This document shows, in pieces, positions 1-64,000 of a stretch of DNA of 64,000 bases. This DNA comes from Tricharina praecox. Taxonomy: Eukaryota. Numbering within the stretch: position 1 is the stretch's first letter; each line of letters opens with the position of its first letter. Under the pieces are notes generated by a model. The model had not been told where the DNA came from and did not search any database. It saw only the letters and a list, made by a program, of their open reading frames with translations. The translations under genes were made by a program, and so were the position numbers. The stretch spans positions 930,001 to 994,000 of the forward strand of contig NW_026250408.1 in the NCBI RefSeq assembly GCF_024521635.1, given 5' to 3'.

Positions 1-2662
1 GGCCGATGTTAAGGTCATCAACGTGGCTGCCGCCATGGAGGATAACAAGAAGGTGTTTGGACAGCTGCCCCGGATCGATACCGACAAGTCCGACAGCACC
101 GCCGAGGCTAGCGTCTGGGTTATTGGCGATTTCGATGAGCAAGACGGCTATGACCTCCTCGCTGGAGCGGTGGAACTGCAGACGGCCGAGGCCGGTGTCA
201 GCTTGATGCTCATCAATAACCCGGAATTGAACACCGAGAAGCCGTCGCTTTCCAGCCTGCTCTACCAGCTCCGGGCACTTGGATTCCTGACGCCGGAGAC
301 TCTGCGCGAGCTGATGGCCGAAGTCAACCCGAAGAAGGGGTTCGCCGGTCTGGACTCTCAAGGCGGTGTCCCGGACACCTTGCTGGGCATTGCGAAGCAG
401 GAGGGTTGGTCGTATCCCGACCACCTCGCCGCCGGCAAGTTCTGGGTCGAGTGCAGGCCGCTTCTGGACACGTTCGGCATCGCCCCCGGGCAGAAGGCCA
501 TCATCGTCAACGGAAGAGTTATCGGCCCGATTCCGCGCGAGGAACCGTTCGACGGACCGGCCTTCAAGCAGCTTTTGGAGTACGAGCACGCCAAGCGGAT
601 CAAGCCGGTACTGAAGGCCGCCGCGGAACTGGGCGTCGTCGCCAAGCTGAAGAATGGTCATCTGGGGTACGCGGCGCTTACCAGTCTGGTGGCGTTGACC
701 TCCACCTCGGAGGTTTCGTCGGGGCTGTTCCAGGCACCGGACGCGGCTCGCACCGATATTCCGAACCAGGTGCTGAAAGGGGAGCACACTGCCATCACAC
801 TGGGGGATCTCGAGACCGCGGCGATCCGCATAGTCGCCGCGATCGATCCGGCTAGCGAGACCGCGCAGAAATGGATTCCGCTCCTGAAGGCCCTGTCGCA
901 GATGCATGGTGTGCACCTCAAGATGTTCCTTAACCCCGCGAAGACTATCAATGAGTTGCCCGTGAAACGGTTCTATCGCCATGTGTTCAACTCGAAGCCG
1001 GAGTTCGATGCTGCTGGGCAAGTGGTATTCCGAATCCGTGGGGGCAATATGATATGCTAACGTGCTTCCAGACAACTCACCGGTCCACGTGCCCGGTTCG
1101 AAAATATTCCCCAGGAGCCATTGCTGTCGCTGTCGATGGATGTGCCGCCGTCATGGCTCGTCACTCCGAAAGAGTCCGTCCACGATCTCGACAACCTCAA
1201 GCTGGCATCGCTTAAGGAGCGACTACGCGGCGGCGACATCGAAGCGACCTACGAGCTGGAGAACATCCTGATCGAAGGGCACTCGCGTGACGCCCAGGGG
1301 CAGCCACCACGCGGCGCGCAGCTCGTGCTGGGAACCGAGAAGGAACCGCACTTCGCCGACACCATCATCATGGCGAACCTCGGGTACTTCCAGTTCAAAG
1401 CCAACCCGGGAATGTGGAACATGCGGCTCAAGGAGGGCCGGTCGAGGGAGATCTTCAAGATCGACAGCTTCGGTTCTAAGGGAGCGGCTGGCGAGGACTC
1501 CGATATCGCACTCATGAGCTTCCAGGGCGCCACGCTGTTCCCGAAGATGTCGAGGAACCCGGGCATGGAGGACGAGGATGTGCTCGAACCGCCGACCGCT
1601 AAGGGACCCGTCGATACCGCGAAGAAGTGGTTCAGTGGAATCCTGCATTCGGCAACCACCACCGACGTGGTCGAAACTAAGCCGCAGGCCGACATCAATA
1701 TCTTCTCTGTTGCTAGTGGACATCTTTACGAGCGCTTCCTGGGGATCATGATGCTCAGCGTCATGAAGAATACGAACCACACAGTCAAGTTCTGGTTCAT
1801 TGAGAACTTCCTCTCGCCATCGTTCAAGGTCCGTTTACACCCACCCCCTCCCTTCATTTCCTCTGTTAACAAAAACTAGGATTTCATTCCGATAATGGCC
1901 AAAGAATACAACTTCCAATACGAGCTAGTAACGTACAAATGGCCGCACTGGCTACGCCCCCAGACCGAAAAACAGCGCGAGATCTGGGGGTACAAGATCC
2001 TATTCCTAGACGTTCTCTTCCCTTTGGACCTGCACAAAGTAATCTTCGTGGACGCGGACCAAATCGTTCGCACCGACCTGCACGAGCTCGTGACCTTGGA
2101 CCTGGACGGCGCTCCCTACGGGTTCACGCCCATGTGCGATTCGCGCTCGGAGATCGAAGGCTTCCGCTTCTGGAAGCAAGGGTACTGGAAGACCTTTTTA
2201 CAGGGGGCACCGTACCACATCTCGGCGCTATACGTGGTGGACCTTGTGCGCTTCCGACAACTCGCAGCCGGCGACCGGCTGCGGCAGCAGTACCACCAGC
2301 TGTCGGCGGACCCGGCGTCGCTCGCGAATCTCGACCAGGACCTGCCGAACCATATGCAGTCCGCCATCCCGATAAAGAGCCTCCCGCAGGACTGGCTGTG
2401 GTGCGAGACGTGGTGCAGTGATGAGAGCCTCAAGACGGCGAAGACAATCGATCTGTGCAATAATCCGATGACGAAGGAACCGAAGCTCGATAGGGCACGC
2501 AGGCAGGTGCCCGAGTGGACCGCGTATGATAGTGAGGTCGCTGAGTTGGCGAGGAGGAAGGGCGGGGTGAGGGCGGGGCATTTGGCGGGTGAGGCGGAGG
2601 TTAAGAAGGAGGAGGTTCAGAAGGAGGAAGTTAAGAAGGAGGAGGTGAAGGACGAGCTTTGA
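1..2662 (+). CDS. UDP-glucose:glycoprotein glucosyltransferase (UGGT), 3' part; 5' end lies outside the window
   Basis: ORFs 23..1060, 1121..1879 and 1895..2662 join through introns 1018-1071 (GC-AG) and 1829-1879. GT24 motifs [34 protein letters not shown] and WCETWC; C-terminal KDEL. Confidence 0.95.
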
Positions 2663-2902
2663 GTTTGTTTGGTTTGTTTTTAGAGTAGAAATGCTACGAT
2701 ATGATATGACGACTTGATACAGCTACAGCTACAGAATCCTTTTTTGGCGGAGGGAAGAGTCGATTATTATGCTCAAGTATGAAATCAAGTACGTGAAAAG
2801 TATTCGTAAATAAAATAAACATACCGCAAAACACCAAAAACCAAAAAATCAAATCAACAGATCTACTAGTAGGGAAACATCCCGTAGTTAAACCACCTAT
2901 CC

Positions 2903-2970
2903 CAAAGCCCAAAAGAACAAAGCCCAAAAGAACAAAGCCCAAAAGAACAAAGCCCAAAAGAACAAACCCC
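2903..2970. repeat. 15-bp tandem repeat (AAAGCCCAAAAGAAC) x~4 between convergent genes
   Basis: Read directly from the sequence. Confidence 0.9.
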
Positions 2971-3002
2971 AATCAAAAAAGACCCCATACCACAACCTCA
3001 CA

Positions 3003-4014
3003 TCAATGACCCCCCACCCTCCAAACCTCGACATCGAGCACCTCAAACTTACCACCCACATCTTCACTGAGCGGCTCATTCCCGAATGTGGGACAACACG
3101 CGCTGACGCCCTTCTCGAGGGTACTATCCAGCCACAGCCCGTACTTCCCGTCGCCCCCGCCAATGCTCACATAGCTCCAGTCGCACAGGATCATGTAGTC
3201 GTTCACGCCTGAGTAGGGGAAGGCTTGGAAACTCAGGTGGGTCTCGGTGTTGGGGGAGGAGGGGTGTGAGGAAGAAGGGAGGGATGGGAGAAGGCGGGAT
3301 TTCCACAAAAAACACTCGCCCGTGCCGTAGTAGCCGTGGCGTGGCCGCAGCGGCTCGTTGACGAAAGCGCCGAAGATCTATGTAGGGGCGTTAGCACCGG
3401 GCTTCTACATCGAGTTCTGGGGGACCAACCCCGCCCAGCGAGTCCCGAACAACGAGCACGAAGCCTACACTGCCACTCCCTCCGCCGCCACCACCTCCGC
3501 CGCCACCCCCTCCACCCGCACTCCCTCCCCCCGCACTTCCTCCCCCCGCACTCCCTCCCCCACTACCCCCTCCACCACCAGAACACCGAGAATAAAGAGT
3601 CCCCAACGAAACACCATGGATATCCAGCGCGTAAACACAGTGCCAGTGCTCATGCAGCTGCAGTCTCGGCGGCAGGAGGAGCCGTATCTCCTCAGCGAGC
3701 GCCTGCTTTAGCAGGCGGTCCCTCGGCAGGCGCAGCGCGGGGAGCGGCGGGAGCGCCGGGGGCGTGTATAGTGATGGCGGCGAGGGGGAGGGGCGGGTGT
3801 GTGCTGCGAGGCCGGCGCCGGGGGCGGGAAGGGGTGCGGAGAGGGGTGGCGAGGTCGACGGCGAGGTCAAAGCCTTGAACGTCCACGATAGCGCGGAGGT
3901 CAGCGTGGAGGGCAGCGAGGGGAGGGAGCTGTAGCTTTGCGTGCGTGGGTGCATGGGAGGGTGCCCGTCGGGCGCGTCGGGCGCGGCGGGCGCGGCGGGC
4001 GGCGGGGAGCTCAT
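3003..4014 (-). CDS. oxr1: Oxidation resistance protein 1, TLDc domain
   Basis: LAEEIRLLLPPRLQL, HGVSLGTLY, GFVLVVRD, then an intron near 3378-3426, then IFGAFVNEPLR, YYGTGECFLW, FQAFPYSGVNDY, IGGGDGKYGLWLD and TFGNEPLS. Gly-rich insert inside the domain. Confidence 0.9.
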
Positions 4015-4668
4015 GGTACTCTATAGTAGGTAAGGGCAATTGTCGCGTGTAGCTTGGTAGGTGTGGATACTCTAGATAACTTCGTCGTGTGCGTTACAAT
4101 GCGGTGTAGATAGCTGCGTCGATGGGCCACGGAGGTGGTGATGGTGCAATGCTAGGTAGCAGGTGGTAGGGTGCAGGGTGTCGTATCATAAAGCTTGACA
4201 ACGGGTTCCGCCGATCAGACGTCGGTAACTATGCGTAGCCATGATGTTCTAGAAGTATGACGAGCATTCGGTGCAGTAAAAACCGAGGCATCCACCATTT
4301 TAGATCACACAACCTTCTTCTAAGCTCTCACGAGCGTTACTCTCGGTAAATACGCCAACATGTATTCTATAACTTGTCGGGCTAAAGTGTATGGGTTTAT
4401 ATGGTAAAGCAATATATGGTATATCGCCAAAAAAAAAGATTAGAAATAGTAAAAAAATCCCATAGCGAGTACAAAAAGAAAATCCCCACTCGCAAGCCAA
4501 AAATAAGTCTTCGGGAATGGAATTGAACAAGGAAACACAACCTCCTCCTGTCTATATTACGATCATTCTCCTCTTCCAATCTCCACCACCGTTCCAAATC
4601 CCCCCCATAGCAAAACAAACCCATTCGCCGGCCAAAAATCTTCTGCAACCTTTTATAAACACTCGCTT

Positions 4669-7600
4669 TTACATGATAACCTACTCAATGTTAGCAAAAG
4701 CCATTAATGGAGGAACAGAGATAATGAGACGTACGCAATCCTGCTCCTTCGTCTGCTGGGGCACTCCCATCTCCTCGAACGTCTTGGGTCCCTTTCCGCT
4801 CATAGGCGCCTTGACGGGTGCCGTCTGCGCCTTCACGGGTGGAGGTGGCGCAGGCTCAGGCGAGCTGGGCTCGGTGTGTGACAGGGGCGCCGGGGGGCCA
4901 TTGGCGGTTGAGGGGCGAGGCAGCTGTTGCTGTGGCTGTGGCGGAGGCGCCCATGGGCTACCGCTGGGAGAAGGCGAGGTGGGCAAACCCATCGGCTTTC
5001 CAGGAGGCCGGGGGCTCAACGGACTAAGAGGAGCGGAAGGAGAGTTAGCACCACCGACGGGAAGTCGTCCAGGTTGTTGCATTCCGGGGCCAGGCGATCT
5101 CGGGGGTCGTGGCGATCTCGGTGCGTTGGCAATGGGCGCTTCGAATCCGACATCGACCGGAGGAGGACGGTGTTTGCCTTCCGGTCCAGCGCCGTATCCA
5201 TCTGATCCCGAGTTAGGAGGAAGTCCCGGTCGTCCAGGATGTGGCAGCCTACCAGGACCGTGCATCGGAGGTCCGGGCGCGGGTCCTTGGCCAGAGGGCT
5301 TCCTGAAGGGCCCGCTCGGTCCGGGACCGCCCATCGAGCCCATTGCGGTTCCTGCGCGTGGAGGATACGTTCCGGCGGGAGGGATCATTCCGGGTCCGCT
5401 AGCTATAGAGAAAGGCCTGTCAGCGAGACGAACAGCAGAAAGTGGACGAGGTTGAGGACCATATCCAGCGGCAGATGAAGGCCGAGGGCCAAGGCTGTTG
5501 GAGATTCCTGGACGATCACTCAATGGGTAAGGGATCGCCGTTCCAGACCGGGGAGGGAGAATGGCAGATTGGGGGGCTCCATAGGTTCCAGCAGGCGGGG
5601 GCATTCCACGAGGGGGCATTCCATGGGGGTGGGCATCATGTGGGACAATGGCGGATTGGACTCCATAGGACATACCGTGTTGGGGCGCATCGTCTGTTCG
5701 AATGAAACTCGTGTTTAGGGGCGCCATCGAGCCCTGCCTAGGCGGGAACTGGTGTTGGTTCGGAGGCGGATAGTTGTACTGGCCGGGTTGAGGATTCAAA
5801 GGGTCCGGCATGTCAACTTCCTCGATGGTAGGCGCTATGTGCTGTTGCTGTTGGCGCCTCTCGGTCAATGGGTTCTTTCCGCGCATGGAACCGTGGCGAG
5901 ACTTAATCTTGGCAACGGCAACGTTCTCGTGGTCCTTCCGGGAAAGCGTCTTTGATCTCGAGATACCATCGATACGTCCGGTAGCGTCCTTGTTACCGTG
6001 CTCGGCAGCCTACAAACCCGTCAGAAACCAGACGACGAGCACAAACACGATGCTGCTGCTCCTGCTTACCTTTGCATACCAACGTTGAGCCTCCTTAAGG
6101 TCAACCTGGACATACATTCCAATCTCGTAGAAGTATCCTTTCCGTGTCAGTAGGGGTGTGAGTTCCAAAGGAGCTATTGGAAGTTACCGATGGCGAATTC
6201 AGCAGTCCCAAGACCGCTCGAAGCCGCTCTCTTAGCATACTCGTAGGCGAGGTGCTCGTTCTTCTCGAAGACTCCTTCATGACCACACAGGAACCATTTA
6301 CTGATGGCCATCTCGGCTTCCGCCTCTCCCTGTCTCGCTGCAAGTGCGTTGTAATGCATGGACAGTGCAGGGTTGAAATCACAGCCCAGCTGGCACAGCT
6401 CATAGGCGGTTCCCATTTTGAGTTGGGCACGCTATAAGGCAGGTTGTCAGTAAGGGGGTTAAGGTTGCGGGAAGCCCATGCAACTTACCGAAAATCCGAG
6501 GAATGCCGCCTTCTGGATCATCTCCCTCGCCAAAGTAAGGTCGTTCGGCAGATAGCCTTCAGGAACGTCGATTCCGGGTAATTCCCGAGCGATGAGCATA
6601 CCGTAGACGTAGGCACCCTGCGGGGCGTTCTCGTCTGCGTGCTCTGCTGCGAGTCGGATCAATTCGCAACCTCTTCGGTAGTCTTGCCTTTGGCCGTGCT
6701 GCCCAAGCAACGTCATCATTCCCAACCGCTGCCGCAACGTCAGTACCACCAACAAATTAAGGTTGCTAGATTACCGACATAGTTGGAAGCCGAATCACCC
6801 AAGCGAGCACCACGCTCGTACCGCGCAATTGCCTTTTGGGGCTCGTTTGAGTTCTCAAACTGCATACCCATCCGGTACTCCGCCCGCGCATACTCCTTCT
6901 CTCCGGCCCTTGCATAGCACCTGAACGCCTCCTTCTTGTCCACCGGGAAGCCGAACTTGCCAAACTCCAACCAACTGCCCCTCATAAACTCGGCCCGAGG
7001 GTGGTGCTGGTCGGCCAAAAAGCTCACAACGTTGATTGCGTCGGTCTTGATCTGGTGCTCCAACGCCGGGGTCTGCGGCCGCGCGGGGGGATCCGCAATC
7101 CGCGTGTAGTAGTTCATTGCGATCTCGACGTAGTTCAACGCATCCTGCGCCCACACCAGCTGCATCTCCGGGTCGTTGGACGACAGCACATCCATCCGGG
7201 CACCCTCGATCTGCGCTTCCTTTTCCTCATCGGACGGCGGGATGTGCTGACCGGGGTTGATCAGTCTTGGAAAGGGGGAGGGCTCGTGGGGCCCGTCGAA
7301 CCGCGCCAGGTAGTCGTCTGCGATCGAGGAGTGGTACGACGAACGGCGGTCTTCGCTGACCGGTCGTCCTCCAGCTCCGCGCGGAGGGGCATATTGATCT
7401 TGGTATCCACCGCCCTGGTGGTAGCCGCGACTATTGTTCACCTCCAGTTCGAGGTGCTCGAGGCTGTCGGTGATCTGCTCAGGTACCTCCGGCATGATGC
7501 TGTTGTGGCGGGATTAGCAACGAGGCAAGAGTGAGAGTAAAAGGCAGTGCAAACGGGCAAAAAAGAGTGTGAGCGGGACAGTGGAGAGAAGGAGTGGAAG

Positions 7601-8003
7601 GAGCGACTGGGGAGAAAAGCAGGGAGAAGGGAGAGGATGAGGAGAAGGAGAAGAAGGAGGAAAAGAAGGAGTCAAAAAGGAGAAGAACAAACCGTTGCGG
7701 AGCGGGAGAGACAATGTTGAGCTCAGGCATCATGTAATCATCTCTGCCAGGATAGAAAGTGGCTTGTGTATGGCCTCCATTATTTCTTCCTAAAGCCGCG
7801 TATCGAAAGCAGTTTAGCTGTGCATCCTTGCGCGGCCGACGGGAGGGGTCCGTGGTGGATGGCGATGAGCCCAAAACCATCTAGAACATACCTCTGCCCT
7901 GAGAACCATAGCTGCCGTGGTGCTGGTGCTGCTGGTGGTGGTGCTGCTGCTGCTGTTGCGGATATTGCTGTGGATGGCCGTGGTGAGGACCGGCGTAGGC
8001 CAT
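4669..8003 (-). CDS. SEL1-repeat chitin synthase activator, Chs4/Skt5-like, with C-terminal CaaX motif
   Basis: Multi-exon; starts MAYAGPHHGHPQQYP at 8003. SEL1 repeats (AEYRMGMQFE, AEMAISKWFLCG, AEFAIG) and a Pro-rich tail. The last intron joins EQDC to GTT ATC ATG TAA, giving the CVIM* prenylation motif. Confidence 0.9.
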
Positions 8004-9619
8004 TGTTGAAGCTGGACGGAAGCCGGCAACGAAGCGAGCGGGCGATATCACTGATTATTAAGAGGTATTTTTTTATATTTTTCGCACAGGAGATCGGCGG
8101 CACTGGAGAAGAAGGGAAGGTTGAGCAGTCGGTGGGCGGGGGAGCGGGACAGGCGGGTTTTGAGGAGGAAGCCTTCCTTTCGGGATTGTTGTGTCGCGGT
8201 TGAAGCTGGGGGCGGGGTAACTACTGGGCTGGGGCGCCCATGTACCGAATTTGGGGGGTTGTTGTTTTTGGATGTTTGGGTGGTTTAGAACTCTAGAGAG
8301 AGACCCTTGCCGCTCTGGGTATGACGGTAGTGTTCGACGCCGCGTCACTAGAGAGTTCTGGGTGGCCAAATTTCGGATAGCAAACAAGAGGAAGCCCGAG
8401 AGCGTGGAATGCACAGGTGGCTGAGCGGCGGCGGACACGGATAGGGAGCACTCCGAGGCGGTGGCAGGCCGCAGAATGTTCTGGCTGTGGCTCTGTGAGT
8501 GCTATTCGGAGGCGGATAGTTATTACTAGGTGAGTACTATGGGGCAGCTGTGTGGTGAAGCTGAAGAAGGAGAGCGACAGTGAGCAGTGGGCACTTGGCA
8601 GCGAGCAGCAGGCAGACACGCAGGCACGGGCAAATCAGCTGCGATGAGTGCGGGGAGAGGATCACTATGTTGCAGTAGTTACATATGATTTCGGCAACTC
8701 ATCGCGGCGCTTCGACTTGTTTTTGGCACACGCGATGCACCGCGCGAGAAGCTTCGCCTCGAGCGTGACGAACGCCCCAACACGAGGCGGAGTGCGTCTG
8801 CAGTGCGTGGAGGCACTGAGCGGTGAGGAGGTGGGGTTCAACTTCAGCTTTGTGGAGGAGCCAGTTAAAAATGGAGCACTGGTGACCCGGCCCGCCTCAG
8901 CGCCTGGCGTATGACCCTGGGGCCTGAACACCACGTGGGCTGACGAGTGATGTATAGTGATCATCCGGGGAAGGGGAGGGAGGGAGATGGAACATCGACG
9001 GCAATGGTAGCCGGAATATTCCTCCTGCGACTCGAGGACCAATACGGCGGGATTCATTACGAAAAGGAGGTCCTTGCTGGAGTGAGTACATAGCTGCTTG
9101 GGTTCCTTCTAGGTACCTCCTGGAGAAAGATAGATTCTAATTTCGATGTTAATATGGATAATGGCGAGATGTCAAAACGATGGCATGGCGGGTGCTTGTT
9201 TAGCGAATGCGACGGAGTGGACTCCACGACTGGCCTGCAGTGTGGTCATGGTTTATGTCCGTACGAGAAGTTCTTTGTGGAGATGCAGATTTACCGGTGG
9301 GATAGGGAAGTATCTTCTTGGCGATTCTATGATTACATACTCCTTGGAGTCAGCTCACCCAGCTGCTACTCTACTATAAGAAGTCCAGGAAGATGGCACG
9401 GCTGGGTCTCTGGACATTGCCCCAAGGAGTGCATATGTAATAGAGCATCGGATGGAACAACACAACTCGAGAGACTCGATGGGCGTTGTAGAGGATCACA
9501 ATACCGAACGACTCATGAATCGCCCACGCTTCTAGATATAGGTAGTATGTACGTTTATTGAGTAATATCTACAGATCCATGTGTACACACCACGCTACCG
9601 AAACAGCGCGTTTATCGAA

Positions 9620-10798
9620 CTAAGCGGCGGTAAGCTGGTCACGACGACGCCAGTAGAACTTGACGTTGGCGGGGTCAGCCGTGGCAGCCTTGTTGTCGCC
9701 TGCTGTCTTTTATTAGCCATGTCCATACTGATGTAAACGATGCTTGAGATCACATACCATCACGACGCCAGTAGAACTTGACATTGGCAGGGTCAGCCGT
9801 GGCAGCCTTGGCGTCGCCTCCTGCTGCCTTGTATTAGCCATGTACATATGGATTGGATGTAAGGAAGAATGGGAAATTCGCACCATCACGACGCCAGTAG
9901 AACTTGACGTTGGTAGGGTCAGCCGTGGCAGCCTTGTTGTCGCCTTCTGCTGCCTTGTATTAGCCATGCACATAATGTAGCGAAGAATAGGAAATGCGCA
10001 CCATCACGACGCCAGTAGAATTTGACGTTGGCAGGGTCAGCGGACATAGGAGACACTTCGACCTCGTCACCTCCTATTGTCAAGTATGAGCCATGTCCGT
10101 ACCGATATGAACGAAGTTTGAGATTACATACCATCACGACGCCAGTAGAACTTGACGTTGGCAGGGTCCGCACCACCAGCCTCCTCGGTGTCGTCACCAC
10201 GGCGCCAGTAGAACTTGACGTTGGCAAGGTCAGCGGCCGTAGCAGACTGGTCGACCTCGTCACCTCCTATTGTCAAGTATGAGCCATGTCCGCACCGATA
10301 TAAACGAAATTTGGGATCACACACCATCACGGCGCCAGTAAAACTTGACGTTGGCAGGGTCGGCAGCCGCGGCAGCCTTGTCGTCGCCTCCTGTTGTCAA
10401 GTATGAGCCATATCCATACCGTTACAAACGAAGCTTGGGATCACAAACCATCACGACGCCAGTAGAACTTGACGTTGGCAGGATCAGCGGCCGTAGCAGA
10501 CTGGTCGACCTCGTCACCTCCTATTATCTTTTATTAGCCATGTCCATACCGGTATAAACGAAGCTTCGGACCACATACCATCACGACGCCAGTAGAACTT
10601 GACGTTGGCAGGATCGATATCGGCACCAGCAGTGACGTGATCACCACCGGCCTTGACACCGCCTGATGTATGATATAGTATTTAGTACCTTTGTCGATCG
10701 GGCCGAATGGAATGAGACTCACCGTTGACAACGGGAGCAGGAGCAGCCGAAGCCATCATAGCGAGGCCGAGGATGAGAAGGATCTTGGAGGCGTGCAT
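9620..10798 (-). CDS. Kex2-processed multi-core repeat precursor peptide (dikaritin/UstA-like RiPP precursor), 236 aa, 9 x NVKFYW-RR
   Basis: Exons 10798-10723, 10662-10579, 10520-10449, 10390-10325, 10266-10132, 10073-10002, 9946-9884, 9820-9758 and 9699-9620, all GT..AG phase-1 introns, 711 nt in total. Signal peptide MHASKILLILGLAMMASAAPAP, then nine acidic/Ala spacers each followed by D(P/L)(A/T)NVKFYWRR, ending DQLTAA*. Confidence 0.92.
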
Positions 10799-10928
10799 GA
10801 TGATTGAGTTGGTGAGGATTAATGAGTGAGATTTGGGATTGTAGATGAAGGAAGATGTCGAAGATGAGGGAAAGTTGTTGATGATGGATGGTAGGTAAGA
10901 AGAGAATGGATGGAGGGAACTGGAGGGC

Positions 10929-10934
10929 TTTATA
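10929..10934 (-). promoter_or_regulatory. Candidate TATA box (TATAAA) of the precursor gene
   Basis: TTTATA on the + strand ~130 bp upstream of the precursor ATG, followed on the minus strand by a CT-rich leader. Confidence 0.5.
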
Positions 10935-11002
10935 GCTATAGCCGAAACGGGCAAACAGGGCGTGGAAAACAAAACAAAACTTGATTTTTGATGTTTGATG
11001 GC

Positions 11003-11032
11003 AACCTCGTCGTCGTCAGTGACGACGAGGTT
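11003..11032. promoter_or_regulatory. Perfect 12-bp inverted repeat in the divergent promoter
   Basis: AACCTCGTCGTC-gtcagt-GACGACGAGGTT; a degenerate copy lies at 11641-11670. Confidence 0.55.
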
Positions 11033-11477
11033 TGACTTCATCGCCGATTGACTTGCAGGAACCCGCTCGAAGATTTCAGGACGGATGGCATCGGCTGTTC
11101 AGCAACGACATGTTTCTAAGGTACAAGCAGGTGCGAATTGTTTTGGCCTCCACCAGACCTGCAGGAGGAGGAGGAAGAGGAAAGCATCGCATCGGAGGCA
11201 GAGCAAGAGTGCCCAGCAGGGTACCGTGTCTGCAGCCGGTGCGATGAAGTAGGAAATAAGGATATGCAGTGATATGTTCTTGGTGCGATTTTCTTTATTA
11301 TTTTTTTGTTTTGCAGGTAGCGGTGCCACATCGTGCTGGCTGGTAACGAAGTGTCAACGTCCGTCCGGACAGAGTGGGCAGGAAAGGAGTGCGACGGCTC
11401 GTAGTCTAGATGGGCTGCATGTGAATAAACTGAAGATCTCTCTCCACCACCATAGACAAAGCCACATCAACATTCCA

Positions 11478-11566
11478 ATGGCCAAGGACGAGGAAGAGAG
11501 TATCCCTCTCACCCACGCTTCCTCCTGCATCCCCGGCGGGGAGGACGCCGGCTTGGAGGATACTGG
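11478..11566 (+). pseudogene. Truncated duplicate of the DUF3328 gene 5' end
   Basis: MAKDEEESIPLTHASSCIPGGEDAGLEDTG matches MAADEEESIPLTHVYSRLPGAEDAGLEDTG at 11848, then runs into a second copy of the promoter. Confidence 0.85.
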
Positions 11567-11847
11567 AGGTTTTCACAGCTATCGCCGAAACGAGCGGACG
11601 GGGCTTGGAAAACAAAACTTGATGTTTGATGTTTGATGACAGCCTCGTCGACGTTAGTGACGACGAAGTTTGACTTCATCGCCGATTGCCTCGCATTAAC
11701 CTATGCGAATATTTCAGAACGGGTGGTATAGGCTGGCCAGCGACGCCATGTTTCCAAGATTGATGGTAGGTGCAAATTGTTTTAGAACCCACCATATCAG
11801 CTTTTCATCTACACCACTACCATCGACAAAACGACACCAACCTTCCA

Positions 11848-12815
11848 ATGGCCGCGGACGAAGAAGAGAGTATTCCTCTCACCCACGTCTATTCCCGCCT
11901 TCCCGGCGCGGAGGACGCTGGTTTAGAGGATACTGGTTCGGAGCCCACTCCCCCCACCCGTTCCTCCAGGCTGCTCGCCTGTCCTCTCAAGATATCCAAG
12001 CTTCCATGGATGGTCCACGGTCTCCTCATCATGGCCTACACCATCGGCTTCGTGGGCCTGTACGCCAGCTTTCCCGGCTCCTTGCATCCACACAAGTGGG
12101 ACTCCGACGAGCGCTCGCACATCTACTGTACGTCCCCACCTCCTCATCACTTAACCAAACTAACGCCCCTCCGCAGCTCCCCTCTGGGACCAAGTTGAAT
12201 ACAAGAACCTCCGTTTCAGCTCGGGCCCCTGGGTGAAGACTCCGTACAAGGGCGCGCCAACCCCCGCGATCGATGAGGCGTGGAACGCCATCGTGCCGCT
12301 GTACCTCATCCGCATCCCGGCCGCTGCCATCCCGCACCTCAACAAGTCCGCCACCGCCGCGACCTTCCCGGGCTCGAGCGACTATCTGGGCACCGTCGAT
12401 GCGTTCCACCAGCTGCACTGTGTCAACCTGGTTAGGAAGTACACCTACGCCGATTACTATAAGGACATTGATATCGCGTGGAGGGATCCGCCCGACATGT
12501 TGAGGACTCATGTCGACCATTGCATCGATGTGCTCAGGCAGAAGATCATGTGCGACGCCGACGTCTGTAAGTTGTTGTTCTTGTTCTGGTTATACGGCTG
12601 GAAAATTCGAGCGCAGCTGACTGGTGGTGGAAGCGGTGATCACCTACTCCTGGGTCGAGGGCCGCGAGCACGTCCTCCCCGACTTCTCGAACACACACCG
12701 GTGCAGAAACTTCGACAAGGTGCGGGACTGGGTTCTGGAAAACAAGATGGATATGGGCTCGAGGGAAATCACCAAGAGTAAGGAGGCGGTCAGTGTGCCT
12801 ACCGAGGCGCTCTGA
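11848..12815 (+). CDS. DUF3328 / UstYa-family oxidase (putative RiPP cyclase), ~283 aa
   Basis: Exons 11848-12127, 12177-12566 and 12634-12815. N-terminal TM helix (WMVHGLLIMAYTIGFVGLY), YSPLWDQVEY, PYKGAPTPAIDEAW, twin HxxHC motifs FHQLHC and HVDHCIDVLRQKIMCDAD, and PDFSNTHRCRNFDKVRDW. Confidence 0.95.
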
Positions 12816-12872
12816 GTTACCTCTGAGCTTGTACATATGGTGTCACTCGTGGAAGTAACGAGTGCTTCACTA

Positions 12873-12949
12873 TGACATTGAAAGTACATACACTCTGACA
12901 ATGAAAGTACATACACTCTGACAATGAAAGTACATACTCTACACTCTGA
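12873..12949. repeat. 23-bp tandem repeat (TGACAATGAAAGTACATACACTC) x~3 in the DUF3328 3' region
   Basis: Read directly from the sequence. Confidence 0.85.
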
Positions 12950-15487
12950 TGCATAGCAGTCTGGTTCCGCTGTGGGATGAAAACTGTGTGGCGTTTTGTG
13001 ACAGGTGCACACTAACTATCTCGCGGGGAAAAGTGGGGTACTTCTTTCTGTACTCGGATACCGGTAACTATTCGGACCCAGCTGAGGCAGCTTGGTAGCT
13101 TGGTGGGCTCTGGGTACTGCATGGTGGAATTTAAGCGCGACCCGGTACCAACGAATGGTTGGGCGAGAAAGAAAGTGGCAAAGTGCTATGTAACTATTAG
13201 CTTTCGTGCATACTCTGCCTGGCTGACATGCGGCGCATTGCCGCGTCCCCTAACTATGATAGCGCGGTATGCATCCGCAACCGCTCTTTCCTTCTTTCCT
13301 TCGAAGCTTCGAAGCTTCGGAATGTTATCCACCCGCCTCGTGGTTCGTCAAAATATTCGTCCTAAGAACCGGGTCGTTATGGGGGACCAGGCAAGCCGTT
13401 CTCCCGGAAGCAGCAGCACGTTTGAGGTTGTCACGTTAAGAGTTTCGTCAATGATAACTACGGTGCCTATGACCGAGAACCCCACAACCCGGATGCGTGC
13501 CGACATGGCGTGAGAAGGACGGGTATAGTTGCCGCTGTCATGCTTCTTCGTTTGCAGTTGTATACATATCCGCATGCATTCCAGCTGAACAGCGTGGCTA
13601 CACATATTCGAAGCTACCGCATGTATGGCTTCTGGATAGGTAACCGTGCTCCGCACCGGCATCTCGGACACTCGATACGGCACGGTATCGATTCCCTTGG
13701 ACGATTACGCGGATACTATACCTACGCGAGGATCCGCAGCCGAATCATACGTACCGTGGTCCGTATGGAGTCTTGCAAGGCGTGTTGATGCGGTTCCGTC
13801 TTAGCCGCCGCGTCTGACCGAAGCTGACTAATTCTTCGTACATACGTACAGATCTTTCGGGAGCGGCCGTTGCTTCCTTCTCGGTGCCAGAACCCTACGG
13901 TATTCAACACTTGAAGATGTATCCGGATTCTGCGTGCCGTAGCCCTACTCCTCGCGGCAAGATCTGATGCGAGACACTGGAATCCGACACCGTGCCGGCC
14001 TACGGTGGGCGAGATGGGAGGAAACCATGTATCCGACTCCTCCGTGGGGTTGATACATGCTGGGGAGTTAGCCTATCCGCCGCCACCATCACCCCACACG
14101 GAGATATATATCCAGGTACGAGTGCTGATAAACCTATATCTAAAGCTTGATTACCAGCACATGCCACACGGGCGAGAACGAGTGTTACACTGGAGCCACT
14201 CCCAGTCCACGGCATCCGAGACTCTGGAAGACGAAAGGCATGGGACGAGATGAGATTCGACAATTGGTTGGCTAGCGTCCAAGCGTCTGCTCTAGTTAGC
14301 GGCAGCTTTGTATTGGTTGGTTCGGCTTGGTGGCAGAAGCGTTTCGAGATGGGCCGGCTGAAACGGAGTGATTCTTGCCCCTGTGGCCTGACTGACTGAC
14401 TGACTGACGGCATAAACGCTGAGAATCGCCAGCGGTTCCAGCAACGATGCGTGGGGCGAATAACGAAGGAGAAGGAGAGAGCGGGGGGCTCGGATACGTC
14501 AAAAAGATGAAAGAATCAGGCCATTCGTGCCCAGCTTGGCACGTCGTCTGTCTGAAGTATTCTCGATCTGCAGACACCGACTTTCTGTGATGGGGATTCT
14601 GGTTATGCACCACGAAGTACCCCTGGCCGCGTGTAAAGTAGAATGTTCTATGTTCCCAGGGAGCACCGTGGCGCAGGAGTAGCAACCGTAGTTACTTGTT
14701 ACCGTAGTTACCTGCCTGCCTGCATACTCAGCACGCGAAGCCGATCTCTTCAGCCTTCAGCTTCCGTACCTTTTTCTCTCCTCCCTCCTCCCCCCCCTTC
14801 TGGGAATATATACAAACTACATACAAACTCACTCAGCAAGCATCCAAGCATACAACAAGCATACACCGTCCCACCACTCACAGCAGCGTTCCAACCGCTG
14901 CTGCAGCTTGTCCCCCCCGCCTCCCCTCCTCCTCCCCGGATACGCGTTTTTTCCATATCTGCGTTGCATTTTCACCTTCTTCTTTGTCCCTCGTTCTTAC
15001 TCTAAATATCCGTGAAGGCCGTCCCGCCAGCGTGCATCGCCGAAGCGTCTTTCTTGCGCGTGGGCAATACCGACAGCTAGCAACAAGCAAAGCAACATCT
15101 ACCGCTCTCCTTTCTTTGGCACGAAGCGGACCTCCACCGACGGACGACCAACAAGAATCAGAAACCCCCCCGTCGCTGCCCACACCCCCCCCCTCCTCCT
15201 CTTACCACTACTCCTCCTCCTCCGCCGCGCTTACTACAACTTACCAACATCGTACGATCCTCTTCCGCCGTTTCCGAATAGAATAAAAAAGAACACCGCC
15301 GCTTGCTACTAGTTCTCTCGACAACCGTTCAACAGCAGTTCAGCTGGTCCTGAACACCAACTCCGACAACACACCACCTACCTACCTACCAACGACCTAC
15401 CAACTACCTACCTACCTTTCCACCCACCAATACATCGTTCAACAGCTGGCGACGGAGCGCCGAGCGCCCGCAAAGAATCACAACAAG

Positions 15488-17562
15488 ATGAGCACAATGG
15501 AAATGTCTAATCGATCGCTCAATTCGCAATCCGAGAGGTCTCGATGGCCAGCTCTAGCCACCAGAATGGGCGCAGCGGATATCGTCAACTCGGGTTCGAA
15601 GACGCTGTCACTGGGACAAAAGATTGACCGCTGGATGGTGAACGAGGGATATCGGAGGATGTGGGTGCTCTTGTTACGGCTTGCTTATTTGTGTCCCGTG
15701 CTAATGAATGTGGTTGCAGCTTCATCGGCGTGTTCATACTACTGCATCTGCTGGTGTTCGGATTTGGCTTCATCCATTATTCGTTAAAAGTTTGGCTGCC
15801 CGTTCCTGTGATCGAATGCACATACGGTACTGATGCCGTGTGACAGGATAATCTGGTCGGGCCGCGAGCAACATTTGGTGTCACTTTGCCTATAGCGAGG
15901 TCGGCCGCGTTGGTTCTCCATGTCGATGCTGCACTCATTCTCTTCCGTGAGTACATTCTACAAGTGTAATAGCGATAGATGCTGATTGGTGGTAGCTGTA
16001 TGTCGCAACCTGATTTCGATGGCCCGACAAACCGCCCTCAATGGAGTTGTTCCCTTCGGTAAGTTTTCATTCAAATTTTACCGTGAACACTAGCTAACTG
16101 ATGACAGACAAGAATATTGCTCTTCACAAGAGTGACTACCACCCCATCCCGACTGTCCCAGGAGCACACGTAGCTGACTTCATATTAGTGACGGGATGGT
16201 CAATAGTGTTGTTCTCTTGGCTTCACACCATCGCTCATTGGAACAACTTCGCGCAGCTCGCCATCAAGCAAAAGCTCGGCTTTGTCGGCTGGCTCCAAGC
16301 CAACTTTGTTTCGGGACCAGGCTGGACGGGATACATCATGTTGACGTGTCTGATGGCAATGGCAATCACCGCCCTGGAAGGGCCCAAGCGCAAGAAGTTC
16401 GAGAGGTTCTGGTATATTCACCATCTCTTCCTGGTCTTCTTCTTCTTCTGGTCTTTCCACGGCTCGTTCTGCATGATCAAGCCGGACAGGGCCCCGTTCT
16501 GCGCTAGTATCGGAGTTTTTTGGAAATTCTGGATGGTGGGTGGCCTGCTCTACTTGGGCGAGAGGACTTGGCGCGAGATCCGGGGAAAGCACCAGACGTA
16601 CATCAGCAAAGTCATCGAACATCCCAGCAATGTCGTCGAGATCCAGATCATGAAGGAGCGCACCACGGCCAGGGCCGGACAGTACATCTTCCTGTGCTGC
16701 CCCGAGGTTTCCATCTGGCAGTACCATCCGTTCACTCTCACGAGTGCCCCAGAGGAGGACTACATCTCGGTCCATGTCCGCATGGTTGGTGACTTTACCA
16801 AGGCGCTCGGAAAGACGCTAGGGTGCAACTTGGAGAAGAAGGAGGAGAGCGGTAGGGACGCAAAGCGGAACAGGAGAGAGTCTAGGATCATTGGAGTGGA
16901 CAAGAACACCAAGGAGGATGTCGACCCGGCCATCCGCAGAGTTCTGCCTAGGGTCTACATCGACGGACCGTTCGGAAGTGCCTCCGAGGATGTGTTCAAA
17001 TACGAGGTCGCTGTCCTGGTCGGTGCCGGTATCGGTGTTACTCCTTTCGCATCTATCCTCAAGAGTATCTGGTACAGGAGCAACTACCCCCAGAAGAAGA
17101 CTAGGCTTCACAAGGTATACTTCTTTTGGATTTGCCGAGACTTTGGTTCGTTCGAGTGGTTCCGTTCGCTTCTTTTGGCCATCGAAGCGCAGGATATTGG
17201 TCACTTGATCGAAATCCACACCTACCTCACAGCCAAGATTAAACCCGATGATGCTACCAACATCATGATCAACGACGCGAACGCCGAGAAGGATGCCATC
17301 ACTGGACTGCGTGCGCCCACCAACTTCGGTCGGCCGAATTGGGACACCGTGTTCAAGAGCATCCGCTCGATCCACAAGCCCGCCGAGTGCGGTGTGTTTT
17401 TCTGCGGGCCCAAGGCCTTGGGATCAACATTGCACGTCAAGTGTAATCAGTACTCGGAGCCGGGATTCTCTTTCGTCTGGTATGTTTCGCCTTATCTTAT
17501 CTCCGCTTCCGCGGCCAGTGTGCTAACGGTTTCATCTCTGTAGGGGCAAGGAGAATTTCTAG
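15488..17562 (+). CDS. noxB: NADPH oxidase catalytic subunit, NoxB/Nox2 type
   Basis: N-terminal extension SERSRW...DRWMVNEGYRR, heme His pairs (HTIAH, HHLF...FHG), FAD motif HPFTLTSAPEED, NADPH motifs GAGIGVTPF and FFCGP. The last intron gives WGKENF*. About 7 introns. Confidence 0.93.
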
Positions 17563-18140
17563 ACGGGTCTCTGTGGGTGTGTATACTAGTACGCAACGTT
17601 GCTTAGGGTCTAAACAGCCGCGGGGTGTACGATGATTCAATGCGATTTTTCTTTTTTCTTTTTTCTTTCACGGTGTCAACCTTTACATAAAGTTTTTTAT
17701 GCGGATAGTGAAGTTTGTGCTGTGGAGTTTTTTTTTGTTCTTTCTGATATATCTTGAATCCTGTGCGATATCTCTTTTTTCTTTTTTCCTTGCTGCATTA
17801 CTTTAGGGGTTTATTATTTTCTTAGGGATACCCAAATCATGTCTGCCATCTTTCTTGCGTTTTATCATCATGGGTAATCGTGAGTGGGGGATGAAGATTG
17901 TTGTGCTGTAACATTGCTCCCCTGCCGAGAACCTACAGCCTTCCTTCCTTTAGAGGATATCTAGCTCGGGCCGTTTCATGAGGGGGGGAATCGGAACCCC
18001 GAGGTCTGCAACACCCGTTCGTCACACATGATGAAACTTCACTGGTCAAAGGAGTCAAAAAGTGGTCTGATTTTCTGCTCTTTTGATACTCCGATAGGTA
18101 GCCGCCCCGCGCGCGCGCCCATTCAGGATACCATCATGAT

Positions 18141-19297
18141 TCATGAATGATGCCGCTGATGTACTTGTGTGCTGCTTTCCAGGGAGATGCTGGTTGTGCG
18201 CAGCTGGCGCATAATGTACTCGTAGATTGCCCACTGTTGTTTTGGTCTCGAGTCAGTGAGTGTGGAGGGGTGAGGGGAGTGGGGGAGTGGGGGAGTGGAG
18301 GAGTGGGGGGACAAGCCTGTACTGCGTTTACCTGTGGCGTCACCAAGTGTCAATCGACCGTTTCCTGCGGAAAGTGAGAATGGATGGGATGTTCAACCTA
18401 CCAAAAAAGCTCGTGCCATGCTAATTTTCCGCATCAGTACTATCCTTTCTCATTCATCGTTAGTAGGTAGAGCAAATGGGGGACTCACCAAACCCCCATC
18501 CCGTCAAAGAACACCCTCATCCCGCCATCCCTCCACGCCCTCCGCGCACACTCTCTCGCGCCAAACCCACCATGCCACGCTCTTCCCGCGCGGGCGCCCA
18601 GCAACCAGCTCCGCTCCGTCGCCGCCGCCGCCGCTGTACCCAAAACCTGCGTCTGCACCCTCGTCTTCACCACATCCAGCGGGTAAATACTCGCCCACGT
18701 AGCCACGCCGGCGGCGCCTCCGGCCACCAGAATCGCCAGCTGCCCCTCCGGCTCCGCAAACGCCGGCCTAACCGCTTCATAAGTGGAAAAATAGAAGCCG
18801 TAGCCAATACTATCCCTCAGCGCCGTGACCACGCCGCCGAGATACAGCCCGCGAATCCCGTGCGCCCTCAGCAGCTCCATTGCCACTGCGGCCGAGGACC
18901 TGTGCTGCGCCGACAGCTGCGCTCGGCATTTTATCACCTCGGTGGGCGCGGAGATGGTGAAGGTTGCGAGCCCGGCGAGGGCGCCGGCAGTGAAGATCCC
19001 GGGGAGCGTTTGTGGGAGGTATGGCAGCGACCGGTTGTACGCCGTGAAAAGGACGGCGTTGAGGGCGCCGTAGGTCAGCAGTGGTGGCGTGGCCCCGCGC
19101 AGCGTCGACAGCGGCGTGCTGAACGTGTACGTGGAGGTGCTGGAGAAAGTGCCCGTCTGTAGCCGTGCTTTGATTATGTCCAAGGGACTCCCGAGGAGGA
19201 TCCCCGCTGCGCCGGAGATGTAGCTGGGGATTTATGTTAGCTCGGGGACAGTGAGGGCAGAGGGCGACGGTGGGTACCCAGCAATGAAGTCGGCCAT
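18141..19297 (-). CDS. Mitochondrial carrier protein (SLC25 family; amino acid/carnitine-type)
   Basis: Starts MADFIAG (intron). Three PX[DE]XXK motifs (PLDIIKAR, PTEVIKCR, PLDVVKTR). Small 3' exons give RAFLVNAVQWAIYEYIMR. Confidence 0.88.
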
Positions 19298-19628
19298 AGC
19301 AATAGGTTGTGGTGGACGTGTAAGGGCATGGTTGCCAGTTCGGTGAGGGTCATGCGGCTATTCGCTATCTATTCCGGAACCTTTTGTCCGAGGTTATTTT
19401 GACTGGAAATTTGTTTACTGGGGCAGGTGGAATGGAGCTAGGCGTGCCGAGTGAGGTACCTGGGGCTAGGTAGCGATGCTCTGATCTGTACCACCTCACC
19501 TCCTTGACGACACGCTTCACTAACCACCTCAGCTCCAACCCGACACTCCTTTCGATCAACACTCTTTACCACCAACTCTACCAACTTTCTCACGTACCGT
19601 TCCACACACACGACAAACAATAGCAGCA

Positions 19629-20475
<847 letters not shown>

Positions 20476-20998
20476 CGGTGGGGGTTGTTACGTGATTTGT
20501 GTGGCTTGTTTTGTTTGCGATCTTTCGTTGGTTTGGTAATGGGGGGTAAATAATGCGTATGGGTTGAACCGGAGTTTGTTCCTTCGTCGGTGATGATTCT
20601 CGAGAGGTGACATGGCCGGACAAGAGTAAAGGCCAGGCGCTTTTGAGCAACCGTAACTTGATGTCTTCGTTGTTTATGGTGCTAGTGCTGTAGACCGCTG
20701 AGAACCCCACGTTGATGGCCTTGAGCCATCTCCCGTAGTTCAGTCAAACTGTCTTCTCACAATTTGACGACATATCCAATTCCATCGTTCGCAACATTTC
20801 TTAAGAACTTAAGAGGCCGACTGCGTTCTCCCGCAATTTACAATTATACATCGCACCAACCACGCTGCTACCCGCACCCTGCACAAGTTGTCAACAGCTC
20901 CATCCCAGTTACAGGCGCAGCTCCAGCTCCCCACCACTACCTCTACCTCTAGTTACCACCAACACACGACCCGCCAACGCCAATTCTACAATTCCACA

Positions 20999-21844
20999 AT
21001 GCTGGAAGTTCCGCTCCGCCTCCGGCGCGCAATCCACGTCGACAACCTCCCGATCGTCGTGCGCATCCTCAAGAACCACCCAAACGCCCTGCCGACGCCC
21101 GACATCCCGGGCAACACCTCGCTCCACCTCGCCGCCAGTTGGGGCCGGCTGAACATAACCAAGTTCCTGGTCGAGCGCGAGGGCGTCGCCGCGATCAGCA
21201 GGCGCAACAACGACGGCGATACGCCGCTGCTGCTGGCGGCCGCCGCGGGTCACGACGATGTGGTCGCGTACCTTGCCGCGAAGGGCGGGAGAGAAGCCCT
21301 CGATACCAAGAACCGCTTGGGGTTCACGCCGCTGATGGCGGCGGCCGTGGCAGGCGTCGATGGCGTCGTCAATGTGAGCACTGGCATCTTGTGGGAAGGG
21401 ACGGAGCAGGGCTAATTGGCGGGTTGACTGCGGCAGACTCTCCTCGATTACCTCGCCGACCCCGAGCTGATCGATGCTCTCGGAAACACGACGCTGCATT
21501 ATGCGAGTGCCTACGGACACGAGAAGATTATGCGAACGCTGGTGGAGAGGGGGGTTACGGTCGACAGACAGAACCGGCAGGGCTGGCGGCCCATCAGCTA
21601 CAGCTGTACGTGGGAGGCCGAGAGATTTTTCGAGCAGTTGATCCAGGAGCGGGAGGTTAGATATTTGCAGGCTGGAGCCAGTGGGGTACAGGGCGAGAGG
21701 GAGAGGGAGCGGGTGAGGGCGCCGACACCAGTGCCCGCAAGGAGCGATTGGCCTATTCCTGCCGCTGCAATTCCGCCGGTAGCCGTGCCTGCAACGGTGA
21801 TGGAGGTGGTGGGTGGGAGGCCGAGGGCCAGTAGTGGCAGTTAA
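20999..21844 (+). CDS. Ankyrin-repeat protein (Avo2-like)
   Basis: MLEVPLRLRRAI, GNTSLHLAA, GDTPLLLAA, GFTPLMAAA, then an intron near 21374-21437, then GNTTLHYASAYGH. Confidence 0.8.
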
Positions 21845-21995
21845 GGAGGTACGGTTGGTATTGACGCGTTGGATTCTATGCTGCTGCTGCTTTTATATAT
21901 CCTTTTGCCCCCATCTATACACTACTGAAGAATACCCTAATCAGGGGAAATAAATAACGCCATGCTCCAGTCCTTTCATGTGCACAATCCTCCGT

Positions 21996-23864
21996 CTACC
22001 GCTTCGCCTTTTTCTTCTTCCCCCCTCCACTGCTACCACCTTTTACAGGAACTAGCTTAGCATGACCAGGGTTCTCTTTGAGGTGATTGAAAAGCTTCGT
22101 TTTCGACGGAAAAGACTCTCTACAGCTTGAACAGTTGAACTGTACACAGCCATGTCAGTCGCCACTCACCACGCTCCATATCGAGGGGAAACCCACATCG
22201 GTCTGCGCCTGTTCCTCCTCCACCGCCGCCTTTTGTGCACGTTTCGCTCGCTTAGCTTTCGCCTTACCGACTTTGGTGGCGGGCTTGGAGTCTTCATGGT
22301 CTGAGATTGCCGTGGAGGCGAGGCCGCTTGATATCCCGTCCAGACCCTCATCCTCACCGAGTATTCGCGCTTGGAATTTCTCTGCTGAGACGTATTCATC
22401 CGTGTCTGAGTCTTCTGCTGGTTTTTGCTCTGGTTCTGGTGCTGGTGTGGCGGGAGTCTCTGTATCTATTACTTCCTGCTCTTTAGGAGCAGGTGTGGGC
22501 TCCTTCGTATCCAGGCTATCATCCAAGATATGGTTCTCCTCCGCCGATAACTCTTCCTCGTCTTCCATGAGCGTATACTCAGCCTCAGGTTTGTAAGCCC
22601 TCCCCCTGACGTCTCTGTCTAGATCGAACTCCTGATTCTCCTTCATCATTTGCCGCTTTAGCTGCTGCACCGCTTTGACGTGTTTCTTGCTTTTCTCGTG
22701 AGCATCCATCTGGCCCTGGCTGCGGAACACTTTCTTGCAGATGATGCACTCGTATCGCTCCTCCTCCTCCTCTTCTTCCTCTTCGGCCTCCTCATCACTC
22801 GCCACCGTTTCCCCCTCCACCTGCTCCCCATCCAACTCCCCATCCCCCTCCTCCTCCTCCTCCTCCTCGCTTTCAGACCCCTCATCCTTATCATCGCGAA
22901 CCTGAGTCCAATCCGCGGCCTTATACTCCCCCCGATTCTTCTTATTCTCCTCTCTTTGCCTCATAGCCTGCTCCCTGCTCTTCTTCAACAACGCCGCCTG
23001 CCGCTCTTTCTCGGTCATCGAGTTCGGCGTATACCTCGGATCTCTCTTCCTCACAAACTTAACAAACGATGCAACCGTATCATTAAATTCCCTTCTCGCC
23101 ATTTCCCTGGCCTTCATATTCTCCTTCTCCATGGCCCTCTTGACCCTCCGGTCTGGAGCGTCGGTATACCGATAAACATCGCACCACGAAAAACTTTTTC
23201 TTGTCGCAAAATTCGTCCACGCAAGGTAGAAATCCTTAATTGTCCCCGACTCATACGTATCCCGCTCGCCTCCAAAGCTGGGATAATAAACCGGATCTTC
23301 ACCCTCCCACTCCGCCGCTTTCACCTCTTCATCCGCAAGCTGTCGGAAACTCTTTCTCAAAAGCTGATAAAATCCTTGCGGGTCACTCTCGTCGAACGAG
23401 GTGTTTATACTGAAATGGCCGAACCAGTCCAGAATGTCTGAAGATGTGGTTACATCCACGGGCTTCGATCCTTCCCCAGGATCTCCAGGCTGGTGGCCGC
23501 GCAAGATGGCGTCCCGGTGGGAATCGTACCATGCCCGTTCCTGCGGATCAGAGAGAACCTCGTAGGCAGCCTGTGCCTCGGCGAACAGGGCGGTGGTGCG
23601 CTCAACGTCTTGGTAGTTCCGGTCGGGGTGGAGCTCGAGCGCTTTTTTGCGGTAGGCTTTCTTGATCCTGCGATTGATTGATTGATTAGTTAGCGGCGGG
23701 GGAGAGGCGCGACAGGGGGGTGGGCGCAGGCGCACGAACTCTTCTGGTGTCGCGGAGCGCTCGATGGATAGGAGCGTGTAGTAGCAGGTTTTTGTCGGTT
23801 CTGTGACGGCGGCGGTCCGGCCTTGGCCTTGGCCGCCCGCGTCGGAGGACGGTGTTTGGCCCAT
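21996..23864 (-). CDS. JJJ1: J-domain protein with C2H2 zinc fingers (Jjj1/DNAJC21-like ribosome biogenesis co-chaperone)
   Basis: CYYTLL...IKKAYRKKALELHPDRN, AYEVLSDPQERAWYDSHR, APDRRVKRAMEKEN, C2H2 finger CIICKKVFRS...HEKSKKH; a second finger follows the last intron. Confidence 0.9.
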
Positions 23865-24672
23865 TGTTTGTCGTGTCGTCGAGTGCTAGTTGGATGCGTG
23901 GGAGCTGTTGGAGTTTTGTTTCGTGTAGTTACAGTTAGTGGTGGTGGGCAAGGTGGGGGGCTTGGCGGAGAAGACTCAGAGGTGATACACTATGATTCGA
24001 CAGAGGGCACGTGACGGTTCTGATTGAGACTCAGGTATGCCTTGAACTGCGATTGGTCTTTTTGAATGGGCAGCAAGAAAGGGTATGGCCTGAACTTACG
24101 TGCCCCATTCATGGTGTTAGGACACACTGAATATTTAGTGCATCTCTACTCATTCGCTAGGTTTTAACAAGCTCGCGAGAGCTGTTTGAACGAATGATGA
24201 TTACATACCCAACTTAAACCTACATCTCATGATATTAATAGCTTAGCCTCTGACTCGATATCGTCAACGAAGTATATCCTGTGAGCATGGACCAGCAAAA
24301 ATTCTGGCTGATGGTGCCAGGCCGGGAATGCGCAAATGTGAAAAACCTCAATAACAGATAATTCCACAGCCGGGGCATAAGAAAAACAGCCGCGTGTATA
24401 CGGAGGATCTCCAGCAGAAGGCGACTGATAGACATTCGCAGCTACGATCAGAGCAGGAAGGTCTCGTTAGAGTTTGCCCTCCCTGAAGTTAGAGTTCCAA
24501 ACTTCGACATAAGCCACCTCAGCATGTAGCAAACCGAACCTAGATATCAACTCTATGAGCTAAGAGGTCATACTTTTTTACAAAAGTTTCATTGAGCTTT
24601 CCTCTCTATCAAAAAGCTCGGTGTCTCCTTTCCCTTCCCGTAACATCCCTCCCCTCCACCACCACCGCAATC

Positions 24673-26546
24673 ATGTCCACTCACGACGCCGCCCAATGCA
24701 CCCATATCTATTGCCAACTTCACCGCGCCATGGATCCGTTGGACAACCGTCTGCCGTCCCTGTTACCAATGGTGCCGCCTTACCGGTCAGCCTCGCACGG
24801 CCCAGCTCCACCTTTCCAGTCCAGGGTGAGATCTAGCTTCTCATGTCCTTTCTCAGACCCGCTGTTTGGTTTCGGAAATTCCTCAGCTGCTAGCAGTGTT
24901 ACACTGGACCACGAGTCGTCTGTGAAGCGGAAGCGTGAGGACGGGGAAAAGGAACAGGAAGGGGATGATGAAAAGGAGATGGACGGGGAGGAGGGGTATT
25001 ATGGTGGGGAGTATGTTTCCGTCTCGAACCGGGATGAAGAATGGATCGAGAGAGTAGAAGAGAGCTCGGACAACGGCAATCCCAAGAGAGCGGTCCTACC
25101 AACAAAACCACTGGAGCCGGTCACGCCGATTCGTCCCATCAGACAGCTAGGGAGTGCCCCTGCTCCAAAAAAGTTGAAGTCGACGCCCTATCGAGTTATG
25201 CCCGATAAATGGACGGACCCCGGTGCGAAGCCTCCTAAGTCGCCTGTAACGTATGAGGAGTGGACTGCGAAGTATTGGAAACCCCGCAAAACCGATTCGA
25301 AACCCGTTCTAATCGGATGGCAAGCCCGACCAGCCGGCCAGGACAAGAAGAAGGGCTCGGACAGCGGTCCTAATAGGCCCACTGCGAAGTCGGATCTTCC
25401 AGCCCAGCCTGAAAACGTCGCAACCGCTACACTCACAAACCCCGCGAATCTGACCGCCAGTGATGTTTCCGCTATCGAATCTACAGATCTAGCATCTGAA
25501 AAGCTCGCGGCCGCCTGTTCGTCCGGCCTTGAGTGTGAGGATGGAAGCGTCATCACCAGCGGGGGTAGTTCTTCCCCCCAGCGCGAAAGTCACTCTCTCG
25601 GCTCGTCCGCTATCAAGAGCAGCCCACCTGGTTCCACCTGCGGCACCCTGGACGAAAGCGGGAATAGCAGTAGCGACAGCGAGGATAGCAGCGGCGACAG
25701 TGGGATTGGCAGCGGCGACGGTGATATTGGCAGCAGCGACAGCGGGATTAGCAGCAGCGACAGCGGAAATAACAGCAGTGACAGCGAGGATAGCAATCGC
25801 TCCCGCTTTCCTGCTTTGCCCGAAAGATGGTTTCTACCTGCTCCAATCTTCCCAAATCACATCTATAACTTTCCGTTCTCGTCCAGCGGGCCTTCAACGG
25901 GCTTCTCATCCAGCGGGCCTTCAACGGGCAACATTGATACCAGCGGAAGCAGTATCGTGGATGATGATGACTGCGACGGCTGTAGCGACTGTTCCCGTGA
26001 CAGCGACAGCGACAGCGATTGTTCCTCATCGTATTTCGAGGGGGACATGCAAACCATCCGCGAAGAGAGATTCTCAACCGGGGCCTCCTACAGCAGTGTC
26101 GCCAGCAATGGTCCTTCCGCAACACGTAAGCAACCAGCCCAATCCAACTACTTCTACCAAGACTGACCCTATTTCAGAGCAGCCCCTTCTCGAGGACGAT
26201 GATATCTGCGGCGGTACTGGTTGCGACCACCTAACCATCGATAAACCGGAATTCCGACGTGTAGTCCAAAACATCATGGAAGAGATTGGGAAAGGAGATT
26301 TCCTCTGGGCTCCTGGAGCGTTGACCACTCTTCAATCGCTGGCGGAGGACTATGCCGTGCGTGAATTGGCAGGTCGGTTATTCTCATTATGTCTCCTGTA
26401 GAACTAGAGCTGACTTTTATGTAGTGCTGAACAGGATATGTCAACATCGCAATGGAGACGCCATTGAGCCCAAGGACAAAGAATTGCTGGACATGTTCAG
26501 CATGAGGCGGACCGGGTATAGCGAGGATGCATTCAAGAAGTTCTAA
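24673..26546 (+). CDS. Low-complexity (Ser/Asp-rich) protein with a C-terminal divergent histone H3-like fold
   Basis: Exons 24673-26125, 26178-26372 and 26425-26546. The spliced C-terminus HLTIDKPEFRRVVQNIMEEIGKGDFLWAPGALTTLQSLAEDYAVRELAVLNRICQHRNGDAIEPKDKELL aligns by eye with H3 helices alpha1-alpha3. Confidence 0.65.
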
Positions 26547-27017
26547 TGGATTTTGGACGCTTTGGTTAAATGTACATTGTGGATATTTCTTGCGGTCTTC
26601 GTAGTTCAAAGGAGATAAAAAGAATGTCATTTCCTGTTGGACGGATATTGGTTTCGAATGAATTTGAGAGTTTCTTCGCTGCTGAAGAGTAAATAAGGGG
26701 GTTTTCGGGCCTGCTTTCTATCGTTCAACCGTATCTGGTCATGACAGTGAAAGTACAAACCACTGAGATGAAGTCATGTGTGAGAAAGTCAGTACTCGGA
26801 TGATGATCTATGAGCCTCTATGTAATAGTCCTATTAGTTACTTTTAGTACCATGACAGCAGCAGTGGCTTGGCTGCACGACCTCGAATTGCTAGCGGCGT
26901 TCCCCAAGCTCTCAAGATCTCCAACCCTCAACACCACCACGCACCTGCAAACCACCGCTTCATCACCATCACCTCCACCACCACCTCCATCATCTCCATC
27001 GGTACGCACAACCCGCC

Positions 27018-27923
27018 ATGAGCTCCACACCAACCGTCGAGAGCATCCGCACGCAGCACGCGACACTGCAGACAATAGTCAAAGCGAAAGACTACAAGAA
27101 GGCCGCCCAAAGCCTCGCGCAACTTAAGCTCGCCCTCCTCGGCTGCAACATCCTGATCCCCAGCGCCGCCGCGCCCGCGCAATCTCTGTGTCTCGCCCGC
27201 GACATCCTCGAAACTGGCGCTGTTGTCAGTATACACCTCCAAGATGAAGCCGCGTTCCTGCGGTACTACGCACAGTTGCAGCCGTTCTATGCGATGACGG
27301 CATTGGAGAACTCGCCTAGCAAGAGCAAGAACAAGATCATGGGCCTGTACCTCTTGCTCTTGCTCACCAAGAATAATATCGCAGACTTTCACACTACCCT
27401 CGAGAATATGCCCGGGCTCGAGGAGGATGTGTTTGTGAGGTATCCGGTCATGCTCGAGAGATGGCTCATGGAGGGGAGCTACGATAAGGTGTGGCAGGCC
27501 ACCAAGAGCAGTCATGTCCCGAGCGATGAGTATGCAATGTTTTCCGAGGTGGGTTCCTTCTCTTCTCTCTGACGGCGGTGATGGTGGCTGATGGAGGGGT
27601 GGGATAGGTGTTGGTGGGAACGATCCGCAGCGAGATCGCCAGCTGTTCCGAGAAGGCATACGCTTCGTTACCCGTGTCGAATGCGAAGCAGTTACTGTTC
27701 CTGGAGTCGGAGGGCGCCGTGGTCAAGTTCGCGGAAGAGGTACGGTGCCCGCTGCTGCTACTGCTCGATATCTTAGCTAACCACGAGGGAACAGAGGGAA
27801 TGGGAGGTCCGCGATGGCCGCATTTACTTCCCCGTGGAAGAGAGCGAGAAGGAGGCCATGTCCAGCAACAAGATCATCGAGAACACGATTGGCTACGCGC
27901 AGGAATTGGAGACGATTGTTTAG
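27018..27923 (+). CDS. RPN12: 26S proteasome lid subunit Rpn12
   Basis: LARDILETGA, FLRYYAQLQPFY, GLYLLLLLTKNNIADFH, LERWLMEGSYDKVW, TIRSEIASCSEKAY; ends IGYAQELETIV*; two introns. Confidence 0.95.
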
Positions 27924-28008
27924 ACGGTGGGCACGACATTGGACGTTTTCACAGCGGGAATGGATGGATAGTTTTGCTCTGTACAACTAGATGGGACAAA
28001 CCACTTCT

Positions 28009-28971
28009 TTAAACGTTCCAAATAGCCACCTTCTTATCATAAAAGCTACAGCTCGCCACCACCCCGGGAGCATCAGGATGAACATGTCCCCCATAGTTCA
28101 TACTCTCGTTCTCCTCCCAACGTGCCACGATCTGCACACCCGTCCCACCCCTCTCCACCACCCTCGCGCCGGCATGCATACAACTAGCCAACACCCTCCC
28201 GCCCACCATCTCATGCAACCGCCACACCCCGCCGCCCAACCCCTTCTCCTCCACCGCCCTCATCCTCCCCCTCAAGTCCCACACCCTCAGCGTCTCATCA
28301 TAACTCCCAGACCACAGCTCATCCGCGCCCCTCGCCATCACCGCCGTAACCCCCGCCTCATGCGCGCCCCTCCTGGTCCTGCCCAGCTCCACCGCCGTCT
28401 CCACATCCGTAACCACCAAGACCGCATCATCGCCACCAGAGTACACGCGGCGCCCACACGGCGAGAACTCAACCGTCCACGCCTCGAGCGAATGCGGCGT
28501 TGCCTCCCACCTCGGCCCCTCGTCCTCGCCGCCCACACCAACCAGCAGCACCCGCCCATCAGTCGTAGTCACGGCGACGGCGTCGCCGCCGGGCGCCCAC
28601 GCCACGCTCAGCAGCAGCACGGCCTCTTCGACGACGCGCACATGTCGCACGACCACGATGCGCTCGTCGAGCACGCGCACCAGCGTCACCACGCCGCGGC
28701 TGAGCGCTACCGCCGCGAGCTCCCCGCTGGCAGGAGAGAACTTTACGTCTAGCACTGCGCCGTAAGAGGTGGTGAGTGTGTCCACGTGCGCCAGCGACGG
28801 GACGCGGTATAAACAGAGCGTGCCCGTTTTCTTGGAGGCGAGGGTCGTCGCCGACTCGTGCAGTGTGTAGGTTCCTACGAGGAGGAGCGTGGGGTCGTGT
28901 GGTACGAAGGAGAGGCAGGCGGGCGGCTCGGCGGCGGTGGTGCTGGACTGCGAGGGCGTGGGCGTGGCCAT
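28009..28971 (-). CDS. DPH7: WD40 protein, diphthine methyl ester hydrolase Dph7/Rrt2-like
   Basis: PPACLSF...LLVGTYTL, HSLEAWTVEF, YSGGDD, GSYDETLRVWD, GGGVWRL, SCMHAG, ESMNYG and SCSFYDK. Confidence 0.85.
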   Translation of the reverse strand: MATPTPSQSSTTAAEPPACLSFVPHDPTLLLVGTYTLHESATTLASKKTGTLCLYRVPSLAHVDTLTTSYGAVLDVKFSPASGELAAVALSRGVVTLVRVLDERIVVVRHVRVVEEAVLLLSVAWAPGGDAVAVTTTDGRVLLVGVGGEDEGPRWEATPHSLEAWTVEFSPCGRRVYSGGDDAVLVVTDVETAVELGRTRRGAHEAGVTAVMARGADELWSGSYDETLRVWDLRGRMRAVEEKGLGGGVWRLHEMVGGRVLASCMHAGARVVERGGTGVQIVARWEENESMNYGGHVHPDAPGVVASCSFYDKKVAIWNV

Positions 28972-29699
28972 GATGCAAAATGGTGGGGGTGGCGGTGGGT
29001 GCGGGGAGACGCGATGTGGGGCGGTGGTGCCCCGCCATTAGTGCGTGATCTAGGTGAGCGTGAATACGAGTACTCTACACGGCAATCATCCAGCAATATT
29101 ACCACCACCACCCATACTTTTCTCGTCACACCCACACAGTCGATCCCAAGTCTATAATTCTATCGTATAATACAAGAGGCGAATTCGAATTCGAAAACCA
29201 GCATTTTTTATCCCCCCACCGTCCGTCCCAGACCAGGCCCAACCTCCCAAAAAGCGAAGCAGCAATTCATTCTCATCCGCCCGTGAGAAAGCCCAACCAA
29301 CAACAGAGAGGAAGCCATTGAAAGGTATCATCAAAAAAGCTTCTGCACCGAACCGAAAATGTACATTGCCCATAACCCCCCATCATCTTCCCCCCCCCCG
29401 CAACAAACAAACAAACATAAGCCATATCATATCCGCTGTTATATCAGGCATGTAATGTTCTCATAAACACACATCCGCCCCACTCACCCACTCACCCACA
29501 ACCCCCCGCTCCCCGCGCCGCTCCCCGCGCCGCGCCCCTCCAACAAAAGTGCTTTTAAGTATCCCAACACATCCAACAAAGAAAAGAAAAGAAACAGAAA
29601 AAGGAAAAGAATAAGAAGGAAGACCGGCCGTATATGTCGTTGTGAACGAGTGTACCAAGGAAATTGTAGTGTGAGTGAGTGTGTATGTGTGTGTGGCGA

Positions 29700-31156
29700 T
29701 TACTTCTTCCGTGTGAGCACCATGTTCAGGACCTCCTCCAGACCCGCTCGCGCTTCGGTGTCGGGGAAGATCTGGATCGCCTCTTTCGCCGTGTCACAGA
29801 ACGACTGTGCCAGTTCCCGTGTTCGCTCGATTCCATTGGACTTGTAAACCATTTCCCGTGCCTGCGCTTTCTGTTAGCAACGGTGCGTGCAACCTCGCTG
29901 ACCACGGAAACATGAATGAAACATACCTTTGCCGCGTCTCCCGGCTGCTCGAACTTCCGCGCGATCATGGGGCCGAGCTCGGGGAACTCCTCCCATGCGT
30001 AGAATACCGGTGCAGTGGCGAGTCCCAGCTCCAGGTCCGCCGTCGCGGGCTTCCCGAGCTCCTCGCTGCTGCTGGTGTAGTCCAGCACGTCGTCGATCAG
30101 CTGGAAGGCCAGGCCCATGTGTCTTCCGTAGGTATATGCAGCATGCGACACCTCCTCCGTTGCGCCGCCCAGCACCGCCGCCGCACGGCAGGACTTGCTG
30201 ATCAGCGAGGCAGTCTTGAGGTACGTCTTCTCCAGGTAGTAGTCCAGCGACTTGGAGAGGTACTCCGCCGAGCCGTAGTCAGCCTGAGTATTGGTGAGCT
30301 GGTACAGTTCGCCCTTGACCAGCTCCGAGATGACCTCGGCGATGAGCTCGGTAACCTCCGGCTGTCTCAGTCTGGCCAGGAACACGGACGCCCGGCCAAG
30401 CATGTAGTCACCCGCCAGGACGCTCAGCTTGTTGCCGCTGAACACGTTCGCACTCGGCATTCCGCGTCTAGTCTCGGCATGATCCACCACGTCGTCGTGG
30501 AGCAGCGAGGCGGTATGGATCAGCTCGACGATCTCAGCGAGGCGCCTCTGGGTCCCCAGCACAGCGATCGGCTCTCCCGGCGTGGCACCAAGGATATTCA
30601 CCGGCATCGACCGCGACGACAAGATGGAATAATCCGGATTCCGGTCGGCAATGGTAGATTTGGGGGCAACGGGGGCATTAAAGTTCGCCTCGAGCGACAC
30701 GCAGGCGGCCTCCCAGCCCTTGACCTTTGGAGCCACGGACGTTGCCCGGGCCATCAGGAAGACGACCATCGGCCGGAAAAGCTTTCCCGACGATTGCAGG
30801 TAGTATTTCGATGCCGAGTCGAGACCCGGGTATCCAGACGACAGCAGCAGCGAGATCTGCGACTTGAGATGGTTTAATTCCGCGGCCACGATCTTGTCCG
30901 GGCGGACGCGGGCGATGCGAGGGGGCGCGGCGGCGGTGGCAGATGCGGCGCCGGCGGCGCCGGCATGGGGTGGGAGGGGCGAGGGCGGGGGGATTGTCGT
31001 GGCGTCATGCAATGACGTCGTCGTTGCAGTCACCGTCGCAGCCGAGGACTGCAGCCGTGCGGCGGCAGCGCCGTAGTTGCCATTGAGGGCCGCCGGTGTT
31101 CGTATCCGCGCCGCCGGTGTGAACGGGACTCTGGTTCGCAGCAGTGACCGGATCAT
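29700..31156 (-). CDS. COQ1: Trans-polyprenyl (hexaprenyl) diphosphate synthase
   Basis: Mitochondrial presequence MIRSLLRTR, GKLFRP, ELIHTASLLHDDVVD (FARM), KTASL, AFQLIDDVLD (SARM); one 3' intron; ends LTRKK*. Confidence 0.93.
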
Positions 31157-31803
31157 GGTTGCAATTGTGGGACTGGAGGTATGTGCCTTTTGGGTTTGTA
31201 TGAGGGAAGTCGCTGTACCAACGCTAGCGCCCAGGAAATATCTACTCCGACAGCACCTCCGAAGCGAGGTAAAGTAGTATGGACAGCAGACAGTTCGTCG
31301 GGTTTTCGTGCGCAGGCAGAGGCAGGTAGACGGGCGGGAGAGACGGGTTAAGTATGGGGATATGCTATCGCAGCGGAGGAAAGATGCGGGCAGAACGAAC
31401 GAACGGAGGGCGAGTGTCTGCGGAAGATGTTGGAGTATGTAGAGCACATGTATGTAGAGTCCAGAAGGTCTCCGTTTCGCTTTGTCCGACGGGCGAACTG
31501 ATACCGGCAAGCCTTGACCGCTTTTGGCTACAGAAGCAAATATTTCTGCAAGGATGCCGGAGAACCCGCTCGGTAGCCCGCCAATCACGAAGGGGCAGAA
31601 TCAGACATAAGTGCAGCACCAGAACGACAGCTGCACGACACCCAGATGACTAAGTGCTCTAGGGGACTCGATCCAGAATACAATGCGCGTCTCAGTAACT
31701 AATCATACGCTTACGAAGAGTATTGTACATAAGACTGTAAGAGCAAGAGCAAGAGGAAGAGGCTACAGAATGACTCCTCAGAGGGTACGCTCAGCTAGGT
31801 AGT

Positions 31804-33381
31804 CTACACTTCGTCATCGTTCTTTCCCCATGTTGTTTGGATCCCCATGAACTCCTTGCGGTCCAGCTCGAGATCCGCAAAGACACTCTCGTTGCCTGTC
31901 GATCGGATCCACATCAGCATAAATAGAACATCGCAGGGTTTGAATAGCCAGCACGCGTATGTAACCTCCATACCTTTCAGATGCAAGATTCGTTTCTCGT
32001 CCTCTTCCTCCAACTGGCCCACTTCATCCGCCGTGCCCTCGTGGTCCCCGTCTTCGGGGAACTTGTTTTCCCCAATGAATAGGAATTCGGCGTTCTTGAC
32101 GAAATGCTTGGGCTGGACAGAGCCCCACCGCAGACCTTTGAACTCCTCGATGACCCTACAGATCCAACCCTCGGTCAGTCACTGTCCGATATGTGGTAAG
32201 ATAGTCATGCTCTGAGCTCACTCTTTGGGATACTCAGCCGGATCCGGGAGCGCAGCATTGGGCGGCGACGGAGTCTGCGGGTTCCGGACGGAGATGACGA
32301 AGCTTCCCTGCTCCTTGAGACCAAAGTCCTCCTGCAGCTCGTTCGGCTTCTCTGGGATCGTGAGCATGTACACGAAGTGGGATTGGCGCTCGTTGTCGGA
32401 CTTGGTGATGGCGTAGACACCCTCGCCGATTGGCTGCGCCGGATAATCCGTCCTCTCCCTAGAGTACCTTAACTTTAGCGTCGTGATCCAGGCAAAGAAC
32501 GAACGGAGCTCCACCTACCCAACCGTCTTGGTCTGATACGTCCTACCCTTAAGGTACCCCCTCAGGTCTTCCAGGCTCGCATTCGGCTCCTCGACGAAAG
32601 TCAGAAACTTCTCATAGCCCCTCTTCGGCAGGCGTTTCTTGGGAATAGCGATGAGCCTATTCTCGCCGGCGTCCTCGAGCTTGCCGTCGACAAGCTTTGC
32701 GCCCTGCGGCAGCGGACGCAGGATCATGTACGATCTTTTGACGTCGTCCATCGACGACGGGTGCTCGATGTTCACCTTGCCCCGAAGGAAGAAGTATACC
32801 ACTCCTTTCTCGAGGATGGGAGAGTCTGAGACTTTTTGCTCGCGCGTGGACGAGACGGTGATGCCGGATTTCGACGGGGCGTCTACCATCTCAGTATCGT
32901 TATTCTCCTCCTTCTTCTTATTCTCCTCCCTCTCCTCGCCCTCCTGCTTCTTCCCTTCCGTCTTCACTTCACCCGCCTTCCCCCCCTGATCCACCTTCCT
33001 CTTCCCGCCATCCGAATCCTCAACCTCCTCAACAGTAGCTTTTTTCCCGGACCCCCCAGTCTTCACATCCAGTACCTGCTTCGAAGTAGTAGAAGTCGCA
33101 GCAGCAGCAGTAGCCTTGACCTTCTTCTTTTCCGGCTCACCTTCACCTTTACCTTCACCTTCACCACCTTCACCAGCCTCCTGCTCAGGAGCTTTATGTT
33201 TCTTTCTAGCTGCCGAGGAGGAGGAGGCTTTCTTTGAGGAAGCACTCTCCGGCTCTGGCTCACCGTCACCACCAGCCGAGTGCTCGAGAGCTGCATGTTT
33301 CTTGCCAGCGGCTTTCGCGGGGGATGCACCCTCCGGCTCCGGCTCGCGCGAGGTGTTGTGGCCGCGGCGGGTGGTGACCAT
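31804..33381 (-). CDS. Conserved fungal hypothetical protein (charged N-terminus, ILEKGVVYFF domain)
   Basis: ORFs 32515..33381 and 32218..32514 plus a 3' exon join through two introns. Motifs PILEKGVVYFFLR, PIGEGVYAI, SFVISVRNP and EFKGLRW. Confidence 0.75.
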
Positions 33382-34212
33382 TGTTATTGCTGCTGTTGCT
33401 ATTGCTGCTGCTGTTGCGGGATGTATGTAGTGTGTGTGTGTGAGAGAGAGAGAGTGTGTGTGTGTGCACTATGTGTGAGCGTAAAATAGGTATGCGTGAA
33501 TTGAGTTGCGATTGACGTGTGTACGCGGAATCGGATCTGACGATTCGTGGGGGGGGGGGAGGGGGGGGGTGATAGGGACGGGCCCTTTCTCCGCGCTCTC
33601 AGCTCTCAGCTCTCGGCTTTATAGCTGTGAACTGTAGAGTGGGTGGGGTGGAGTATGAGAGCTGAGCGTTGTGCGCACTCCGTCCCCAGGGCCGATGATG
33701 TCATCGCATAATGCTTTGTGCATTGTGCTTCTCGCCCAAGACATCGCAGTTGCAGTTGCAGCTGGACTCTGGGAGGTTGCAGCTGCAGTAGCCAATGGCT
33801 AATAGCAAATGGAAAATGTAGCTCCTAGTACTTCGTAGGCTGTACTCTGGATTTTTTGGATTTTTTGGATTTTTCGTGAGCTCGAGTGGGCGGGTGGGTG
33901 CAGGGCGAGTGAGGACTTGTGCGTGGCGAATGCGAGCTTGTGACGAGGGTGTATACTAGGTAGTAGTACACATTAGGTCTGAGATACGGTCCGCCATAGT
34001 CTAGATAGACTGATCTCTCTCTCTCATTCGGTCTGAGCACTGGGGATGGGATGGTTGGGCTGAGTTTCAGGGACTGAGTAAAATGATCGGCTTTTTTTGT
34101 TTTGCTTCTCGGACATAACATGTTGTTCTCGTGGTATTCAGTCAATGCTAGGTAACTACTAGACTACCTCATACAATACTCCTGCAGCCTCCCCCAAAAT
34201 CCCCCCACCACT

Positions 34213-35453
34213 CTACAACACCTTCGCCGCCGCCTTCGCAACCTCCTTATGCACGAGATGGGTGGGATGCAAATTATTGAGCCAAACATACTTATCGACA
34301 GCCGGTCCACACTCAGAGTACTGTGTATCCCACTCGGGCGTGCCATTAGAGTACTCCTCGCACCAGCCCGTAGCGTTTTCAAAGCCGTATTTCGCCGGTC
34401 GATCCATGATGTTGTTGAACACCTTGGTGGTCGACACGATCTTGCTCCACACATCGGTGTGCGCCTTCTTGAGCGCGCTGACGCGTGAGCTGAGGAGGGC
34501 GTTGTAGGAGTTTACGGCTCGTGTCTCGAGAGCGACGGCTTCCGCGCTTGACTCCACCGTCAAAGGCGCCCGCTGGATCGGGGGGACGTCGAGGAAGAGG
34601 AAGTTCCGTGCGCCGGCTGAGTATAGCTGGTGGGGAGCGTTCTGTCAGCATACAACCTTCCTCACACCACGCCCAGCCGGAAAAAACGTACCTCATCAAC
34701 CAACCCAAAATACACATCCATCAATCCCGACTGGAACCCATCGACATCGTCGGGATGAGCCCAGTAGCTACCGCCGATATCGTTGATACCGATCCAGACC
34801 AGAAACAGGGAGTTGGAGGCCTTCCAGTTCGCGGCATGGCCGGAGGCGAGCGGGAAGAACGTTTGCACTTGGTCCTTGAGCGAGAATACTTCGGGCCTAT
34901 ATGGGGCCACCAGCGCCGCGTCGATTGTCGCTCCGCCGTATGCCATGTTGTAGGTCAATGTCTCCGTCTTGTTGAATTCGACGGTCAGGTAGTCGATCCA
35001 GTTGGGGCCGCTGGGTGGGTGCTGTTAGCTACTATCACCACCACCCATAACCCACCAACAACACTCTTCAGCACCCAGCACCAACTTACTTCGCAGAAGT
35101 CCAGCCCGGATACACCGGATTTCCCAGGGGGTTTCCAGAGCTGGGCATGGGCGATCCATCGGTAAGGTTGAATCCGGTCTGGGTGTACGAATCACCACTG
35201 TGGTCATTTCATTAGCCCATCTTCTCCCCCAGGCCGCAGCTCCATTCTCCATTCTCCATCCTCCATCCTCCATCCTCCAGGCAGCGGGAAGGGGAAAAAC
35301 CTACAATGAGAAAAAGTACTTCAGCCCCTTTGCACCGGGATACACTGGCTTGCCGCTGCTGCTGGCAGAAGCAGGCACAGCCTCGACGGCGCTCGAAAGC
35401 GTCAATGCCACCGCAACAGCGGCGAGGAAGGTTTTGCTCGGGGAGGGGTACAT
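34213..35453 (-). CDS. Secreted SGNH/GDSL acetylesterase (CE16-like)
   Basis: Signal peptide, [12 protein letters not shown] split by an intron, [22 protein letters not shown]-terminal WLNNLHP. Confidence 0.85.
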
Positions 35454-37616
35454 TGGTAGGTATCGGCGGTGGAGTGGGAGGCAGATGTAGGTACCTAAGT
35501 CTGTACCTGGGGATACACTGAGTACTGGCGGGACAGCGAGGGTTATAAACAGCGCTATGTACCAGGAATGTACCCAACCCATCCCAACCCATCCCGTCAG
35601 GACTGCGAAGACGGGACGGATCCGGCGTTCACAAAGTCCCATACGTCCGGCGATAGTGCTCTTGGTTAGTTAGTGAGGAATTGTAATTGTAATCTATCCG
35701 CCATGTATATCCGTCGTGTCTATCCGTCATGTCTGTAGGCAGTGGGTGGGCAGGTAGGCACTTACTCCGGCACGACTCGCGAGCAACGTACCTAGTACCT
35801 ACCGTAGGCCAAAACAGACAAAAAACGGCCCATACGCAGGCTGCAGCTATACTTTGGCTGAACGCGAACGAGCACGAGCGGTGGTGTGGGGTGGGGTATA
35901 CCGTCCATCCACTGTCCATCCACTGTCTACTGTCCATCTACTATCTCCGAGCCAGGGTCCAGGGTCCTACACAGATCATCTCGGTGCAGGTACATACCCG
36001 GCGGGGAGATCAAGCTTTCGGTGCCGTCTCGGCTGAGAAAGTCCGTCTGGGTGGTGGGCTGGTGGGTTGACGGGCTGGGGGGGGAGCAGGGTTCGGAATT
36101 TTCGGACCGTTGGAAAATGCTATGGTATGGTATGGTATGGTATGTTCCGTGTGGTGTAGGATGGGAATATTGATATTGGTGTTGATATTGATATTGGTGT
36201 TGGTATTTAGGCCTGGGGAATCAAGGTTGATGCATAGCATGCATGCATGGGGTGCGGTATTCGGCCGTCACGACATACCCAAGTACCTATGCGGAGTAGG
36301 TGCCTACAGGCTACAGAACTACTCTAGATCGATCACTCAATCATCCATGCCAGAGTACCATGGTCCATGGTCCATGGATGGATCAGGACGTCAACTTTAC
36401 CCCACATTACCAGTGTGCTCGCATGGCGTTTGGCAGCCGTGAGACGCGTGGCTGGGTGTGGCGGATTATTAACTTAACCCCCCCCCCCCCACCCTCCCCC
36501 CACCCTCCCCCCCCCCGCCCTCAGGGTAAAGTCGCAGCTTGAGTTCGAATTTCTTACATACATGGGCGGGTTCGCACTCACTCACTCACGCAACGGTCTG
36601 TCACTCTTTAAGCACCTAGATTAGAGCACTTACTCTACAGTAGGTATAGCGAAGCCACTTCCGTGGCGCGGGAGGGACTGTCTGGGCTCCGGATATTCCG
36701 TCTGCTATGTATGAGCCTATACTCTAGTTACCGTCTAGGTATGTACGAATACGAATACGAGCGTTTGGTTTTTTTTATGGAACGAATACGCAGATAAACC
36801 GCTGGGCGATTGCTATTTTGCTATGGGAGTGGAGGTTATTGAAGTTGTTGAAGTTGCCGAAGCGTGGAAGCGTTGCCTCAAGTCTCAAGCTGAAGAAGGT
36901 TCACCCCCAACTTCCACGCCCGAAGGCTGAAGGCTGAATCACTAGTACTGTTACACATTGAGTCCACTCCTTCCCGGCACAGTGCCAAACTTGGTCGGTG
37001 AGAATTCTAGGTAACATGTAGCTCTTCGTCCGCCCTTCGTGCCCTCTTCGTGAAAGAGGGAGTTGAAGTGCAACAAGTTGTCGAGTGGAAGCACTCCCGC
37101 CAACACAAGCACTCCCAAGCACACCACCTCGTCGCCAACTACCGCGATAAGCGCGCCTGCCGCAACATCACTCGTCACCGCCTGCCTTTGGAAAAAAAAG
37201 TGTGATAGATAAGATATTAGAACCAACCGCCATACTTTAAAGTTTAGTTGTCATGATAAGTGCAAGGAGGATTCCTCCTCTTCGACATTACCGTGCTGCC
37301 CAGCAACAACAAGTTGCAACACCAACCCCCAAAGATCGAATCCAAAAAACAGTGCAATATCCCCACAGCGCCAATGCAGTCCTAGTCCCCTAGTGCCCAG
37401 TGCCTAGTGTCCACATGCTATAATATAAATACAAGATACGAGATGATACAGATACAGATAAGATGCAGATACAGATGCATAGCTACCACCGATAGGCGGA
37501 TAGGCAGATAGAAGATGTAGCTAAATGTGGGTGAGGTTCAATAAACATTAAGAATAGATGATTAGGATATAATATAATATAAGTCATGAGACGCGTGCAG
37601 TATTGTGGGTCTGGCA

Positions 37617-38788
37617 TTACCGCCAGACTGCGCCGGACACACCCGCGCTGGCGAGGACGGTCTGCACGTCGCGGGGATCGAAGCCCTCTAGCCGGCCCTG
37701 CTCGAGCTGGGCCAGGACCGGCCGGGCCTGGCTCTTCGAGGCGGGGATGAGACAGTTGACGATTCTATCCTCGAAGTCTGGCCATGGATATTCCATCGCG
37801 AGGCCTTCGAAGTGGGCCTCGAGCGTTCGTTCCGGCGGAGGAAGGAGCTGACAGTCAACGTCAGTACACGATCCACAGTGCGTGCGGAGCGGGGCGCAAA
37901 GAAAAAAACCTCCGATAGTCCCTTGGTGCGCAGCTCGCCAAACATATGCCCCACCGCACCATTATCGCCCGCAAACATCTCGTTGATCATGATCTCGTCA
38001 TCGGTGGCTTCGTCCATGTCCGCCCCCATGCTCGTGAGCCCGACGGCAAAGCACTCGTTCAGCGCGCCAACCCCGGTGCTTCCGTGGCACCGGTACTGCT
38101 CCAGCACCGCTTGCAGCATGAAATCTACCGTGTTGGCCATCCACGGCCACCTCACCTCACCGTCGCGCGCACTGATGTGTGCCGTCATCACCAGGAAGTC
38201 CCACAGCGCATCTCTCAGCGTAGCGGTGCCAAACAGCGAGGGCTCGGAGGTCAAGCCGAGGTGCTCTCGCAGCGCGGCGACGTTCCTCTTGAGTAGCTCC
38301 GGCGAGAACGGGGTTGCCGGCGGCGAAAATACTGCCGTCTCAGCTTCGGTGAGAACGGAAGCGTTGCCCCGGCCCTCGCGCCGCAACCAACCTTCGCTGC
38401 GTCGCCGACCGACATCGACGTCATGCGCGAGGTCAAGCGTAGTAACATCCACCCGTCGCAACATGGTCACCGCAAATCGACATATCCTGAGGCGCAGTAC
38501 GATGGGTTCCGGCAGGGGACTATTCGGATGCGAACGTTTAAACGACTGGTAGAAGCCTTGAAATTGCCAATCAGCCTCATCACCACAGGCGCGTGAGGGG
38601 GGGCACGTACTGTTCACCAACTTGATGGCCGTATCGCCGTTGCGCGTGGTCTCGGCATACTCGCTCTTGTTTCCGGTGCGCAGGCTACGGGCAGACAGCA
38701 GCGATGACGTGCAGTACCACAGGAGGTAGTCGAGGATTATCTCGTCCACGTGGAGACGTGTTGATGGGGCTTCCATGGCTGAGGGCAT
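37617..38788 (-). CDS. Conserved fungal hypothetical protein
   Basis: MPSAMEAPSTRLHVDEIILDYLLW...FMLQAVLEQY...; two introns; the last exon encodes PVLAQLEQGRLEGF. Confidence 0.7.
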
Positions 38789-39540
38789 GTTCTTCCTGTG
38801 TGGTGTGGTGGGTGCAGCGGGTGTAGTAGCGGGAATTAATATGTGTATGGGCGGCGCGTATCGGGTTGGGTGGTGGGGGCAGCCGTTGGAGGAAATTGGA
38901 TTCTCGTTGACGTTGACGTTTGTTTGATTTCGTTTCGTTATCGACAGGAACTTATCTATTCGCCAAAAGAGCAAGGGAGCGCGGAACGAAGAACGAGTGT
39001 TTTTTTCTTTTTTTCTTTTTTGCAGGCGCTGTGAAGAGAAGGAAGGAGTGTGGGATGGCAGTGGCCGAGAGAATGGCAGGTGGGAGGCAGGCCGAGATAT
39101 GTAATAAAGAACGAAAACGAGGGAGTGAGAGAAGTTGAAATTAGGAGCACGCTGTTCGCCGTGAAAGGGGAGGGGGATTCTTGCTGTCAGACTGCAAACG
39201 AACGGAAAGGGGAGAGAGAAGAGCGCAATGGCGGCAGCGGAGGGCGGGGAGAGAAGGAAGGAAAGAAGGAAGGAAGGGAAGGGGGGGGCACTCATCGGAA
39301 TGGAGACTTCGAGTTGACAAAATGCCGCTTGCTTCTGCTGCTAAGTCCAACAGCCAGAAACAGCCAAAAGCAAAAGCAAAATCCATAATCGACGTCTCGT
39401 GGCCGCTGAACAAACATCGGGCCCTATGATGCATAAGCCTTGGTTCCAACATCCTGACAAACGTCCGCACGTTCTCCTTCTTTTTTTTCCGGCTTCTGCC
39501 CCTCTTCCCGCGACTTCTTTGGACCTGGCGTCGCTCGTTC

Positions 39541-39660
39541 AGCCCAGTCCAGCCAGCCCAGCCAGCCCAGCCAGCCCAGCCAGCCCAGCCAGCCCAGCCA
39601 GCCCAGCCAGCCCAGCCAGCCCAGCCAGCCCAGCCAGCCCAGCCAGCCCAGCCCAGCCCA
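39541..39660. repeat. 9-bp minisatellite (CCAGCCAGC) x~13
   Basis: Read directly; it produces the spurious WAG/SPA/LAG ORFs. Confidence 0.95.
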
Positions 39661-40636
39661 ACCGGTCCCTTCCCGATCCCTTCCATCCCGTGTTTCGTCT
39701 CCGAAGATTCCTGCTGAGGCCGGCGCCATTCAGCCTCCGCGTGACTGTCTGGGCAGCCTTCTGTCCGTCCATCCGTCCGCCCGCCGCGCTTCGCACTTTG
39801 CAGCATCATCATCATCATCACTTGCACACCCGCATTATTGACGGACCTAGGCCCCAGGTACCGTACATATGTCGGTACTATACGATGATAGGCCCCCCCA
39901 CTCATCCATTTGCACAGCCACGATCTGATGCACAATCCGTCTTCTCGAACAGAAAGGAAAAGAAAAACGCACCCTAGCAGTATGCGTGGTACTTGTACCT
40001 GCATCTCACCCCGTTACTCTAGTCAGGGGCAGCGTCGCAGCGATGATGTCGGTATCATCATGTCCAGCTTTTGTGTTCGCAGATAACTTATGCCCCTTAT
40101 CACTGCAGGGCCCTGGGCCAGCCAGAGCACGCGCAAGGGGGCCACATGGGGATCGCTAAGCCCCTACTATGCTTCCCCCCACCCACCCATCCAACCCACC
40201 CCCCCGCACCGACTAACTACCCGCGTCCTTCGAACGTTGCCCATTTCCATCCGTGGATTGTTGCGTGCAGCGATGACCGCTTGGGTACGGTGTGTGCCTG
40301 TGATGGTGGTTGGTCGCGTTTTGGGAGCTGTCGTGACGAAACTGGTGGTGCTGGCTGGAATGGGTGCGACTGTGGCAATGGTGTAGGTAGAGTACACTAC
40401 TCTATGATGTGCGGGAAGGGAAGGGATTCTGAAGGGAAGCCCTTTACTCTACGTCACGTCACGTCTGGTCTACCGTCTGGCCGTGTGGTATCTGCCTGGG
40501 TAAGTTTTTTGCCATGCTGCGCACCCATCCCCATCCCCCATCTCGAGTCGGACCTGCCGACTGCCGACTGCACACTGCACACTACACACTGCACACATGC
40601 GCAATATCTAAGGTTCCGAAGCAGCTGCAAACGCTC

Positions 40637-40733
40637 CTGGCCTCGCTGCATCTTCTGCAGCCTCCCGGCCTCGCTGCATCTTCTGCAGCCTCCTGGCCTC
40701 GCTGCATCTTCTGCAGCCGAGCCTCGCTGCATC
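40637..40733. repeat. ~28-bp tandem repeat with core CCTCGCTGCATCTTCTGCAGCC, x3-4
   Basis: Read directly from the sequence. Confidence 0.85.
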
Positions 40734-41127
40734 CTCTATGTAAACACATGTCCTCACCATACCTACTGCTTCCTGCCCAGTTGCCAGTAACGGCTTCCCG
40801 TCGAGTACAGACGACAACGCCCCCCCTCCACTTCCCGGCGCGCAGCTGTTATTCGGCTGTGTATGTAGGGACATAAGGTACACAAATACTCCACAGTGCA
40901 CAGTTGCCTAGTGTGTACTCATGTAGAGTCGTGGTGCGCGTCAGAGACTCAGCGAGAGACACTCCAGAGTCCGAGTCCAAAGTCCAGAGTCCGAGTCCAA
41001 AGTCCAGAGTCCAGAGTCCACGGCTTACATATGGCCACCTCCTCGAGTACCTGAATACATAAACCCGTACATAAACCCCTCCATAGCCATGAACGATACG
41101 CGTCTCGGCCCCACGATGTCTCGGGGC

Positions 41128-41129
<2 letters not shown>

Positions 41130-41184
<55 letters not shown>

Positions 41185-41252
41185 CACTTCACTGTCAATT
41201 CACTGTCAATTCACTGTCAATTCACTGTCAATTCACCGTCAATTCACTGTCA
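41130..41252. repeat. (CA)n microsatellite followed by an 11-bp repeat (TTCACTGTCAA) x~6
   Basis: Read directly from the sequence. Confidence 0.9.
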
Positions 41253-41770
41253 CATATGGCCCATTTAGGCTGTGGCTACAATGTCTCGGGGACGAGGAGG
41301 ATGTTTCACCGACAGACGAAAACACGACTTCAAGTGATTTCACGTGAATGTGGTGTCCTCCAACTAATGGGTATTGTATTGTAAGGCACTGTCTTCCAGA
41401 CAGATCATGCTATGTGTCGCTATCACTAGAGCTAGAGCTACGTAAAGCAAGTGCCGCAACTGCGACGAAACAGTAACCAGCAAACAATCAAACAACCAAC
41501 GCTCGTCATCGTCCTCGACATCAACCATCAATCGACGATTCTTCCGTCCAACCCATCCAACCAACCAACTAACGCCAAACAGCCATGCGATGTCCCAGTG
41601 CAATCTACAAGCACAACAATGAAAATGAAAGAAAAAGAACTGCCGAAAAAAAGGCGATCAGGAACGCCAGCTCATGTAAATGCCAGAGAAGAGAAGAGAA
41701 GAAACGACAAGAAAGCACAAACGCCACTAAAATGTATGTCAAGTTGTCGCCAGCACGCAAGAAAACCCCA

Positions 41771-43027
41771 TCAAGCCTCGCCCCTCCCCAGAATCGCAAT
41801 GATCTTCTGATCCGCCTTGCGATTCTCCAGGAGGGTTTTCAGACGATGCACCAGCTCTACCTTCGTACCAGTGACCTGCACGTCCTTGTTACACTTCGCG
41901 TGGAGCTCGAGGTTGCGCTTGAGCACCAGCAGGCTCATCGCATCGACCTTGTCCGGATCCTCGATGTAGCCCGCCGGGATCTCGACACAGTACTTTTCGT
42001 GCAGGTTGTTGATCGTGGTGATGGCGTGCGCAGGGATGCTGAGCAATCTGCAGCCCGGCGCGAGATCGTCCAGCGCGAGACGCCGCAGCGCGGGTAGCGA
42101 TAGGTTGGTGCCCCGGAGGTAGAGGCTCTTGAGACGGTGCAAGGGGCGGATCGTTAGCCGCGCCTCGTCGTTGATCGACGGGTTGTTCGAGATGTTGAGC
42201 GAGGTCAGTGTGTGCCGGTGGCAGACTATGTAGTGGAGAGCTAGGTTCGAGATTCCGGTGCCGGTGAGGTCGAGGACGGCGAGCGAGGGGAGCACGCGGA
42301 GCAGTGCGATGTCATCGGACGACACGGTTGTGTTGCGGAGTATGATGGTGCTGAGCTTCAGGAAACGGTTCGGGCTGAATAGCGGAGCGAGGAGCTGCGT
42401 GGACGGGAAGGCGGGGATCGAGAAGCTGCCGTCGCTGGCGGGGGAGCTGAGGTCCAGCTTGGCGATCCGGGTGTCGGCGAAGGTGGTGAGCAGCGCGGGT
42501 GTCCAAAGCCCTAGCAAGTCAGCTATCTTTCTCGAATTTCATGCAAGTGGGATGCAACTTTTGAGGGAGACAAAGTCGGAAGCTTCCTGAATCTCATCCT
42601 CGTCGATGAGAGATTTCAGATGCTCAATGTCGGAGGAGTGGCCTTCCAGATGCTTGCGAATCTCGGAGCCTTGCTTGTGGGCAGCCTTCGAGACTGGAAC
42701 GGGGGATGTAGCCTTCTGGGACACCGTATTGTGGGGCGATGACGGTGCTAATTGAGACGCTGGCAACGGCAACGACTCTGCCGTTTCGTGCTTGACGGCT
42801 CCGACCTTGGCATCGACCTTGGTATCGGCCTCCCGACGACGTTTTGTGTCCCGCGAATTGGCAGTCTTCGCACCGAGGGCGGGTCTCTTTGGCGTCGGTC
42901 CGGATCCAGTTTCGGCAGCGACGGTGGCATCGGAGTCGGGCTGCTTTCGCTTGTTTCTCGGCGAGGATCTCGTGGGCGCAACACTGTCGGCGAAAATCTC
43001 AAGCTTCCTCGTCCGTTTTGGAGGCAT
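41771..43027 (-). CDS. Leucine-rich repeat protein with basic N-terminus and a possible C-terminal SAP-like helix pair
   Basis: LxxLxL repeats (LAVLDLTGTGI, LTSLNISNN, LKSLYLRGT) and C-terminal MSLLVLKRNL...VTGTKVELVHRL; one intron near 42511-42559. Confidence 0.75.
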
Positions 43028-43533
43028 GTCGGATTCTTGTGCTGGTGTACGGAGCGATTGTCGTGTTGCCGTGTTGTGCTGCAGTGGTGTTGTAGTCTAC
43101 CGCAGCGCGTTGTGGGAGCTTGAGTCCTTGACGGCGACGGTTCTAAGCGAGTGAGGCTGAACAGCGGCCGCGCCACGAGTCGGTGAACATGTGATCACCG
43201 GCACTCCACAATGATTCGTGCTTTTTAATCTCTCCCCAATGAGGAAAATTGCTAATGTTTTCCTGGCATCCTCTCCGAAGAATCCGCTTCATAATCACAA
43301 AACGCGCATCATCCTTAAAGATGTCGCAACTTGCGTGGTGATGATCATCGCCACTTAGCTCTCTAGCACTCTACTACTGCTCCTCCATATCATCCTATCG
43401 CATCCCCGCCACCAAGAGACCCCGCTTCAGCTCAAAACAAAACCACTACTCGTACTTCACCGCCGCCTGGCCTGCATACCAGTCACTCAAATACTCATTA
43501 ATATTATGCAGACATCGGTCTTCTCTCCACCTC

Positions 43534-45352
43534 ATGACTATCCGTGATGCCATACTGTCGCTTCCCGAGGAAGTCCTTACCGCCATCGTTTCGCTCGTAT
43601 CCGACAGCTGCCTGGTCAACGTCTCGCAGGTCTGCAGGAAGCTCAATCGGATATGTAGCTCGCCGCTCGAGATGCGTCAGCGTTGCATCCGCCTGCGATG
43701 GTGGGAGGAGCGCCACAAGATCGAGGAGAAGAAGCGGCTTCCCCGCATCACCGACGTCGACTGGCGCGGTCTGTTTCTGTACCGGTTCCGAGTGGGACTC
43801 GCCACTACACACCTGCTCGACCAGATAATCGCGAACCCGGCGAACCACATCATCAACTTCAATCACATCGTCGACTTTGGGTATGATGCGAAAGACTGTT
43901 TGAAAGTGCACGCGGACGTGTCGGACGACGAGGTCGACGACCCGTTGGCGCGGAGGTACCATGCCACGGCTGCGATCCGGTACATTCACCGTCGGCGCGC
44001 ACTGGCGATCTGGGACCGCGTCCGTCGGGTTGATGACGTACCGCTCGAGGTGGCACTGCTAGCACTCGACCTCTTCATCACGACGACGCCCGAGCCCGAC
44101 GTCGACGAATACGTGGCGGACATCGATGGCCTCGCCGCAGCCTTCCTCGCCGCGACTCCAAAGTTCTCGAGTTTCGTCGAGACGGAGGAGAAGGCGGTGA
44201 CACTGATCAAGTGGATGTGGAGCCAAGGCTTCAGTGGCTTCAATGGCGCCCAGATGGTGCGATACCGCGCCCTCAAGAACGTCTTCATCGGGTTGACAAT
44301 CCGCACGATCCGCACCGCAATCCCACTAACCCTCGTCGCGATCTTCTGCGCGATCGCGCGCCGAGTCGGCATCACCGCACATCCATGTGCATACCCGGGC
44401 CACGTGCTCGCAATCGTCGAAGACCCAACAACGGGGCGGTACCAGTACTACGACGTCTTCCGCGGACCGGACAAGGACCCGCGTGCTGACAGAGCCAACC
44501 TGTTGGAAGGTCTCACACCCGACCAGCTCAAGGTGTTGGCGCCCGCCAGCGTCTCCGCCATGGTCATCCGCGCCGCACAGAACCTGATCAGTACGCTACA
44601 GCTACAGCCGATGGAGCTCTTGGAGGTGAACCGGGGATACCCGAATATATGCGAGCACTCGGCGCTGTACGCCGCTCTGACGGCGATGGTGGTGCTCAGC
44701 GTTGCCAGGCCGTCCATGCAGGTCGTCGAACACATGACGCGGCAGATCCCGGCGGACTTTCCAATGGACGTGCGCTTCCTCGAAGAGGAGCTGCTGCCCA
44801 GGGTCGACGTTTCCGGACGGCAGTTTCTGGAAAATGTCTGCGGTGCTCTCCGCGCCGATACACTGCCGCCGGTTTCGCGGAGGGATAACCCCGAGAACAG
44901 GAGTGTCTTGGTAATAGCCGTCTATATACTCAACTCGTGCGTCACCCATTAACTTCCGACGTGTAGCACCGTGTCGGCACCGTGTTCAAACACCGACGAT
45001 ACGATTTCATCGGCGCCATCTTCGGCTGGACGAACGAGTGCCGCTCGATCGAGGGTGAGGGCGAGGAATGGATCAGCGAGAGGGTGAACGTGGAGAACAC
45101 TCCTCGGGGACGGAACCAGCCGTTCTACCACGTGTTGTACGTTCCATCTCTCCCTCCAGCGCGCAGGACTGACAGTCCGCGAACAGAGTCGACGACGGCA
45201 CGGTCCGCTACATCGCTGAGGAAAACATCCAGCCAATCCGCCCCAAGAATGTCGATGCCCTGATTATGCTGGCCGGGAAATACTTCAAGAGATTCGATCC
45301 TACCGAGGGACGGTTCGTGAGTAATGTCAAGGTCGAGTTTCCCGACGATTAG
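43534..45352 (+). CDS. F-box protein, FBXO21-like (F-box, transglutaminase-like core, YccV/HspQ-like domain)
   Basis: ILSLPEEVLTAIV...VSQVCRKL; IPLTLVAIFCAIARRVG...YPGHV; VGTVFKHRRYDFIGAIFGW...QPFYHVL...RYIAEENI; ends EFPDD*. Confidence 0.88.
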
Positions 45353-46871
45353 ATGGGTGGATGCACGTTTCGTTTATGGATTTATGCTATGTTATGTGCT
45401 AGATCTTAGATATGGTGATGGGCATTGGATTGGATCGGTTCACTCGTTATGATCTGTACGTTAGAGAAGAGGTCGCTTGCATGTAAAAATGACTAATGCT
45501 ACACTGATACCTCTCTGTTGGGTCTGGTTCATCACGATCGTTGTTTTCGGGTTCGAGATCTTGGATATCACTCGTGTTGCCGTTACCATATCTGTTGATA
45601 TTATGCGTCTTATTGCCTGTTCCGGTGTCACTGCTACTCCACTGTCCTTTGCATACTGCCCTCATTTCCTTCATGGCTGCCAGAGTCAGCCTCTTTAGCT
45701 AAAAAGCCTTTAAACCCCCAGCCCAGTCCGGCGCATCCTCTTTGAGGCCCGGCTTCCTCGTCGTCTGCACGAGCTCGTTTCCGTTTATGAGCAGTCTCCT
45801 TTCTCTTCTTTCTCGTATCAAATATAGCAGTCAAGTCATGTTCTTCTCTCAATTCCAATGGCATTTTCGCACAATCCACCGTGCTTGCCTTACCGTGGAT
45901 ATCGTGTCTCCTTATAGATGGCCTGTGCTCTTCCCGCAGCCAGTACTAATCGTCCTGCTTTGTCGTCCTACAGTAGGTATCAGGCCTACCTCGCCACAGA
46001 TAGCACACCGTCGTTGCTGCAGTGCATAACCTACCGTCCTCGCCGCAAAACACGGCGTATCGTTCGTTCGCCGATTCAACCTTCGACAGGCGTATCTACA
46101 AACCGCCGTTCCGCAATCGCCATCTACATAATTCCCACCTCGGGTAGCAAAGACGTGGTATATCAAGCCCTTGACGGCCACAAACTCTCCAAAAGACATC
46201 GCACCGATGGATATGTACTGCCGCACGAGATATCACTCGTTAAACCTGAGCACACGGAAATCACACCCCACTGACGTTGTGAAATAAGCCCTGGAAGCTC
46301 GGGTTTTACCGGTGGCCCTTTATGATACTGCGATGTCGCTTTGCGGACGCTACCGCGATAACTGCTGGTCGTGGGAAGGCGTGGAAGCGGTCTAGGTGTT
46401 CAGGTGTCCGGAATCCGGATTATGCTCGGAATTCAAAGCCTCGTTGTGAATAGCCACTGAAATGATGAATTACTGTGTGTGCACTAGTATTGTGTCTATA
46501 GTAAAGAAGGGAGGCTGTAGCCTCGAGTATAGAAAAGTGGCGAAGGCCCGCGCCTTTCCACGATGACAAGGTGGATATCGAGTGAGATATCACAACACCT
46601 GAGAAGTCGCCATTTTCATTTTTCCTTTATTTGCCTCTGAGAGTTCCATAGCCTTCAGTACTGCTACGCGAGGTGGCCTGATATACAGCCTCTCTCTTCC
46701 ACCGTAGTTTCGATAGCCTAGACCGCCGGACAAAAACCAGCCTCATCTTATGTCGACATTCGCGTCCAAAACCGAGTGATCGCGTATGGTTTTTGGGTTT
46801 CCGCTGCGTCAAAGCAGTTTCTAGAGCGACTGCATCATATTGTATGAGTTCTGGGGGTTGAGGGCAAGATT

Positions 46872-46976
46872 TCCGCTAGCAGAACGACCAACGCAATCCG
46901 CCCAACAGCTATACCCACGAACTTCACGACCAATCTCACCTCCACTAGCAGAACGACCAACGCAATCCGCCCAACA
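46872..46976. repeat. Direct duplication of ~35 bp (CTAGCAGAACGACCAACGCAATCCGCCCAACA) upstream of the large orphan ORF
   Basis: Two copies about 70 bp apart. Confidence 0.85.
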
Positions 46977-47156
46977 CTTCCGCAGACCCTGTCTCTGCCG
47001 AGTAGTTTTCTACCAAACTGACGTCGGTTTAGAAGTACGGTGCGAGCCGAACAGGGCCCTAATCCTAGTAGGTTTTAATCCGATTTTCTATACATTTCCG
47101 AGCCTCCGGGTGCGGTGGTTACCCGAGTTGATTTCTGACCACCAACACGGACCACC

Positions 47157-50100
47157 ATGTCAAAGCGTGCCCACACCGAGAAGGGTGTGCCATCAAGTCC
47201 GCTGCCTCGTCCCGGAAAGCGTGCCGCAACGGGGAACAAGACCTTGGGACTCACACAGCAGTCTTCTCTGGCCTCGATTAAGAGTGCCTGCTGGTCAACG
47301 ATAAGGGAGAGGATGGCCAAACAAGGAGCAATCCTGTCGGCGATCAATGAGAAACTTCACCACCACATCACCGACGGCATTGCTGATGATCCTGACATGA
47401 AGGGGCTTTTGCTCAAGCTCCTTGCTCATCCGATAAGCATCCAAGACGAAGAGCTGGCCCGCATGTTCACATTGAGGGTACTTTCAAAGTCGAGTATTCC
47501 TGCTGTCGACATAGAGAGGCCTTTCTACGTGCGCAGCTGCACCATCACCGCCGGACAACTCCGTCAAATCGTGGAAGACTGGAAAGACGACTTCTTGTTC
47601 TTCGAGGAAGGAGATCTGTGGGTCGACTATCTCAACACGGCAAGTGTGGCGGATACAGACAGTGTCTCCATTCGTTATGTCGGGATGACTGTCAAGGGCT
47701 TTACCGGATACAGTCGCTCCTTGAAAGACTTGCAGGACCGTAGGTACGGCATGTTGTCTGCGTTCTGCAATGCTCTAGCTACCCGGTTCCCGGAGGTGCT
47801 CATACCACCGGGCTGCTGGAAAGTATACGAGTTTTCGGATGCAAACATCGGTGGCCATATCCTTCCCGGAGAACAACCCTTCAGCAATACGAGGGAGCGT
47901 GTGCTGGTTGCTCTTCTTGGGGGGCCATACACTCTAAATCGGCAGATCGGAGGGTATTACCATTCCTACAAGATCTTGGATGTGGACGCACAGAGGTTCA
48001 CTACTTTACATACCTCACTCTTTCAGAGAGTTGTCCGCTTTGGAAGTGTGCGCAATGACCCTTATGTCGATGCGGCTATCAAGCGGTGGGCGGAAGCTTT
48101 GTACAGGTTCGCCACTGAGAACCCCGAAGCAACCAAGACCGACCGGATCCCTCTGCCGGACGATTGGTTGACGGTGAACATCGCACAGGCAACACCAATA
48201 TTCTTTGCTGAGCACGTACTGTTTGCCTTGGTGGGCAAGGACATCACTCACGATGACTTTACTCGCTGTTGCCCCTTCTTTTCGCCTCACGGGCCCGAGC
48301 GGTCACGCACAGCAGCACTGACGACATATATTCTATCTCAGTTGCACACGATCGAGAACGGTTTCAGAATCCTTTCGCCCATACCTTTTCACTCGGGCAT
48401 GTTCCCATTGGTGAATCTGTTTCCTTGGATAGGACAGGGCAAAGTGCTCGACATGATTGGATACTTGCGACAATACTTTGCGGCTGCTCGCCCGCTCATT
48501 GCCATCGGGATGGGGTACACCGTTTGCTCGGTGATGAAAGCCAACTTCCTCCATCAGTACGGGATGAGGCAGAAGGATTCCTTCTTGAAGTACGTTGGCG
48601 TCCCCACCTTGCAGTATCGCGATACCACTTGGCTCCTTAGTGTCGACAAGGACGCACATCCAGATCCGGAGAGTGCGTTCATACTCATCCCCCACATCCA
48701 TCCCGGGAGAGATAAATACTACAACCAGCCAGAATCCCTCCGTCGAGTGCTCGTTTTGACCTGGATGCTCGCCATCGCTATGGGAGAGCTTTCAGCGGGC
48801 CTACTACAGGGCGCCTCCGAGACCGGCGCAACACACCTTCATGTTAACAGGGAGACAATCTGTCGCCAGATATTGGAGGCCGCCACACGGAGTGACCCGA
48901 TGGTGCAGCTTCAAGCCGAGCTAGACCATGTCAAAGCAGCACTCCGAAACGATTGGAAAGGGAATGTCCGCAGAGATGACGCCTCGGAGACCAAACGTCA
49001 GGCTCTCTCCGACGGAGCAGAGAGACGAATTTCCAGATACGGATTCGCCGAAGGTCTTCCCAAGTCCGAGCCCCGCCGTGAACAAACCCTCCAATTGTGG
49101 AGATTGGGCTATCCAGACCTGCGTATAGGCTTCAGCGATTCAGACGCCGATAAGGAAAAGTGGTTGAACTGGGCCAACTCCATCGAGGAAGGAAGGTCCT
49201 ACTTCTCGTCCTTCTTGGCAACTAAGTACTTCGAGAAAGCGACCGAGGAGAAACCGGAACTGTTAACCCTGCTACCTGGAGAGAACCTGAACCGAGAGGA
49301 GATGAAGGTTTTGATGGACAAGTTGGAGCAGGGAGCGATGTTGAGGAACCTGGACACCTCCAACCCGGACGAAGCCTTGAACGTTGTACGACTTCAAGCT
49401 TTCTGGCCCCACAGAGTGAAGGCGGAAGACCTCGAGCAGTACGAGCCGCACGAGTTCGTCGAGAACCTGCAGAACCAGAAGGTCAAGATGAACCGATCCA
49501 AAATCGTCACATTGTACTGGAAGGATCCCAACGGGAAAAATGTCAAGCTGGAACTACGTGCTCCCCTTAGTACACCAGCGAGCGGCGATCGATTCGTTCG
49601 CTTTGAGGACATAGGCATAGCTCTGTTCGACGCCTCGGGAAAAGTCTTCCTGCCGGCTACTAAAGTGGCAGCCATCACTTGGCCATTGTCATCCCTCGCG
49701 CAGCTTTGCCGAGCTGCAGACATCAAGCGCTGCTGGGAGAGCCAGACCGGTAAAAGGTGGCCGTCAGTGGCATCTTCCCTGCCCCCCGCCCCCGGAGTTG
49801 CTGTGTATTCTGCTGCTTTCTACGGCCAGAAGAGAAGACCGCCGCCATTGGGGAAGAAGAAGCTCGCCCAGTACACTTCCAGGTCCATAGTTCGGGGAGA
49901 CGCCGCGTGGCTCATCAAGGAATTCCTCGACGAGCGATTCCCTGACGGTGGAAAGGTCTTTGCGGCGCCGCTGGGGACTTGGCCAGAGAAGGACGCGGAG
50001 CACATCCGGTTGCTTTTGTCCGAGTTCGTGGAGCGCCCACTCTACTACTACCATCCCTTCCGAAGCGATTGGTTGGACATCCTGAACGACGCCCGCCCCC

Positions 50101-50237
50101 AGGCGATCTCGATCATCAAGGAAAATATTCACCTGTGCCGGCCAATCACCTGGACCCAGAGGGTGATGAAGGACTTGAGGTCCTCCGGTAGGGGTCAGCT
50201 AGGGGGAAAGTATTGGCACTTCGGAGCGAGGATGTAG
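47157..50237 (+). CDS. Intronless 1026-aa orphan protein; putative GIY-YIG-like nuclease plus UDG-superfamily-like fold
   Basis: Uninterrupted 3.08-kb ORF with globular composition. Motifs IRYVGMT...R...ERVLVALLG..TLNRQIGG and LVGKD, PLVNLFPW, RPLIAIGMG, IPHIHPG. The domain calls are by-eye inference. Confidence 0.75.
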   Translation: MSKRAHTEKGVPSSPLPRPGKRAATGNKTLGLTQQSSLASIKSACWSTIRERMAKQGAILSAINEKLHHHITDGIADDPDMKGLLLKLLAHPISIQDEELARMFTLRVLSKSSIPAVDIERPFYVRSCTITAGQLRQIVEDWKDDFLFFEEGDLWVDYLNTASVADTDSVSIRYVGMTVKGFTGYSRSLKDLQDRRYGMLSAFCNALATRFPEVLIPPGCWKVYEFSDANIGGHILPGEQPFSNTRERVLVALLGGPYTLNRQIGGYYHSYKILDVDAQRFTTLHTSLFQRVVRFGSVRNDPYVDAAIKRWAEALYRFATENPEATKTDRIPLPDDWLTVNIAQATPIFFAEHVLFALVGKDITHDDFTRCCPFFSPHGPERSRTAALTTYILSQLHTIENGFRILSPIPFHSGMFPLVNLFPWIGQGKVLDMIGYLRQYFAAARPLIAIGMGYTVCSVMKANFLHQYGMRQKDSFLKYVGVPTLQYRDTTWLLSVDKDAHPDPESAFILIPHIHPGRDKYYNQPESLRRVLVLTWMLAIAMGELSAGLLQGASETGATHLHVNRETICRQILEAATRSDPMVQLQAELDHVKAALRNDWKGNVRRDDASETKRQALSDGAERRISRYGFAEGLPKSEPRREQTLQLWRLGYPDLRIGFSDSDADKEKWLNWANSIEEGRSYFSSFLATKYFEKATEEKPELLTLLPGENLNREEMKVLMDKLEQGAMLRNLDTSNPDEALNVVRLQAFWPHRVKAEDLEQYEPHEFVENLQNQKVKMNRSKIVTLYWKDPNGKNVKLELRAPLSTPASGDRFVRFEDIGIALFDASGKVFLPATKVAAITWPLSSLAQLCRAADIKRCWESQTGKRWPSVASSLPPAPGVAVYSAAFYGQKRRPPPLGKKKLAQYTSRSIVRGDAAWLIKEFLDERFPDGGKVFAAPLGTWPEKDAEHIRLLLSEFVERPLYYYHPFRSDWLDILNDARPQAISIIKENIHLCRPITWTQRVMKDLRSSGRGQLGGKYWHFGARM

Positions 50238-50869
50238 GGCGGCGGGGACTTGGTCTGAAATGAAAATGGTGGGGAGAGTGCGATGGAGGCGAGGATGGGG
50301 AGACTGCGATACTGGGGGTACGAATGAAATGATTGTTGGGACCATGTGTGAACCGTCCGTGATAGTATCTGTAGAACTAGTAGACATACTGCATTGGAAA
50401 CACTGATCTGAAGGATTATTTACCTTTCAAGGGCTGTCGTTGTCAGTCGTGACCAACACTCGATGCTGTCAGTACCATGATTCCCTGGATCGTAGAAATT
50501 GAGTTCGCGGGCTATTCTAGGGACTGCAACCACTTTGCCCCATCCAAAAAAGTGAAACGATGAGCGGCCTGTACCTGATGGGACGATTGGGGGATGAGTC
50601 GTTGATGTTAGGCGGGCGAACGATTGATTGATGATGGTAAAGGTCTTGGTACAGATAGAAGGTCCACAAGAGAGTCCCACAGCTCCGCTCCTCGTCCCCC
50701 CTCACCAGCCTAGAAACCGCTTACAACAGATGTAACGCTCCACATCGATTGTACCCCTGAAGTGAGAGTTAAAGGGCTGCTTTTCATGTTGGCTACCGCA
50801 CCTGAAGTTTGATAGCATTAGCCGATGGTGGGGAATGGGAGAGGTTGAGGCTACTACAGTATGAAACCT

Positions 50870-51677
50870 CGAGATGTCTGACAGAAACCCGCGTCATCAA
50901 CCACACAAAATTATGCTCCCTCCTTCTCAGATGATGATCCCCACCCACCGAACTTCAAATCTGGCGAAAAATAGACCACCGAAAGGCAAAATACCGGCGA
51001 TAACCCGAAAAACCGTCCGCGTCCACAAGCCCACATTTGGCTCCCTCGTCGCCTCTAGAAGAGCTAGATACCTTTGAGTTTCACCAAATGAACCCAAGAC
51101 ATCGTCCCACGCCGCCTGTAATACGATTCCGCCGATGATCCGATTGAACCTTTCAACATGTTGAGGCTCTGGGGTTACCGTGACCATGAACGACCAGTGA
51201 AGAAAAGTAAAGTTGTGGGGAAGGCTAGAGAGGCATTTGACGATGTTCCTAAGAAACTGGCAGTTCTGTTTCAGTGACTACAATCATCGTATGGGTGGGG
51301 TCCATATTGCCGACCAGATACGGAATTACCACGATACGCAACTTCCTTACGAACATCGTGGCCCGTGCGGTTTTGGGCATTTGACAATGATCACCAACGC
51401 GTATGTTATCTTCTCTGCCATCGACGAGACCCAGCGCTCTCCCCCAATGAGTTTCGGCTTCAGTAATTCTTATCACACCTGACCGAAAAACAGCTTCAAT
51501 ACCACAACCATCAACCACCGGATCGAAGCGACAGAACATGACAGTGTCGACTACCTACCTCGCGGAGAAGGTGCAAGCAAGAATTTACCGAAAACTGTTG
51601 GGCCTGTAGTCAATGTGATCTACCACTTTGTTTGAAGGAAGAGCGCAACTGCTTTAAGTTATTTTATGAGTCTTAGA
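50870..51677 (+). mobile_element. Degenerate, internally deleted piggyBac-like transposase relic
   Basis: DYNHRMGGVHIADQIRNYH resembles the piggyBac YNxxMGGVDxxDQ motif; LTMITNAYVIF; C-terminal Cys-rich WACSQCDLPLCLKEERNCFKLFY*; frameshifts and stops. The left boundary is approximate. Confidence 0.8.
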
Positions 51678-52029
51678 GTCTTTGTATGATGTTACTTGTC
51701 GAGGACTTGACGGATGGAGCGGGTTATTCTAGCCATGAGAGCGGGAACTGCTGGAATAAGTTGCTCACCACAAAGCTGTAACCAAATAGAAACACTCATT
51801 TGCATCTTCTCTAAATTTTATGGGGGTTCAACCTCTTTATTGTGGGTGTGTGCTAGGAGGTGGTACGGATTTCGCGAAGTGTGTTAAAACTTAGCACTAC
51901 AATATCCTGAATTACTGCGTGTCGGGCCGGAATATGGTACTGCTATGACAGAGATAATCTGATACGAAGAATTTTGACTATGTTTTGCAGGTGTACTATA
52001 CATCACGGAGAAACAGTATCGCCAAAGAA

Positions 52030-52330
52030 GCGCAACGTATCGTTGAAGGATATACGATGCGATACACATAGCAATAAGCGCAACCATATCACTATGCGTA
52101 TCGTTGAAGGATATACATGACATCATGCACATCCATACCACTATGCGTATCGGTGAAGGATACGCTTAGCAATACGCACAATCATATACATCAACCACAC
52201 CGCTACGCATGTATGATATCGTTGAAGGATACACATATCAATATGCACAACCATACCACTATACATATCGTTGAAGGATATACATAGCAATTAAGCACAA
52301 CCATACCGCTACGCATATCAACAACAACGT
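52030..52330. repeat. Degenerate ~55-65 bp tandem array with core TATCGTTGAAGGATA
   Basis: About five diverged units; AT-rich. Confidence 0.8.
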
Positions 52331-53449
52331 ATCCAGTACCATATCGATACGTACCATGTACTAAAGCCAGAGGCATTATTTAAGCCTTGTATAAGATCAG
52401 GAAATTATATAGGCCTTCCATAAGCCACTCATAAGCACGCCTAACTCATAGGCTTTCGTATCGATACGTACTGTTGTGGTATGTAGTCTAGAATTTGCAC
52501 CAGGGCTGGTTACGCATTGTACTGCTGTATCTGCCAGCGTTACTAACCATATGCCTTCTGACTGTATTGTTCGCTGCGTCACGGCAAGATCACGATGGCT
52601 CTATCACATTTCGCCAAATATTGTACTGCTGCTATATTCACCCGTAATAGACCCTTTTTTCATTCATTGATTGCATGCGACCTATCTAGATCATGGCAAC
52701 ATCATCTACCCGTGCGCCCCCCGTTCTCCGCCACTGTCCAACCCAACTTTCATCAGGTGGCCCGATGTGGCTTCCCCTGCCCTCCGCCCTGGCCTTTCCC
52801 GAAAGTATATTTCCACCGTTCGCTCCGCTCCGCACCCCCGCGCCCTCGGGTCGTCCCACCCCCACCGCTATTCTACGTCGCTTGGCTCCTCGGCTTCAGC
52901 TCCCTCCGCCTCCTCAGCTTCGGCACCCTCCTCCTCCTTCTCGAGTCGCCTCAGCTCCGCTCTCTCTCCCGCTCTCTCTTCCGCTCCCTGATGTCATAAT
53001 AGACCCGCCGGCGAGACCAGACAGCAGAACACATATCCGGATACACTTCGCTTGATCGAGTCCTTGACTCCTTCAAAACAGTGTTCCTTGAGACTTCACC
53101 ATCACCCTACAGTGACATGAGAGATCCTGATGTGCCCCCGACGCCGTAATCTAACAATTTCGTGGCTGTGTCGTGAATGTCTCGCTCATCTTGCCGTGGC
53201 CGTGTCGTGAATGTCGCTCAGCTTGCCGTGGATGCCGCTTGTTCGCTTGGTCGAACGTAGAAATGTACCTATGTTAAAGTGTTGGTGTCCTGATATAATA
53301 CTAATACCTGCTAGTGGGGAGACGACAGCCTTTTATACTTCAGAAATGCGGGGGCTGCGCAGCTGCTTGCACTTACTGTAGCACGCAACGACTCCAGCCT
53401 TAGGTCATGTACCTGAGCTACGCCATCCGCTCTACCAGCTCCATCATTT

Positions 53450-54015
53450 ATCGACTCGTTGATAAGCGGTCTACTCCAGCTCCATCACGTGCTAAGAACA
53501 GCCGATACGTCCTGCCTCACTCATTGCGAACTATAAGCGCAAGGTGAGGCACCGCTCCTTTGCCCAAGCACTTCAACCCAATATCTCTGCCTTCACTTCA
53601 TCTTGAGAACCTGTCTGTACTCGAGCTCTTCTACCTCAACCCACCGTGATGCCCTCATGCGAATAGCTTCTATGCTTTTCCTATGACAAGTCCCCCTCTA
53701 CAACCTTTACCACGTCTGTCATGTATAAGTGCGGCGCTCCGCGCCGCACTCATAGACCTTGACAAGCTATCTCACCGCACTTATAGACTCGTTGACAAAC
53801 CGCCTACTCGAGCTCCATCGTGTACCAGGAACAGCCGACACCACTGCCTTGCCCGAGTACTTTAACCCAATATCTCTGCCATCACTTATCTTGAGATACA
53901 GTTTATGCACTGTGATGCCCTGATACGAATAACTTCTATGCTTTGCCTATGACCAGTCACCCTTTGCCACCTCTACCATAAATGTCCGGCGCTCCGCGCC
54001 GGACTTTTAATCTTG
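53450..54015. repeat. Tandem ~250-330 bp diverged duplication, each unit ending in a GC hairpin followed by CTTG
   Basis: Shared blocks GACTCGTTGA, AACCCAATATCTCTGCC and GTGATGCCCT...CTTCTATGCTTT; hairpins at 53728-53750 and 53984-54004. Confidence 0.75.
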
Positions 54016-54076
54016 AGCGCTGACTACATGAGTAAAAAGACTTTGTGTGCATTAATTCTCTCCCTAACATCAAATG

Positions 54077-54148
54077 GCCTGGCTGGCGCAATGGTAGCGC
54101 GCAAGACTTCTAATCTTGAGGCTGTGGGTTCGAGTCCCACGTCGGGCT
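54077..54148 (+). tRNA. tRNA-Arg(UCU)
   Basis: Cloverleaf: acceptor GCCTGGC/GTCGGGC, D stem GCGC/GCGC, anticodon arm CAAGA-CTTCTAA-TCTTG, T arm GTGGG-TTCGAGT-CCCAC; an oligo-T Pol III terminator follows. Confidence 0.95.
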
Positions 54149-54334
54149 GTGTATCTTTTTTTTGGACTTTTTGAGTTGAAGGCTGGGTGACATCTCGTGA
54201 GCGAGTGCTAGTTCGTCAGGGTTGTGGGCTAGGGTGCTGGCTGGCGGGGTGTAGTGCGTGGAACGGTTAACACCTGTCTTAAGTAATCAGTCAGTGAGTC
54301 ATTGAGATTTTCTGCTGGGAACGAACCGTTACAT

Positions 54335-55530
54335 AAGATGAGAACTGTCCCCACCACTTCAGACAACCGTGCAGCCAAGCTGTTGCGAGGCAAGCCTCGC
54401 CCAGCCGACGACGGCTGGGCAGGGACGGCTGGTAGCCAGCCCCGTCGAGAAGGCTGTTGGATCCGAGAGGAAGAATATGTTATGCAGATGGTTGGAACTT
54501 GGGGATAGAAGCTCACGATACGCAAGGCACACCACAGCCAGCCAGGGCTGACCTGGGCTAGCAGCCAGCCAACCCGTCGACGAGGCAGTTGGATACAAAG
54601 GATACGGTAGATGGATGGACAGAAGCCCACAGTTCGCAAGGCCGGAATATCTCTCTTCATACGAGAGCACTCCTCAGGTGAGAATTATCCTCGCTGATTC
54701 CAACTACCGTACAGCCAAGCAGTTGCGAGGCAAGCCTCGTCCAGCCATCAACGGCTAGGCGGAGCTGGCTGGCTGCCAGCCAGCCAGCCACCCCCGTCGA
54801 CGAGACTGTTGGATCAGAGAGCAAGGACACGGTAGATGGTTGGGGACGGAAGTTCACAGTTCGCAAGGTTGGAACGAAATGTGGCATACTTCAGAAGAGA
54901 ACCATCCCCGTCAATTCCGACCACCGTACTACCACCGCGCAGCCAAGCTGTTGCGAGGCAAGCCTCGCCCAGCTATCAACGGCTGGGCGGAGCTGGCTGG
55001 TTGGCAGGTAGTCAGCCAACCCACTGACGAGGCTTTTCCATCCGAGAGGACGAATATGGTAGATGGTTGGGGATGGAAGTCCATAATTCGCAAGGCTAGG
55101 AGCCAGCCAACCCACCGAAGAGGCTGGTGGATCTAAGAGGAAGGATATGGCAAATGGCTGGGGATAACAGTTCAGTTGCTCGCAAGGCCGGAATTACGAG
55201 AGAGCTCCTCAGATGACAACTATCCCCGCCAATTCCTACCACCGTACAGCCAAACTGTTGCGAGGCAAGCCTCACCCAGCCGCCAGCCCACCCGATCTGC
55301 GGGTCTATTGGATCCAAGAAGAAGGATATGGTAGATGGTTGGGGATAGAAGTTCGGTTGCTCTCATATACGAGTGCGCTCCTCCGATGAGAATTGTACCC
55401 GCCAATTCCGACCACTGTATAGTCAAGCGGTTGCGAGGCAAGCCGGGGCTAGGAGACAGCCAACCCACCGAAGAAGCTGTTGGATACAAGAGGAAGGATT
55501 CGGCAGATGGTTGGGGATGAAGTTCACTGT
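54335..55530. repeat. Degenerate ~170-340 bp tandem array, five units, each with a GCGAGGC-AA-GCCTCGC hairpin or a decayed version of it
   Basis: Core CAGCCAAGCTGTTGCGAGGCAAGCCTC at ~54372, 54712, 54940, 55247 and 55420; downstream block GGATCCGAGAGGAAG...AGATGGTTGGGGA. Confidence 0.85.
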
Positions 55531-56053
55531 TGCATTGATCGCGAGTGTGTCTGTACTCGCTTATGCTGGTGCTTTATGCCTGGCTGGCCAAACTTCTCCC
55601 CTCAGTCGCTGCAGGATGGCTCGCTTCCACATGATCCCTCACATTCACACCCTTTTCTTCCGCAGCGGGCTCTCATCGGCGCTCTTCAAGCGCCGAGACC
55701 CCGCCGTCGCTGACGCCGGCGAGGCGAGGCGTCGCTGGGATGGGGCAGCGCAGAAGCAGTCTGGAGGTCAGAGAGATTATCTACATAACAATCAATACGA
55801 TCAAAAGAAGGGGAGAACGACAGAAGCGACTTTGAGCAAGGTTTCATACGTGGATCCGGCACCTTCGCATCTCGATCACTCGGTCACTCGGTTTCTGGCG
55901 GGTCGGCGGTGTCTGTAATCTGTAATCTGTGACATCCTACGGCGGAACTGGCTGGAATGGTCAGATTCAATGTGGTCGCCATGGTCTAGCATGTAAGGCC
56001 GTATGCGACAGTAAAGTATTTTATCTCTCTCGCTCTCGTCTGGGACGGACGTA

Positions 56054-57778
56054 CAGAGCCACGTACTAAAGTCAGAGGCGTTATGTAAGCCTTATATAAG
56101 ATGAGGAAATTATATAGGCCTTCTATAAGCCACTCATAAGCACGGCCGACTCATAAGGCTTCCATAAGGTTTAAGCACTGCCACGCAGTGTATAGGTAAC
56201 AGCGTTTCTGGCAATCTCGGGATCCCGGATTCCCTGAGTCAGCGGGGCCGATGTCCGAAGACCGAGAGTATCCAGCCCACATAGAGCTATGCAATAAAGT
56301 CACCGGCATTATAGCAGCCTTGTATGAGGGCGATTTTGACAGACCCCCTGATGAGAAATTTTTACTATTAGTATTTTTTTCCCGTAAAACTTAGCTTAAT
56401 CCGGGTTTTCAAATTACAGGTCATATTGTCGGATAAGGCTTCCACAAGCCTGAGTGCGGTAAGAATTAGTCCCGATTCATAAGCCTTCTGTAATGCCTAC
56501 TAGCCGCGACGCTTATGAGCTCATAAGGGTTTCATAAGGATGCTATAGGGAATGTTGAAAAATAAGGGTTAGTAAGGCTTATACTACTCTCGTAAGGCTT
56601 ATTGAAATCCTGAATACTTATCACTTATCGATGCGGTTCCGTACCCTTATATACCTAAACTACTTTCCGTCTCCGCTCCCCCCTTCCCATACCCTCCGCC
56701 GCTACTCACTATGCAGCTCACCCTAACGCTGTACACATAGATCTACAGATGCTGTACCATCCATTCCACCATCCTCTAGCTGAGTCCAGCGGAGATTTCT
56801 TCTTCCGTGGGCGAGAGAAAGTGATGGGGGAGCTGTCTGCGGAAGAAGGAGTTGTCAGCGAGATAAGAAAGTAACAGGTGACTATCAGCAAGATGAGGAA
56901 GTGACGGGGGGCTGTCAGCGAGAGAAGGGGTCGTCTGTAAAAGTGGTTGGTGGCATTGATGTTTGAACTTGGAAAGTTTGTAGTGTAGTGTGGGGGGTTG
57001 TGGGGTTCGACGGCATAAGAAAGTTCGGAGTAAACTCAGTGGGCTGGGCACGACATCTCTGTTGCAGAGCGGTGGGAGAGCTGCCAGCGGAAGGGGGGCA
57101 GAACCAGCGGTGGGGGTCCAGCGGTGCCGCGTGCTCTCTTAGCCGTCTGCGTCTGATTCTTCGGCGTCCAACTCTCGGGGTGCCAGTGCTAGAAGAATAT
57201 AAGGCCGATATAAGAATTTCCGTGTCGAGCAGTCTGATTTTCGCATATGCGCTATGGATCCGTAAAGACGATAGAACCCATAGGCCTGAATAAGGCTGAT
57301 GGAACGCATATATCATGCTTGTGAAAGAACAGGGCTCATAGAACGCATATATCATGCTTGTGAAAGAACAGGGCTCATAGAATGCATATATCATGCTCGT
57401 GAAGAAATCAAGCGTGCGAAGCTCTAAGGGTTTTCTGTCTCAGGCTGATATATCCCATAATGCTTCGCAAAATCTGCCAGTTTCACAGTCATCATTGTAC
57501 GCTAGGGCTGTGCATGTCAAAAATGACTACATACGCCTGAGGAAGGTCCTAAGAATTACAGTGAGAAGGCCGATTTATGTGCTGGTGGTTTTCGCTGCAT
57601 AGGCATTATGTAGGAGCTACGAGAATTATAGGGTTATGAGAACATATGCCTTATTTTGACATAACTCTTACGGAAACCTTATGAGTTTCACGTGCTTATG
57701 AGTGGCTTATAGAAGGCCTGAACAATTTCCTCATCGTATAAGGCCTATATAAGGCTTCTGACTTTAGTACGTCGCTCT
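56054..57778. mobile_element. Non-autonomous TIR DNA transposon (~1.7 kb, ~110-bp imperfect TIRs); solo TIR copy at 52358-52460
   Basis: Left end CAGAGCCACGTACTAAAGTCAGA...ATAAGCCACTCATAAGCACG; right end CGTGCTTATGAGTGGCTTAT...TCTGACTTTAGTACGTCGCTCT. No transposase ORF inside; internal 39-bp tandem repeat at 57302-57405. Confidence 0.8.
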
Positions 57779-57819
57779 ACATGGTAAGTATACGTTGTAG
57801 CAGCAGCTACAATCAGGAA

Positions 57820-58855
57820 AAATCCTTTCACATCACACTTTTTGAGTCCGGCTTCGTGTACATCACCGTACCGTCTGCTTGGTTACGTATCAATTATCAC
57901 TCGCATAATCAATCCGAGCAACTGTCAAGAAAAGTGGTATTCTGAAGTAGTGTACAGTGTATCAGACACGACAGAAGAAATGCATATATAGAGGAAGGGG
58001 CGGGTGTGCCTCAGATAGAGGCCGCTCGCCGCCGCTCGCCACCTCTGTGAGAACGGATAACGGAAATCCGAGTGATCTCGTATGATGCACTACACACACA
58101 GAAGTTCGTGATATTATGACAGCAACTATTGTAATATCTCACTCGTTGCTTCGTCGCTTACACAGTCATAACGGCGGGAAGCACTGGCCGCCTACCACTT
58201 CTCTTTTATGACTTCTCTCGAGGCCTTCAGACTCACTTACTACAATACTTGTTCATGCTTTTTAACAGACGTTGTCTGTAATCTGTAGCCTGTGCCGGAC
58301 GTAGGCACTGCTACACTGTGTATAGCGTTTGCGGTAATCTGGGCATCTAGGATTCCCGGAGTCAGTGGGGGCCAATCTAGAAGGCCCAAGGTATCCAACT
58401 ACACAACATCTCCGATGAGACGGTGTCGGAAGCGGTGCCGTCTACTCAGTCAGTCAAGCATATACTATCACTCGGAAAATCGATCCGAGCATGTGTTGAA
58501 ACAATAGAGTAAGACGCAATCGTGAACCAGTGTATTATTGAAGTGTAAGGTCTCGTGAGAGTAGTAGATATGAGAATAGGGGCAAAGGCCCGTGCCTTCT
58601 ACCATGGCTATGCTAAACAGATATTGCAACAGTATGTAACTCCGGTTTGACATTCAGTCATCGGTCATGTCGGTACGGTTGATCCTCTTCGCTGCACGTG
58701 ATTCCTCTCATGTATCACGGGTAGGTACTTGTGTAGCGGTAGCTAGCAGGACAATCTTTTCACATCATTCTTTGAGTCCGGCTCCGTCGTACATCACCGT
58801 GCCGTCTACTTGATTACGCATAGAATATCACTCGACAAATCGATCCGAGCAACTC
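57820..58855. repeat. Dispersed ~100-bp direct repeats (57820-57925 and 58750-58855; partial copy ~58435-58490)
   Basis: Shared TTTGAGTCCGGCT...TACATCACCGT.CCGTCT...TATCACTCG...ATCCGAGCAACT. Confidence 0.75.
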
Positions 58856-60038
58856 CGGTTTTATATTCGGCTATCGGTCGAGTAGAGTTTGTCGGTGGAT
58901 GGTTACTCCCATCGATACACGTGATTCCTCTCCACGTATCACGGGCGGCATCGGATGCGAAGGATCTACGTAAGCCTGGGACTCACGCGGATGATGCACT
59001 GCAGGGATAGTACCAGCCCCCCACCCACGGTCGAAAGTGTGGGGAAACGTAGGGCGTCATTCCCCCCGGTGACGCGCACAATTCGATGGTGATGGTGAGG
59101 TCAAGGGCGGGCGTTGTCTCCGACCCCGGAGTTCCCGCGTACGGGGGTCGAGACACGGCATGCATGCGCTGTGGGTTGGTGCATGACCATCAGGGCACGG
59201 GGTTTGCTCGAGAATATTAGATATCAGATATCTCGTTTGGCCGAGAGTGGTCGTATCGAGTCTACTATGTATCGCCGAGGGTATGCCCAGACTACCTATA
59301 AGCACGTGCGCGAAAGACTTCCCCGCAATGGCGAGTTGCTTCATGGAGATCACTCGGCCATGTACCAATATATCTTACGAGTATGTGTGAAACGTTACCG
59401 ATGCTCGATTCGATGGCCATCTGATCTCGATGGAATTATCCGACTGGCCGTCGAGGACTGGGGGAGTCGAGAGTACTTTACCAGCGGCCCGGAGAGCGAG
59501 AGGGCGCGGGACAGATAAGACTGCATGGAGTGGATATTCGGCACCCCGCCTTCTGCCTTGTGTCACATCTCCCGCCATAACAAAGCAGCCCAGGGCTGTC
59601 GGTCAGCCGATGCTGAATTCTTCTGCCCGCCGTACGCGTGGGCAGTTTTCTTGAATGACCGAGGGCGTTGCTATCATTGCGTGCCTGGAGACGGCCATCA
59701 AAGCCGGACCGCGTCGGCTGTCACTGAGAGGATACCAGTGCCGCCGGATGATTGGATACCTACGCGTCGTAGGTGCCGTACCCTAAATGTTGGCGGCTGG
59801 GTGTTGCGTCGGATCATGGCTGATGGTCGTTTGACGTGCTAGATTTGGAGTTGTAAGGTTCAGCTAGCGTGGCCACCGTTTCGCGGCTCTTGTCACAACC
59901 TCGTTCTTTTTCACCTCACCTCCACCACCTTGCCTCCTCCTTCCTCCTCCCCTCTCGACCCACCACCAACCACAATCACAACACGACTAGAGTTTGTGCC
60001 TCATGAGTTCCATTCCCGCCCAGCCTTCGGACTCGACG

Positions 60039-62060
60039 ATGTCTGCCTCCACTCCTCCAACCGACTCCGTCGACACCGTTCCCTCCACCTCTCCCAACAC
60101 CGCTACAACCACCACCACCACCACTACCACCACCTCCAACCCCACCACATCTACTTCCAGAACCACCATAATTCCCGCCCTCCCCCACCACCCCCACCAC
60201 AGCCGTACCAACAGTGCTGCGCGACGGAGCATATCCGCCGCTCAAGGTCAAAATCAGCTTCCCGCAACAACGAACGGAAATCCCGCTAGCAACGCTATGC
60301 CGACCCCGGTCCCCGCAAAACAGTCTCACGTGCAGCCCCCAGGCATTCCCGTGGGGCCAGGTGTGCCGCCTTTCGAGGGCTCTCGGAGTCCACCAGGCAG
60401 CAAGAGTGAGTCGCATTGCAGATTCCCAGGTGGCGGCGTCTAACGGTTCGCAAACAGACTTGAACCACGTTCCGTGCAAATTCTTCCGTCAAGGTGCCTG
60501 CCAGGCGGGCAAGGCTTGTCCGTTCTCCCACAGCACCGATCCAACCACCGAGTCGGCGCCGTGCAAGTACTTTTCCAAGGTTGGTGACAGGATTTTCACA
60601 ATGTGCGACTCCGGGGAAGAGCTTGATTGACACGATCGCGACAGGGCAACTGCAAGTTTGGTGCCAAATGTGCTCTTGCGCACATCCTCCCCGATGGCCG
60701 CAGGGTCAACCGTCCTTCCATGCATGGCAACAACGGCGGTCATAACGGACACAACCACAACGGCCACCTCCACTTTGGCCGTATGGACCCCGCTTACACC
60801 AGCCACCGGTCGGCTCTCCACAACTCGCTCATGCAGGCGAACAATGTCGGCCACCACACACCGACCCATTCGCTCGGTGGCGCGGAAGATTTCCCGGCCC
60901 TCCCAGGTCAGGCGATCCCGCAATCCGACCAGCAGCAGCAGCACCACCAGCAGACTGCGCCGACAGCCATCCCCGACACTCAATTCGGATCCCCGCGGGA
61001 CGGATTGGCCATGTCCCCGCTTGCATCGTCGCAGAGGACTTTGGGACCACTCGACGCTACGCTCCCTGCTTCAATCGACAGGTACGACTACAGCTACTAC
61101 GCCAAGCATGGTCCGTTCGCGTCGTCGGTTCCAAACACGTTCGGAGTCGAGTCTCCTCCCCCTTCGCTACCAAACAGCGTCAGAGGCGAAGCCACTATCA
61201 GCGCTCTACGGAGATCGGCGTTTGGCGAAGACGACAGTGGAGAGCTTTCAAGGTCCGCTCAGCTCCGGGAAGGATCCCTCGGAGAGAGGATTCTGCATTC
61301 ATCGGCCGCAAGACGCAATAAGGTGTACTCTTCGAGCTACGGGGGACCGCAGACCATCTTCAACGGATTCCACGGAATGGGAACCGCGAAGGACAACGGA
61401 GCGATCGATTCCTCCGAAGGAGCCTTCACCTTCGAGGAGGACTTCTTGCCCGAGAGCTTGACTGACTTGCTCACTCCGGCGGAACGCAACCGCAGAATGT
61501 CGAGGACCGACGAGGAGGGCGCGGGTGGACGCAGCTTCACCGCTCCGGGAACCCCCGGTGACACGTTTGGATCTCCGATCGGCTCCCCAGGCAGCTGGGG
61601 CCCTCTGATCAACCGCCACAAACGCGATGAGGACCACTCTCAGATCTCCGGCTTGGGACACGTCGGCTCGCCCTTGAGGCATACCTACCTCCACTCGGAT
61701 GCTAACCCGATCGTGCGTCGTACTGTTAGCGACGGTATCTTCGCTGGTTCTCCCGGACGTGGCATGAGCGGAGGTATCTCTGCCCTCACTCAGAGCTTGA
61801 AGTTCGGCAGCTTCACGGAATCCGATACGATCGTTTCTCCCAAGAATATTGCGATCAGCGGACGTCCGATCGAGCGCACCACCTCTTCTCCCCGCCTCGG
61901 CAACAGCAAGGTCCACCCGATCGATGAGGAGCCCGAGACCCAGTTCAACCTGGAAGTCGAGGAAGACGGCCCCACAAAGCACATGGGAGGCTTCTCCAGT
62001 CTGGGAGGCATCACCGCTGATCGCTCCGGGCTGGGTCTGGGCAAGATCTCTTTCGGATAA
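60039..62060 (+). CDS. Tandem CCCH zinc-finger protein (Cps3/Scp3/Lee1-like)
   Basis: HVPCKFFRQGACQAGKACPFSH and APCKYFSKGNCKFGAKCALAH, joined across an intron; EEDFLPESLTDLLTPAER motif. Confidence 0.88.
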
Positions 62061-62848
62061 ATTGTTACGGGTCGGATTGCATCATAGAGGGTGGCATAGA
62101 GTGCCTTGCTTTCTTTTTTTCCATGCTACAGCATTTACTGTTTGGTCTTGTCATTTTATACCACGCGGGCGATTTTATGCATTTCGAATCGGAGGTGGAG
62201 AGGAGGATGACTGCTCTGTACAGGGAGGATCTAACTTTTACTTTACTTTCTACTATACCCACGCACACAAAAGGGGATACCTACTGGAGCACAACGCGGG
62301 ATTCTTTTCATTTCGTTTTTCACAGATTCTAAAAGCTTAAAAGTGTGGGTTGGCCTGGTGCGGCAGGGGTGGGTGGGGCGGAGTTGTCTGCTTTTCTTTT
62401 CATTTTACTTTCAATACTTCTACATGTGGGGGAATTTTGGCCTTCCTCTCTCTCTCTTTCACTCAAACGCTAAATCCTACCCGTATCCGTGTATGTGGTT
62501 ATCCCTTCTTTTGGCTTTGGTTTTTCTCTGTTCACGTTTTTGGTTTGTCTGTATGGTAATTCTGTTTGATGTGGGGTTTGAATTTGGCATCGGACTTGGG
62601 AATGAAGAATCCGTGATATGAGTGATATCTGGTGAATCTGGGATTGCACCGCAGAGGGCGGTGGGATCGGAGATATCCGAGAGATTGCGGATCCTTGCAC
62701 GTCATCTCAGCGATGGCGATGTTTTACGTCATTCACAGACATGGACGACATTGGGCACATGCACTCGTGTATTACGATATTCTATTCTGTACAGTTATTA
62801 GGTACTCTATGTGCTCTCATGAGCAATTACGGCTATAGTACACTGTCA

Positions 62849-64000
62849 CTACCTCCTCCTGCCACCGCCGAACCTACCGCCTCTTTTACCCTTGCTGTTC
62901 TTGTTCTTGATGTTGAGCTTTCTAAAGTTCATGTGCGATGTAGCGTTCGCATCGATCTTGCGAGTTGCGGCAGGTTTCTTGGCCTTCTCCGCTGCTGCTG
63001 CTGGCTTCTTTTTGGACTTCTTTTTGGAGTCTTCTTCGTCGTCGTCCGAGGATGAGTCTTCGCCATTTTCGATGTCCGAGGGGATGGGTGGTTGGTCGTC
63101 GCCGCCTTCCGCCGCTGCTGCCTCCGCCTCCTCGGCTTCCTCTGCCTCGTTGTCGCCGGCTTGGGTACCAGGCTTGACAACCACGGGACGCACTGTAATT
63201 TCGTTAGTACGTCAAAGAGGAGCGAGGAGGGTGTGGAGAGCGTACTGATGACCCTGCGATGCTGCCTCTTGAGCCCCTTCTTCTTCCAGACCTTGCGCTC
63301 CGTGCCGTCATTCTCCTTGCCATCATCCGAGTCCTGCAGCGTATCCTCTACGAACGCGCCTGGCGGCAACGGCGGCAACTCCACCTCATCGAACAGGGGC
63401 TCGTCCTTCTTCTTCTCCTTCCTCTTCGGCACCTCCAACCCCGCCGCCTCCATCTCCATCTCGCGCATCGCCTCCTCATCGTCGTCGAGCGCATGCGCCT
63501 CCATCTCCCTCAGCTCCCTTAACATCGAGCTCAGTCCGCGCTTCGGCATCGGCGGCGGGCGCCTCACACGCGGACTATCGGCGCCGTCCTCCTCCGCTAC
63601 CTCCCGCGGCTTCCACTCGCGCAGCGCACTCGGCGTCGCGAAGATGTCATCCTTTTTTCCCGCGACCTCCGCCAGCTTCCTCTTCCTCGGCGTCGAGAGC
63701 GCCGGGGAGACCGACACGCGCTCGCCGCCGGATTTCGTCGGCGTGCCGAGTCCGGTGATCAGGCGCTTCGCGGACCGTGGTGGCGTCGACTCCACGTCGA
63801 TGAAACTGTCGAAGATACCAAGGACCTTGCCGGTTTTTTGCGGGGTGGGGCCGACTTGGTCACGTCGCCCGAATAGTCGCTGCCGGCGGATACTGAGCGG
63901 CGATTCGTAGATCTCGCTGTTGCTCCATGGGTTCGCGGAGGGGTTTTTGGTCGGCGTTTGGGTTAGTGCTGTGGGTGAGGGAGCAGTTGGCGCTGCTGGT
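62849..64000 (-). CDS. SLD2: DNA replication regulator Sld2/Drc1, 3' part; 5' end lies outside the window
   Basis: Many S/T-P CDK sites (VGPTPQK, ATPS), KRGLSSML, VWKKKGLKRQHRRVI|MRPV, C-terminal HMNFRKLNIKNK...GGRFGGGRRR. Confidence 0.85.

Follow-up and report, generated by a model that had tools for sequence, protein, structure and literature searches.

A candidate two-gene ustiloxin-type peptide pathway with a nine-core NVKFYW precursor in a Tricharina-like Pezizomycete

The DNA analysed here (a stretch of 64 kb, referred to as the window) carries a gene for a repeat-containing peptide precursor and a gene for an enzyme of the UstYa/DUF3328 family (Table 1). The two ATGs lie head to head, 1,049 bp apart, as an earlier note on this DNA had placed them (about 1 kb). 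One protein encoded nearby has 95% identity to a Tricharina praecox protein; taxonomic placement with the ESM Atlas went no further than Eukaryota. The stretch is present in two DNA soil-metagenome runs of one study, with shares of 0.87 and 0.34. A variant allele in the second run has five coding differences, i.e., three synonymous ones plus R17H and I132V in UstYa, none of which is disruptive.

Table 1. Features of the precursor-UstYa locus (positions within the window).
Feature	Position	Strand	Description
Precursor CDS	10798..9620	minus	9 exons, about 235-239 aa; signal-like N-terminus and nine units ending NVKFYW-RR; start ATG 10798, stop TAG 9622-9620; donors 10722, 10578, 10448, 10324, 10131, 10001, 9883, 9757, AG acceptors 52-66 nt downstream
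Exon 1	10723..10798	minus	MHASKILLILGLAMMASAAPAPVVN; signal-peptide-like: basic n-region, hydrophobic core, ASA/AP
Intron 1	10663..10722	minus	60 nt, GTGAGT...CAG
Intron 2	10521..10578	minus	58 nt; first of seven homologous introns, each after RRD-G(1)
Intron 3	10391..10448	minus	58 nt
Intron 4	10267..10324	minus	58 nt
Exon 5	10132..10266	minus	sole two-core exon (…DLANVKFYWRRGDDTEEAGGADPANVKFYWRRDG); 45 aa, served as search query
Intron 5	10074..10131	minus	58 nt
Intron 6	9950..10001	minus	52 nt; alternative in-frame acceptor +3 nt
Intron 7	9824..9883	minus	60 nt; alternative in-frame acceptors +3 and +6 nt
Intron 8	9703..9757	minus	55 nt; alternative in-frame acceptor +3 nt
Nine NVKFYWRR codon blocks	9645..10606	minus	starts 10606, 10476, 10352, 10222, 10159, 10029, 9911, 9785, 9667
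Shared divergent intergenic region	10799..11847		1,049 bp; internal tandem duplication and multi-copy insert
UstYa/DUF3328 gene	11848..12815	plus	exons 11848-12127, 12177-12566, 12634-12815; 283 aa; ATG 11848, introns 12128-12176 and 12567-12633, stop 12815
Predicted UstYa membrane anchor	12010..12066	plus	MVHGLLIMAYTIGFVGLYA, residues 55-73; aligns with relatives' hydrophobic segment
HxxHC motif 1 (HQLHC)	12407..12421	plus	invariant in 16/16 aligned sequences
HxxHC motif 2 (HVDHC)	12509..12523	plus	invariant in 16/16 aligned sequences

The unspliced minus strand offers short stop-to-stop frames only, and the precursor therefore needs splicing. Removal of eight GT-AG introns yields one open frame with neither a stop nor a frameshift. 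GT...AG ends, branch-like boxes and lengths typical of fungi are seen in every one of the introns, and six of the eight lengths are not divisible by three; introns 2-8 have in common GTxxGx donors, a GCTAAT/GCTCAT branch-like box and a YAG end. In total, 1,080 combinations of in-frame acceptors keep the frame open. The 12 models that were written out range from 235 to 239 aa, owing to the tandem CAG/CAG acceptors of introns 6-8; the predicted gene structure corresponds to the nine exons and eight canonical introns of the earlier note, whose 236-aa precursor is one of these models. The N-terminus (MHASK, then ILLILGLAMMA, then SA/AP) reaches a Kyte-Doolittle maximum of 2.84 in an 11-residue window and is, by inspection and hydropathy, signal-like in the sense of the ER-entry signal peptide expected of Kex2-processed repeat proteins (KEPs). 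From sequence signals, we infer that the precursor is spliced, expressed together with the UstYa gene and converted into a product. No RNA run was found to contain the stretch; the metatranscriptome of the same soil study, with a share of 0.00 and 0 contigs on it, says nothing about expression.

The spliced precursor consists of nine units of 17-24 aa with the form acidic spacer-A-D-P-A-N-V-K-F-Y-W-R-R, including the unit quoted in the earlier note, GGDEVDQSATAADPANVKFYW-RR-D, and Tyr is present in all nine cores. A degenerate NVKFYWRR pattern gives nine matches in the window, which without exception fall on the minus strand, within 9645-10606, compared to a mean of 0.00 in 100 dinucleotide-preserving shuffles, so that the nine repeats described earlier are confirmed. 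X-Ala or X-Pro dipeptide spacers after kexin sites are a hallmark of pheromone precursors; an alpha-factor-type pheromone precursor was rejected here on the residues that follow RR (D-G-G-D, D-A-G-D or G-D-D) and on the adjacent DUF3328 gene. Between copies, the 24 nt coding for NVKFYWRR have a mean identity of 95.6%, and four sites vary, each of them a third codon position with synonymous changes; the 72 codons (8 in each of 9 copies) contain 0 amino-acid changes. In contrast, copies are 66% identical in introns 2-8 and 63% in the spacers, with the ADPA flank at 83%. The difference between the core and the spacers and introns implies that the repeats are old and that the peptide end is their conserved part, and the unchanged core codons next to introns at 66% identity imply selection on the translated, spliced product. 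Judging from these comparisons, the NVKFYWRR core is under strong purifying selection.

The neighbouring enzyme gene is intact, with both HxxHC motifs in the 283-aa model, as had been claimed: over its full length the model could be aligned to 15 relatives, and no frame break or stop was found. Searching the neighbour with the PF11807 profile, a check proposed in the earlier note, gave 128.7 bits for the exon 2 ORF (profile positions 49-183) and 34.8 bits for the exon 3 ORF (profile positions 184-220), where the curated cutoff is 25 bits. The description of this DUF3328 protein as "divergent" does not hold against so strong a Pfam match on exon 2 alone, although identity to the closest relatives from the protein library is no higher than 45-46%. 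The two motifs are 29 residues apart, and H77/H80/C81 and H111/H114/C115 are invariant in 16/16 sequences; in the same alignment, C125 of exon 2 is invariant and a Cys of exon 3 nearly so. The best 19-residue hydropathy window (mean 1.65) coincides with the predicted membrane anchor. With a score above the cutoff, both HxxHC motifs, a single predicted N-terminal helix behind a disordered N-terminus, as described for CctR, and conserved C-terminal cysteines, the protein is a clear, full-length member of the UstYa/DUF3328 family (PF11807). Neither the single sequence (0 matches) nor a profile retrieved a solved structure of the UstYa family from the PDB; the sole match of the family profile, actinin (E = 0.2), is due to chance.

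Pfam scans of 89, 88 and 89 frames (every frame of 110 aa or more in the window, and those down to 50 aa in the surroundings of the pair) revealed no tyrosinase, methyltransferase, transporter, reductase or second UstYa in the 64 kb, which for the first three agrees with the earlier note, and no NRPS or other substrate-making gene.

The earlier note had not recognised the core from any described dikaritin, and it likewise has no real match in the catalogues, papers, protein libraries or metagenomes searched here. With the 45 aa of exon 5 as query, 0 of 1,244 candidates from a word-indexed library (proteins of 80-2000 aa) reached E <= 0.01, and HMMER against 1.84 billion representatives yielded no real precursor relative at E <= 0.001; two matches at that threshold, long satellite-like repeat proteins without the core, are spurious. 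The lack of a precursor relative in these searches speaks against the pathway reading. A metagenome scan with the degenerate pattern NVKFYW-R/S-R/S returned 10 loci with one match each, which were dismissed as chance matches: KFYW or FYW[KR]R recurs in 0/10, whichever frame is read, 3/10 have RR, and most are flanked by stops. In the literature, full-text search places "NVKFYW" in 0 papers, a text search of PMC9233826 for known cores found nothing, and a search on introns in KEP genes gave nothing relevant among the 10 papers listed. Of two KEP catalogues, KFYW, VKFYW, FYWRR and FYWKR were not found in the supplementary files of PMC7329392, nor KFYW, FYWRR and NVKF in those of PMC6339444, the long files of both being possibly incomplete. 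The protein library, in which this genome is unannotated, likewise has no entry for the UstYa protein of the window, and the absence of the precursor therefore says nothing about gene callers missing it.

KEPs are defined by three or more tandem repeats, each with a minimum of 8 and a maximum of 100 aa, between KR, KK, RK or RR sites (PMC7329392), and the nine units of 17-24 aa ending in NVKFYW-RR have this structure. Across 1,461 fungal genomes, DUF3328 counts are described as reaching their maximum at the gene adjoining a KEP; of all DUF3328 genes, 31.8% have a KEP no more than 15 genes away, and Tyr occurs in 65.6% of DUF3328-linked KEP repeats compared to 38.2% of others (PMC7329392). The original definition of dikaritins has five parts, among them tyrosinase, methyltransferase, multiple DUF3328 genes and a transporter or peptidase, while a later, enzyme-centred definition calls for a signal-peptide repeat precursor in the vicinity of a DUF3328 gene that has two HxxHC motifs (PMC12048977). 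The pair, adjacent and divergent at a distance of 1,049 bp, falls under the latter and not under the former, with one UstYa gene and none of the other parts in the window. Working clusters without tyrosinase or methyltransferase parts have been described, e.g., for asperipin-2a (PMC12048977; PMC6514808). As far as the dikaritin-type reading of the earlier note can be tested in silico, its features were all present, i.e., the signal-like N-terminus, RR-bounded repeats, Tyr and an adjacent PF11807 gene. The two genes probably make up a peptide pathway of the ustiloxin-like (dikaritin) type in a Pezizomycete near Tricharina, and the pair is a real candidate for a new, ordinary-looking example of the ustiloxin-type route to fungal cyclic peptides.

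By analogy with characterised systems, we infer the following course of events. The precursor would enter the ER, and in the Golgi or late secretory pathway kexin would cut after each RR and a Kex1-type carboxypeptidase would take off the two Arg, leaving pieces of about 20 residues that end in NVKFYW. The precursor site is RR, as opposed to the KR described for UstA, PhomA and GigA (PMC6514808), an observation that speaks against the pathway reading. UstYa might then act on the conserved aromatic end as a membrane-anchored, lumen-facing dimer with a binuclear copper site and O2-dependent oxidase activity. Such an arrangement is reported for CctR, a membrane-anchored, lumen-facing homodimer with two Cu at HxxHC(x)nHxxHC that requires O2 and electrons; the cyclase AprY and ApnU are likewise reported to depend on Cu and O2 (PMC12435403). 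Tyr being the penultimate residue of NVKFYW, an ether from Tyr(i) to i+2 as in ustiloxin and phomopsin is impossible once RR has been removed, and any cross-link would therefore have to run upstream or involve Trp. The likeliest reaction would be that described for AprY, UstYa and UstYb, in which the Tyr side chain is cross-linked to an upstream C-H; the partner might be the residue two or three positions upstream of Tyr (Lys or Val). Peptidases would then remove the acidic spacer at the N-terminus as far as the conserved A-D-P-A flank, and the released product would be a small macrocyclic peptide of 6-9 residues, with nine copies per precursor.

It is unlikely that the precursor is an ordinary KEP whose peptides are secreted linear and unmodified (with a signal, pheromone-like or surface-active function), UstYa acting elsewhere or being adjacent by coincidence. 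In the catalogue of 7,878 KEPs, 1,758 have a DUF3328 neighbour and 6,120 (78%) do not (PMC7329392), peptidomics of four mushrooms detected linear or minimally modified KEP-derived peptides (PMC9769878), and the substrates of DUF3328 enzymes include non-ribosomal peptides such as cyclochlorotine (PMC12435403); furthermore, the window holds no further tailoring or export gene. However, the two genes are adjacent and divergent with a common intergenic region, which matches the DUF3328 peak exactly beside KEPs, and mating-factor KEPs are described as lacking DUF3328 genes nearby, with three exceptions (PMC7329392). An NRPS or another gene that could make a different substrate is missing from the 64 kb, and the conserved part of the repeats is the aromatic, Tyr-containing end, like known UstYa substrates. 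The D-G-G-D after RR does not fit X-Ala/X-Pro dipeptides, either.

Quite improbable is a ribosomal peptide pathway in which UstYa hydroxylates, halogenates or desaturates a core residue, e.g., by beta-hydroxylation or formation of a dehydro-residue on Val, Lys or Phe, so that a linear modified peptide results. The family is known for hydroxylation (CctR), halogenation (ApnU), desaturation and other reactions besides macrocyclisation (PMC12435403; PMC12048977), and cyclisation is therefore not assured. Yet ustiloxin, phomopsin and asperipin-2a are each described as needing a UstYa homologue for a Tyr-based macrocycle, and non-cyclising UstYa proteins in RiPP clusters accompany a cyclising one (phomopsin has five homologues), whereas UstYa is the single one here. 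Finally, the repeat array might not be a working gene at all, i.e., an unexpressed or decaying relic or the result of a wrong intron model, as could be argued from the lack of transcript evidence (0 contigs in the soil-study metatranscriptome), from the lack of a precursor homologue in the libraries searched, and from an intergenic region rearranged by duplication and repeat insertion. This is highly improbable given 8/8 GT...AG introns with branch-like boxes whose removal restores one frame through nine repeats, an amino-acid sequence unchanged over 72 core codons beside introns at 66% identity, and the absence of stops and frameshifts from both genes.

If the pair works as the two-gene, ustiloxin-like pathway proposed above, it would be about the smallest testable UstYa pathway, with one precursor and one enzyme, and a clean system for what a single DUF3328 copper oxidase does to a peptide ending in Phe-Tyr-Trp. 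It would also extend such pathways to a Tricharina-like soil Pezizomycete. For genome mining, the locus carries a warning: a precursor split over nine tiny exons escapes notice unless each of the eight introns is called correctly, and the repeat-based KEP surveys considered here worked from annotated proteins. No new kind of biology is involved, as thousands of KEP-DUF3328 pairs have been catalogued (1,758 in 2020) and several characterised. The NVKFYW core is new to the catalogues, libraries and literature searched; the pairing of a KEP with DUF3328 is already known. More speculatively, the single UstYa might install on the F-Y-W end a type of cross-link new to fungal ribosomal peptides, e.g., Tyr-Trp or Lys/Val-Trp, which seems doubtful. 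If true, the linkage would be of the kind made by plant BURP cyclases, and a new dikaritin scaffold would arise from the smallest possible pathway, without a dedicated transporter, tyrosinase or reductase. With one intron per repeat, exon-plus-intron modules could then be duplicated as a whole, and variation in the spacer would come from the tandem acceptors.

Among known systems, asperipin-2a of Aspergillus flavus (AprA, AprY, AprT, AprR), described as a bicyclic peptide with the core FYYTGY from a four-gene cluster in which the single AprY is essential (PMC6514808), resembles the locus in its secreted multi-core precursor, its aromatic-rich hexapeptide (FYYTGY vs. NVKFYW), its single UstYa-family enzyme and a very small cluster without tyrosinase or methyltransferase. 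In contrast to asperipin-2a, the NVKFYW locus has no transporter or reductase gene, its core has one Tyr instead of three and ends in Trp, the precursor site is RR and not KR, and nearly every repeat has an intron. The ustiloxin pathway, with the precursor UstA (16 copies of YAIG), shares with the locus a signal peptide, repeated cores that are each preceded by a conserved acidic motif (ED vs. A-D-P-A) and followed by a dibasic kexin site, and an oxidase of the DUF3328 family that carries two HxxHC motifs. However, ustiloxin is described as requiring two UstY proteins (UstYa/UstYb), the tyrosinase UstQ, UstM and many tailoring enzymes, as opposed to one UstY alone here, and Tyr is first in its core but fifth of six in NVKFYW, so that the Tyr-to-(i+2) ether of ustiloxin cannot form.

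Phomopsin (PhomA/PhomYa-e) and epichloecyclin (GigA/GigB) are similar in their kexin-site repeat precursors and DUF3328 enzymes and, if the NVKFYW product is cyclic as proposed, in Tyr-based cyclisation; according to the descriptions, phomopsin involves five UstY homologues plus a tyrosinase and a methyltransferase, beyond the single UstYa of the window, and epichloecyclin biosynthesis has a kexin gene within the cluster, kexB, of which the window has none. The locus also conforms to the KEPs with DUF3328 neighbours (Umemura, 2020), with repeats of the required kind and UstYa at the commonest position, the next gene, although the NVKFYW type is absent from that catalogue as far as its text shows. 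Finally, plant BURP-domain cyclases (burpitides) belong to an unrelated protein family, and their core is often fused to the enzyme, but they offer a comparison in how they work: they are described as copper- and O2-dependent side-chain macrocyclases, in which four planar His hold two Cu in an arrangement likened to the DUF3328 site (PMC12435403).

The precursor gene is a tandem array with periods of 118–193 nt on the minus strand. A degenerate pattern for the core plus its RR site, Asn-Val-Lys-Phe-Tyr-Trp-Arg-Arg, has nine matches in it; there are no further matches in the window, and the mean over 100 shuffled windows is 0.00. Unspliced, the minus strand offers only short stop-to-stop frames with one or two cores each. 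Eight donors pair with AG acceptors 52–66 nt downstream, and the joined exons form a single open frame. The first donor, GTGAGT, follows the signal region; the other seven lie just past Arg-Arg-Asp and the opening base of a Gly codon. All eight introns have GT...AG ends, six have a length that is not a multiple of three, and introns 2–8 share a box (GCTAAT or GCTCAT) 12–22 nt before the acceptor. Open in-frame acceptor combinations number 1,080. The 12 models printed all contain nine cores and encode 235–239 aa, a spread that is due to tandem CAG-CAG acceptors at introns 6–8; alternative use of these acceptors could add or remove one or two spacer residues, leaving the cores untouched. The N-terminus, MHASKILLILGLAMMASA followed by AP, begins with a basic n-region, continues with a hydrophobic core (hydropathy peaking at 2.84) and closes with Ala-x-Ala. 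It precedes nine units, each an acidic or Ala-rich spacer followed by A-D-P-A-N-V-K-F-Y-W-R-R-(D/G/R). This confirms the repeat precursor described in the earlier note, with nine cores and eight introns in one frame from start to stop codon (see table).

Judging from the DNA, the strongest internal support for a real gene comes from the divergence between the repeat copies, calculated as mean pairwise identity per segment: 95.6% for the 24 nt coding for NVKFYWRR, 83% for the 12 nt coding for ADPA, 66% for the seven homologous introns, and 63% for the coding spacers. The core block has four variable sites, every one a synonymous third position (AAC/AAT, AAG/AAA, TTC/TTT, CGT/CGC), and none of the 72 core codons carries an amino-acid change. 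As the introns have drifted by a third while the core is unchanged, the copies are old and the translated core is conserved, a pattern that calls for selection acting on the protein translated from the spliced transcript. By itself, gene conversion would not explain the sparing of the core only.

Features in the window
Feature	Position	Strand	Remark
Tandem array	10798-9620	minus	nine cores
Precursor start ATG	10798	minus	
Tandem in-frame acceptors, introns 6–8	9944-9950, 9818-9824, 9700-9703	minus	CAG-CAG, then AAG
Precursor stop TAG	9622-9620	minus	end of single open frame in spliced model
Intergenic tandem duplication, first pair	10911-11162, 11554-11801		
Intergenic tandem duplication, second pair	11444-11566, 11814-11936		
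High-depth segment	~11163-11443		
Dead UstYa start ATG	11480		
UstYa gene, exons	11848-12127, 12177-12566, 12634-12815	+	three exons, 283 aa
23-bp unit	12868-12937		three copies
Open frame	9094-9558	+	no Pfam match
Open frame	14708-15784	+	no Pfam match
Ferric-reductase/NOX-type flavocytochrome	16098-17540	+	Ferric_reduct, FAD_binding_8, NAD_binding_6
DnaJ/zuotin-like protein	22158-23885	minus	single exon
UDP-glucose:glycoprotein glucosyltransferase			flanking
TLDc protein			flanking
Sel1-repeat protein			flanking
Mitochondrial carrier			flanking
GT2 enzyme			flanking
Ankyrin proteins			flanking
CSN8			flanking
WD40 protein			flanking
Polyprenyl synthase			flanking

The neighboring UstYa (DUF3328) gene starts 1,049 bp from the precursor ATG and points away from it. 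Its exon 2 and exon 3 frames score 128.7 and 34.8 bits against the PF11807 (UstYa) profile (cutoff 25) and together span profile positions 49–220 of 220. The spliced model can be aligned over its full length with 15 relatives from a protein library (15 hits from 174 candidates), and both splice junctions fall inside conserved blocks, YSPLW and DADVSVITYS. HQLHC, HVDHC and C125 are invariant in all 16 sequences, and another Cys, encoded in the last exon, is near-invariant. The gene is full-length and, as the earlier note had proposed, intact, and the label “divergent” that the earlier note gave it does not hold: with 128.7 bits against a cutoff of 25, it is typical of its family. The closest library relatives, from Aspergillus piperis, Piccolia ochrophora and other Aspergillus and Penicillium species, are only 45–46% identical; a lichen protein is 61% identical, covering 47% of the query. 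A hydrophobic helix is predicted at residues 55–73, preceded by an acidic, Pro-rich N-terminus. This layout matches that of CctR, in which a disordered N-terminus in the cytosol is followed by a single membrane helix and a helical domain in the lumen. CctR binds two copper ions via its HxxHC(x)nHxxHC motif and forms a disulfide-linked dimer dependent on O2 and electrons; the cyclase AprY and the halogenase ApnU are reported to act like CctR (PMC12435403).

The region between the two genes contains a tandem duplication of ~640 bp (76–84% identity). Upstream of the live UstYa start, it has left a dead copy that runs for ~31 codons before it diverges and meets a stop. The duplication has also supplied the two divergent genes with separate copies of one upstream segment, probably once a single shared promoter segment. 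The high-depth segment lies between the duplicated parts. In soil-metagenome contigs, its word depth is 50–197x vs. ~7x on either side, and the contigs show numerous variants and loose ends, yet it occurs once within the window; it probably represents a dispersed repeat, or part of a transposon, that inserted into the promoter region. Public runs with DNA of the window are limited to two soil metagenomes of one study. The second carries a variant allele with coding differences, in the parts covered, at 11897, 12290, 12355, 12385 and 10739: the conservative changes R17H and I132V and two synonymous changes in UstYa, and one synonymous change (Pro20) in the precursor. None of these changes is disruptive, so both genes stay open in a related strain, as far as it is covered.

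Pfam scans covered all stop-to-stop frames of 110 aa or more in the 64-kb window (89 + 89 frames), as well as frames of 50–109 aa in 4000-9700 and 12700-16200 together with UstYa exon 1 (88 frames). They returned one UstYa gene and no tyrosinase, methyltransferase, MFS or ABC transporter, S41 peptidase, AprR-type reductase, NRPS or second Kex2-processed repeat protein (KEP). Given the flanking genes, it is fair to describe the pair as a two-gene unit surrounded by genes of general function. The distance from the UstYa gene to the ferric-reductase/NOX-type gene downstream is ~3.3 kb; the first exon(s) of the latter lie further upstream, and the open frame at 14708-15784 may be its 5' part. Although DUF3328 enzymes depend on copper and a supply of electrons, nothing connects this gene to the UstYa gene, and their proximity is most likely a coincidence. 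Open frames of 100–190 aa without a Pfam match, including those listed in the table, occur in 12816-16000 and 8500-9600, and the 23-bp unit (95% matches) is repeated just past the UstYa stop codon. Across 98% of its length, the DnaJ/zuotin-like frame shares 95% identity with a protein of Tricharina praecox, which is classified in the Pezizomycetes (Pyronemataceae); the next named match is from Trichophaea hybrida (61%). On this basis, the window belongs to the Pyronemataceae.

The sequence thus encodes a precursor of the KEP type and, divergent from a shared region, a complete UstYa enzyme, and to this extent it supports the dikaritin reading (a fungal RiPP of the ustiloxin type) of the earlier note; expression and product are predictions from the gene pair. 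We consider it probable that the two genes form a dikaritin-type pathway, in which kexin cuts the precursor and UstYa oxidizes the core. It is unlikely that the peptides are secreted in linear form and the UstYa gene is unrelated to them: those KEP peptides that have been detected in mushrooms to date are indeed linear or minimally modified (PMC9769878), but the two genes are adjacent, the conserved end of the core is aromatic and contains Tyr, and no other substrate-making gene was found in the 64-kb window. The statistical association of KEPs with DUF3328 genes is strong: DUF3328 gene counts peak at the gene adjoining KEPs, 31.8% of all DUF3328 genes have a KEP no more than 15 genes away, and Tyr is present in 65.6% of DUF3328-linked KEP repeats vs. 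38.2% otherwise (PMC7329392). Modification of the core by UstYa without cyclization, for which hydroxylation and halogenation by family members provide precedent (PMC12435403), appears less likely still, and a non-working repeat array is very improbable in view of the selection pattern across the copies and the eight clean introns.

For the favored two-gene pathway, the family literature suggests the following route: the precursor would enter the ER, and kexin would cut after each RR. An acidic residue after RR is compatible with known kexin sites. After this cut, a Kex1-type carboxypeptidase would strip the two Arg, UstYa as a lumen-facing copper enzyme would oxidize the peptide, and peptidases would then trim its N-terminus. 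The definition of KEPs allows four dibasic sites, of which RR is one (PMC7329392), and for ustiloxin, the N-terminal trimming proteases are also not known (PMC6514808). As Tyr is residue 5 of the 6 core residues, an ustiloxin-like bridge from Tyr to residue i+2 would be unavailable once the Arg residues are removed. Our best guess is a cross-link from Tyr to the upstream Lys or Val; a bridge involving Trp is a possible, more novel alternative.

The earlier note did not recognize the core from any described dikaritin, and neither the protein libraries nor the metagenome scan or the literature searched yielded a related precursor. In a word-indexed protein library, none of 1,244 candidates was a relative of the precursor at E <= 0.01, a null result to be read in light of the absence of the window's UstYa protein from the library as well, where this genome simply lacks annotation, and of libraries built from annotated or prokaryote-style gene calls, in which a nine-exon gene is easily missed. 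An exhaustive HMMER search gave two matches, both unrelated satellite-like repeat proteins, and a pattern scan of JGI metagenomes gave 10 loci, all single chance matches. The core strings were not found in the accessible portions of the full-text literature or of the supplements of two KEP surveys, and a thin literature search returned no description of one intron per repeat in a KEP gene.

The combination of KEP and DUF3328 is already well known as a type of system: the KEP catalogue comprises 7,878 proteins, of which 1,758 have DUF3328 neighbors (PMC7329392), Venturia inaequalis alone has nine such clusters by the same manual criterion (PMC9632046), and UstY-type genes are widespread in lichen fungi (PMC12048977). 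In view of these catalogues and the characterized clusters, the pair adds to a known kind of system rather than representing a new kind. What is unusual here is the core ending in FYW, the RR sites, the two-gene minimum, the Pezizomycete host, and the single intron per repeat. Ustiloxin cores have a conserved acidic flank, ED, and KR sites (PMC6514808); the conserved flank in this precursor is A-D-P-A. The closest working analogy is asperipin-2a, the product of a four-gene cluster with the aromatic-rich core FYYTGY, for which a single DUF3328 enzyme, AprY, is essential to form two ether macrocycles that join Tyr side chains to beta-carbons (PMC6514808).

Follow-up and report, generated by a model that had tools for sequence, protein, structure and literature searches.

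Fungal RiPP mining begins with annotated proteins, and the nine-core precursor described here, which lies beside a UstYa gene, appears to have been missed by protein-based catalogues. The locus raises the question of how cores dispersed over three genomic reading frames could be expressed as one protein, how such an array arose and what kind of product it would yield. We addressed this question within a 64,000-nucleotide stretch of DNA from Tricharina praecox (hereafter the window). The locus probably comprises an intact gene of nine exons, encoding a secreted multi-core precursor for processing by Kex2, and the UstYa gene, the two forming a minimal dikaritin-type cluster.

Gene model of the precursor

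The precursor gene was modelled on the minus strand with GT-AG introns, from an ATG at 10798 to a stop codon at 9620 (Table 1). A single model of this kind, with nine exons and eight introns, unites nine cores in one open CDS of 711 nt (236 codons), whose predicted product of 236 aa consists of a signal-peptide-like N-terminus followed by nine DPANVKFYW-RR units. The internal exon lengths proposed in the first-pass annotation of this DNA (84, 72, 66, 135, 72, 63 and 63 nt) were exactly reproduced, and its statement that every intron is in phase 1 held for all eight predicted introns, each with GT...AG ends. The span that it gave, 9620-10722, takes in everything between the stop codon and the first base of intron 1, and leaves exon 1 (10723-10798) just outside.

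A degenerate core pattern occurred nine times in the 64 kb window, always inside the precursor gene, and no occurrence was expected (100 shuffles). Seven of the nine cores are directly followed by GATG/GT (the slash marks the splice boundary), the donor of introns 2-8; the two without it are core 5a, which has no intron behind it, and the last core. Introns 2-8 are placed in the spacer, one and a third codons past the dibasic site.

As the cores are spread over all three genomic frames, with at most two per unspliced reading frame, their joint translation is impossible without splicing. Retention of any single intron (8/8) leads to a truncated protein and, when intron 1 is retained, to a stop after 38 aa, with no core included. 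We infer from these features of the sequence that the nine-core frame is made by splicing of the eight introns; the three-frame distribution of the cores and the synonymous-only variation within NVKFYWRR (see below) support this model indirectly. The splice signals are similar to those of both introns of the neighbouring UstYa gene, one of which is confirmed by a T. praecox protein. A search of sequencing runs found no RNA data set covering the locus; three soil metatranscriptome runs gave 0 contigs over 9300-13200, a result with no bearing on expression. It had also been proposed that ORF-based and repeat-mining pipelines would probably overlook the gene. This holds for protein- and ORF-based mining, to which no frame offers more than two cores, but a DNA tandem-repeat finder does detect the array (Tandem Repeats Finder periods of 118, 130 and 193 nt).

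Table 1. Coordinates in the window of the precursor gene model, the UstYa gene and the region between them
Feature	Position	Strand	Basis
Exon 1, 76 nt: ATG at 10798, signal-peptide-like N-terminus	10723-10798	-	splice model and hydropathy
Intron 1, 60 nt, phase 1, GTGAGT...CAG, unrelated to the other introns	10663-10722	-	splice model, identity 33-44%
Exon 2, 84 nt: long first spacer and core 1	10579-10662	-	splice model, core pattern
Intron 2, 58 nt, type A, GTATGT...TAG, second AG at 61 nt	10521-10578	-	
Exon 3, 72 nt: spacer and core 2	10449-10520	-	
Intron 3, 58 nt, type A	10391-10448	-	
Exon 4, 66 nt: spacer and core 3	10325-10390	-	
Intron 4, 58 nt, type A, 90% identical to intron 5	10267-10324	-	
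Exon 5, 135 nt: cores 5a and 5b, no intron between; junction CGT/GGTGAC	10132-10266	-	
Intron 5, 58 nt, type A	10074-10131	-	
Exon 6, 72 nt: spacer and core 6	10002-10073	-	
Intron 6, 55 nt, type B, GTGCGC...CAGCAG, alternative AGs at 52 and 58 nt	9947-10001	-	
Exon 7, 63 nt: spacer and core 7	9884-9946	-	
Intron 7, 63 nt, type B, GTGCGA...CAGCAG, 79% identical to intron 6	9821-9883	-	
Exon 8, 63 nt: spacer and core 8	9758-9820	-	
Intron 8, 58 nt, mosaic: 5' part type A, acceptor and following spacer like type B	9700-9757	-	
Exon 9, 80 nt: spacer, core 9, 6-residue tail and stop codon (9622-9620)	9620-9699	-	
UstYa/DUF3328 gene, 283 aa, introns of 49 and 67 nt	exons 11848-12127, 12177-12566, 12634-12815	+	Pfam PF11807
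Shared intergenic region with tandem duplication, ~640-bp spacing, 76-84% identity	10911-11936	.	
Pseudo-copy of the first 29-30 UstYa codons, within the intergenic region	11478-11565		

Precursor protein and constraint on the core

Each unit of the predicted protein is composed of an acidic Ala/Asp/Gly-rich spacer, then DPANVKFYW, then Arg-Arg, and the nine RR-ended segments measure 33, 24, 22, 24, 21, 24, 21, 21 and 21 aa. F-Y-W is invariant across the cores and Tyr is present in 9/9 segments. At the N-terminus, a crude, uncalibrated test for a signal peptide gave a mean Kyte-Doolittle hydropathy of 2.84 over residues 6-16; nowhere else in the protein does the value exceed 0.58. A Lys is found at residue 5 and a small-residue site, A-S-A/A-P, after residue 18, features compatible with a signal peptide; the precursor contains no other hydrophobic stretch.

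Within NVKFYWRR, 4/4 codons that vary among the nine copies do so synonymously. Over the 11-codon core, departures from consensus amount to 2/198 sites at codon positions 1 and 2 and to 8/99 at third positions, and in introns 2-8 to 78/406 sites (19.2%). That changes within NVKFYWRR are synonymous, and departures in the core few at positions 1 and 2, shows selection on the peptide in that frame. Since the cores depart from consensus less often at third positions (8.1%) than the introns do overall, their uniformity may be owed in part to gene conversion or recent duplication, in addition to selection.

This codon-level pattern bears on whether the nine-core protein is made at all, as the array could be decaying or silent, or spliced in some other manner. 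The precursor is indeed missing from protein collections in which its UstYa neighbour is present, and three donors are off consensus (GTTTGT, GTGCGC and GTGCGA). However, the spliced frame is open from end to end, NVKFYWRR varies only synonymously while intron divergence reaches 48%, and 8/8 introns retain GT, G at +5, a CT(A/C)A(T/A) branch-like box and AG, so that we regard a defunct or differently spliced array as very unlikely.

Relatives of the precursor were sought in several collections. Three pieces of it searched against Pfam at E ≤ 1 gave no match reaching the cut-off; matches below it were unrelated (Lipoprotein_21, 15.5 bits; Gram_pos_anchor, 14.1 bits). For the exon-5 peptide (44 aa), 0 of 33 candidates scored among longer proteins, and no homologue was found among 1.84 billion representative proteins, where the five matches at E ≤ 0.001 were all unrelated repeat proteins and were discarded. 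The ESM Atlas returned no usable match to the precursor, and an alignment of eight exon peptides, used as query on metagenome contigs, gave 111 pattern matches, none of which was confirmed. NVKFYW is a candidate for a new core of cyclic peptides, and it comes from a class of fungi that is under-explored.

Intron homology and growth of the array

Introns 2-8, which had been described as homologous and placed at the same position, showed a mean pairwise identity of 68.5% (range 52-90%), against 36.8 ± 8.1% (maximum 48%) for 30 shuffled pairs; both parts of that description stand. Intron 1, with 33-44% identity to the others, is at background level. The branch-region motif ATGGCT(A/C)ATA was found in 7/7 repeated introns; the leading C of the form first described, CATGGCT(A/C)ATA, is present in six of them and replaced by T in intron 3. 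The CAGCAG acceptors reported for the last three introns were seen in introns 6-8, and tandem AGs extend beyond these three: at least two AGs spaced by 3 nt end all seven repeated introns, at 58 and 61 nt in introns 2-5, at 52/55/58 nt in intron 6, at 60/63/66 nt in intron 7 and at 55/58 nt in intron 8.

Subtypes of introns match subtypes of the adjacent downstream spacers. Whole units are 92% (U6-U7), 88% (U4-U5) and 87% (U2-U4) identical, and 68-74% identical between the two groups. Because introns and adjacent spacers sort into the same groups, the sequences support the proposal of the first-pass annotation that the array was built by tandem duplication of one intron+exon unit. Unequal crossing-over would have duplicated units of ~118-130 bp, each made of one intron and one spacer+core exon, with two unit subtypes and one mosaic unit as the outcome.

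Introner-like elements also yield homologous introns at many sites, and introns of this kind could have spread into a pre-existing intron-less array instead of being duplicated with the exons. Yet all seven repeated introns occupy an identical codon position, and their subtypes co-vary with those of the adjacent spacers. Dispersed copies were sought by blastn-short and none was found elsewhere in the 64 kb window: 45 intron matches fell inside the gene and 122 short ones outside it, and the 20 listed of these 122 are chance-sized (9-12 nt, E ≥ 0.15). An introner-like origin is hardly credible on these grounds and was rejected in favour of tandem duplication.

Exon 5 holds two cores with no intron between them, as had been observed, and intron loss had been suggested as the cause. 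The spacer of 5a matches that of exon 3 at 100% identity, and the spacer of 5b is only 33-63% like the others. A 64-nt deletion removing an intron fits the sequence no better than a 66-nt intra-exon duplication, and either may have produced the exon.

It had further been pointed out that skipping of any internal exon would keep the frame, which is true of exons 2-8 (7/7). However, uniform phase 1 and exon lengths in multiples of 3 are forced by any frame-preserving duplication of an intron+exon unit, and this symmetry is therefore no evidence that exon skipping is selected; the two claims come down to two independent facts, one for intron 1 and one for the ancestral repeat intron. In fungi with short introns, intron retention is commoner than exon skipping.

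The UstYa neighbour and the nature of the product

The ATG of the UstYa/DUF3328 gene lies 1,049 bp from that of the precursor, in divergent orientation. Its translation matches PF11807 with an E value of 3.7e-37 (4.5e-08 for the last, C-terminal exon) and contains both H-x-x-H-C motifs. Residues 3-191 of a T. praecox protein match it at 189/189 positions. UstYa is annotated in this species only in part, and searches of the protein collections found nothing that corresponds to the precursor. The flanking genes encode UGGT, a TLDc protein, a weak Sel1 match, an NADPH-oxidase-like ferric reductase and a mitochondrial carrier. These are housekeeping types, which leaves UstYa with no other candidate substrate in the window. 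Next to the two genes we recognised no others for tailoring, transport or peptidase functions, and near the precursor no tyrosinase, methyltransferase or reductase; the UstYa gene count is one. With UstYa as bait, metagenome contigs gave at least 593 pattern matches and one confirmed locus (32% identity, 3.6 kb), in which no repeat-bearing precursor was seen, the sole tandem repeat being 13 nt x 3.2 with no repeat ORF.

Given a UstYa/DUF3328 gene only 1,049 bp away on the opposite strand, the pair has the appearance of a RiPP cluster of the dikaritin (ustiloxin) type in a minimal form of two genes, here in a Pezizomycete, although adjacency to UstYa is a criterion and not a proof. According to this scheme, both genes would share the 1,049-bp divergent promoter region. 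The eight short phase-1 introns would be removed from the pre-mRNA and the precursor protein would enter the ER. Golgi Kex2 would cleave after each RR, and a Kex1-type carboxypeptidase would trim the arginines to leave a C-terminal ...NVKFYW. UstYa would then cross-link the F-Y-W core oxidatively through one of its aromatic side chains, Tyr being the usual partner, and other proteases would remove the spacer.

The same gene architecture could instead deliver unmodified linear secreted peptides, UstYa being there by coincidence or for another substrate. Linear KEP products are common, given that DUF3328 genes accompany 22% of KEPs and are absent near 78% (PMC7329392, available text), and the locus offers a single UstYa gene with no additional tailoring gene. 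But the two genes are divergent and close together, Tyr sits within the invariant aromatic core of every unit and the window holds no alternative candidate substrate for UstYa, so that we consider linear products rather unlikely.

A precursor of alpha-factor-type sexual pheromones would also carry a signal peptide, tandem repeats and dibasic sites, and X-Ala/X-Pro dipeptides do stand immediately ahead of the core here. The pheromones of filamentous ascomycetes show a W-C...C-W type pattern, however, which the core lacks. MF_alpha gave no Pfam match at cut-off, and no homologue was found in annotated proteomes. Pheromone-type KEPs, moreover, almost never adjoin DUF3328 genes (PMC7329392, available text). 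A pheromone precursor is highly improbable on this evidence. Membership of the pheromone family itself was rejected, with no match to the MF_alpha or MF_alpha_N profile and no homology found. The dikaritin-type pair is the reading that we retain.

Implications for precursor mining

Exon duplication, KEP processing and UstYa clusters are all principles already known. The lesson of this locus is that DNA beside UstYa genes should be scanned for tandem arrays with phased GT...AG units, besides the use of protein catalogues. UstY clusters without a repeated precursor are found in the available text of a 2025 lichen study (PMC12048977). It is tempting to go further and to read the one-core symmetric exons between homologous introns as a selected design, with the same architecture behind many orphan UstYa clusters, but we judge this joint reading quite improbable. 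Were the design selected, introns would serve as recombination substrates for fast changes in core number between strains with the cores undamaged, and the effects of tandem acceptors, or of exon skipping now and then, would be confined to spacers or copy number. Were the architecture widespread, it would account for precursor-less UstYa clusters such as those of lichens (PMC12048977), and protein-based mining would overlook a sizeable share of the RiPP precursors of fungi.

Comparison with known systems

Dikaritin clusters combine a multi-core precursor with one or more UstYa/DUF3328 oxidases, as described for ustiloxin, phomopsin, asperipin-2a and victorin (PMC7329392, PMC9233826 and PMC12048977, available text). 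The T. praecox pair resembles them in its putative ER signal at the N-terminus, in cores arranged in tandem and each closed by a dibasic Kex2 site, in a Tyr in every core and in a directly adjoining DUF3328/UstYa gene; Tyr is required for cyclisation by DUF3328 proteins (PMC7329392, available text). It differs from them in its new core, NVKFYW, for which no homologue was found, in having RR at every dibasic site, in its one UstYa with no tyrosinase, methyltransferase, reductase or transporter recognised nearby, in the short exon of its own that every core but one possesses, and in its Pezizomycete host. Among the literature searched, no paper was found that treats DUF3328 together with Pezizomycetes.

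The KEP survey took as its targets proteins with a signal peptide and three or more repeats bounded by KR, KK, RK or RR, each repeat being 8 aa or longer and none exceeding 100 aa (PMC7329392, available text); given the splice model, the nine segments of 21-33 aa found here agree with this repeat rule. The survey mined 14.5 million annotated proteins only, and its available text contains the words 'intron' and 'exon' 0 times each (PMC7329392). Unlike the surveyed KEPs, the present precursor is not in the protein collections searched. A description of intron-separated cores in a fungal KEP or dikaritin precursor was not found, the subscription papers on ustA, phomA, aprA and gigA lying beyond the search.

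With alpha-factor-type pheromone precursors the gene shares the putative signal peptide, the tandem repeats and a Kex2/Kex1-type processing logic, but not a MF_alpha match or a related core, and its UstYa neighbour is atypical for pheromone KEPs (PMC7329392, available text).

A likeness in gene architecture exists with sponge proline-rich macrocyclic peptide (PRMP) precursor genes, in which cores are separated by mutually similar introns. The authors who described them propose tandem duplication in which recombination takes place at the introns, and they see alternative splicing as a way to diversify the products (PMC10945851, available text), an architectural idea shared with the first-pass annotation. 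The sponge genes are animal genes of unrelated sequence and different maturation chemistry, with no UstYa; their introns are long and each lies within the core, before the last Pro, whereas the fungal introns lie in the spacer. The likeness, mutually similar introns between the cores of one precursor gene, is best taken as an architectural analogy that entails neither family membership nor common descent. In this architectural sense, the T. praecox locus would offer a parallel in fungi to the recently described sponge precursors, whose multiple cores are flanked by introns (PMC10945851).

Structure of the precursor gene

The precursor gene lies on the minus strand. The frame read from its start codon (position 10798) is stopped at 38 codons, and stays open only if a 60-nt GT...AG segment is excised. 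A splice model in which seven G|GT donors, each located 3' of ...CGT GAT G, were paired with aligned AG acceptors gave a single open coding sequence of 711 nt, with nine exons (76, 84, 72, 66, 135, 72, 63, 63 and 80 nt) and eight introns (60, 58, 58, 58, 58, 55, 63 and 58 nt), all in phase 1. Internal exon sizes and intron positions of the first-pass annotation agreed exactly with this model; its span ran from the stop codon to the first base of intron 1, leaving exon 1 just outside.

The translated model is a protein of 236 aa. Its N-terminus is hydrophobic and signal-peptide-like (mean hydropathy of 2.84 over residues 6-16; A-S-A|A-P after residue 18) and is followed by nine segments of 21-33 aa, each closing with an invariant NVKFYW-RR. 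A degenerate DNA pattern of the core occurred nine times in the 64-kb window, always within the precursor, with none expected (100 shuffles).

Coordinates of the features discussed
Feature	Position	Strand	Remark
Precursor exon 1	10723-10798	-	outside the first annotated span
5' part of the UstYa gene	11848-12176
Precursor-UstYa intergenic region	10911-11936		tandem duplication
TATA-like promoter segment of the precursor	about 10911-10975		one copy of the intergenic repeat
Pseudo-copy of first 29-30 UstYa codons	11478-11565		diverging afterwards
Large open frames	4681-7513	-	proline-rich; weak Sel1-repeat match
Interval between UstYa and NADPH-oxidase-like genes	12900-15400		about 2.5 kb
Tandem repeat, period 9 nt	39544-39660
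Tandem repeat, period 28 nt	40634-40718
Tandem repeat, period 39 nt	57294-57403
Tandem repeat, period 49 nt	52061-52319
Tandem repeat, period 42 nt	25653-25795
UstYa homologue of metagenome locus L001	278-967		on a 3.6-kb contig

Support for the splice model

The predicted splicing rests on evidence internal to the sequence. All three genomic frames are used by the nine cores. The cores differ at four codons of NVKFYWRR, in each case synonymously; across the 11 codons of DPANVKFYWRR, 2 of 198 first and second positions differ from the consensus, against 8 of 99 third positions, and aligned introns 2-8 differ at 78 of 406 sites. Such variation is what one translated frame would give. Retention of any single intron (8/8) would cut the product to 38-212 aa.

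All eight introns carry GT and AG, G at +5 and a branch-like box, CT(A/C)A(T/A), which in the repeated introns is 13 nt (manual count) 5' of the selected AG. Their lengths fall in the same class as those of the two introns in the adjacent UstYa gene, i.e. 49 nt (GTACGT...CTAAC...CAG) and 67 nt (GTAAGT...CTGAC...AAG), the second of which is confirmed by a database protein. The CAGCAG acceptors of introns 6-8 were exactly as first described; beyond these three, tandem AGs at a 3-nt distance, two or more per intron, occur in all seven repeated introns, and the AG chosen would affect a single spacer residue and leave the frame intact. Skipping of any one of exons 2-8 would also keep the frame (7/7), with the loss of one core (two in the case of exon 5), so that the earlier arithmetic of skipping, changing only core number, was right. 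In fungi with short introns, intron retention is the main form of alternative splicing and exon skipping is rare.

Expansion of the array

As first proposed, introns 2-8 are mutually homologous, with a mean pairwise identity of 68.5 % (range 52-90 %) against 36.8 ± 8.1 % for shuffled pairs (maximum 48 %, 30 pairs), and intron 1 stands at background (33-44 % with introns 2-8). Introns 2, 3, 4, 5 and 8 are of one type (A) and introns 6 and 7 of another (B); the 3' spacers group with them, GDEV... following introns 2, 4 and 5, and GD(N/A)KAATA following 6 and 7. When units (a repeated intron plus its following exon, numbered by intron) were compared, identity reached 92 % for U6-U7, 88 % for U4-U5 and 87 % for U2-U4, against 68-74 % between groups. 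Intron homology and matching intron/spacer groups thus argue, as far as sequence can show, that the array grew by duplication of intron+exon units. Unit 8 is a mosaic, with a type-A 5' part of the intron and a type-B-like acceptor and spacer, as unequal exchange between units would yield. The uniform phase 1 and the divisibility of internal exons by three, both correctly noted at first, say less than might be thought: any frame-keeping unit duplication forces them, and together they count as two independent facts instead of eight.

That the introns are copies of a dispersed element was rejected within the window, where matches outside the gene were short (9-12 nt for the 20 listed).

Exon 5 does contain two cores (5a and 5b) without an intron, which had been ascribed to intron loss. 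Their junction reads CGT|GGTGAC, against CGT GAT G-intron-GA GGT GAC in an ordinary unit. The observed sequence would result from a single deletion of 64 nt (GATG, 58 nt of intron and GA) or from a single 66-nt tandem duplication of spacer and core inside an exon. Since the spacer of 5a shows 100 % identity with that of exon 3, and that of 5b no more than 33-63 % with any other, later exchange has obscured the order of events; loss of an intron is a plausible reading, as one of two single events that fit.

A putative two-gene cluster

A UstYa/DUF3328 gene is located 1,049 bp upstream, on the opposite strand (PF11807, E 3.7e-37 for the main exon and 4.5e-08 for the last). Its three-exon model encodes 283 aa, and residues 3-191 of the Tricharina praecox database protein P0007 are identical to it at 189 of 189 positions, which assigns the window to this species or a very near relative (Pezizomycetes). 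P0007, a 191-aa entry marked as partial, is missing the first exon and starts with two intron-read residues; the 5' part of the gene supports the 283-aa model, in which the N-terminus carries a hydrophobic segment and the 49-nt intron is in phase 1 and has a CTAAC branch box. Repeats in the intergenic region are spaced by 638-643 nt and 370 nt (76-84 % identity); the upstream copy may be either a relic or an alternative first exon.

Kex2-processed repeat proteins (KEPs) are defined by a signal peptide and by three or more repeats, each 8 aa or longer, that lie between dibasic sites (PMC7329392). The precursor agrees in repeat counts and has a signal-peptide-like N-terminus; Tyr, needed for DUF3328 cyclisation (PMC7329392), is present in every unit. 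DUF3328 genes adjoin 22 % of KEPs and almost no pheromone-type KEPs (PMC7329392), and no MF_alpha match was found in the precursor with Pfam. The recognised flanking genes are of ordinary types (UGGT, TLDc, a weak Sel1 match, NADPH-oxidase-like ferric reductase, mitochondrial carrier, ankyrin and zuotin-like DnaJ). Given the repeats, the Tyr per unit, the adjoining UstYa gene and these ordinary neighbours, we read the pair as a putative minimal two-gene cluster of dikaritin type (i.e. ustiloxin-type RiPP) with a new core. By analogy with the family, Kex2 would cleave after RR, carboxypeptidase would trim the product, UstYa would cross-link the aromatic core and the acidic spacer would be removed.

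Downstream of the precursor, the large open frames (Sel1 E 5.6e-4, below the Pfam cut-off) are probably one multi-exon housekeeping gene. In the interval beyond UstYa no gene could be recognised, with no Pfam hit among ORFs of at least 120 aa. The short tandem repeats elsewhere in the window (periods 9-49 nt) bear no relation to the array.

Absence from the protein collections searched

The UstYa neighbour is present in protein collections, as a partial model. For the precursor, none of 33 candidate homologues scored, a search of 1.84 billion representative proteins returned five hits, all unrelated repeat proteins, and nothing usable was found in the ESM Atlas. Stop-to-stop frames in the gene hold at most two cores each. 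The prediction that pipelines would miss the gene therefore holds for ORF- and protein-based mining, but not for DNA repeat finders: the array was detected immediately, Tandem Repeats Finder giving periods of 118, 130 and 193 nt. A distant UstYa homologue (32 % identity) was seen in a metagenome (L001), with no repeat-bearing precursor within the available flanks.

Comparison with known systems

Genes of this type, for KEP or dikaritin precursors next to a UstYa gene, are familiar. A layout of one core per exon, with introns homologous to each other, was not found for fungi in the openly accessible literature searched; neither 'intron' nor 'exon' occurs in the text of the KEP survey (PMC7329392), and no paper combining DUF3328 and Pezizomycetes was found in the literature searched. 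A 2025 lichen study describes UstY clusters that lacked a repeated precursor (PMC12048977), which one-core-per-exon architectures could possibly explain. The locus matters mainly in two ways: it cautions RiPP genome mining, and it provides a candidate new cyclic-peptide core. The closest architectural precedent for its intron-flanked cores comes from animals: in the proline-rich macrocyclic peptide precursor genes of sponges, mutually similar introns flank the cores, and both alternative splicing and duplication in tandem have been suggested for these genes (PMC10945851).
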